Shown here in pieces: positions 1 through 44,030 of a stretch of 44,030 bases of DNA. The position numbers and the translations under genes were made by a program. The stretch comes from Polymyxa betae A26-41. Taxonomy: Eukaryota; Protista; Endomyxa: Phytomyxea. Position 1 is the stretch's first letter; each line of letters starts with the position of its first letter. The notes under the pieces are model-generated. The model was given only the letters and a program-made list of their open reading frames with translations. It did no database searches and was not told the origin of the DNA. The stretch spans positions 1 through 44,030 of the forward strand of contig RBZT01000519.1 in the NCBI GenBank assembly GCA_003693705.1. Direction: 5' to 3'.

Positions 1-1194
1 CTGTTGACTCTGCCGGTACATTTATTCTTCATATAGTTCCACATGTTTTGCAGGATATTGGCCCATTGAAAGGGATTGAATGGAATTTCTGGTCGGAGCG
101 TTTCATGCGACCTTTAAAGTCAATGAACCACGCCACGAGGGGACAATCTGTCAACATCATGAACAATTACTCTGAGCAAGTTGCAATTTCTTGTTTTAGG
201 TTGGTTCAGTAGAATCAAACACGGGACAAATTTGCTCAATTTTCCGCTAGGCTGCAGCACTACGATCGATACACCTCGCAGGAAAACAGATTATGGACGT
301 TTGGGGAAACAAAGATTGGAGGATTACAGCAAGGACATCGACGAACTGCCGACAGAGCCAAAGGTTTTTGATCCGAAAGATTTGCAGCTAGGTTAAGGGC
401 GGGCTAGGTGTTACAACGAATTGCTTTGACAAATTTGATCAGGTCGTTTGCATGAAGACATGTATCTCAGGATCGATGAGTATCGCCGCTGCGTAGTAAC
501 CTTGAATTCCAGCCTTGAGAAACCTTATTCAGACAGAAGACTGGCGACGGAACCAATCCTTTTCATGAGCACCACGAGAAGCTAATTGATCACTTAAGAA
601 GCAATGGTTTCCACGAAATTTTTCTAAACGCGCTACAAGGTAAGGTGGCTTTTCGTTTGAGGTAATTCGAAATCATAATTATGCAATAAAACTTTGGGAT
701 TTACTTCAGATTTATTATGATGTACAGCTGTTGTTGATATAGTTTGTTCAGGCAATATCGCCAGTCTCACCAAAATTATGCACAAAGGGAAGCTTTTTAG
801 GTCAAAAGATTAAGAACGTAAACGAGCTTTAAAGAGTAGTAACCACATGATGCAAATCAAGATAGAATCATCATGTTCTTCTAAGCATTTCACCTGGTTT
901 GCTTCGGTAAACTGGTTCACCATGTTGACCATCAAAGACGACATGGAGCCCTTGGTAATGGTGTTTGTGGATTGGTATAAGTCGCCGGAGAGCCCAAAGG
1001 TCGGCCATGGAACCAATAAGGAGACAGGCTTGCCCGTGATTGAACCCATGTCCAAAGCTGAAAACAATAAATGGTCCAGATGGGTGTTCAGTGACAACAT
1101 CGAGCCAGTCAACATCATGCTCGGCAAGCTCCCTGAAACAAGATACTATTTCGCAATTAGGATGGGACATAGAGAAGAGCTAGGAATAAAATGA
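1..1194 (+). pseudogene. C-terminal remnant of a CMC/EnSpm(CACTA)-like transposase, truncated by the window start
   Basis: With one frameshift, 1-170 reads LLTLPVHL/LHIVPHVLQDIGPLKGIEWNFWSERFMRPLK, resembling the H..H....GP....W.F..ER motif of CMC transposases. ORF 847-1194 (LVMVFVDWY) resembles their C-terminal beta domain. Possible intron near 640-709. Confidence 0.55.
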
Positions 1195-1475
1195 AATTAC
1201 AACTTTGAGTTTATTACAATAAAACGAAGAGCGAGAAAAAAAGAAAATTTTCCATGTAAAAGCAGCAGCAGTACCAAAACAGAATCAGGCCGCCTGAGCT
1301 GCTTCAGGACTAAACAGACGAGCAATAGAGGAACCAGGTCGAGCCAGCCCAGCAGCTTCAGCGCAAAGAGCAACAGCTCGGGCAAGTTCAGCTCAGACAG
1401 CAGCGACCCGAGCAAACTGAACAGCAGCAACGACCAGTGGAAGCAAGCAATAGATTTAGAGAAAGATCAATGCAA

Positions 1476-3904
1476 TAATAAACTGAGAAAGAGAATATTT
1501 TTCAAAAATGGGCAGCATCCACCCTAGCCGATAATAGTTTGAAAGCTTACTTTCGATTCGAATACTATATCGCTACGAAAACGCGAACCGCAACAACCTA
1601 AACACGAGAACAATCAGTAGAAGAAGGAGAAGCTATAGAACAAACGATGAGCAATGTTAGATTGGCCCAGATGGTACTGCAAGCGAAAAGGAGAAATCAT
1701 GGGCCGCATCAGCGACGAGACCCATTAAAATAGAAAGATAAGTTCATTTTTAAAAGCAACCAACTGATTTAAAAGTTGCAGAAAACTTTAAAACCCTAAA
1801 TAAACTGAGAACAGAGAAAATTTCAAAAATGGGCAGCATCCACCCTAGCAGATAAAAAAGCTTAGAGATTACCATTAGTTCGATGCCATTACATCCACGA
1901 AAATTCGGGCCGCCTTGATCTATACACGAGGATCATTAATACAAGGTGGGCGAACTTTAAAATAAACAAACAGCAATGTCAGATGAGCCCAAAAGGCCCT
2001 GCAAGCGAAAGGAGAAATCGAGCGCCCCATCAGTGACGAACCCAGAAAAATAAAAAGACAAAAGCATTTGTAAAAGCAACCAGCAGATTTACAAGTTGAA
2101 TAAAACGTTTTTAAACATTAATAAACTAAGAAAAAGAAAATTTCAAAATTGGGCAGCATCCACCCTACAATATAAAAAAAAATTAGGGAGTACTTTTGAT
2201 TCGACACCATCACCTCCACGAAAACTCGGGACGCCCAGATCTATACACAGGAGTTGTCAGCACAAAGCATACAATATTTAGCATTAACAAACAGCAATGT
2301 TAGATGGGCTCAGAAGGTGCTGCAAGCGAGAAGCAGAAATAGTGCGTCCCATCAGTGACGAAAACCTTCGATAAGGACAGCAAACAACTGATTTAAAAGT
2401 TGAATAAAACGTTTATGAACATTAATAAACAAAGAAGAGAGCAATTTCTAAAATTGGGCAGCATCCACTCTAAAATATACCAAAATTTAGAGACTACTTT
2501 TGATTCGACACCATCACCGCCCCGAAAACACGGCACGCCCCAATCTATACACAAGAATAGTCAGAACAAAGCATACAAACTTTAGCATAAACTAACAGCA
2601 ATGTTAGATGAGCCAAGAAGGCACTGCAAACGACAAAAAGATATCGTGCGTCCCATCAGTGACGAAAACCTTTGAAATAGAAAGACAAAAGCATATGTCA
2701 AAGCAACCTACTAATTTAAAGGTTGCAGAAAGCGTTTATAAACATTAGTAAACTGATCAGAGAGAAATTGTAAAATTTGGCAGCATCCACCCTAAAATAC
2801 AAAAAAAAAGTACCTTTGATTCGATGCCATTACCGCCACGAAAACTCGGGCGCCTCGAACTATACATGGGAACAATCAGCACAAGGTATGCAAACTTTAA
2901 AATAAAAACAGAAATGTTAGATGAGCCCAGAAGGCCCTGCAAGCGAAAAGGAGAAATCGAGCGCCCCACCCCATCAGTGACGAACCCAGTAAAATAGAAA
3001 GACAAAAACATTTGTAAAAGCAATCAGCAGATTTTCATGTAAACATTAATAAACTAAGAAGAATGAAAATTTCAAAATTGGGCAGCATCCACCCTAAAAT
3101 ATATAAAAATATATAGAGAGTACTTTTGATTCGACACCATCACCGCCACGAAAACTCGGGACGCCCAGATCAATACATTAGAGTAGTCAGCGCAAAGTAT
3201 ACAATCTTTAGCATAAACAAACTGCAATGTTAGATGGGCTCAGAAGGCCCTGCAAGCGAAAAGAAGAAATCGTGCGTCCCATCAGTGACGAAAACCTTTG
3301 AAATAGAAAGATAAAAGCATAAGTAAAATCAACCTACTTATTTAAGCGTTGCAGAAAACTCTAAAAACATTAATAAACTGAAAAGAGAGAAAAAATTTCA
3401 ATATTGGGCAGCATCCACCCTAGAAGATAAAAGCATTAACAGAGTACCTTTGATTCGATGCCATCACCGCAACGAAATCTCGGGACGCCCCGAACTATAC
3501 ACGAAAACAATCATCACAGGCATCAAAAATTACAGGTTGAACAAAAAACATTGCTAGTCTGGCCCCCGAAGGCCCTTCTAGCGGAAATGTGAAATCAAAT
3601 GCGTCCACCTGTGACAAGACCGAAGCTAATGAACAGAAAAAGCATTCTCAAACGCAGCCAACTGCTTTATAACTATAGAAAACCTAAACTTATAGAGCAC
3701 TAATAAACTGAGAAGAGAGAAAAATTTCAGTAAGGGTCAGCATCCACCCTAGCCGATAGAGCAAAAACGTACCGATTCGAAGCCAAAATCGCCAGCAAGA
3801 ACCCAGACCGCCACAACCTATACACGAGAACAATCAGTCCAAGACGTATAGTCTCATGAAAGAACAAGCAGCAACGCCAGACAGACCTGAAGGGGCCACT
3901 CAGC
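1476..3904. repeat. Tandem array of 8 diverged ~300-330 bp units, running into the assembly gap
   Basis: Anchor GGCAGCATCCACCCT recurs at ~1510, 1831, 2151, 2456, 2778, 3080, 3406 and 3735 (spacings 321, 320, 305, 322, 302, 326, 329). Other shared blocks: TAAACTG, GATTCGA, CTATACAC, GCAATGTTAGAT, CTGCAAGCGAAA, CATCAGTGACGA. Confidence 0.95.
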
Positions 3905-4064
3905 NNNNNNNNNNNNNNNNNNNNNNNNNNNNNNNNNNNNNNNNNNNNNNNNNNNNNNNNNNNNNNNNNNNNNNNNNNNNNNNNNNNNNNNNNNNNNNNN
4001 NNNNNNNNNNNNNNNNNNNNNNNNNNNNNNNNNNNNNNNNNNNNNNNNNNNNNNNNNNNNNNNN
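3905..4064. other. Assembly gap (160 N)
   Basis: Run of N; contiguity across it is not guaranteed. Confidence 1.
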
Positions 4065-4331
4065 TTAGGAGATGGGATCACTCTACACTCAACGTTCATT
4101 GATAAATCAACCAAAGCCAAGTCAGAACAACATTCAAACTTTATAGTTTTACATCAAATTTTATTTGCAAACCATTGCAATTGCAATTTCGCATTAAAGG
4201 GCAGTTAGAATAGGAAAGGACGCAGATTTTTGCGGATGGTCTCACATTGCTGATCCTGGATCCGGAGCGCACTTTGGCAAAATTGCAGGTTTTTTGCAGG
4301 TCTCGATCCAAAAGGCTGATTTCCGCTGCGT

Positions 4332-4590
4332 TTGGCAGAATGCCGCAGGATAAAGCATGTCAGGGCAGACCTGCGCAGTTCCGGTGTCCTGGACTCTGGT
4401 GCTTCTGCTACTTTCATGGACCGCAACTTTGCTCGACTACACGGCATCGCTGCTGTTCCCCTACCACGCGAGATACCGGTTGAAGTCATTGATGGGCGCC
4501 ACATAGATCCCATTATGTCGGAAACCGTCGATTGCCAGCTGACCATCGATCATCTCACTTGCAACCTTCGTTTCCTCATAGCCTATACGA
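4332..4590 (+). pseudogene. Ty3/Gypsy aspartic protease fragment
   Basis: VLDSGASATFMD...IPVEVIDGR retropepsin motif. Confidence 0.8.
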
Positions 4591-4621
4591 TAAATGGCAG
4601 CGTGCGATTGAACCCGACGCT

Positions 4622-5270
4622 GCGTTAATCTCTTTCGGAGCTCATCAAATGCTCGCTGATGGTACTCATTCCAATGCCATTCAGCCTTTTTACTGCTAAA
4701 GTCCGTGAGCGGAGCAGCTATAGAGGCGAATTCCGGAATCAAAGAGTGGTAGTATCCGTCGAGCCAAAGGAAAGTTTTGAGTTGCTTTTTGTTTTGCGGA
4801 ACAGGATATTGTTCCACCGTTTGAACAAGACGTCGATCGGAACGAATACCGTCCCTGTCAATGTTATGTCCGAGATAAGTCACCTGAGTCTGGAACAAGT
4901 GTGTCTTGTTCGGATTCACCATGAGTTGTTCGCGCAGCCGTGAGAAGTCGCGATCCAAACGCTCCATGTGTTCCTGTTCGTCCTAAAATATATGATAACG
5001 TCGTCCATGTATACTAAACAATCAACATAATTCAGGCCATTCAGAGCATTGTTCATCTACCGACAGTACGCTGCCGGCGCACACTTCAGCCCGAAAGGCA
5101 TTGAGTTCCACTCAAACAGCCCTTCACCGATGACGAAAGCTGTCTTCGGGCGGTCTTCCTCCGCAACGGGAACCTGCCAGTATCCTGACTCCATTTCAAA
5201 GACCGAGAAGAACCTTGCACCCGACATTGCCGCAAGAACGTTATCCACGCGAGGGATAGGGAGCATCCAT
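4622..5270 (-). pseudogene. Ty3/Gypsy reverse transcriptase fragment
   Basis: LPIPRVDNVL...GYWQVPV..EDRPKTAF...MPFGL; YMDD near 5000-5011; YLGH...FASIAAPLT...AFDELRKRLT. Confidence 0.9.
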
Positions 5271-5344
5271 TACTGTCACATGGTTGAGCCGATTGTACGC
5301 CTTCTTCTTAGTCAGAACCACACCCGCCGCCCATTGACTTTTTG

Positions 5345-6985
5345 ATGGTGGTATATGCTGATTTTTCAGTAACTGTTCAACTGTATCCTTTACATATTTC
5401 TCCAGGGTGTAGCTGCGGCTTTTTGGAGAGTTACTCGGGTTATCTCTAGACCTGTTTCTAAGTCTATCGATGTGTATAGTGCTGAGACATCAATTGTAGC
5501 TAAACATGGTCTTTTTTTAAGGCCTTTAATTGACAGTTGCTCCAATTCTTGTATCAACTGTAATCTATCCATTAATACATGTTTGTATTTTTTAATGATA
5601 GGTAATAGCTAGGCATGAAGCCATTTAGCCGCTTTGGTCGTGTACATGAGTGGTTTGGAATTATTGGCCTTACTCCAATCGGAGTTTTGTGTATTTTAGG
5701 CATTAAATAAAATTCCGGTGTTACAATGGTGTTCATTTTCGCATTGTAAAAATATAGGGCTGATTTCCAATGTTTCTTGCATATATTACGCAGTTCCAGA
5801 AGAATTTTATTTTCTGGATTAAATGCCTTTTCTTTTATTGCAAGATAAGTTTCCTCATCTTTCAGATGATCTGTTGCTTTTCCAACATACCATTGCTTGG
5901 GCATTAACGTCATTCCTGCATTTTTATCTGCCATTTTAATGAAGATTTGTCTATTTAATAAACATTCCTGTAAATTTTTATAAACATTTACAGTTTTGGT
6001 GCTATATTTGGAAAATATCGAGTCAGATAATTCCATTGCGGTAGGTTTCATGTTCCAGAAACTATCCCATAATTGTCCAATTGATGTGCTAGAGCAAAAA
6101 CTGTCGAACCCGAAAAAGTCCGAAATAGTATCTACCATTTCATCCGTGATAGTATTTTCCACAAGAAATTCTTGCTGTTTTTTATTGAAAATGATACCAC
6201 TGCCCGAGCCTGTGTTTACTAGGCTGTCTTAGTTTTCTTTGCCGGGCCTTTGCGCGCACTCTGCAACGAATTTATTACCACATTGCAACAGTGCGTACAA
6301 TGTTTTGGGGATATGTATTTTACCAATTATATTAATTGGCCCCACGCTTACCTGATTGTTTTGGGGATTTTTCTTTCCGCCAGGTTTTCCTTTGTGCTGC
6401 GCTTTCTCCTGTTTCTTTTGTTGTTGAGGAGGGTCCACTTTCTGCGTTTGGGCTTGAATGTGGGCTTCCGCGGTAGCTTTTTCGACTATCCAATTTGCGG
6501 TTTCCTCCTGCAGACAAACTTCTATCGTTAACGTACTCGTTTCAGCTGAACCAGCCTTAAAAACTTTCTGCTCATTGATAGCACCCTTGAGTTTTTCAAG
6601 GATGTTTTCATATTTAAGTTCGTCTTCTGCTTTCTGGATGATTTCTCCATTTTTTTCAAGGCTTTTTCCTTGAAAAGACGGTTTACTTGAGCCATTAAAG
6701 ACTTTTTTCGTCCGGTTCCAACATAGCATCAAGTCTTTTTGGAATTTTTTCCAAGAAGAATCCTGCGGTCCAAGTATTTTTGTCCGCAACAGTTTGGCCA
6801 TTTTCAAGGTCAATTTCCATGATAAGGTCCGAAGACCAGGCATGTAATTCTTCGAAGACTTTTTTGAATCCGAAGATTTTTTTTACTGTTGCAATAACTG
6901 CGGGCAATATGCCATTGACAATGAGTACAATGACATTTTTCATTGCCGAAGGTGCACGGCCAATGATTGGGTCAGAAGCCTCCAT
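5345..6985 (-). mobile_element. Penelope-like element: disrupted RT ORF with long N-terminal extension, 3'-truncated
   Basis: LLQCGNKF, IKMADKNAG, YLMPKIHK..IGVRPII and TIDVSALYTSI are typical PLE RT motifs. ORFs 6229-6843 and 5572-6162 are in one frame, separated by a single TAA. No GIY-YIG domain is visible because the element is truncated. Confidence 0.85.
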
Positions 6986-7230
6986 TGATGATTCAGGGTT
7001 TGAGTTGTTGAATTAGCGCGACGACAACCAGAATGAACTGGAAATGACCGTAAATGCTCTTTTATAGGCTATTTAATATTAGGGCCGGCCATATATTGAA
7101 AAAATCGAAATTTTATTTTTTCAAGTTAAGTCGATTACACTTATTCCGGACTACGGCTGACGCCTAGATCCTCCTGAATCGGTGTTGATAAGTGCATTTT
7201 TTTGCCTTATCGCGACATAGCTCATTCCAT

Positions 7231-7265
7231 GCGACCTGGTTTCGGACTTCGCCTCATCAGGCCGC
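7231..7265 (-). ncRNA. Minimal type I hammerhead ribozyme-like motif 5' of the Penelope-like ORF
   Basis: Minus strand GCGGC-CTGATGA-GGCGAAGTCC-GAAA-CCAG-GTC-GC: core CUGAUGA/GAAA/GUC in correct order, with short stem II and minimal stem III. Stem I is weak. Confidence 0.6.
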
Positions 7266-7909
7266 CGCGCTGGTTGCCCGTCACTACGAGATCATGGGAA
7301 TCTTGTGTGACGGCCCCTTTTCGCACATCTGTACGGTATTTGTGTACTATTGTGTTTATTGGGTAACTTCGTAGTTTCAGTTGGGTGATTTGCATCACTT
7401 AGTTCTACGGTATTCCTTCGATGGATGGTTTCTCCACTTAGGTCCCGCTTGCGCATGGTGCCGGGACCGGATAACATTAGCGTCGACGTCCGTGTCGATC
7501 AAAGCCACAGATTCCAATGATCAGAACCGCACCTGAGCCATCGCAGACGCTGAACAGCAGCAGCTGGTAGATGGTCTATCGGAACCTACAGCCCCTGGGT
7601 CCCAGGGGGTTGGGGCGGCTGTAGCTTCCCAGTGTCCTCAGGCAGAGGACCCACGACCGGAATCGCCGGCCTTGTTGGAGTCACCTGTGGAGTTTTCAGG
7701 CCGATTGGGACACTCCGTCACAAAATGTCCGCGTTCGCGGCAGTGTCGACAGTGAGATCGTTTCGGTGCCTTTTAATAGTCCCTGAAACTGTGATAATTC
7801 GTCTGACAAGTTCGACAGGAATAGCCCTTGTCGCCGTTGGAGCAACCTTGACGCTCCGGGGTATTTGAATAAACTGCAATGCCAGTCGATTTTGTGCCCC
7901 TGAGACATC

Positions 7910-9900
7910 TCAGAATGCGTTCACTGACCTGATACTGCTTGGGGTCGGATTCTCAACAAATCTTGCACATTTGTTCACGGCAGCCGCAATGTCGGGTCTG
8001 CATGTAGTCGCCATGACGTTTAGTCGTCCAATAAGTTCTTGATAAGGGAATTTGGTAGCTGAAACAGGTTCATTTGGCTTCTCGAGTTCATCACTCTTGC
8101 TCATTGGTACTTGCTCTGCAATGCAGTTCTCAATCTTGAATAATTTTAAGGTCGCATCAATGTAGGATTCCAGTGAGAATGAAGTCCTCCCTCTTGTTAC
8201 AATCTTCAGTCCAAGAACATGAGTCGCCATAAATCTTGCATTTGGTACTCGGAGCTCAGGATGTTCTTCACGATTTTCAGTTCTTCAAACTGCTCGCCAA
8301 TATAAGTAGATCATCAACATATAATGCCAAAATAACTAAAGCTTCTCCATTCCGTTGCACTAACAGACACGGATCAACAGAACAGTTGCGGAACTTGAGT
8401 TTGGTCTTAAGAAATCCGGTCACGGTCTTCCACCACTCTATTCCAGCTTGGCGCAATCCGTTTACAGCTCGCAGAAGTTCACAGACTAGTTCTTCACAAC
8501 CTTCGTCATTTCTTCGATAACCTTCAAACTGTTCCATGTATATCTTCTCGCGCAATCTTGCGTTCAGGAACGCGGTTTTTAACATCCATCTGATGAACCT
8601 CACATCCGATCTGCGCTCCAATCCCGAACACCAATCGAAGTCCAGCTGGAGAAACTACAGGTGCAAACGTATCATGGAAGTCGATTCCTTGCTGTTGTGA
8701 ACATCCCTTTGCAACCAATCTGGCCTCGAATGACTTCAACTTTCCATACTCGTTCCTATTATTTGCCTACACCCACTTGCAGCAAACAATATTGACTCCG
8801 ATCGGCCTCTTCACCAGTTTCCATGTTGCATTTTTCTCATGGCTTTTCAGTTCCTCACATTCAGCTCTTTTCCAGCTTTCAGCTTGTAGTGATTTCATAG
8901 CATCATTTCGACTCTTCGGTGCTTCAATCGCCAAATGCACAAACTCCTTATGAAATCAGTGTGACTCTCTTCTCTCTCGGGTTGAGCACCTCTTGCCTTC
9001 ATTATGATCGTCTATCTCCTTGTCCTCACCTCCATCATCATCTTGGATCGGATTCTCTTCTCGAGCGGTCTCGTACTCGTTCTCGTCGATATTTTCGCGT
9101 TGTGCAGCTCCTTTGGGAATGTTCTTGCCCTCCTCATTAGTTTGTTTTGGTGGAAATCGTTGTTTTAGATCACATTCTGGAAAATCTGTCGCCCATTATC
9201 GCCCTCCTGATTGATCTCATAGTCTTGGTCATTCTTCGCTTCGACAAATTTCTCGCCTCATGCCGTGATCAGGCTTCCGTTTTTTTGTCGAATCAGATAT
9301 CCGCTTTGGTTTGCAGCAACTCCAACGAAACGACCCTCTTGGCTTTGAAAATCAAGCTTGTTACGCTCCGCCTTCGGAATGTAGTAAACTGCCTTCGCTC
9401 CTAAATCTTTATCTACTTCATGTCCGGGGACTTGCCGAACCTCACTTCATAAGCTGAAAGAAAATTCAATGTACTGCTAAGGCTTCTATTCCGAACGTAT
9501 GCAGCATATATCACCGCCACAACCCAACATGATTTTGGAAGCCTGGATTGCGCCAGAAGAGATCTCGCTCCTTCAACTATAGTCCGATTGGCACGTTCAG
9601 CAATATAGGGTTCTGTTGTGGATTGCGGGGCTCCGTCCCTGTTTGACGGATTCCGCGGTCTCGGCAAAACTGCTGGAACACCCGACTCAGATATTCGCCA
9701 TCGTTATTCGAATGCAACCGTTTTGGCAATTTCCTCCCGAATTCGGTTTCCAGTAACGCCACAAATTGTTTAAGCCTAGGAAACACTTCAGATATCTGAC
9801 GAATCGGAAATACACTGATATGTCGGCTCTTATCGTCAATAAATGTTACGAAGTATCGCGCGCCTGCAGTCCCTTGAACAGGAAATGGTCCACACACATG
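7910..9900 (-). pseudogene. Ty1/Copia pol remnant (integrase-RT)
   Basis: HVCGPFPV..RYFVTFIDD; DGEY; AERANRTIVEGAR; ARLVAKG.SQ.QGIDF.DTFAPV; HQMDVK; LYVDDLLI; YQELIG.L...RPDIA. Multiple frameshifts. Confidence 0.9.
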
Positions 9901-10556
9901 GGATGGAGACCTGTAAACCTCTGACGACGCCTTTTGTGGTGGGGGCGAGGCTGACTCGCCACGACGGCGACGTCTCGAAATATCCTTACTCACAGGCTGT
10001 CGGCTCTTTGATGTACTTGATGAAAGGAACAAGGCCTGACCTGGCTCATGCGGTTGGAGCCGCGTCTCGTTTCAGCAACAATCCAGGCCCTGAGCACGTC
10101 TCGTCCTTAAAGCGCATCATGCGATATCTACAAGGCACGATGGAGCTATCTATCTAGTATGGTGGCCGACCCCAGACATTGACCAGTTATGTAGACCGCA
10201 AGTAGACGACCGGGTACGCGTTCCTGCTGAGCAGCGGTCCCGTCAGCTGGAGCAGCCGGCGACAAGGGTGTGTTGATCTGTCGACGACCGAAACCGAGTA
10301 CGTGGCCATGGGACGGCGACAAGAGAGACAATCTGGCTACTCACTCTCCTCGCCGAGGTGGGCTGCGCGCAGACAGAGGCCACGCCCATGCACGAGATCA
10401 ACCGAGATGCGATCACTGCAGCGACGAGCGAGAGTCAAGTCGACGAACGAAGCACATAGACGTGAGGTGCCACTACGTTCGAGAGGCCGTGAAAAAGTGC
10501 GCAGTGAAATCTATCTACTGCCCATCGGAGATTATGTTGGCGGACATTTAAACTAA
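9897..10556 (+). pseudogene. Ty1/Copia RT C-terminus/RNase H remnant
   Basis: GMETCKPLTTP..YSQAVGSLMYL..TRPDLA..RIMRYLQGT; RTKHIDVR.HYVRE..YCPSE.MLADI. Confidence 0.85.
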
Positions 10557-11171
10557 CGCGATCCCGGCACAGCGATTTCCCGTGCCCATCTCCTACACGG
10601 AAACGTCGCGTCGACGGACTGGAGTGCAGAATGTGAGCGTCGACCCAACCACTAGCTCGGAGCATTCCAGCCCCCCAAACGCGGCCTCCTTCGGTTGACG
10701 CCACGGCGAACGAAATAATACATAATAACAGCCGATGCGTGTCTTGGTCTACCCTGCGCTCCCAACAGTCGTAGAGCTTGTCGAAGACAAAGTTAACGGT
10801 CAATGACGACAGGGAATAACAAGTCTGGGAGCGACGACAAGCAGTCTACGACCAAGGGATCTCAACAATTTCTGATAACTCGCTTTGTAGTTCCTCATCG
10901 TGCTGTTTACTCCGGGCCTTGCCCATCGGCACATTATCCTGGTGCTTGATCGACGAATACGCCAACACAGACTGAATCGGATTGTCCGTGGGACGCGCCG
11001 TGAAGACCGTGACTGGAGCTTAACCGTTCAGTCTTTCCCGAGGCATATGGTTTAGGGTGTGCTGAATATTTGCGTTCAACCACGTCCAGTATTTATGTCC
11101 CATTATTAGCTCTGATAATGAAGCCCTCACTAATTGTAATTTATTTGTATTTATAACCTCAATACTACATC

Positions 11172-11645
11172 GCTATAGTGACCTAAGCGACATTAATAGG
11201 CTGCATCATATTGCACCGGTCGGCGAACTTCTTCATACTGTGCGAGACAAAGAACGATGCCATGTCGGATACCAGAATCTTTGGGGTTGCGAAAACGACC
11301 CTCCAGTCCATCATTGCCCCCATCGTGTGATTAAGAATCCAGACAGATCATCCCTCAGTATCAGATTCTACTGGTACTCGTGAATTCCGTTCTTTGGTGC
11401 CAGAGCTTTATATAGATCCAATCCATATGAACATCCTCATTCGGTGTGCTGCCTCGGGGTGCGGTTCCCAAAGGCCGTGGAACTCTTAGTCCACCCCGTG
11501 TCGGCAAACAGTGCAGACACGCCATACGGAGCGCTCGCACATAATCGACGCACTTAGTCCACCAGAAATGGTCTGTCAGTTTCCTCTGTGTAGCGCGATA
11601 CCACAGATGGCCACTATTTCCTCCGGAGTGGGCAATCACACATGA
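11172..11645 (-). pseudogene. Gypsy integrase N-terminal half (HHCC zinc finger plus first catalytic aspartates)
   Basis: AHSG..GH..FWW..CLHC..VPRPLG..HMDWIY; downstream WRVVFATPKILVSD. Confidence 0.8.
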
Positions 11646-11914
11646 CGTCAGAACCTCATTTTAAGATCGTTGCTTCCGCAGGACGCTTATTTTTTGTATT
11701 GATAAACAGACCTTAATCATTTGTCGGCTGCGGTGTGAAATCCCTTGTTTTTTATATTCTCTGAAAATCGTTTCTTTTAAGGTCACGTGCCGTCTGTAAT
11801 CTGGTGTATTTAAATCAGTACAGTACCAAAAATCCTTGTGTGCTATCATCTTTGCGCCTAACTTCTGGTTTTAGACCCTGGCGGCTCGGAAGCCGTCTCA
11901 TAGACCTATTTTCG

Positions 11915-12640
11915 TACTTTAATCGTCAGATTCTAAATATTTTCCGTTCGTTGTGTTCGGAATTGCGTTTAACACGACCGCAGTGGCCATTACTCATACC
12001 TGTCGTCCGCTATGCTATCAGCAATGCGGTACCGCCTGATACAGTTTATGCTCCGATTACATTTCACACTGGGGTACCTGTATGTTCCCATTTAGACGCC
12101 ATCTGATCTCCGGTAAACCGAGCCTACATTTCAGTCCCATAAATTGAAAGAAGAACTGGATTCTCGTGTGGCAGAGTTGCAAATCTTCTCTTCGTGATAT
12201 GCATCGCGATGTTATTGAAGTTCGACAAAACCCTCATGATCGCGCTAACCGTAAACGTCGCGCTCCAAGGTCTCGTTTTTCTGTGGGAGATTTTGTTTTG
12301 TATTCGATGCCTTTCCGTTCCCGAGAGAAACCCATGAGCAAGTGGCAAGGTCCCGCCCGTGTTATCGATTGTCTGTCTGATTTCAACTTTCGTATTGAAG
12401 ATCTCATATCTCATATTCATATTTAGGTTCATTCACAACGTCTTCAATTTTACTGCGATAGTTCCTTACAGGCTACATCAGCACTTCTCAATCATATTGC
12501 CGCAGAATCTGCGGTTTACGAAGTGGAGGAGAATTTAGGTGCTAAGTTAGAGCGTCGACACTGGCAACTGCTCGTTCGTTGGCGAGGATTTATATAAAAG
12601 AAAAATCACTTGGGAAGACGCCAAATTTTTTAAAGGATAT
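11915..12640 (+). pseudogene. Gypsy integrase C-terminal half plus chromodomain
   Basis: NRQILNIFRSL..QWPLLIPVV..N; FSVGDFVL..KWQGP.RV (GPY/F-like); YEVEE....WQLLVRWRGF...TWE chromodomain at ~12515-12620. Confidence 0.8.
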
Positions 12641-12978
12641 TCCCGCACATCTGAAAAATATTCTCCTGTTGAAGCTACATTTTTGAATGCCCGGCGCGTT
12701 ATTCAAGATCCCTTTTCCTTAGGTTCAGAAGGCCATTCATGCGAGAGAGAGATGTGGCATTATTTTGTTCTTTTTTTTGTAATTTTAGTGTTCCTGACCA
12801 ACATCACTTGGTGTACGCAATTCTTGACCATCACCACCTCACATACATATCTAACCTTACTTGATAGCCAAATATAATAGAATAAAATTCTCTTCTTTCC
12901 TACTTTTCTTTAGATTCTTTCAACCTCTCTTCGTATCTTAATCGTAGATACGCCACAACAGCTGTCAAAGATTTATCG

Positions 12979-15090
12979 AATGGGAAGCTAACAAGGATCA
13001 GATCAAGCGTTTCAATGAAGTCATTGAGGATGAGAACCGAAATTTTTCTGTTATTACTCTCCGGGATGCAATTGTACCATGGATTTTACATCATGTATGT
13101 GCTTAAATACCTAAGTTGCCAGCAGGCTCATATTAAGACTGTGGTTGAGGATACATTGCTAAAACATCTTCAAGACTATACCGACCTTGCGGTCCGGAAT
13201 GCTTACGGCAGCAGAGGCCATTTCAAGTCTCTGAAACTTGTCCACCATGACGTCCCTCAGCTGAAATTTATGGACCTTTTCCGCCAATCCGTAGCTATCT
13301 TAGACAAGCAAGGCTTAGTCGAACATTTCAGTAAGCACACAAAGTTGCAGAGGAATCAGATCAAAGGCATGGTTGAAGCTTTGCATTCCGACTCGCTGCG
13401 CGAAACAGCGAAAGCTGCCCTGGATGTTGAAAGGATCGAATCACAAGCCGATTTTGACAAGTCTCATGATTTATTCTGGAGAGGTTGAAACCGTTCAATC
13501 GTTTCGACCGTGACGCTCATTGTTCTTCCAGCAAGACCTGTACGTCCACTTCCAAAACCCCAGAATGTTTTAATTGCAAAGGGTCCCATCACGTTCTCAA
13601 ATGTTCCACCTGTACCCCCGATGAAGCCAAGCTTTTACTGGAAGAATTCAGGTAACGCAAACGCGCAGAAGCGGCTAATAATCCCCCCACTTCTGCGACC
13701 TCGTCAAGTGCTACAAAGACAACTCAGCAGAACAAGACCGGCTCCAAGCCAGCGAAGACCCATACTGGTTCGTCCAGTATGGGTAAGACAAACTTTACAA
13801 GAACTCAAAGCTAAGTCAATACAGCTACTACCATTGCTATGCCGTCGAGTTCTTCCAATGCTTCCAGCTCATCGGCCTCGCCACAGACCGGCCCATCGAC
13901 CGGTTCATCGGTTGCTGCTAAAACCAATCGTTTGGCTGTTGTTGATTATTATTCCTTCTAGTCTACCCCTGCAGTTCCACCTCCCGTGCACCTAGCCTCT
14001 GTTGCTGGCCCAATTGAGAACGCTTCTGCCTCCAAGGATGCTCCAGTGCCGTTAGTCTCCAAACCAATTCCTCGGCTGATTTCCTCCGTCCGTATCGTGG
14101 TGAGCTCTCGTGGTTTCGATTTTGTAACCATTCTGGATGACGGCGCTGATTAGACCCTTGTTGGCAAGAATTCATGGACCCTCATATCTTCTGCCGCACC
14201 CGAGACTTGCCATGACATGCAGTGCTTCAGTTTAGGCGATCGACGGCTCCGCTCATACTTGTTTGAAGTTTCTCCCATATATTGTGATTCAAACGACTGC
14301 TGGACCCGTAACGGTTCGTCGTCATTGGGTTCACGTTCTTGATGTCGGCATTCCTGGAGTCCTCCTCGGGCGACCGCTTCTTCTCGTCTTGGACATTGAT
14401 GTGGATAGCATGGTCACCGCGCTAGGCGCTCAACACGTTGACGTCGTTGATGAGCCCGATAATGATTTTGCTGTTTCAACTGTTGAATCAGCCAATCCGG
14501 AGCATCACGATCATGACGAAGATGCGCCATCATGTCTGGTGGAAGAGGTCGTAGTCATCCTGGGTGCGTCTGAGGACTGTGAATTAGACCGAGCGCTCAA
14601 CCAGATCGTGCACGTGACCGCAAAGCAAGGCGCCACTTCCGTTTCGATCGTCTTCCCTCATTGATTGCCGATTATCACGATATCATCAGGGTCAATCTTG
14701 GCCAAGATTCTCCTGTTGATATCTCTTCTTTTTCGCATAAGTTGAAAGAAGATGCACTGTCGGAGTTAAGACGACCTCGTCGCCAGCTCCCTCTTCAATC
14801 TCAGTTTCTTTCCGAGCACTTCCAGCAGGTAATCAGCTACGGTTTTGTCTTTCCAAACCCTGATTCAGCCTGGTCTTCTCCAGTCTTCTGCGTTCTTGAA
14901 CCCGGTCAGAACAGAGCTTTACGCTCAGTCGTTGACCTGCGTTATCCCAACTCGCAGATCCGGCGAACGGTTTACCCAATGCCCCATATGCACGCTGTTT
15001 GTAAAATTTCTTTCTAATTCGACGGCTTTCGCAACTTTGGATGCCTTCAAGGGATTTTGGCAATTCCCCATAGGAGGTGCAACCCAATCT
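12979..15090 (+). pseudogene. Gypsy gag-protease-RT remnant
   Basis: Zinc knuckle CFNCKGSHHVLKC (~13565-13605); protease-like ILDDGAD and VLLGRP; RT SAWSSPV..LRSVVDLR.PN..YPMP..LDAFKGFWQ. Confidence 0.8.
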
Positions 15091-15448
15091 CAATCTATGC
15101 TGACTCGCTGTATATCTAATACATGAAAATTAGCTCGAAGATTCATTTTGTCCTTTGTGTTAGGCTGTACCTTCGGCCATATTTCTTTCGGAATTAACTG
15201 CTTCCCAACCTTTCTTGTTGCAGACCAAGAGTTGTAATGAACGCCATGCGAGAACATTAAAACGCTGATCTTGTAAGAATTTATTGTGTCACGCCCACCA
15301 GTTTTCATCTCATTCGCTGGAGGCGACGTCAACATATCTTCAACAAACTCGGAACCAGAGCTACGATCACTCTTTCTAATAGGCAAAGATAAATAAGCAN
15401 NAATCTATTAATGGAGGAAAGGGACAGGGTAAGCGCGAATATCCCAAT

Positions 15449-16164
15449 TTGCGTTGCTATGAGTGTAAGGAATTGGGCCATCCTATCTTTAAATGCCCTA
15501 AGAATTTATCAAAACAACATGTATTTGAGGTTTTGAAAAAGAATGCTAATAAATCGAAGCAGTCTTCCAACTACACTTGGGTTTGTCACATAGTAGCTAC
15601 CGTAGCGGTGACCTATATTCGACAATTTGTTCATAAAGTCCAATTCTTCCTTCGAAAAGTCCGGAAGCAGTTTTTGGAAAATGCCCGTCATTTTATTGGA
15701 AAAATCTCACATTTCTGTCATAATGGATGCATTGAGGGTTCGATAACCGCAGTACTTTCACAACGGCGTGCTCAACCTGCTGTATTGAGAGAAACTGCTC
15801 GTTCTTTTCGCGATAGGCATCCAGGTAGTGGAAGCTCTTTCGAGCGAACGGCTTCATCATGAACGCACATCACCACCATCTTCATCCGTTTTGCTTTCTT
15901 AGCGAGCATCGAAGATCTCTCAAATCCTTCATGGGATTTACGAGTTTGAGGTTATGCATCGATATCGCTAAATACCTCATCCTGTACGAAGCCATGGAAT
16001 TGTACATGAGGCATCAGCAAAACCATATAACCTTGAACAAATGGGTGCCGCTGAACGTCTGAATAGGACGGTGAACGAAATGTCGGAGAGCATACGTTGC
16101 CATTCGGGCCATAGCAAGTCCCTCTGGGCGGAAGCTGTATGCAAAGCGAATTGGCTACGAAATC
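15449..16164 (+). pseudogene. Copia gag knuckle/integrase remnant, 5' part, interrupted by the MULE
   Basis: CYECKELGHPIFKC knuckle; AERLNRTVNEM..LWAEAV.KANWLRN immediately before the MULE TIR. Confidence 0.7.
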
Positions 16165-18932
16165 GGGAAATTTTCTAGACGCGCGCGTCTGGAGAACTGC
16201 GCAGACGCGCGCAAATTTTGCGATTTCGATTTCCAACGATCTGATTGGCTAAAATTGTTTATAGTTAATATCAACAGCTTAATGCAGACAGATGCTGTTT
16301 TAAGAACTTCCTCGATCCTGTATTCGGCTATTATGTGTCTGATTGCTTATAGTAGGGACATTTCGATCCACTTCGATGGCTGCTGATAATAATTCCTCGT
16401 GTCCGACACATTGAGCAGAACCGCCGTTCGAGTTGCAGCTTTTGCGGGTCGGCACAAACTCGATCTGTTTATGCTGCGTTTCTCGCTCCGGGAAGCGGTT
16501 ACGATTCAGAACGATGTGAGCTAAACACAATCAATAACAGAATGAATGAATTATATAAGGAAGTCAGCGTTTTAAATATGCCCCAATTAGGGCCTGCTTC
16601 ATATACCTAGAAACTCCGTGGCGGAGTTTACATGTGCAGTGGCTGCTGCCCAGCCGGCACTGTACTGCCAGTGGAGAGGAAGTGCGTGTCGGAGTTTTCC
16701 ATCTGCACTGGAGGGCTTGATGTCCCCTGACTGTCGGTTAATGTAGGGAGGGATACTAGTCGAGCGGCAGCACGTATCGTAGACTAGACTGGCTTCCTGC
16801 TCAAAAGTGTACAAGAACTTCGTTTGATGGACGTCCTCGTTTAACGGATTTCTTAGACAAAGGCGCACGCATAGGGATGAATGTCAATGAATAGGATTGT
16901 TGTTCCGGTTTCGCCGAACCCATCATAATCAAGGAATTGAATACAGCTGTTTGGCGCTTATATGCAGCCACGCTACTTTGACCTATATCCATCCACAACT
17001 TCCCTTGCTGTTTGCATTAGATGGTGATACATCAGGCTTGGTGTTGGAACAATAATCCGGTTATAGGCATCTTTTTCAACCGAAAGACGTACAGAATCGT
17101 GATTACTTGACAGAATTCGTGTTTCAGTCAAAGGTGATACAGTTAGATCGAGTCGACGTCGTGCCATAGAATACAAATGATGCTCTTTAAGACGCCTGCG
17201 TGTTTTCAGATGCTCGACCGAGGAAAGTTCATGATCAATCATCAACATTTCATGAGCTTGAACAAGATTAATGCTCACATTAAAAGGATCGATATTCAGC
17301 TTCATATAAATCGAACAAATGTGACGGCATGGTATTGGGGAAGATGCGAAATCTGAGCATGAGCACTCCGGTGCAGAATCATTAGTTCCATCTAGCTTAA
17401 TGTTATATTCTGTTGAAGTTGGCGTCCCTTTTGATGACTTGACTTTCAAACATTCAGCGGCTCTTTCACAGATGTACCTATAGGCATGAGGCATGTCAAT
17501 ATATTGCTCATCGACGCAGGGAACTATAGCACCTGGACCTGCGGTGCTTGCCGTATCTTTTGCACAAATTCACTCCAATGCCTGATAACTGATAAAAAGC
17601 TTGGTGATCAGAATTCATGACATCTCTTCTTGCAACTCGACCTCGTCTAAATGCCAGCGAAGCAGCTGATACAAATTGTTCTTTCGCAGCTCGCTTTTTT
17701 TCGATCCACCACCTTTTATTCGGCTGTTCGTACCTTCTCGTCTCTGGGTGGACTTGCAGCCTGCCGGAAACGACCCGCTTGTATACGAGCTGCAAACCTT
17801 AAAGCCGTCGCTATGCAACGCGGTAATGAACTGCTAAGCGGAAGGCGCGTGTCCAAACGTAGCCAAATAGATTGTTAAATGATCGTCTAGTGTTCGGGCA
17901 GAATCTGTTGAAGCCAGACCAAGTTTCGGAATTCGGATTAATTTGAATGAAGAGAGGCTAATGAACCTAAATATCTCACGTGCAATACACGGCCTTTATT
18001 TCAGCTTCAATAGTTATTGTTTATTTAGAGATCTGGTTATATGTTGTAACTGGAACAGGAATTACTTATGGGACCTCTGCACGCTCACTCCGTAGATCAG
18101 TACTTCGGATTAATCAGACTTACCTTTCCAGACTCATCTTGGCCAGTAGGTCCTCGTACTTCAACAGATTCGAACTCCTTATATATGGCGTCAAACATAG
18201 ATCTTTGAAAACTATCGGCCAGGTTTTGAAGTCCAGCTTTTGACGGAAATATGCGGTTATGATAATGGTTGGTGCAGAGCAGATGTTTCATCTTGAAATG
18301 CTCCGCCACAATGTGGTAAGCTGACCCATCATCAGTCATAAATGTGACACCTTCACGACCAAGACTGAAATGATTCAATGCTTCGATAATATGATCAGAT
18401 TGCTCTGAACGACATTGAGAGTATGAGCACATTACAGAATTTGCCTAACGAATCCACAAGAGTGTTGAACATGGCAATCAACCCATACAAGTCAACATTA
18501 TGTGTGCCATCATTAATAGTGAAATCGCCAAACATCAGCGCATTCGCTCTCATAGAAGCTTTCATAGTGAAAACGTCAGCCAGTCGGGCATCAGGTCCCA
18601 TCACAAATTCGAAAATGCCACCATCTTGACGAATCTGGTCACCAATCTTTCGAAATTTTGTCAAGCATTTGGGATCATTGCCGTAACGCTCCTTATAACC
18701 TTTCATAATCAGACGACTGAGGAGAGAACCTTCGTAATCATGTTCAGGATTCTGAAGTCTTAGACCCTGGTTCAAGAAAATAGACCCCGTGGCGCAACTG
18801 ATGCTTCCACCAATCAGATTGCGAGTTGGTCTATTTCCAGATCTATTACGGAATATGATCTCCGTGGGGGTCCTTTTCTGAAATAGACGTCTATTTCAGG
18901 TCAAAATTACGCAATAAAATTGCATTTTTTTA

Positions 18933-20133
18933 ATGGATCCGGCGGTTGCTGCTGCTGTTACTGGGGGTCTGATCGTTTCATTGACGGCCCTAGCGGCTGG
19001 AATGATTGCCGCTTGTTATCCAGATCATCGCGACTGGAGGACCAGGCGCCGCATTCGGCGAAATCCATTTGCTGCTGCTGATCAGCGTCCTGAGTATTTT
19101 GACGGCTGGTTTCGAGACACATTCCGCTGTTCGTGGCGGTCATTCGATGAGATTGTCAATCTGGTGAACATAGAATGGGATTCCTATCACGGGCCAATTC
19201 ACCACAATGCTAAGTTCTTCGTCCGCCAACGGGTTGCTGTTTGCCTACATTTCTTGACAAGATCTAGGTCTGTCGTCGATTCCGCCAAAGTTTTCGGAAT
19301 GGGCAAAGCCTCTGCTTTGCGGTACATCGAAGAGGTTTTGGACATTGTAATTGACCGATTGGGCCCTCGATTCATTTACCTTCCAACATCTCATGAGGAA
19401 TGGCGAGAACTTTCACACGGATTTGAGAGCAATTGCGGCTTTCCCGATGCCCGACTGGCAGTTGACGGGACCTTGATCGAGATTGAGCGTCCGCATGATT
19501 ACGAGGGATGGTATTGCCGGAAAGGATATCCTGCTATTAACGTACAAGGTGCTGTTGATTACCAAGGTCGTTTTCGGAGCTACGCCATGCGGCCTGGCGC
19601 TGAAAACGATAAGGGTGTATTCAACCGCTCTGAGTTTGGGAGAACAATCCATCAGCTGTTGCCTCCTAATAAAGTGATCCTTGCGGACGTTGGTTATCAG
19701 TTGTACACACATTGTTTGACTCCTTATGATATCAACGACGAGATGACGTCAGAGGAACGCAACTACAACTATCTGCATTCATGAACGCGAATCGTTGTGG
19801 AGAACGCTTTTGGAATGCTGAAATATCGTTTCCGACGGTTTAAAGCAGCTCTCAATCAGAAAGGCAACCTTGAGAACGGGTGGCGCCCAGAGCAAAAACA
19901 AAAAACGGCCAGCTCTCAAGCAGCGCGAATTATTCGCGGCTGCCTCATCTTTCATAACGTTTTCATTGCGTTATCCGATGATGTTCCTATTTCGGAGAGA
20001 TGATGATAACGCCGTCCTCCCCGACAGTGATCAACCACAAAGTGATCTATTCGAAGCAGTAGATGGAGAACGAGCCAAGCTGCGGCGTGACATTGTAAAG
20101 GTTTATTTGTCATCAATTAAGAACAGCCATTAG
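18933..20133 (+). pseudogene. Harbinger DDE transposase (HARBI1/DDE_Tnp_4-like) with a premature stop
   Basis: AVDGTLI, YCRKGYPAINVQG, END, LADVGY, NYLHS*TRIVVENAFGMLK.RFR, CLIFHN. TGA at 19782-19784 and a probable frameshift near 19995. Confidence 0.9.
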
Positions 20134-20183
20134 CAAGTTTTTGAATAGCTCCGAGCATCGCCAACTGAATCTTTGTGCTATTG

Positions 20184-20953
20184 TCAATGGACTGCTTCAA
20201 AGAGACAAAGAGCATCACGACTCTCTTGCATATAAGTTTTCAAGCCGTCCGCGGCCTGACCGCTAACAGCATTCGCTAAGCTGGAAACGCTTTCCGAAAC
20301 CATGGCGAAAGCGGATTCCATTTTGTCGACAAGATCAGTTGCGTTTGAGGACACTCCAGTTCGTGGGCGCTTCGCTGGAGGCGCTTCAGATTCTGGAATG
20401 TCAGCATCACCGTCCATATCTTCGCTGTCATCCTCTTGTGCACGATCGCCAACGGGATCAGTGAACTGTCCAAGATCTGATCCCGTTCCTGGGGATTTGG
20501 CAAAAAATGGAGTGATGACCGCCAGAACTGGATCATCTATGGTGTTAAGATCAGGTTTTACGTTACCAGTCCTCTTTGATTCCGTTCCAGTTGGCCCGAA
20601 ATACCTCCACTTTTTCAGGAGTGCATCGTACTTCGGACGAATCTTGCTTAACGGAACATTCCGTTCATGCTGCTGGCACCAGTCCTTCACAACTAAAGCC
20701 CAGCCTTCACCCGCCGCTTTCAGATTATGCTTGCTCTGGAAGTACTTTACGTGTGTCTCTCGACGAAGCTTCAGTAGCGTCTCGATCATCGGGATCGTCC
20801 ACCGCAAATCCCTTTCATCAGCAGATTTCTCTGATTTCGGTTTTCGTCCCCTTTTTTCGAAGGCGTTGCTGCATTGGTGTCGGTTGCAGTGACAGGTGAG
20901 GATTCTTGGCTGGGCCCGTTGTGTAATAACGTTGGTATCTGCTCAGAGCTCAT
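20184..20953 (-). pseudogene. Harbinger accessory Myb/SANT-like DNA-binding protein
   Basis: WTIPMIETLL...W..V....KIRPKYDALLKKWR..TGN tri-helix pattern. The ATG at 20953 needs one frameshift near 20850. Confidence 0.8.
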
Positions 20954-22150
20954 TTGCACAGGTTAGACTTCGACGATCACAAATGGAAAACTACAATGAA
21001 GCTACATTGGAAGCAAGGCAAGTATTACGAACGAAAAAGAGGGAACGTGATTCATGCGAGAAGTCATTGCAACAAACTGCGAACAGTCTGTCCTGACGCA
21101 GAATTTGTTGCGCCACTCACGCAGAAACGGTTGATCTATTTCTTACTAAATTGATGGGCGATCTACTTTGACCGCAATTTCTGAAATAGTTCGAGGCGTC
21201 TATTTACTTGAACCAGGGTCTTAGTAAATCTCGAGCCTTTATGATGCCCAGCATTGCAGCTCCACATTGCTTAACAACTTTAATTTCTGACCCATAAAGT
21301 TCGCTTTCGTAGTGGAAAAGTCAGCGACCAGACGCTCGAATTGAGTAGGTACGTAATGGATGTGAATGTGAGAAGTTGCTCTTATTTGGATTTATCACGA
21401 ATTTCGGATTTTGTGTAATCAAATTGGAATCGAATTCTCCAATGGCATGCGAATTTGCGATTCGCTACTGCCCCTTCGACTGTTTTACAGGGGACGCATT
21501 GTTTGGAGGTTAAGATGCAGTATAGCTTGGAGTTGGCTTGAATTCGATCTGCTCACCGAAAGCGTTTTTGAACTGGTGCTCCTTGAAGTTTTTAGCTTCT
21601 CGTCCAATCATAAAACCACCAGCCTTGGCTTGAGCTTTGAAATGTTCGAAAAGATCATCAAATGTGGACCACTCATTAGTCAGATCTGTTGCCTCTGTAC
21701 AAGATACGCTGTTGTGATATTGATATCGAAATCTTGGTGTTCGGTGGAGCTATGATTTGCGACGTCCCAATTATCTTCATTGGCTTCTTCAAAATCTGGG
21801 TTATCTTCAATCGCGTTTTCAGAAACCAGTGAAATCTTAGTGGTTTGTTCAAGATCTGTCAAAAAAGGATCCGGACGATCAGCTTCGTCGGAAGAGGCAG
21901 ATGGTTTGTTGATGTCCTGAACGTTCAGCCAGCATATAGCCTCGGACGAGGGAGTCGAGAGCGTTTTCACTTCCCGAGCTGACTCCTCGACCTCAGAGGA
22001 AATTATCGAGCGAAGCCAGAGCGGAACTGGCATCCTAATGGTTTGATATAAAGAAGGGGGTCTCTCTTCCCTAAACATACAACTCTGCGCGAGTGCTCTA
22101 GACGCTCGTCTGGATCAGCCTCTAGACGCGCGCGTCTAGAAAAATTTCCC

Positions 22151-22330
22151 GCTAAGATATCGCTCACCAGCAATCTTTTTGGACGGAACGACGTTTGCAG
22201 GAAAGATGACCTCGAATCTTTCTACGGCCGTAAGCCCAACGCCCTGAAGCTCTGAATTTTCGGCTGTTGATGTTGTGCATACATTCTTAAGGAAATACGG
22301 AACAAGTTTAACCCGAAAGCACTAAGCCCA
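22151..22330 (+). pseudogene. Continuation of the Copia integrase interrupted by the MULE
   Basis: FYGRKPN..L.IFGC..AYILKEIRNKFNPKA follows WAEAV..NR in Copia integrases. Confidence 0.7.
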
Positions 22331-22656
22331 TCATCGGATATTCGCAAAACCAGAATGTATTTAATTTGATGGACCCGGTTACGCATGCCTCCCTGATATA
22401 CATGTGAAATTTGATGAAGATATATCCGCTGGGATGCTGATAAGATAGAAGAAGAGATGAGATAACTGCACAAACTAATCAAGGAACATTCAAAGATGAA
22501 CATGAATGTGCAGAAGATGTGTTAAAGGGACGCGCTCCCTGTGACTGATTAGATTACGGTTTAGGGTCGAGGTTGTACGGCCTCTGCGCAGTGGTCCACA
22601 TCCATTGTTGATGGTGATGGCCAAGTTGGATCGACCTGTCTACGTTTGTTTACTAA

Positions 22657-22787
22657 GGCCGCGTTCGGGTGTCGCTACGCAGAACTTTCTGCGTAGAAAT
22701 TTCCTATGTAGAAGTCAACTAAACCTCCAAGCTGTGATGCGTTCCCTACATAATTCTACGCAGAATTTAGGGATTCCAAACGCGGAC
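22657..22787. mobile_element. Tourist-like MITE (131 bp)
   Basis: TIR GGCCGCGTTCGG / CCAAACGCGGAC (2 mismatches), TAA on both flanks, internal CTACGCAGAA motifs. Confidence 0.7.
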
Positions 22788-22878
22788 TAAAAGAGTTTTA
22801 TTCTAATTTTGAGCACGCTGTCTCGTTGTGAGCTGAGTAGCTTGATTATGGCAAAAGGTGCAGGATCAGGATTGGCGG

Positions 22879-23470
22879 TGTATCAGATTTATTAAAAACA
22901 TAAAATCTTAAATCCCTTTTAAAGTGCGTACGCAGTTTGAAGATCAGCGCATGCAGAGAAGCCTTGATGACCCACGCATAAATCTGATTCGAAACAAGAT
23001 GCGAACAAGATTAAAGTGCGAAGACGTACCGTAATATTAATGGGCTCATACGGTGTCAGTACGGACTGAGCTGAATGAAGCTGGGATTCAAGCTGGAAAT
23101 AAAACACAATTCATTGCTACAGACTGAAGTGCTGCTGATTTCCGTAGCATAGAGCGGTTTCGTCAGATCGCGACAAAGTTGCTACTAAAATCGGCAGCAC
23201 TTCAGTCAGTGGTAAATGAACTGCGTTTTATTTCCAGCTCGAATCCCAGCTTCATTCAGCTCAGTCCGTACGGATACCGAGCGGACTCTGCGGGGGTCGA
23301 GCCCATTAATATTACGGTACGTCTTCGTACTTTAATCTTGTTCGCATCTTGTTTCGAATCAGATTTATGCGTGAGTCATCCAGCCTTCTCTGCGTGCGCT
23401 GATCTTCAATCTGCGTACGCACATTATAAGGGATATAAGATTTATAATGTTTTCTAATAAATCTGATACA
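22879..23470. repeat. Long inverted repeat (foldback): arms 22879-23149 and 23180-23470, 30-bp spacer
   Basis: The arms are reverse complements with scattered mismatches and one internal indel. The ORF track gives EPINITVRLRTLILFASCFESDLCV on both strands. Confidence 0.95.
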
Positions 23471-23604
23471 AGCAACTTGATCACGATATCTGACGAGACC
23501 GCTCTAGCGGCTAGACGAGGATCTCGTCAGATTTCGAGACATTCCGTGGCTCAGGCTGAGACCCAGCCCGCTCAGGAGGCAGTTCCGATCCGAACCACTT
23601 CTCA

Positions 23605-23815
23605 AAATGGAGGTGTGAAGGCGAAGGGTCTGCGGTCCTTTGCCGAAAGCAGCTGACAGCTTCTACGAATATGGAAGTTGGTGTTGAGGATAAGAGCAAT
23701 ATAAAGAATGAATGTATTATGAGCCGGGTGGCATCTTATATAGCAAAATAGTGTTTTCGCATTGTCATATATCGGAAAAGGCAGCCATGGAGTTTGACCG
23801 CCTATTGTTGCAAGC
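23605..23815 (-). repeat. Dispersed LTR-like repeat family A, copy 1 (inverted relative to 37360-37570)
   Basis: Shared CTATATAAGATGCCACCCG..CATAATACATTCATTCTTTATATTGCTCT..CCTCAACA..GCTGTCAGCTGC; contains a TATA-like motif. Confidence 0.8.
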
Positions 23816-24199
23816 TCAAGCTTGTCTGGTGAGGTATGTAGCTGTACCAAGAAGACTTGGAACATTCCGGTCTTCGGATACCGACTGTTTGGTCACAGAG
23901 GCTTGACCGTAAGTTTGAACTTCAACAGAATGTAGAAGCGACCTTGGCTCCGATTCCGACAAAGACTTTGCAGGAACTCCAAACCAGGAGAATTTGGAGG
24001 CTAAAAGAAACAACATGGCAGATCAGCGGGATAGCGTCACTGAAGAAGAAGCAGAGAAGTTGGCTGAAGAACAAGATCATTGCCCTGTCGTGCCATCTGA
24101 GGAAAGGATGACGTTGGCGCGTCGAAGGAATCGAAGCGCACAAGAATTATGACTGATCGATACACTCCCACGATTACGAATTTCTAACAACAACGGCCT

Positions 24200-24765
24200 A
24201 GAGTAAATATAGTAAATGCAGCAAAGTCAAAAGCAAGCTGAGTCCTAATTTCTTCAGTGATATTCAATATTCTGACACAGTACAATTGAATCCGATCCCC
24301 ATGAATGTCCATAATCTTTTCATTAAGAATATTTTCAACTTCGAAAATATACCCATTCTACCAATCAATCATTTTAAATGGCTCTCTCCAAGTAGCAAAG
24401 AGCATAAGCCAACTCGTCCTTTAAGCTCCAACAAACAGAACATAATCTCCAAGACTGCGACGATTATTCGACCTGACATCCCTATGCTTTTGCCGATTTA
24501 ATTTTGATGGCCTCACAACAACTTGAATTTATGATTAAATCTAAGCTATGCTGCAAATCCTTTCCTGATGTCTCAATAGCATCAGTTGACGTTTCTACTG
24601 AGCAAACTGAAATAGACTTAGGATTATAAACTACAATGACTAACGGATTATCTGCTTCTAATCCAGACAAAACTTTGATTGGTGCAATACCATTCGGTCT
24701 AGATTGCGGTCGATGATTCTAAGTGTGATCTATCAACTTAATCAACCATGGCCAATCTTCCTTTT
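24200..24765 (-). pseudogene. Gypsy integrase C-terminal remnant
   Basis: EDWPWLI..H.P....AP..V.SGL; LGDYVL..ATWREPF..IFEVENI..IHGDRIQLY. Confidence 0.65.
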
Positions 24766-24899
24766 TTCAACGTAGCTCTGAAATGAGAACATCTAACAAC
24801 GTCTGATTATGCTTATTGATGACTTCAATGATCCATTGTCTGGTCGTCTCAGAGCACACCAAAGTTCTGTGGGTACAGCACTCCACCCAAAGAGACGTC

Positions 24900-27000
24900 G
24901 GGACGATTGCAACCCTATTTGCTGTCGATCCAGAAGGAAATTGTGCGTGGGAACTTGCTTTGTGAGAAAATCTGTTAGCATTTCGGCTGAGCGGCAATGT
25001 TGCAATTGGACTTGCTTCGATGCGACGAGTTCATGTGCGTCGTGTAATTTGTCGCCAATAGGCTTGGATCTTTCCACGGTACGAGTGTTGCTAGTTATCG
25101 AGATCGCCGCATTGTTTACAGAGTAAATCACCGTTGGTGGTTTCGGCCGGAATCCAATTTCATACATACACTGTCGAACTGACGACGTATCAACGAGGCA
25201 TTTGCCTTGGCTTTTCCAGCTGATCGGAGTGCCAGCCATTAATATACAACCTGTGATTGACCGCCGTGTCGCTGGGTCATTGGCATAATCGCTATCAAAG
25301 TATCCGACTCCAGTTGGTACCGATGTCTGATGCTGGAAGACTAACGTTAGGTCCTTGGTGTCTGTGACAGCTTTCATCAATGTCAGGTCTTCAGCCCGAA
25401 CGGCCCGTATGGCAGTTAGACAACGACTACAAGATGACACGATGAAAGGAATTGAGTAAACGGAAAATGATGTATTATTTTCGAGAAGCCGTCACGTTAC
25501 CGTGGAGAGGCTGTGGACCGATGATTAGCGGTAGCTGCAATAGTAATAAAATCGAAGAGAACAAGAAGACAGTATTTTGAATGAAGGGAACCAGCACGCA
25601 GTTTTGAGCGCAGAAATGAGCTTCACAGGGTCGATCAAATAATGGAGGATTTTTTGGCCATATTCTAGTGATCTAGTCCAGTTTCCTGAGTGTATCGACA
25701 TCAGACGCCTACGATTGGAGATCTCTGCCTGGACATGTCCGGTTAAAAATCCATAATAAGCTGCCAATCAATTTGGCCTTATGGGTAATTTCCATCTCTT
25801 GGCGTTGATCAGGTGTATTGGGGCAATAATCAAGGTGGTTTTTGGAAGACTCACCATACCGGTTATTCAATCTTTTGGGTGACTGGCGAAGATTAAATAA
25901 GTGTGCAGGCTCATCTATTGGTCTCTCTTGGTCGATGCTTATTGATCTCCCATCTTGGCATCGTCGAAGTCGGAAACCCAAGTACGCTTTACTCTCCGAA
26001 GTCAGTGATCTCGAACTTGCAATCCATCAATTCGATCAGTTTGGCAACGCCGGCTCCGTCATTATGAACGATGAGTTTGTCGTCTAGGAACCAGCGCCAT
26101 TATAATGATCTTCTCGCACTCTGATCTGTTATAAACGCACGGGTCCTCCTTTGATCTCCGGCTTCGCGTAAGCCGTACAAGAATATCTTCAACGACACAT
26201 TGCGTTTGGTTTGAACTTGTCGACAAAGCCTGGTGGTTGCTTCATGAATATCACTTCGTCATGAAATCCGTTTAAGTAAGCACTCACAAAATCCACCTGT
26301 CAAAGGTGCAGGCTCTTCTCGGCTGCGATTGCTAACTTTTAAAGCCGTACAGGGGGAATACTAATTCGGATTGGTTTAAGTGAAGTGTGGCTAAGGTACC
26401 AGAATCTCTCGTGCGAAAGCACGGCCTTTAATCTACTTCATTGACAGAATACCAGCAGAATGTCACTGATAAGCGTGTAATTATTATTGGATAGATTGAA
26501 TGCTTATGTTACCTAACTATACCTAGAAGTCATTATGGGACATATTGGTGTCATGATGCTGGATAATATGGGACCTGGCAGGGTGGGTGCTGGATTGGAT
26601 CTCAGCGCTAACATCACCCTTAGAGATTCTTGGCGAGCCATGGGGGCGAAACTTTCGTCAAAATCCACACTGGCTCTTTGGGAGAAGCCTTGAATGACTA
26701 GCCTCGCTTTGAGTTTTTTCACAAACTTCATTATTCGAAGGGTCATGAGCACCCATCAACACCCTATCGGCGTAAGGTCCTGAACTAAGTATATCAAAAT
26801 CCAGTTATTTCAGTCCATCAGGCTCGATATTCTCGCTGAACTGCATCCGACCAGTATCCACGATTGAGATTCGATTTTTTCATCGCCTCTTCAATATTCT
26901 TTTGGATGCTGACTTCGCTCGCTTTGATATTGGAAGGAAATTCTCTCAGCTTAGTCGATGCAGTCAATAAGTTTCTTACCATGTTCAATAGTGGCCTCTT
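24900..27000 (-). pseudogene. Copia pol remnant (integrase, RT, RNase H), heavily decayed
   Basis: KARLVIQGFSQ..VDFDESFAP; VDFVSAYLNG; YFDSDYAND..TRRSITG..ISWKS; MLTDFLTK. Confidence 0.8.
26337..26606 (-). mobile_element. 270-bp insertion with a 6-bp TSD, probably a 5'-truncated non-LTR retroposon 3' end
   Basis: GCTAAC duplicated at 26331-26336 and 26607-26612. Removing the insert restores Copia RT RVMLAIAAEK. The minus strand ends in TTTAAAA; no TIRs. Confidence 0.65.
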
Positions 27001-27393
27001 AGGAAACTTGGCCGTCATATTGGCTCCCAAAACCCTCAAGAAAACCAAGGCCCTCCAAATCCGCTCGTCCACCAAAGACACTGATTATTGCAATGCCATT
27101 TCCCTTCAGACAAGCCAACTGTCAAGAAGTGGACAGCAGAATCCAACGATCCTAAAGGACAGAAAAGTTCTGGGCGACCCAGTCATAGCATTCGAGAACC
27201 CTGACCTTGTGGAGGACGCCAGGAGGCGTCTAGCTAAATCCTCCGAATCGCCGAGCGCAAAAAAACTGTAACGGGTTTCCGAATTTAGAAAGTGCGCTCA
27301 GAAAAAGTAGTGAATGTGTAACTGTATTCCTAGGGACATACGTACGTAGTAGTATATACGGTACTTGTATTTATGCGGCGCTGATATTCAGAA

Positions 27394-29917
27394 CTACTCT
27401 CGGAATATTGCAGACTCGGTTGCTGCCTGATCTGCATTGATCTCAGCTACTGTTCGCAAGTGCTGATGGCTAAACTGGACAGGCACGAAGTAGGGGCAGG
27501 GCGCAGTATTGCCTGTATGCCCGGTGACAGTATGGCTTCCGTTAGCCGTACATGTCGTGCATACCGGTAGCCCACCTCTTGTCTGGTTATAAGCACGCTG
27601 TTCGTCAACCACTTGCTGGATCTCGGTCTCCTGCTGAGATCTGGCGCGCACAAAGCGTTGAGAGATGTCTTGGGCCGTCCATGGTGCACGAAACTGTGCT
27701 TGGTAGGGCGTCCGTTGTCCAAACTTTTCTATATCTGCCTCACTGAAATGCGGTATAGATTGGGTAGTAGAAGTTTCGCTCATCAACGATGTCAGCATCA
27801 ATCGATCCTGTCGAGATCTGTTTTCGCATTGGTTAATCACCTCTAGAGCCCTCTCGTTGTGCAACGATTGCCTGCTCAACATCTGCTGAACTAACGCTGC
27901 GCTCTCAGTGGCATTCGCTAAGTATTTCTTAGCGAGTTTGTCGACTGGGTGACAAAGCTCCCGCTGGTGACGTTCTGTTTGCGCCTGATTTTGCCGGTCG
28001 GATTTTTCAACTGAATCATTCCCAACTTGGAATGTTACGTTGGACGGATTCCAGAGCCGTAATACGAAAGCAACTATGCCTACATTTCAGTATTGATCAA
28101 CTTTTTGTGTTTTAAATTTTACCTAGAAGAATATGCTTGCAGTCGTTTGCCTTAGCATATTCCACACATTCACAGCTAAATGTTTGCTGACAAGCATTGA
28201 AAACGGTGAATGCCTTACACGCTTCCAATACTGAATCAGTATATACAGATTCAACAATCTCATGCTGATACCCTCCTGGGCAAACTCCATCGACTGTTCG
28301 GCAAACAAGATACTTTCCTTCAGCTCCATCGACGAAATGCGAATCGCGTTCAGATGCGAAAGGTACTTGCGAAACCTGGCCTGGATTCATAAGCAAAACG
28401 CTTTGAATTCGTTTCTTGAGAGTAGCACTGCAGCCGGTACCAGGAAAGTATTTTCAGGGCTGTCCTGTAAGAATTTTAATTTCTTTTCTCACTAGCTTTT
28501 CGGTTGATTAACGCACCCATTAAATTTAAGGAAGAATTCTTCCTCTATAACCATTAATTTCTGGACTAGATCAGTCATATATCTGTTACGCCTGTTCGAA
28601 TAAACTCTTTTCAAAAGGTATGGAATGCTTCAGCGTGAGCGGTGGTGTTGGGAATGGAAGAATCACGGTAACAAACTTCCCATTGTTCTTTTCGATTGGC
28701 GTAGTTCGAGACAAAATAATCTGTAAAAGCCGATTCCATTTCGCTCCAGGTTTCAATGAAATTAGCAATATCTTTCTCGACAACATCGATTGCTCGATCG
28801 TTTCTCATTTTTTTCAGTTGTTGGTTCATTTGACTTTGATTTTGAGGCTTTACTCCCTTATTCCGCATCTATAATCATGTTCAGATGACCACATTTACAA
28901 ATTCTGTTTCGGGGTCACATTGTCCATCCAGTTTTTATGAACGTGCCATACACATAAATAACGATGCTGTAGAGATGTACACACGGCAGTCGCTTGTCTC
29001 CTTGGAACGATATCATCATCCTGCAGCACGATTCGCGGTGCAAATCCTGGATAACGTCCCTGTAATGACAAAGGTTTGGACTCTGCTGCGTATTTCTCCC
29101 TGATTGTTACATTTGACTGTACCTTTATGATTTTCCATAATGCAAACAGCGCTTTAAAGTTTTCGTGAGAGCTGATACAGAAAACTGCAGGATATCCTCT
29201 GTTATTTTGAGGATTGACCACAGATATTGTGATTAATTTGCATTTGTACTGATTCGTGTTTTGTGTTGAATCAGTTACCAGCACTCGTTGTCCGAATCTG
29301 GTAGGTTTATTTATATTTAACGGGTTAAATGAAATGAATTTTAAAAACTTTAAAATTTTTGAACGGATTTAAGCAGTTAAACCTGATTACCTCAACATTA
29401 TGTCACTCATGAACTTAGGCGATCTTTTAGATTTTTAACGTCCTTTACAGTAACCCATTCGTTACGGTTCGCATCCTGCGATTCTGATTACAATAATTGC
29501 TGAAGATGATGAGCGCTTATTTACCAATAAATGATCTTCGCGACAATTCCGGTCTCTCAGAGTGTGATAAATGGAGCGAACTATAGATCGCTCATCAACC
29601 TGATTCAACAACTGCAGCGTTATCTTCCGTCTAATAAAACCGGAAAGTCGCAGGTGCTTCAACTCTTCAACGCTTTCAGGATCATGTCTTGTATGGAGTG
29701 GAATGTATCGAACTACGACCTGACTATCAGGCAGTGTAGTAGCGTAGATTCGGGAAGCGCAAGCTTCAGTCAGCTTGCAAGACGACTTGCTTTTTGATGG
29801 TCGACAGTTTACATTGGCAAGGTCGCCCAAAACATATTGTTCCGGTTCTTTCACGCCTTCGCCTGATCGACGAAAGACAAACATCTGGTAAAGTTTGCCG
29901 TTGGCCTGGTCAAAACA
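27394..29917 (-). pseudogene. Second MULE transposase gene with two introns, 5'-truncated
   Basis: C.SRI..H..H WRKY-like segment; VTDSTQNTN; YLCVWHV; TTAHAEAFH; SWIM CEC..DCKH; C-terminal CTTC..H..C. GT-AG introns at 29298-29390 (93 nt) and 28080-28122 (43 nt) restore the frame. Confidence 0.85.
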
Positions 29918-30130
29918 TTAAATTTCAAAAGATGTAGGTCCGATCCCTGTTTCTATTATATCCGTGATCCGGTTGGCAAAATTGATTTACTTTCTGTCCA
30001 CCTAGATGATATGTTATTTGCGCATAACGATGATTTACTAATTGAAAGCATCATGAGCAAATTGAAACAGGAATTTGGTATATATAACTGATCTAGGAAA
30101 ACCAGAGAAAGTTCTGGGAATTCGCATTAA
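29918..30130 (+). pseudogene. Inverted segment of the adjacent Copia RT
   Basis: LNFKRCRSDPCFY..VHLDDML..DLGKPEKVLGIRI, the expected continuation of WNKKLNEFLV (30131-30160, minus strand), but on the opposite strand. Confidence 0.85.
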
Positions 30131-32946
30131 TCATACCAGGAATTCATTCAGCTTCTTATTCCAGATATGACCGGCTTGTTTTAAACCGTACAATCCCTTT
30201 TCTAGCTTACTGTAATACCCGGGAAATCTTTGATCTCTGAATCCATAAGGCTGCTCCAAATATATTTCTGTATCAATATTTCCGTTTAGGAACGCTTTAA
30301 TGACATCAGCTTGTCTAAGTTTAAGTCGATGTTGGACTGTTAGAGCAAGAAGTAGGCGTTGCGACTTTGCGTGTGCAACTGGAGAAAAAGTCTCATCAAA
30401 ATCGACCACAACATGCTGTGAAAAACCTCGAACTAAACTTGCTTTGAATTTCTCGGTAGCATTGGGTTTCACTGCGAAGACCCACCGACAACTGATAGGT
30501 TTCCTATCAACCGTTTTTTCCACCAATTTCCAAGTCCGACACTGTTGTAGTTTGTTAAATTCTTCCATAGCAGCTCGTTTCCAATATTGTCCATAATGTG
30601 AGCTCAAAGCCTCTGATAAATTTGGGATTGGTATTGTTGATGCTTGAACACCTTGAAGTGCATTAAAGTCATCAGGAATTGGAACTTCGACATTGCCAGC
30701 TACATAAAATTCGCGGGGTTGCGGAGGCCTATTTGATCGTCTCAATTGTGGAGTGATATTGACAGGTTCATTTGTGCTATTCTGAACCGCTTCCACATAG
30801 TCATTCGAACTGTTTTCATCGCGTGGAATGTCTACATTAAAGAGTTAATTAGCAATGTTTGGTTGTTCGCCAATGTCAGACTGGCTTTTGAGCGAACTCG
30901 ATATAAGAAGGAATCTTCGTCAAAGACTGCATCTCGACTAATGATCGTCCGTCTTTCAGTTGGGTCCCAAAAACGATAAGCTTTCTGCCTGTATGAATAG
31001 CCAATAAAAATAGCTGGAAACGATCTAGGTGAAATTCGAGGATAGTAGCGATTGTGCCGATGAACCCAAGCATTACATCCAAAAACTTTTAAGTGCCACA
31101 GTTTTGGTTGCTTGTTAAACCATTTCTGATATGGAGAGCAGAAATTTAAAGCTGAATGTGGAAACCTATTATAAATATAGACTGAAGTGGCTACAGAATC
31201 AGCCCAAAACTCCGGAGGCAATCCCGCATGTAATCGCATGCATTCCGCCGCTTCCGTGATTGTTCGAATTGGTCGTTCAGCCATTCCTTGCTGTTCGTGA
31301 TCATACGGAACAGAGGTTTGATATATAATTCCCATCTCCGAAAGATATTGTTTTATCTCGTTAGAGATATATTCTCCTCCGTCATCTGTTTGAAGACAAA
31401 TCAGTTCTTCGATAGAGGTAGCAGAGGATCGTATTGATTCGCGAACAAATTGTTTCAGTGCCTTCGCTACATCAGATTTTCTCTCCGACATATTAAACCC
31501 AAATATATCTTGAAAACCCATCAATGAATAAGCAAAAATATCTTGATTTAGAGCTGATCGCCGGGACTGGGAAAGGTCCGCAAATATCAGAGTACACTTT
31601 CTGGAGAGGTTTAGTCGCTATGTTTGTTAAATCTCGTGATGGAAAACTGCCCCTGGTCATTTTTCCCAGTGCACAACCTGAGCAAGGCGATTCGGGAATT
31701 GATATATCCGATACAGAAATGAGCTTCTCATTTATCAACTATTTGATCGATTCATAGTTTCCATGTTTGAGCCGCTCATGACAGCGCGTGATATTTGCTT
31801 TTGTTCGTGCGTTAATATAATTTGCCTGAATGCTGTTATTATCAAGTGATATAGACTATTAACCTTGGGGATTGAGCAGAGTAAGTATCCTTGTGGTTGC
31901 TGTCGAGTATCAGAATAACTGTGACAGAAATCACCATCAAACCAAAATTTTAGGCCTCTAACGCCAATTGAAAATATGTTCTGGCTCATATCCGGAACCA
32001 AAAGAGTATCTTTCAAAATTGCGGATGATTCACCAAACATAACATGACCATTTCCCACATAGGTGCCCATAGTTTCATGATCATCTCCCAATTTGATGCA
32101 TGTATGATTGCCTCGTAAATGGGTCATTTTTGTCCTGTCATTACATATATGGCGGTTACATCCTGAATCTAACAACCAGACATCGTCGTTCATTCCAGAT
32201 ATGGACGAAACAGAATAGGCCGAAATGACTGACTCTTGTTTATCCTTCTTCAATTTTAGTTCAGGATGCAGATTAAAACATGTTGTCCGCCAACATTTGT
32301 TTTCCGGGCAGTTACAAAAACGACAGAAATTTTTCTGTTTAGCAGCTGCCGCAAAGATCGATTGAACTTCTTTATCCTGCGCAGTTCGACGACGTTCAGC
32401 GTTCTGCAATTTTTCGATCACATGTAGACTGCTGAGAGTCTTTGTTGATGCATCAATTGTATCAACAACTGTTTGATATTCCTCCGAGACACCCATCAAC
32501 AATATCAGCGCAAGCAGATTATCGTTAATAGTAATAAAATCGGAGGCAACTCTCGCGACATTATTTGCTGCACCTTGGATTTTCACAACGTATTCAGACA
32601 CCGTAAAACTATCCTGCTTAATAGTAAATACATCTTGGATCGCGTTTAATGCGCCTTGCGTTGAATTGTTGCCAAAACGTGATTCTAAAATATTCCAGGC
32701 TTCCCGTGTGGAAGTTGAATTTTCGACAATGGGATAAATCTCCTCAGACATGCTCAGAAGAAGTATAGCATGAATTCTCTCATCCATATTAGTATCGATT
32801 TCGTCTTCAGTACCAAGGACGGATGTTGCACCGGTCGCCTTAAGGCCCAGTAAAAGCTTGCGACTCCATTGGTGATAATTATCGTTCGACAAAATAGGAA
32901 CAATTTCTTGAAGCTTTCCGATAGGCTCTGACTTCTTAGACGACAT
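30131..32946 (-). mobile_element. Ty1/Copia element: gag-protease-integrase-RT with few disablements
   Basis: 403-aa gag/protease ORF (NYHQW, WLLDSGCNRH); CALGKM..YSDICGP; TDDGGEY, AERPIRT, FWADSV; WVFAVK, ADVIKAFLNG, LYGLKQAG. Confidence 0.95.
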
Positions 32947-33185
32947 TCGGCTGTTAACCTAATAAAATATTGACAGCATACAGAGCGATAAGGCAAATGA
33001 AAGTGAGTTTTAGTAATACGATAAAACAGGGAAGAAGGATCTGTGACTTGCAGCTACACAAGATTACGTCTGTGGCCTGTTTGTGGCTCAGGTCGTATGT
33101 GCTGCAATAGAAGGTTGCGCCTGTGGCGTATGTGCAGTTATAGAAGGTTGCGCCTGTGGCTTAGCTCGAATCAACAGATTCGACA

Positions 33186-33584
33186 ATGCTGGCCATGAGT
33201 GAATTGCTTGACACGCTCCGCTCACATCCTCGGAAAGTATTTGACGGTAATTTGATCTACGGCGACCCAACATACGGCTGCACAGAAGACACTTGTTCTC
33301 CATTTCCGCTAGCTGTACCGGGCTCAAGGGAAGCAACATTCAATACTGCTATGTGCTCGGTACGCGAGCCTGTGGAATGGAGTTTCGGCAGACTTAAAAA
33401 TCTCTGGTCCTTCTTTCAATCTGATAAGAAGCAAAGGGTCCGTCAGACCCCAGTCGGGAGAATGTGGTTAGTAGCTACATTATCAACGAACTGCCATTGT
33501 TGCAGTCAGCCACGCGGTAACCAAATCTCCATGTATTCCTTTCTCAATCCACCCTCTCTAGAAGAATACCTAGGAGCAAATTAA
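33186..33584 (+). pseudogene. Second Harbinger transposase, C-terminal fragment
   Basis: IYGDPTY..FNTAMCSVREPVEWSFGRLKNLW..NCH.C. Confidence 0.85.
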
Positions 33585-33599
33585 GAGTAAATGTATGAA

Positions 33600-34489
33600 T
33601 TTATTCTTGCCGACCGACACTGCCTCTCTTCGATTTTCAGATTCAATGCGACGTTCTGTTTCAACCTTTTGTAATTTGAGCCGATCTTTATCAAGCTCGG
33701 TTTTTTCTTATTTTAACAAGAGCGTCTTTTTGTTAGAGCTGCTCATGTAAGAAATTCCTGATTTGATGGCGTCGAAAAAAGCCTCAACTTTGTTCTTTTT
33801 TACAAACTTGCGTTTGCAGCGGGGTTTTTTATCTTCACGGACCCCATCTGTGTCCCCATTGTGTAGTTCATAATCTTTATCGTCGTTGCTGTCGTCCTCG
33901 CTGACTGTCCCTATTGCTTGTCACCGCAATATTAGTCCAGATTGCTCAATTGCTTTAGCCCTCTCCGATTCTATGGCTTTGGCTGTTGCTTTTCTGGTTT
34001 TGTAGTCCGTCTCTCGGGTCAGAATGTCTTGAAGTAGCTGTTCTCTTTGGCTGTACTCGGCTGTGGTCTCCGACTGACGTAAGGCTGCCTTGTTGTTGGA
34101 TTGGAACTGACTATAGATCCGGTCGAATTTCTTTTTGCATCCTTTCCCATCTTTTTTAACACCGAATCCTGGCGTATTTTGCAATTGGTCAGCAATTGTT
34201 TGCCAGGTTTACATGAATCCGCGCTCAGTCTGCCATGGAGCAAGATGGTTGACGGCCTGCAGCATCAAAATGTCGTCCCAGCAGTTAAAGTTTCCACGAG
34301 AAGGCGCCCCTCCTTTTGCGATTGGTGTAGACGTTTTGTTGATTACTTGGTCAGGATTGCAAGGTGGCTGCGGAACGTTTGGTGCTTGAAAGAACCCTGC
34401 CGAGATTAAAGCCTCTTCAGGAGCAGAATTATTATCCTGTGCAGAGCACTCACAGGATAGCAACTCGTCAAGGGTTAGATCGGAATACA
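33600..34489 (-). pseudogene. Second Harbinger Myb/SANT-like accessory gene, convergent with the transposase
   Basis: DDILMLQAV..PW..WQTIADQL..DGKGCKKKFD..RQS.T..EYSQREQLLQDI followed by a coiled-coil tail; contains in-frame stops. Confidence 0.75.
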
Positions 34490-34892
34490 TGATTTGAACT
34501 TTAATAGCTGTTGCGTTGCTGTTTAATTTGATAATGCATGTATATACAGCGGAAACCATTTAGCTCTCGTCCTGCTGAAATATCTTCTCATTGACAGTGT
34601 GACGAGCGAAGTTGGAAAAAAGATCGTCGTCTAGCAACCAGGGGAGACTCGAACCCGACCCTAGGAGCTGTTATTCTGTAGAAACTGCGCCTGGACTTAA
34701 GCGCTTTGTAGTTGAGGTCATGTCGTCATCGGCCGATAATTCAGAAAATCAATCTCCTTCTTTACTATCTGAACGGGATTAGCCCATTCTGCATTAACAT
34801 TTTCATAAATTCAACCATATTGAACTAAAGAATCTGTAAACTCTTTCAAGTATTGACTCTGTTCTTTAATATACTGATGCAGCTTTTCTCAA

Positions 34893-36050
34893 TTGGTTGG
34901 AAGATTACCTAACAAAAGATACGTCCACTTATCGAGAAATCCCTTTTATCATGGTGTCGGGGCTCAAGCTGGATTTGAAGATGAAACCTCCCAAGGCCCG
35001 AATCATCGACCTGGTCAGACAGAGGAGAAGCTGATTGCCCTTCACAACTGGCAGCTGCTCCTCTATGGTTCCAGTAAAGGAACCAAAAACTATATCGACA
35101 TCTTGGTGCAAACCCTGGAGCCGAAGGCCTTTAGAGAGGAGATGTTGTCATACGTCCATTTTCCCCCAGCTGGTTGTGCTGATCATGCTGTGTTTATTGA
35201 CGAAATGTTACAGGTGGAGAATTTTGAACATTACCTTCGTGACATGGATCGTCCTAAACCGGTTCGTGGCCCTCACGGGTCCAAACGGCTTTATCCTGGT
35301 GCTGGCCCACCGAGTGGCCAATCGGAGGTTAAAAAACCTCGTAACATCATTACAGGCTGAAAGTGTCATGTATCTGGCCATCATATGAAGGTCTGTCCTC
35401 AGCGACCTTCCCCAATGGAGCAGAAAAAGCTTCTTGAACAATATAAGTTGGAAAAACAAGCGAAGAATAAATTCAATATCCGTTCACACTATACTAAACT
35501 TGCTAGAATCGTAGATAGCTCTTTTAATGAGACTGATACTGTAGTAGCAATATTAGCTGAAGAGAAACTCAGCTGTCGAGCTGTATTCGACAGTGGCACA
35601 GATGCCACCATAATATCGGGCAAGCTATGTGATCGACTTCGATGCTTAATGCCACAATTTATAATAATTCCACTTAGGAATCGAGTCACTCTCGAAATGC
35701 CAAATGGTCACTCTACCTCTATTGGAAGTGCCACAAAAATTGATATTATATTAGAAACTAAAATGGGTCAATTATTTGTGCCAAACCAGCAATGTCTGAA
35801 ATGGCAGGATATGAATGAGGATCTTCTACTTGGAAATGACATGCTAATGTCAATAGGAATCAATCCTCAAAATGCATTAGACTCTTCACTAGCGTCTTCT
35901 ATACAAAAAAGTGATAATACACAAACTGATTCAGAGTATACTGTGTCTGTGTCACCGGATATAGGCCAGGATCTACAATCCGAACTTTATTCTTACTTTA
36001 AAGATAAAATAAAGGAAGCACGTACCATGGGTATGAGCCTCAAACTGGAC
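34893..36050 (+). pseudogene. Gypsy gag-protease remnant
   Basis: Knuckle CHVSGHHMKVC (~35368); AVFDSGTDATII and DLLLGND protease motifs. Confidence 0.8.
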
Positions 36051-36080
36051 AACCCTTCGAACCACAACTTCGGCGCAACC

Positions 36081-36419
36081 TGTCGTAATTCTCTGGAGCT
36101 CCTGTGTTCTTGACCTTTCGGGTTTGAGATTGAGGGAGGGTGTTAGTAAGCGATCCAATCTCCTGTGTACAGGTGTTGAGACAGAGTCCAATTCTGCTGG
36201 CGCACTTCATACTCCAGCGGCTGGCAGCGTCGTCTCCGCAGCTCATCTCGAGGCAGGGAGGGCGTAACCCTCTGATGCCAACGGTGCCAACATTTGAGGA
36301 CGGAGAAGTCCGTGGCGGAGTTTTGGTTTATATGGTATTGCCCTAATTCTCTATTGTGATATATAATGCCTCCAGGCCATAATACAATTCATTCTGTTAT
36401 AGACTCTGTTTAGCTCACA
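36081..36419 (+). repeat. LTR-like repeat family B, copy 1 (TG...CA ends, TATA-like motif)
   Basis: Inverted homologue at ~38790-39040 and a partial copy at ~39235-39325. Shared translation SDPISCVQ..QRLAASS.QLISRQGG.NPLMPTVPT in the ORF track. No TSD found. Confidence 0.7.
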
Positions 36420-36609
36420 TCGTTCTGAATCGTAGCCGCTTCCAGAAGCGAGAAACTCAACACGGTAGCCCTGCCTTTGGTTTTCGTGATCATTCAATTT
36501 CTTGAAGGAAAGAACGTATTAAACGCGGTTGGTCAAGAGCAAAGTTCTCTGCAACTGCTTATTCACGAACCCGACTGAAAGATGCTTTCGTTTACATGGT
36601 CGGGCCGAC

Positions 36610-38100
36610 ATCTGAAGCTTAAGGAGACGCCCTTCGGCCAGACACCGACATCATAAGTTTTACAGAGGACTTTGAAGAGAGTGCTGGACGGCTCCTCCAC
36701 TGCCATCCCTTTCCTTGATGACATTCCAGTGGGATCGATGTCTCCCGAGCAGCACGTCGAGGACTTGATGGACAACTTTTACAGTCTGACCGAGGCGCGA
36801 TTGCGAATCAACCTCAAGAAGTCTATTTCTTTCGTCAGTCCCGATCCTTTTAGGTCCTACTTTCAGTGCCGATGTGATTTGGATCGACAAGCTCAAACAG
36901 GCGGATTTCGAAAAGCGTCATCGGCCGCGAAACGGCAAGGATATCGAGCGTTATCTTGTTCTGGTTAATTGCTTTGGTGATTACAACCCTTGCGAACCAA
37001 CTCTATCCACTCGCTCGAGTTCATGCGAAAGATGAATCTATAACGGACCGTGATTGGACCAATCACAGATCGCAGGCTTTCGGGTCTATGAAACGCATCT
37101 TACGAGAAGATTTATTCTCTTACCGTCCCCGAATTTCGAACAACCGTTCTATGTGGCTACCGTCACCTCAGATGCTGGTGTCTTTTCGGTCAAGTATCAA
37201 CTTCGTGATCATGATCGGGGCGGTTGTTCGACAAATCGCCTTTAAAAACTGTTCGCAGCCCGAGCTTTACATTCTTCGGAACGGAACTAGGTATTCAGTG
37301 TTGAAGTTCAAACTAACGTTCAAGCCTCTTTGACCAAACAAGAGAGTCACGTTTGACCATGCAACATTGGCGGTCAAAACTCCGTGGCGGCCATTTCCGA
37401 TATATGACAACGCGATAATATTATAGTTCTATATAAGATGCCACCCGTCTCATAATACATTCATTCTTTATATTGCTCTCTTATCCTCAACATCGACTTC
37501 CACATTCGTAGACGCTGTCAGCTGCTTCCGGAAAAGGACTGCTGACCCTCAGCCTCCACCCTCCATCTTTAACATTCAGCATTCAAGAAAGAACTTGGTA
37601 TCGCTTTCACTTTAAAAGGTTTTCACTATTTTATATGGGGAAGACATTTTACTCATTTCACCCTTCTTCGTGCATTATCATTCCTTTTTACACAGGAGCC
37701 ATCGCCTTTGATGGCCAACTGGATCGACGTGATATTATAGTACGATTTCGTCATCGTGCACCGGTCAATCATCTTGAATGTTTTTCCTGACGCACTCTCA
37801 CGGTTGTTCCCGTTGTCTAAACAGGTCTCGGCCGATGCAGAGGCCCATCGTGCAAATATTTGGGATTTTGTCTCTCTGGATCACTTACCGGAAGAGAAGC
37901 ACCGCAAGCAATAGAGCATGCACTCCAACGACATTTCGGCATCAAGGCCACCGTCGCCTGTCTTTTCGACTCAAAACAAGTCTGGCCATCAATGTCGCGG
38001 GACGTGTATCAACTTATATTTTCTCCTAATGATGTATACTGCACCACAGAGCACTATCGAAACCAAATTGCGACACTGCGCAAATGGTAACGAGAGGGTT
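36610..38100 (+). pseudogene. Heavily decayed Gypsy pol (RT, RNase H, integrase), interrupted by repeat A
   Basis: TPFG, FLDDI..EQHVEDL..INLKKS, PNFEQPFYVAT..SD, H..HFGIKAT..WPSMSRDV. Confidence 0.65.
37360..37570 (+). repeat. Dispersed LTR-like repeat family A, copy 2
   Basis: Reverse-complement homology to 23605-23815. Confidence 0.8.
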
Positions 38101-38464
38101 TCAAATCAAGACCGTCGGGACATATTCGGAAGCGGAGCCTCAAGCCTAAAATCACGTTCCGTCTGAATTGCGTCACGGATATGCGTCTCGGACGGCGGTT
38201 AAAGCACCATTACAATTTTACAGCATTATCTCCAAAATTTATCGCGTCTAGTAGAAGTGCTATAAAGACGTCTTTATCTGCAAAATGGCGAGTCGAGCAT
38301 CTTCAAGAACTCTCCGAAAAGAGCAAAGAACATAAATCAGAGAATATTCAAAGAATTGCTCACCTCAAGAGCACAATCGTTTAATCGAAAATAACACCGA
38401 CGAAGACTTATGCTCCAGTACCGAGCAGCAAGAGGAGCCACATCGGTAGAACAAAATCACTACA

Positions 38465-38700
38465 ATGGCGTATGAAATCAACCAAGCGCCGAAGCTGGAG
38501 AAGTGCGACCGAGAAGATCTGGTCAAGTTCATGGCTAACTATAAGAATTATCTGGAAGTGTTTGAAGAGGAAGGGGCCTATAGAATGGAGCCACGACCCT
38601 TAAAGACAATGTTGGAGCCAAGCATAATAACGGTATATTTGCAAGTACGAGTTGAAAAAGCCAGTAGAAGAAGTTACAGCTGCGGAGTTGTTAAGTGTTA
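38465..38700 (+). pseudogene. Probable Gypsy gag N-terminal fragment
   Basis: APKLEKCDREDLVKF..Y..Y pattern resembling gag starts; TE context only. Confidence 0.35.
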
Positions 38701-38789
38701 TGGGTTAGATGTATCGTGATCGGTTACTATTGATGCTCTCGTGGTGCTAGTCACCAACGGCTCCTGATCCTGGAGAATGCTATGACAGT

Positions 38790-39040
38790 GAGTCAATAAC
38801 AGAAAGAATTGTATTATGGCCAGGAGGCTTTACCATATAAAAAAATTTCCGCCACGGACTTCTCCGTCCTCAATTGTTGGCACCGTTGGCATCAGAGGGT
38901 TGCTCCCTCCTTGCCTCGAGATGAGCTGCAGAGACGACGCAGCCAGCCGCTGGAGTATGACGAGCATCAGCAGAATTGGACTCTGTTGAACACAGGAGAT
39001 TGGATCGCTGAATAACACCCTGCCTCAATCTCAAATCCGA
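38790..39040 (-). repeat. LTR-like repeat family B, copy 2
   Basis: Reverse complement of ~36120-36405. Confidence 0.85.
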
Positions 39041-39369
39041 TATGGTCAAGAATATGCGCACTGAAGGTTCCCCACTCGGCCTTGTAATGGATTTGAGGCC
39101 ATCTAATTTAGCGTTGCTAACCAGCTTGCGCTTACGGGGCTTTTTGTTCAAGCCTGGTGTTCTTTTTCCAGACTTCGGCAAACGGTGCTTATTGGAGAAA
39201 AACGATTGTTCATTTTCTTCAGAAGAATCACAACTGCAGCGGCTGGAGTATGAAGATCACCACCAGAATTGGACTCTTTCTCAACGCCAGTACACAGGAG
39301 ATTGGGTCGCTTACAAACATACCGATCAGGCTTCAACAGAAGATTAATCCTTCTAGGATCAACACAAAC

Positions 39370-41050
39370 GCGGGCTGGTGGCGACTAATAACGGCAGATT
39401 CCACTGGCAGCTAGGCTGCGTGTCGGTGACCTTGCCGTCCTCGATCTAACGCTGAACTTGCTCGCTCACAACGCTTCCAAGAGCTTCTAGTACGGGATAC
39501 TGCCTTAAAATAACTGGAGGGTGGTCTCCTCTATCGAGATGAACAACAGCTTCGGGTCTTACAAAAACCTTTGGTGGGAATTGTTAGGTTACGTTGGATA
39601 GCCATTAATAATGTTGTGTGAGATACTAAGGGGCGCTCCTGCTGTTATCTTCACTGAAAGGTGGAGCTTCTTCGAAGGCAACATCGGCCGATGTGTCCGA
39701 ACAGCTAGGAGGTCCAGGATCGTGACTTCTATGCCTAGCAACTGTCGCGCCCGAGGATCAAATCGATGCCGTCGGGGGGCTGGCCGACGTCAAACTCCAA
39801 TCTGAATGGACGATCTCGCCATAGCACCGGAATCGTGGCTTTGCCTGGTGTTGGAGCGTAATGGCCCTTGAGGACGAGCGAGATCACCTGACAAGGCTCG
39901 GGGTTTTGGAAGGTAGATTTGGTGGAAGCCGAAAATTGCTCGAATAACTCTTCTGAAACATTTGAATGTGAAGCGCTTGCATGTTTTACAAACTTAAAAG
40001 GTGCGAAGATGGCAGAAGAAGCACGAGAGAATGATATCAAAGGCCTTGATGCCGGACCCGGCGAAGATGTGGTCACAAAGATCTCGCTGCTATGAATTCT
40101 TGAGGCATCACGAAAGAACTCATGATAACCTCGACAGAACTGATCGTCGTTGAGGTATACCATTGTTGTCTCTTCAGATTCTTGCGTTTCGGTGTGCCGC
40201 ATGTGATGAGTCGAAGAATTAGACTGGCCACGAGCCACCGACCTTGCAGCACTGCTAACAATTGTGACAGACGTTGGTTTGGCGTTCTGAGGACATCGGG
40301 CTTGTATGTGGCCCGGCTTTCTGCAGCTATAGCATTCCTTTACTTGGGAAAGCGTCGTAGTGACGTTATCATTTTTAGAGACTGAAGCTTCCCCGTTTTG
40401 CAGTTGTCGGCGATTGGATGCTGAATGACCACATTATCAATGAAAATCGCAAGCAATCGTTCGGCGGGTATTCTGCTGACCTTCATTGACCTTGCTGTTA
40501 TAATTACCTCCATTAGCGCGTTCATTGCTCGTTTTTTGGGCGTCATTAGTCGAAGATGATGCTGCGAGGTTGACCTTTTTCGCCCGGTTGGCAGAACACA
40601 GCAACCTCAGAGAGATGCCAGCTTTCGAACTGTATCGGTCCGCTCGGGGTTGGTGGCTTTGACAGCATGAAGCCAGTCCACAGCGCTTCGTGGATGAATG
40701 CAATCGAATTCGGTCGTAAACTCGTTTTCATTGTCAGCATTCGTCTTGGTTTTTCTTCAAATAAGATAGATAACGATCACCAAGTTCTAAAATGGATTCG
40801 CCTTGTTTTCTTGAGCAGTGAATGCGTTCCTGTTCGTAATAGGTATTGTCGTCGACGAAATCCTGGAAGTAACGTAATCGAGCTTCGTCCCATGTCATCA
40901 CTTTCCAACGGAGTATCCTGAGACCTAATCGCCTTCAGACGTTCCACCACATGCTGCAAGGGCTTCCAGATTCTTCTCTTCGGGTAAGAATCAGCTTGAA
41001 GTCGCCGAATGCTCTTGGTTACGAAAGAGCTTTTGATCTTCATCGGAGGC
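39370..41050 (-). pseudogene. Decayed Gypsy gag-protease-RT start
   Basis: DGIDLILGRD protease C-terminus; HPPVILRQYPV..WNLPLLV RT entry. Confidence 0.55.
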
Positions 41051-41477
41051 ATAAAAATATTTGCATTGATGTCTCACTTCGGTTGGGTGGAAAGGCCGAA
41101 AGGGCCGAAGATCTCGTTCGTTTCGAGAATCTTCTCAGCCATTTCCCCGGCTGTTTTTATTATTATTCGGCTTATCGGTATTCAATTCCTTTTGGTTAGG
41201 CTTGGTTGGATACGGGGCAAATGCACGCGAGAGAGAAGAGTGAAAGTCCAGAGGTCGGGAGATCTTGGTCTCCCTCCCTCGTGGTGGCTGAGGTCCGGAC
41301 TGCGCCACGGACCTAGCCGCAGAAATTTCATAGGGGTGTCTTGTCATATATTTCCTCAGTGGCCGTCAATAACGGTATCTTTTCCTCGTTCGCCTAACTT
41401 GAGGTTCGCTCTCTCGTCCGGATACCTAAAAATGATAATCTTCTATAGTAGCAAATGATCATTGCGACGAGGTCCTA

Positions 41478-42250
41478 GTGAGGATAAATGAAGGTTTGTA
41501 TTTTCCGGACATATTAGATAGCGGCGCTCGGGGTGTCTCTTTAATACCACGGAGTATCACAGACCAGGCCATGAGGATTGACGAAACAACTACTTTACAA
41601 AGGTTAGGAGAGCCTGTGAGGTTAACATTGGGCGCTAACAGTTCAATTGTAGTTGCTACGGACTTTGTTTGCGTAACTTTAAGGTTGCGCCAACGCATTA
41701 ATTCTGAGTAAGAGATAAAACATGACTCATGATGATAGTGAGCGCCCGGGCCCGCTTCGCTGTGCAATGGTATCAGTCAATGAAGAAATAAAACATGGTT
41801 TAACAAAGGTGATTGATAAAGCGGAAGCTAACGGAAAGCAAAAAAATGTGGCTCCAGAAGCTTGTGGAACTGTTGCAAGAAAATGCAAATATATGGCGCA
41901 TCACCTTGGGCCCTGATGAACCAGCCAAAGTAACGCCATTTGAAACGCGGTTATTGCCGATCACGTAGGCGTTACCGTTGCAAAGGTCGACGGTATGGTC
42001 CCGAAAATAGCGAGTTTGCGAAGCTATTTATTGAGGAGCTTATAAAATACGGAATGGTGGAGGAGAATCCGAACTCGGAATGTGCCTCTCCAGTTGAAGT
42101 AGTGAGGAAATCAGAACATAGTAGAATAATGGTGGATGACCTGATGGCGGTCTTCGCATTTTCTGAGAGAACGGTCAATTCATTTTCCGAGAGTACGGTG
42201 CCTTTCCTAGAGGCCATCGTCAACAATCTGGCTGGATCTAAATTCTGGTT
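41478..42250 (+). pseudogene. Gypsy protease-RT remnant
   Basis: ILDSGA.VSLI; RRY..EELIKYGMVEENPNSECASPV.VVRK..RIMVD. Confidence 0.8.
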
Positions 42251-42585
42251 CATTACTCACGAACACCAAAAGTCTGTCCTTTGCTGCCAATGCCTGAGAA
42301 AATCTGCGCTTACCACGCTTTTTTTTGCGTTCTGCCACAATCCTGCGTTTCCTCTGCGTTTCCGCCAATGTACGCATTAGTTTTGGGCGGAGGCCGCAAC
42401 ACCTGATCCCGTTTTCTTGTTGGCTATTGCCTTTTCGGGCGTATCACTATCAGCGTTTGTCTGCGTCCGACTTGACAAACCAATCTTCAGAAGTCTGTGG
42501 GATTTTCGTGGACTATTTTGATATCTGTAATTGATATTATCCCCTACTCATAAAGGAAAACACAGAATTTTTCTTTGGTCTCAGT

Positions 42586-43026
42586 ATGGCCTACACCCAA
42601 CCTACCCTCACAAAATTATTTGGTTTGAATATTGATATAAAAACTAATGGCGGATGTGCCTTTGAAGGACAAAATTATACATTATTTAATGATGCCACTG
42701 AATTAATGGATATTGTTTTTTTTATTGAACATAAAGAACAAGTTGAGAGGGATATTGAATTAATTGAAAAAAGCGAAAAAGAATATATTAAAACTGATAT
42801 AATTGAGGACGATGAGATTGATGATAATGGCGATATTGAGGACGATGAGATTGATGATAATGGCGATATTGAGGACGATGAGATTGATGATAATGGCGAT
42901 ATTGAGGACGATGAGATTGATGATAATGGCGATAATGGCGATATTGATGATGATGGGATGTGGATTGATGATGTTGATGACGTTTTTGTGTTTAGAGGCG
43001 GTTATACTGTGAGTTTTTGCCTATGA
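42586..43026 (+). CDS. Hypothetical acidic protein (146 aa) with IEDDEIDDNGD repeats
   Basis: Uninterrupted ATG-TGA ORF, AT-rich, followed by AAATAAA. It could be an internal exon, since a pyrimidine-rich CAG lies just upstream. Confidence 0.55.
   Translation: MAYTQPTLTKLFGLNIDIKTNGGCAFEGQNYTLFNDATELMDIVFFIEHKEQVERDIELIEKSEKEYIKTDIIEDDEIDDNGDIEDDEIDDNGDIEDDEIDDNGDIEDDEIDDNGDNGDIDDDGMWIDDVDDVFVFRGGYTVSFCL
42802..42933 (+). repeat. Perfect 33-bp minisatellite, 4 copies, in frame
   Basis: ATTGAGGACGATGAGATTGATGATAATGGCGAT at 42802, 42835, 42868 and 42901. Confidence 0.95.
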
Positions 43027-43403
43027 AAAAATAAATATTCATTCAAAAACGTAGATAAGAATAATTACATGAAATGGTTATTAGGAAACGATAATTGACC
43101 ATAAGCAAAGGTCTATTTGAGCCGTCCCCCAAATGTAAGCATATATAGGCGTCCCCATATTGCTTTTGACCGTTATGCTTTGGCAAAATGATGAAGATGA
43201 TGGAAATGAAAACCGAAACCGACGACGAAACCGAAGACGAAATATGGGCGTGTGCCAAACGATGACACAACTGACCTTTTCCAAATTTGATTATCTTGGA
43301 ATATCTAGGCACGCGCCACCAATGCCTAAACCTAATAGATGTCATTAAAACCGCCATAGTTGAAAATTTGTGAAATTGCTTACTCTCTCTGTCTCTCTTG
43401 CTG

Positions 43404-44030
43404 ATGGCGCATTTCAACACCTATGAAGACATTTTTCGATTAAGAATGGATTGGATTGAATTTGGAAAAAAGAGAACGAAGGCGATAAAACTTGATGGAA
43501 CGTATAACTGTGAATTCAATGCAAGGGTTGAAATGAAAATATGGGAAATTGTCTGCCAAGAATACGTTAATGACAAGGAGAATGCTGAAAACACTTTACG
43601 AGAAGAACGACAAGCAAAAAGAACAATACATGATGAATTGATGTCTAATGATGATGAAATACAAGAAATAAGAAAGCAAGTGAAAGAAATGATGGACAAA
43701 TTACCTAATGTTCCTATGAAAGGGATGACGAGACGCCAGAAAGAGATTGTCAATATGGAGATTGATAATGGAATTGATGAGATACGAAGAAAGCATCTGT
43801 ATAATGTCAAGATTAATAATGAACTGAAGCAAGTGGAAAATCCAAAGAAAAGCGTGCTGAAGAAGATAGAAAACCCAAAGAAAGACGAGTTGAAGAAACT
43901 TATGGAAACGTTTGTTGAAGAAGAAACCGACGATGATGATGATGATATATCTGAAAGCGAAGAAGAAGAAATACCACCAAGACGGATTACACCAAAAAAC
44001 CAGCAAAAAAAGAAATCAAAGGGAGATATT
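43404..44030 (+). CDS. Hypothetical E/K-rich coiled-coil protein, at least 209 aa, runs off the window
   Basis: Read manually: ATG at 43404, MAHFNTYEDIFRLRMDWIEFGKK... with no stop before 44030. Absent from the ORF track because it has no stop in the window. Confidence 0.7.
   Translation, partial: MAHFNTYEDIFRLRMDWIEFGKKRTKAIKLDGTYNCEFNARVEMKIWEIVCQEYVNDKENAENTLREERQAKRTIHDELMSNDDEIQEIRKQVKEMMDKLPNVPMKGMTRRQKEIVNMEIDNGIDEIRRKHLYNVKINNELKQVENPKKSVLKKIENPKKDELKKLMETFVEEETDDDDDDISESEEEEIPPRRITPKNQQKKKSKGDI

What the first reader, a model, noticed from the sequence alone, without database searches (positions are those of the whole stretch)
1476..3904. Tandem array of 8 units that look like a structured minus-strand RNA
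Seen, minus strand, by-eye alignment. (i) Long-range stem GGGACGC/GCGTCCC in units 3 and 6; unit 5 has GGGCGC-TCGA/TCGA-G-GCGCCC; unit 1 has GCGGCC/GGTTCGC, a G-C to C-G swap. (ii) Basal stem GGGTTCG/CGAGTTT (unit 5), GGGTTCG/CGAATTT (unit 2), GTCTTG/CGAGAT (unit 7). (iii) Hairpin CCCTA/TAGGG (unit 3), CTCTA/TAGAG (unit 4), CTCTA/TAGGG (units 2, 6): a C-G/U-A/U-G series that pairs only on the minus strand. (iv) Enclosing stem GGCGGT/GCTGCC. Unit lengths are not multiples of 3 and the frames read contain stops. I do not recognise it as tRNA, 5S, snRNA, SRP or a known ribozyme. Inference: a multicopy ncRNA cassette, convergent with and directly downstream of a CMC-like transposase, possibly a transposon-borne RNA array. 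Caveat: the minus strand is G/T-rich, which inflates chance G-U pairs, and units 2 and 4 have mismatches in stem (i).
Basis: partly seen in the sequence, partly recalled or inferred. Interest (0 to 1): 0.85.

Follow-up and report, generated by a model that had tools for sequence, protein, structure and literature searches.

The report
Transposon-borne repeat array spliced into RNA
The eight ~320-bp repeats are real. They are not a folded RNA gene but a repeat array carried inside a CACTA-like DNA transposon, and each repeat holds one 47-base exon that appears to be spliced into an antisense, probably non-coding transcript.

Summary
The array is real: 7 full and 2 partial units of 302-329 bp at about 1438-3893.

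The structured-RNA reading fails every test. There is no Rfam match. RNAalifold finds 0 consensus pairs on either strand. Single units fold no better than shuffles (z -0.02 to -1.4).

The array lies in the 3' part of an ~8.2-kb TIR transposon. The termini read CACCGGAACTGCGCAG and the transposase gives sub-threshold Transposase_21 hits. The array recurs at 14 or more places in the genome, in long copies and in ~2.8-kb TIR-array-TIR derivatives. Units keep their order between copies (87-98% identity) but are only ~75% alike within an array.

The new point comes from public contigs of two studies. They join one 46-47-nt segment per unit, and every joint is bounded by GT..AG on the minus strand. 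This chain joins to a terminal exon at 1597 to ~1232. The exon-exon junction is absent from the genomic DNA held.

So the minus-strand transcript is probably real, but it is a spliced chain of mini-exons antisense to the transposase. It has no consistent ORF and no conserved fold. Its function is unproven.

Another first-stage note on other DNA of this genome reached the same exon-intron reading.

The parts
1..1194 (+). 3' part of the CACTA/CMC-like transposase region. The contig starts inside the element, and the ORFs are fragmented.
   Evidence: Collinear at ~91% with L032:4003-5190. Upstream ORFs of sister copies give sub-threshold Transposase_21 hits: E 0.036 and 6e-4. A 70%-identical database protein, P0002, gives E 1.7e-5.
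1232..1597 (-). Terminal exon of the spliced minus-strand transcript. It starts at the exon of the last unit, whose donor is not used. AATAAA lies on the minus strand at 1215-1210.
   Evidence: X10 contig 9 and X13 contig 13 cover 1232/1257-1595/1597 and are joined to upstream exons. Acceptor GTGTTTAG|G lies at 1599-1598.
1438..3893 (-). Tandem array: 7 full units (302-329 bp) plus partial units at both edges.
1873..1919 (-). 47-nt mini-exon of unit 6 (TATAG|...|GTAATC).
   Evidence: Predicted by alignment; not seen in the contigs laid.
2194..2240 (-). 47-nt mini-exon (TATAG|ATCTGGG...AATCAAAA|GTAC).
   Evidence: Pieces 2192-2240 in X10 and X13, with joints 1595>2192 and 2240>3124, ends CT..AC on +. 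Coordinates.
2498..2544 (-). 47-nt mini-exon.
   Evidence: Joint 2544>2814, CT..AC, in X13. Coordinates.
2814..2859 (-). 46-nt mini-exon.
   Evidence: X13 contig 18 piece 2814-2859, flanked by joints 2544>2814 and 2859>3124. Coordinates.
3124..3170 (-). 47-nt mini-exon. In this copy the acceptor reads TTG, not TAG.
   Evidence: Pieces 3124-3170 in X10. Coordinates.
3448..3494 (-). 47-nt mini-exon.
   Evidence: X13 contig 19 piece 3448-3495. Coordinates.
3773..3817 (-). 45-nt exon-equivalent of the first, partial unit.
   Evidence: The X10 piece 3769-3819 belongs to an unspliced contig of a diverged subfamily.
4065..4386 (-). 3' terminal region of the transposon, ending in the TIR. Read inward on the minus strand it begins CACCGGAACTGCGCAGGTCTGC. 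It is the presumed site of the antisense promoter or first exon; that is inference.
   Evidence: Conserved in 5 copies up to 4386/4387, where similarity stops. There are 39 TIR matches in the genome against 4 in the control.

Best explanation
The array is an old internal tandem repeat. It sits between the transposase and the 3' TIR of an ~8.2-kb CACTA/CMC-like DNA transposon and is copied along with the element.

Each unit carries, on the minus strand, a branch-point-like CTGAY, a pyrimidine run and AG acceptor, a 47-nt exon, and a GTA donor. Transcription antisense to the transposase, presumably starting near the 3' TIR (inferred), gives a pre-RNA. Its ~255-280-nt introns are removed. That leaves a chain of 47-nt exons joined to a ~365-nt terminal exon, which ends beside the transposase stop.

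The RNA has no consistent reading frame and no conserved fold. It is most likely a non-coding antisense transcript. On the + strand every unit also carries AATAAA, so transposase mRNA probably ends inside the array and overlaps the antisense RNA. An antisense or dsRNA effect on the transposon is therefore the most likely function, if there is one (my estimate ~30%). Otherwise the splicing is a by-product of repeated splice signals.

Shown here: the array, its place in the transposon, the GT..AG joints, and the absence of structure and of an ORF. Inferred: the RNA nature of the two runs, the promoter, and any function.
For: - **Place in a transposon.** Window 1-3904 and 4065-4387 are collinear at 91-94% with C177. 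The full copy L032 has 22-nt TIRs at 172-193 and 8391-8412, which makes it 8241 bp. The genome holds 39 TIR matches against 4 in the control. Transposase_21 hits are sub-threshold. Short TIR-array-TIR copies exist, for example L015:5983-8751.
- **Copy number.** 54 full units lie in 14 arrays.
- **Positional orthology.** Units match between copies at 87-98%, against 75% within an array.
- **Splicing.** X10 and X13 come from two studies. Their joints 1595>2192, 2240>3124, 2544>2814 and 2859>3124 all end CT..AC on +, with 0-2 ambiguous letters. The pieces coincide with the predicted exons. The spliced contig has depth 18.8, against 4-5 for intronic contigs. None of the joints listed for DNA run X1 is CT..AC.
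- **Junction not in DNA.** The exon-exon junction is absent from the 27 Mb of genome held.
- **Splice signals.** AG in 42/54 units, GT in 49/54, exon of 47 nt in 41/54; indels are 2.8 times rarer in the exon. A contig of a subfamily whose donor is mutated to CT is unspliced.
- **No structure.**
- **No ORF.**
- **Precedent.** CACTA elements with a satDNA array close to the 3' end are described in PMC8978399.
Against: - The library type of X10 and X13 is not on record ('?'). They are contigs, so RNA origin, strand, ends and level are inferred from the splice dinucleotides, contig sizes and depths.
- The runs carry other organism labels than the window's source.
- Exon and splice-site columns are not clearly better conserved than the rest of the unit: exon 0.80 against intron 0.79, and splice columns at the 68th-96th percentile. 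Selection for the RNA is therefore not shown.
- The most conserved block, GTGGATGCTGCC (0.96), is intronic and unexplained.
- The first exon and promoter were not found.
- The TSD is unresolved: TTT/TTT in one copy, ATGCA/ATGCC in another.
- The transposase match stays below Pfam's cut-off.
Confidence: 0.68

Rival explanations
1. A plain transposon-borne satellite. The array has no RNA-level role. The joints in X10 and X13 are DNA variants, retrocopies or assembly artefacts of a repeat, not splicing.
For: The runs are contigs of unknown library type. Repeats create false joints, and X1 shows many. Exon and intron are equally conserved. CACTA elements with satellite arrays near the 3' end are known.
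Against: Four joints in two studies all end CT..AC, with at most 2 ambiguous letters, at exactly the same position in each unit; the chance per joint is ~1/256. No X1 joint does. The junction is absent from the genome held. The spliced contig is about 4 times deeper than the intronic ones.
Confidence: 0.15
2. One reading: each unit is a structured non-coding RNA held together by stems (i)-(iv), a multicopy ncRNA cassette.
For: The stems are complementary in the consensus: 81.5% of cells pair, against 37-50% when slid. G-U pairs favour the minus strand, which is also the strand that is spliced.
Against: No Rfam match, even at E up to 10. RNAalifold gives 0 pairs and energy 0 on 54 units, on 37 re-phased units on both strands, and on the exons alone. 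Covariation equals the shuffled value. z-scores are -0.22 and -0.02 on the minus strand, -1.38 and -0.29 on the plus strand. Splicing separates the two arms of stems (i), (ii) and (iv) into intron and exon.
Confidence: 0.04
3. A function at the DNA level. The array is a cis element of the transposon: subterminal repeats that bind transposase or another protein at the invariant GTGGATGCTGCC block, or a stack of poly(A) signals for the transposase mRNA. The RNA would be incidental.
For: GTGGATGCTGCC is the most conserved 12-mer (0.96), occurs once per unit, and is intronic. The array is kept in short non-autonomous copies. AATAAA on the + strand occurs in 7 of 8 units, inside a conserved block. 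CACTA elements are defined partly by subterminal repeats (PMC8978399).
Against: The motif is absent from the left subterminal region and from the rest of the element, unlike the binding motifs of En/Spm-type elements, which occur at both ends. A unit of 320 bp is far longer than typical binding repeats. No binding data exist.
Confidence: 0.15
4. A protein-coding gene of mini-exons: a second transposon gene on the opposite strand that encodes a repeat protein.
For: Joined exons give long stop-free stretches in some copies: 99 of 109 codons in L032 and 71 in the window. Frame offset 2 is open in 50/54 exons.
Against: A 47-nt exon shifts the frame at each junction. Frame offset 1 is open in only 13/54 exons, so no frame stays open in most arrays. 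Exon lengths of 44-48 nt vary without regard to the frame. The sequence is poor in A, which alone gives few stops. The terminal-exon ORF differs between copies.
Confidence: 0.04
5. A spliced-leader-RNA-like gene array. Each unit would be a leader exon plus an intron with an Sm-like site (AAUUUUGA lies about 50 nt past the donor).
For: A mini-exon followed by GU, a hairpin-like segment and then AAUUUUGA; tandem units of ~320 bp resemble SL gene repeats (comparison from general knowledge).
Against: Exons have a used upstream acceptor and are joined to each other. Exon sequence is only 80% conserved and varies in length. No Rfam SL family matches. Exon depth in the runs is ordinary, not that of a leader. 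The array sits inside a transposon.
Confidence: 0.02

Closest known systems
CACTA (En/Spm, CMC superfamily) transposons with an internal satellite array near the 3' end, such as the Jozin elements of Chenopodium (PMC8978399)
   Same: A TIR element beginning CAC, a Transposase_21-type transposase, and a tandem array downstream of the transposase close to the 3' end, carried in dispersed copies.
   Different: Here the unit is ~320 bp with diverged, positionally ordered units. Each unit has splice signals that appear to be used on the antisense strand. The transposase match is sub-threshold and the TSD is unresolved.
Natural antisense or convergent transcripts of transposons
   Same: A transcript antisense to the transposase, ending beside or overlapping its 3' end, that could form dsRNA with it.
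   Different: The transcript is assembled from one mini-exon per tandem repeat. No small-RNA or regulatory evidence exists here.
Spliced-leader RNA gene arrays
   Same: Tandem ~0.3-kb units, each with a mini-exon, a GU donor and a downstream AAUUUUGA.
   Different: The exons have functional acceptors, are variable, are cis-joined, and are not seen at leader-like depth. It is not a member.
Structured ncRNA families of Rfam
   Same: None beyond local complementarity.
   Different: No match, no consensus structure, no covariation.

Membership tests
CACTA/CMC DNA transposon | Terminal inverted repeats that begin CAC(TA/YR) | tested here: met
   22-nt TIRs CACCGGAACTGCGCAGACCTGC at L032:172-193 and 8391-8412, 91% complementary. 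The window end lies at 4371-4386.
CACTA/CMC DNA transposon | Transposase of the Transposase_21 (tnp2) type | tested here: inconclusive
   Best hits E 6e-4 (19.5 bits) and, for homolog P0002, E 1.7e-5 (24.6 bits). Both fall below the 28.6-bit cut-off.
CACTA/CMC DNA transposon | Target-site duplication of 2-4 bp (3 bp in CACTA) | tested here: inconclusive
   L032 has TTT on both sides. L015 has ATGCA against ATGCC and no 3-bp match. No more copies could be fetched.
CACTA/CMC DNA transposon | Subterminal repeats at both ends that carry the same short motif | tested here: not met
   The array and its invariant block occur only at the 3' side.
Transposon-borne satellite array | Tandem array inside the TIRs, present in several dispersed copies | tested here: met
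Structured ncRNA | Match to a curated RNA family | tested here: not met
   No match at gathering score. Only chance-level hits at E up to 10.
Structured ncRNA | Conserved secondary structure with compensatory changes | tested here: not met
   RNAalifold finds 0 pairs. The named stems show no excess covariation.
Structured ncRNA | Folding energy below that of shuffled sequence | tested here: not met
   z -0.22 and -0.02 on the minus strand; -1.38 and -0.29 on the plus strand.
Spliced (cis) RNA gene | Exon junctions with GT..AG in transcripts, absent from DNA | tested here: inconclusive
   Four CT..AC joints in X10 and X13 and no such junction in the genome held. However, the library type of the runs is not on record.
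Spliced-leader RNA genes | Leader exon at the 5' end of the RNA, invariant, and found on many mRNAs | tested here: not met
   The exons have used acceptors, 80% identity and ordinary depth. Attachment to other mRNAs is not testable here.
Protein-coding repeat gene | An open frame kept across the joined exons | tested here: not met
   47-nt exons; frame offset 1 is open in 13/54.

The most novel reading that the evidence does not exclude
The array is a selected gene of the transposon: an antisense long non-coding RNA built from tandem 47-nt mini-exons. Its convergent overlap with the transposase mRNA, or its repeated exon or intron motifs such as GUGGAUGCUGCC, would tune transposition or feed the host's small-RNA silencing. 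It would be a modular, copy-number-variable regulator kept even in non-autonomous copies.
Probability: 0.2. Interest if true: 0.7.

Novelty: new variant of a known kind. Interest (0 to 1): 0.45.

Why it matters
CACTA-type transposons that carry satellite arrays are known. An array whose every unit works as an exon-intron module, so that antisense transcripts are spliced into a chain of mini-exons, is not something I found described. This rests on my own knowledge and two literature searches.

If confirmed with stranded RNA data, three things would follow:
- It would be a clear case of how tandem duplication multiplies splice signals inside a mobile element.
- It would be a candidate self-regulatory or silencing-trigger RNA.
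- Short non-autonomous copies that insert in genes would be a ready source of donor and acceptor sites.

It is also a caution: complementary blocks in a G/T-rich repeat look like stems by eye but carry no covariation.

Tried and rejected
- **Rfam.** Searched at gathering score and at E up to 10: nothing.
- **RNAalifold.** Run on two phasings, both strands and the exons alone: no pairs.
- **Per-unit z-scores.** A script over all units timed out. Four strand-folding runs replaced it.
- **Pfam on window ORFs 1-7000.** Only noise, plus weak RVT hits outside the element.
- **PF02992 over the whole genome.** Only weak hits.
- **phmmer of a 164-aa transposase ORF against 1.8 billion proteins.** Four close relatives and no distant ones.
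- **Invariant block at the left end.** Absent.
- **A 14-nt inverted match** of the exon end at L032:1176-1189: chance level by my estimate.
- **Matching loose contig ends to the loci held.** This only showed that some contigs come from diverged subfamilies.
- **Bacterial promoter and terminator scan.** Irrelevant for a eukaryote.
- **Second literature search,** for tandemly repeated exons in transposons: nothing relevant.
- **Joined exons.** I examined them only inside scripts, for ORFs and folding.
- **SL-RNA and coding readings.** Considered and rejected; see the rival explanations.

Full report
**1. The observation**

The region holds a genuine tandem array. TRF reports periods 304 and 313, 5.9 copies at 75% matches. 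The motif GTGGATGCTG recurs on the minus strand at 3747, 3418, 3092, 2790, 2468, 2163, 1843 and 1522. A profile built from the units finds seven full units and two partial ones, 1438-1522 and 3749-3893.

The array ends just before an assembly gap (N 3905-4064). A homologous copy shows that the gap hides about 193 bp of non-array sequence, not more units. No long ORF crosses the units.

**2. The structured-RNA reading**

- Rfam gives nothing at gathering score, and only chance-level hits at E up to 10.
- I collected 54 full units from 14 arrays of the same genome. RNAalifold predicts no consensus pair for them.
- In that test 81.5% of cells pair. The shuffled mean is also 81.5%, and 301 of 500 shuffles are at least as high. 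Four pairs change on both sides, against 5.6 expected. The covariation score is 0.127 against 0.130.
- The excess over slid partners (37-50%) is what one expects for a structure read off these same sequences.
- RNAalifold on A3 gives 0 pairs on both strands, and also on the exons alone.
- Single units fold no better than dinucleotide shuffles: z -0.22 and -0.02 on the minus strand, -1.38 and -0.29 on the plus strand.

The structured-ncRNA interpretation is not supported.

**3. Where the array sits**

Window 1-3904 and 4065-4387 are collinear at 91-94% identity with contig C177. Five copies share the sequence up to window 4386/4387, where similarity stops. That end is a terminal inverted repeat. 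In the complete copy L032 the TIRs lie at 172-193 and 8391-8412 (CACCGGAACTGCGCAGACCTGC, 22 nt, 91% complementary), which gives an 8241-bp element. The 17-mer terminus occurs 39 times in the 27 Mb held, against 4 for the control.

On the plus strand the element carries fragmented ORFs. One gives a sub-threshold Transposase_21 (tnp2) hit, E 0.036 in L032 and 6e-4 in L014. A 70%-identical database protein gives E 1.7e-5 over profile positions 37-185. 'CACTA/CMC-like' is therefore reasonable but not proven.

The target duplication is unresolved: TTT/TTT in L032, ATGCA/ATGCC in L015.

The array lies between the transposase and the 3' TIR, about 480 bp from that end. Short derivatives of ~2.8 kb consist of TIR, array and TIR, for example L015:5983-8751. 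CACTA elements with a satellite array close to the 3' end have been described in Chenopodium (PMC8978399).

**4. History of the array**

Units within the window are on average 75% identical (65-86%). Each matches the unit at the same rank in C177 at 87-97%, and in C732 and C452 at 92-98%. Some copies have lost units. The array is therefore older than the spread of this subfamily and travels as a block. It is not a rapidly homogenised satellite.

**5. The new finding: splicing**

I laid contigs of four public runs on window 1-3904. In X10 and X13 (two studies, library type not on record) contigs skip from 1595 to 2192, 2240 to 3124, 2544 to 2814 and 2859 to 3124.

- All four joints end CT..AC on the plus strand, which is GT..AG on the minus strand, with 0-2 ambiguous letters.
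- The retained pieces (2192-2240, 2814-2859, 3124-3170, 3448-3495) are one 46-47-nt segment per unit.
- They coincide with TATAG|exon|GTA as read from the alignment.
- The chain ends in a longer piece, 1597 to 1232, next to an AATAAA on the minus strand at 1215-1210.
- The spliced contig is deeper (18.8) than the contigs covering intron sequence (4-5).
- In DNA run X1 none of the joints listed has CT..AC ends.
- A degenerate search for the exon-exon junction finds nothing in the genome held.
- A contig from a subfamily whose donor reads CT is unspliced.

I conclude, with about 80% confidence, that the minus strand is transcribed and spliced. The strand call rests only on the splice dinucleotides. 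The RNA nature of the runs rests on contig sizes and depths.

**6. Properties of the modules**

Over the 54 units the acceptor is AG in 42 and the donor GT in 49. The exon is 47 nt in 41 units (range 44-48). Indels are 2.8 times rarer in the exon than in the intron. A CTGAY branch-like motif and a pyrimidine run precede the AG.

The exon is not better conserved than the intron (0.80 against 0.79), and the splice columns rank only at the 68th-96th percentile. The most conserved 12-mer, GTGGATGCTGCC (0.96), is intronic. It occurs once per unit and nowhere else in the element. It remains unexplained.

A 47-nt exon shifts the frame at each junction, and frame offset 1 is open in only 13 of 54 exons, so there is no consistent ORF. 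On the plus strand AATAAA occurs once in 7 of 8 units, within a conserved block. The transposase mRNA therefore probably ends inside the array and overlaps the antisense transcript. That is inference.

**7. Interpretation**

The best-supported account is a transposon-borne array of exon-intron modules that gives a spliced, non-coding antisense RNA. Function is unproven. An antisense or dsRNA effect on the element is my preferred guess (~30%). Otherwise the splicing is a by-product of duplicated splice signals.

Other first-stage notes on this genome describe CACCG-ended CACTA elements, ~310-bp arrays behind the transposase, and once 'exon-intron modules antisense to a CACTA-like transposase'. 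I treated these as leads only. My evidence is independent of them.

**8. Limits**

- The genome held is 27 Mb in 1001 contigs and may be partial.
- Joined exons were analysed only in scripts and were not sent to search tools.

Noticed in passing
L015:5983-8751 (also L020 and L027): Short (~2.8 kb) non-autonomous derivatives consist of the 3'-type TIR, the array and the 5'-type TIR, with no transposase. In these copies the exon strand points out towards the far TIR, so transcripts could run into flanking host DNA.
   Followed up: partly
window 1255-1500: A low-complexity stretch between the transposase stop and the array is open on both strands: Ser-rich (AGC) on +, Leu-rich on - (ORF 1197-1430 -, 77 aa). 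It lies inside the terminal exon of the antisense RNA. The minus-strand ORF differs between copies (147 aa in L032).
   Followed up: partly
window 1477, 1799, 2120, 2424, 3048, 3372, 3702 (+ strand): AATAAA occurs once per unit on the plus strand, inside the conserved block CATTAATAAACTG. These may be stacked poly(A) signals for the transposase mRNA.
   Followed up: no
window 1511-3748, once per unit (minus strand): The invariant 12-mer GTGGATGCTGCC (96% identity over 37 units) lies about 37 nt downstream of each donor and is followed by AATTTTGA. It is found only in the arrays, and its role is unexplained.
   Followed up: partly
window 16973-17491, 18933-19781, 30131-32943, 35385-36110: The rest of the window is dense in other mobile elements: a SWIM zinc finger (MULE-like), a DDE_Tnp_4 (Harbinger-like) transposase, Copia gag/RT/SH3 pieces, and a gag-aspartyl protease. 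I saw no host gene among the ORFs of 170 aa or more.
   Followed up: partly
window 3905-4064 and 15400-15401: Assembly gaps. The first (160 N) replaces about 193 bp present in the sister copy L032:7899-8091.
   Followed up: yes
L027:43-2088: A diverged copy (65-75% identity) of the same transposase region lies upstream of a short TIR-array element on contig C778, which suggests nesting or tandem arrangement of related elements.
   Followed up: no
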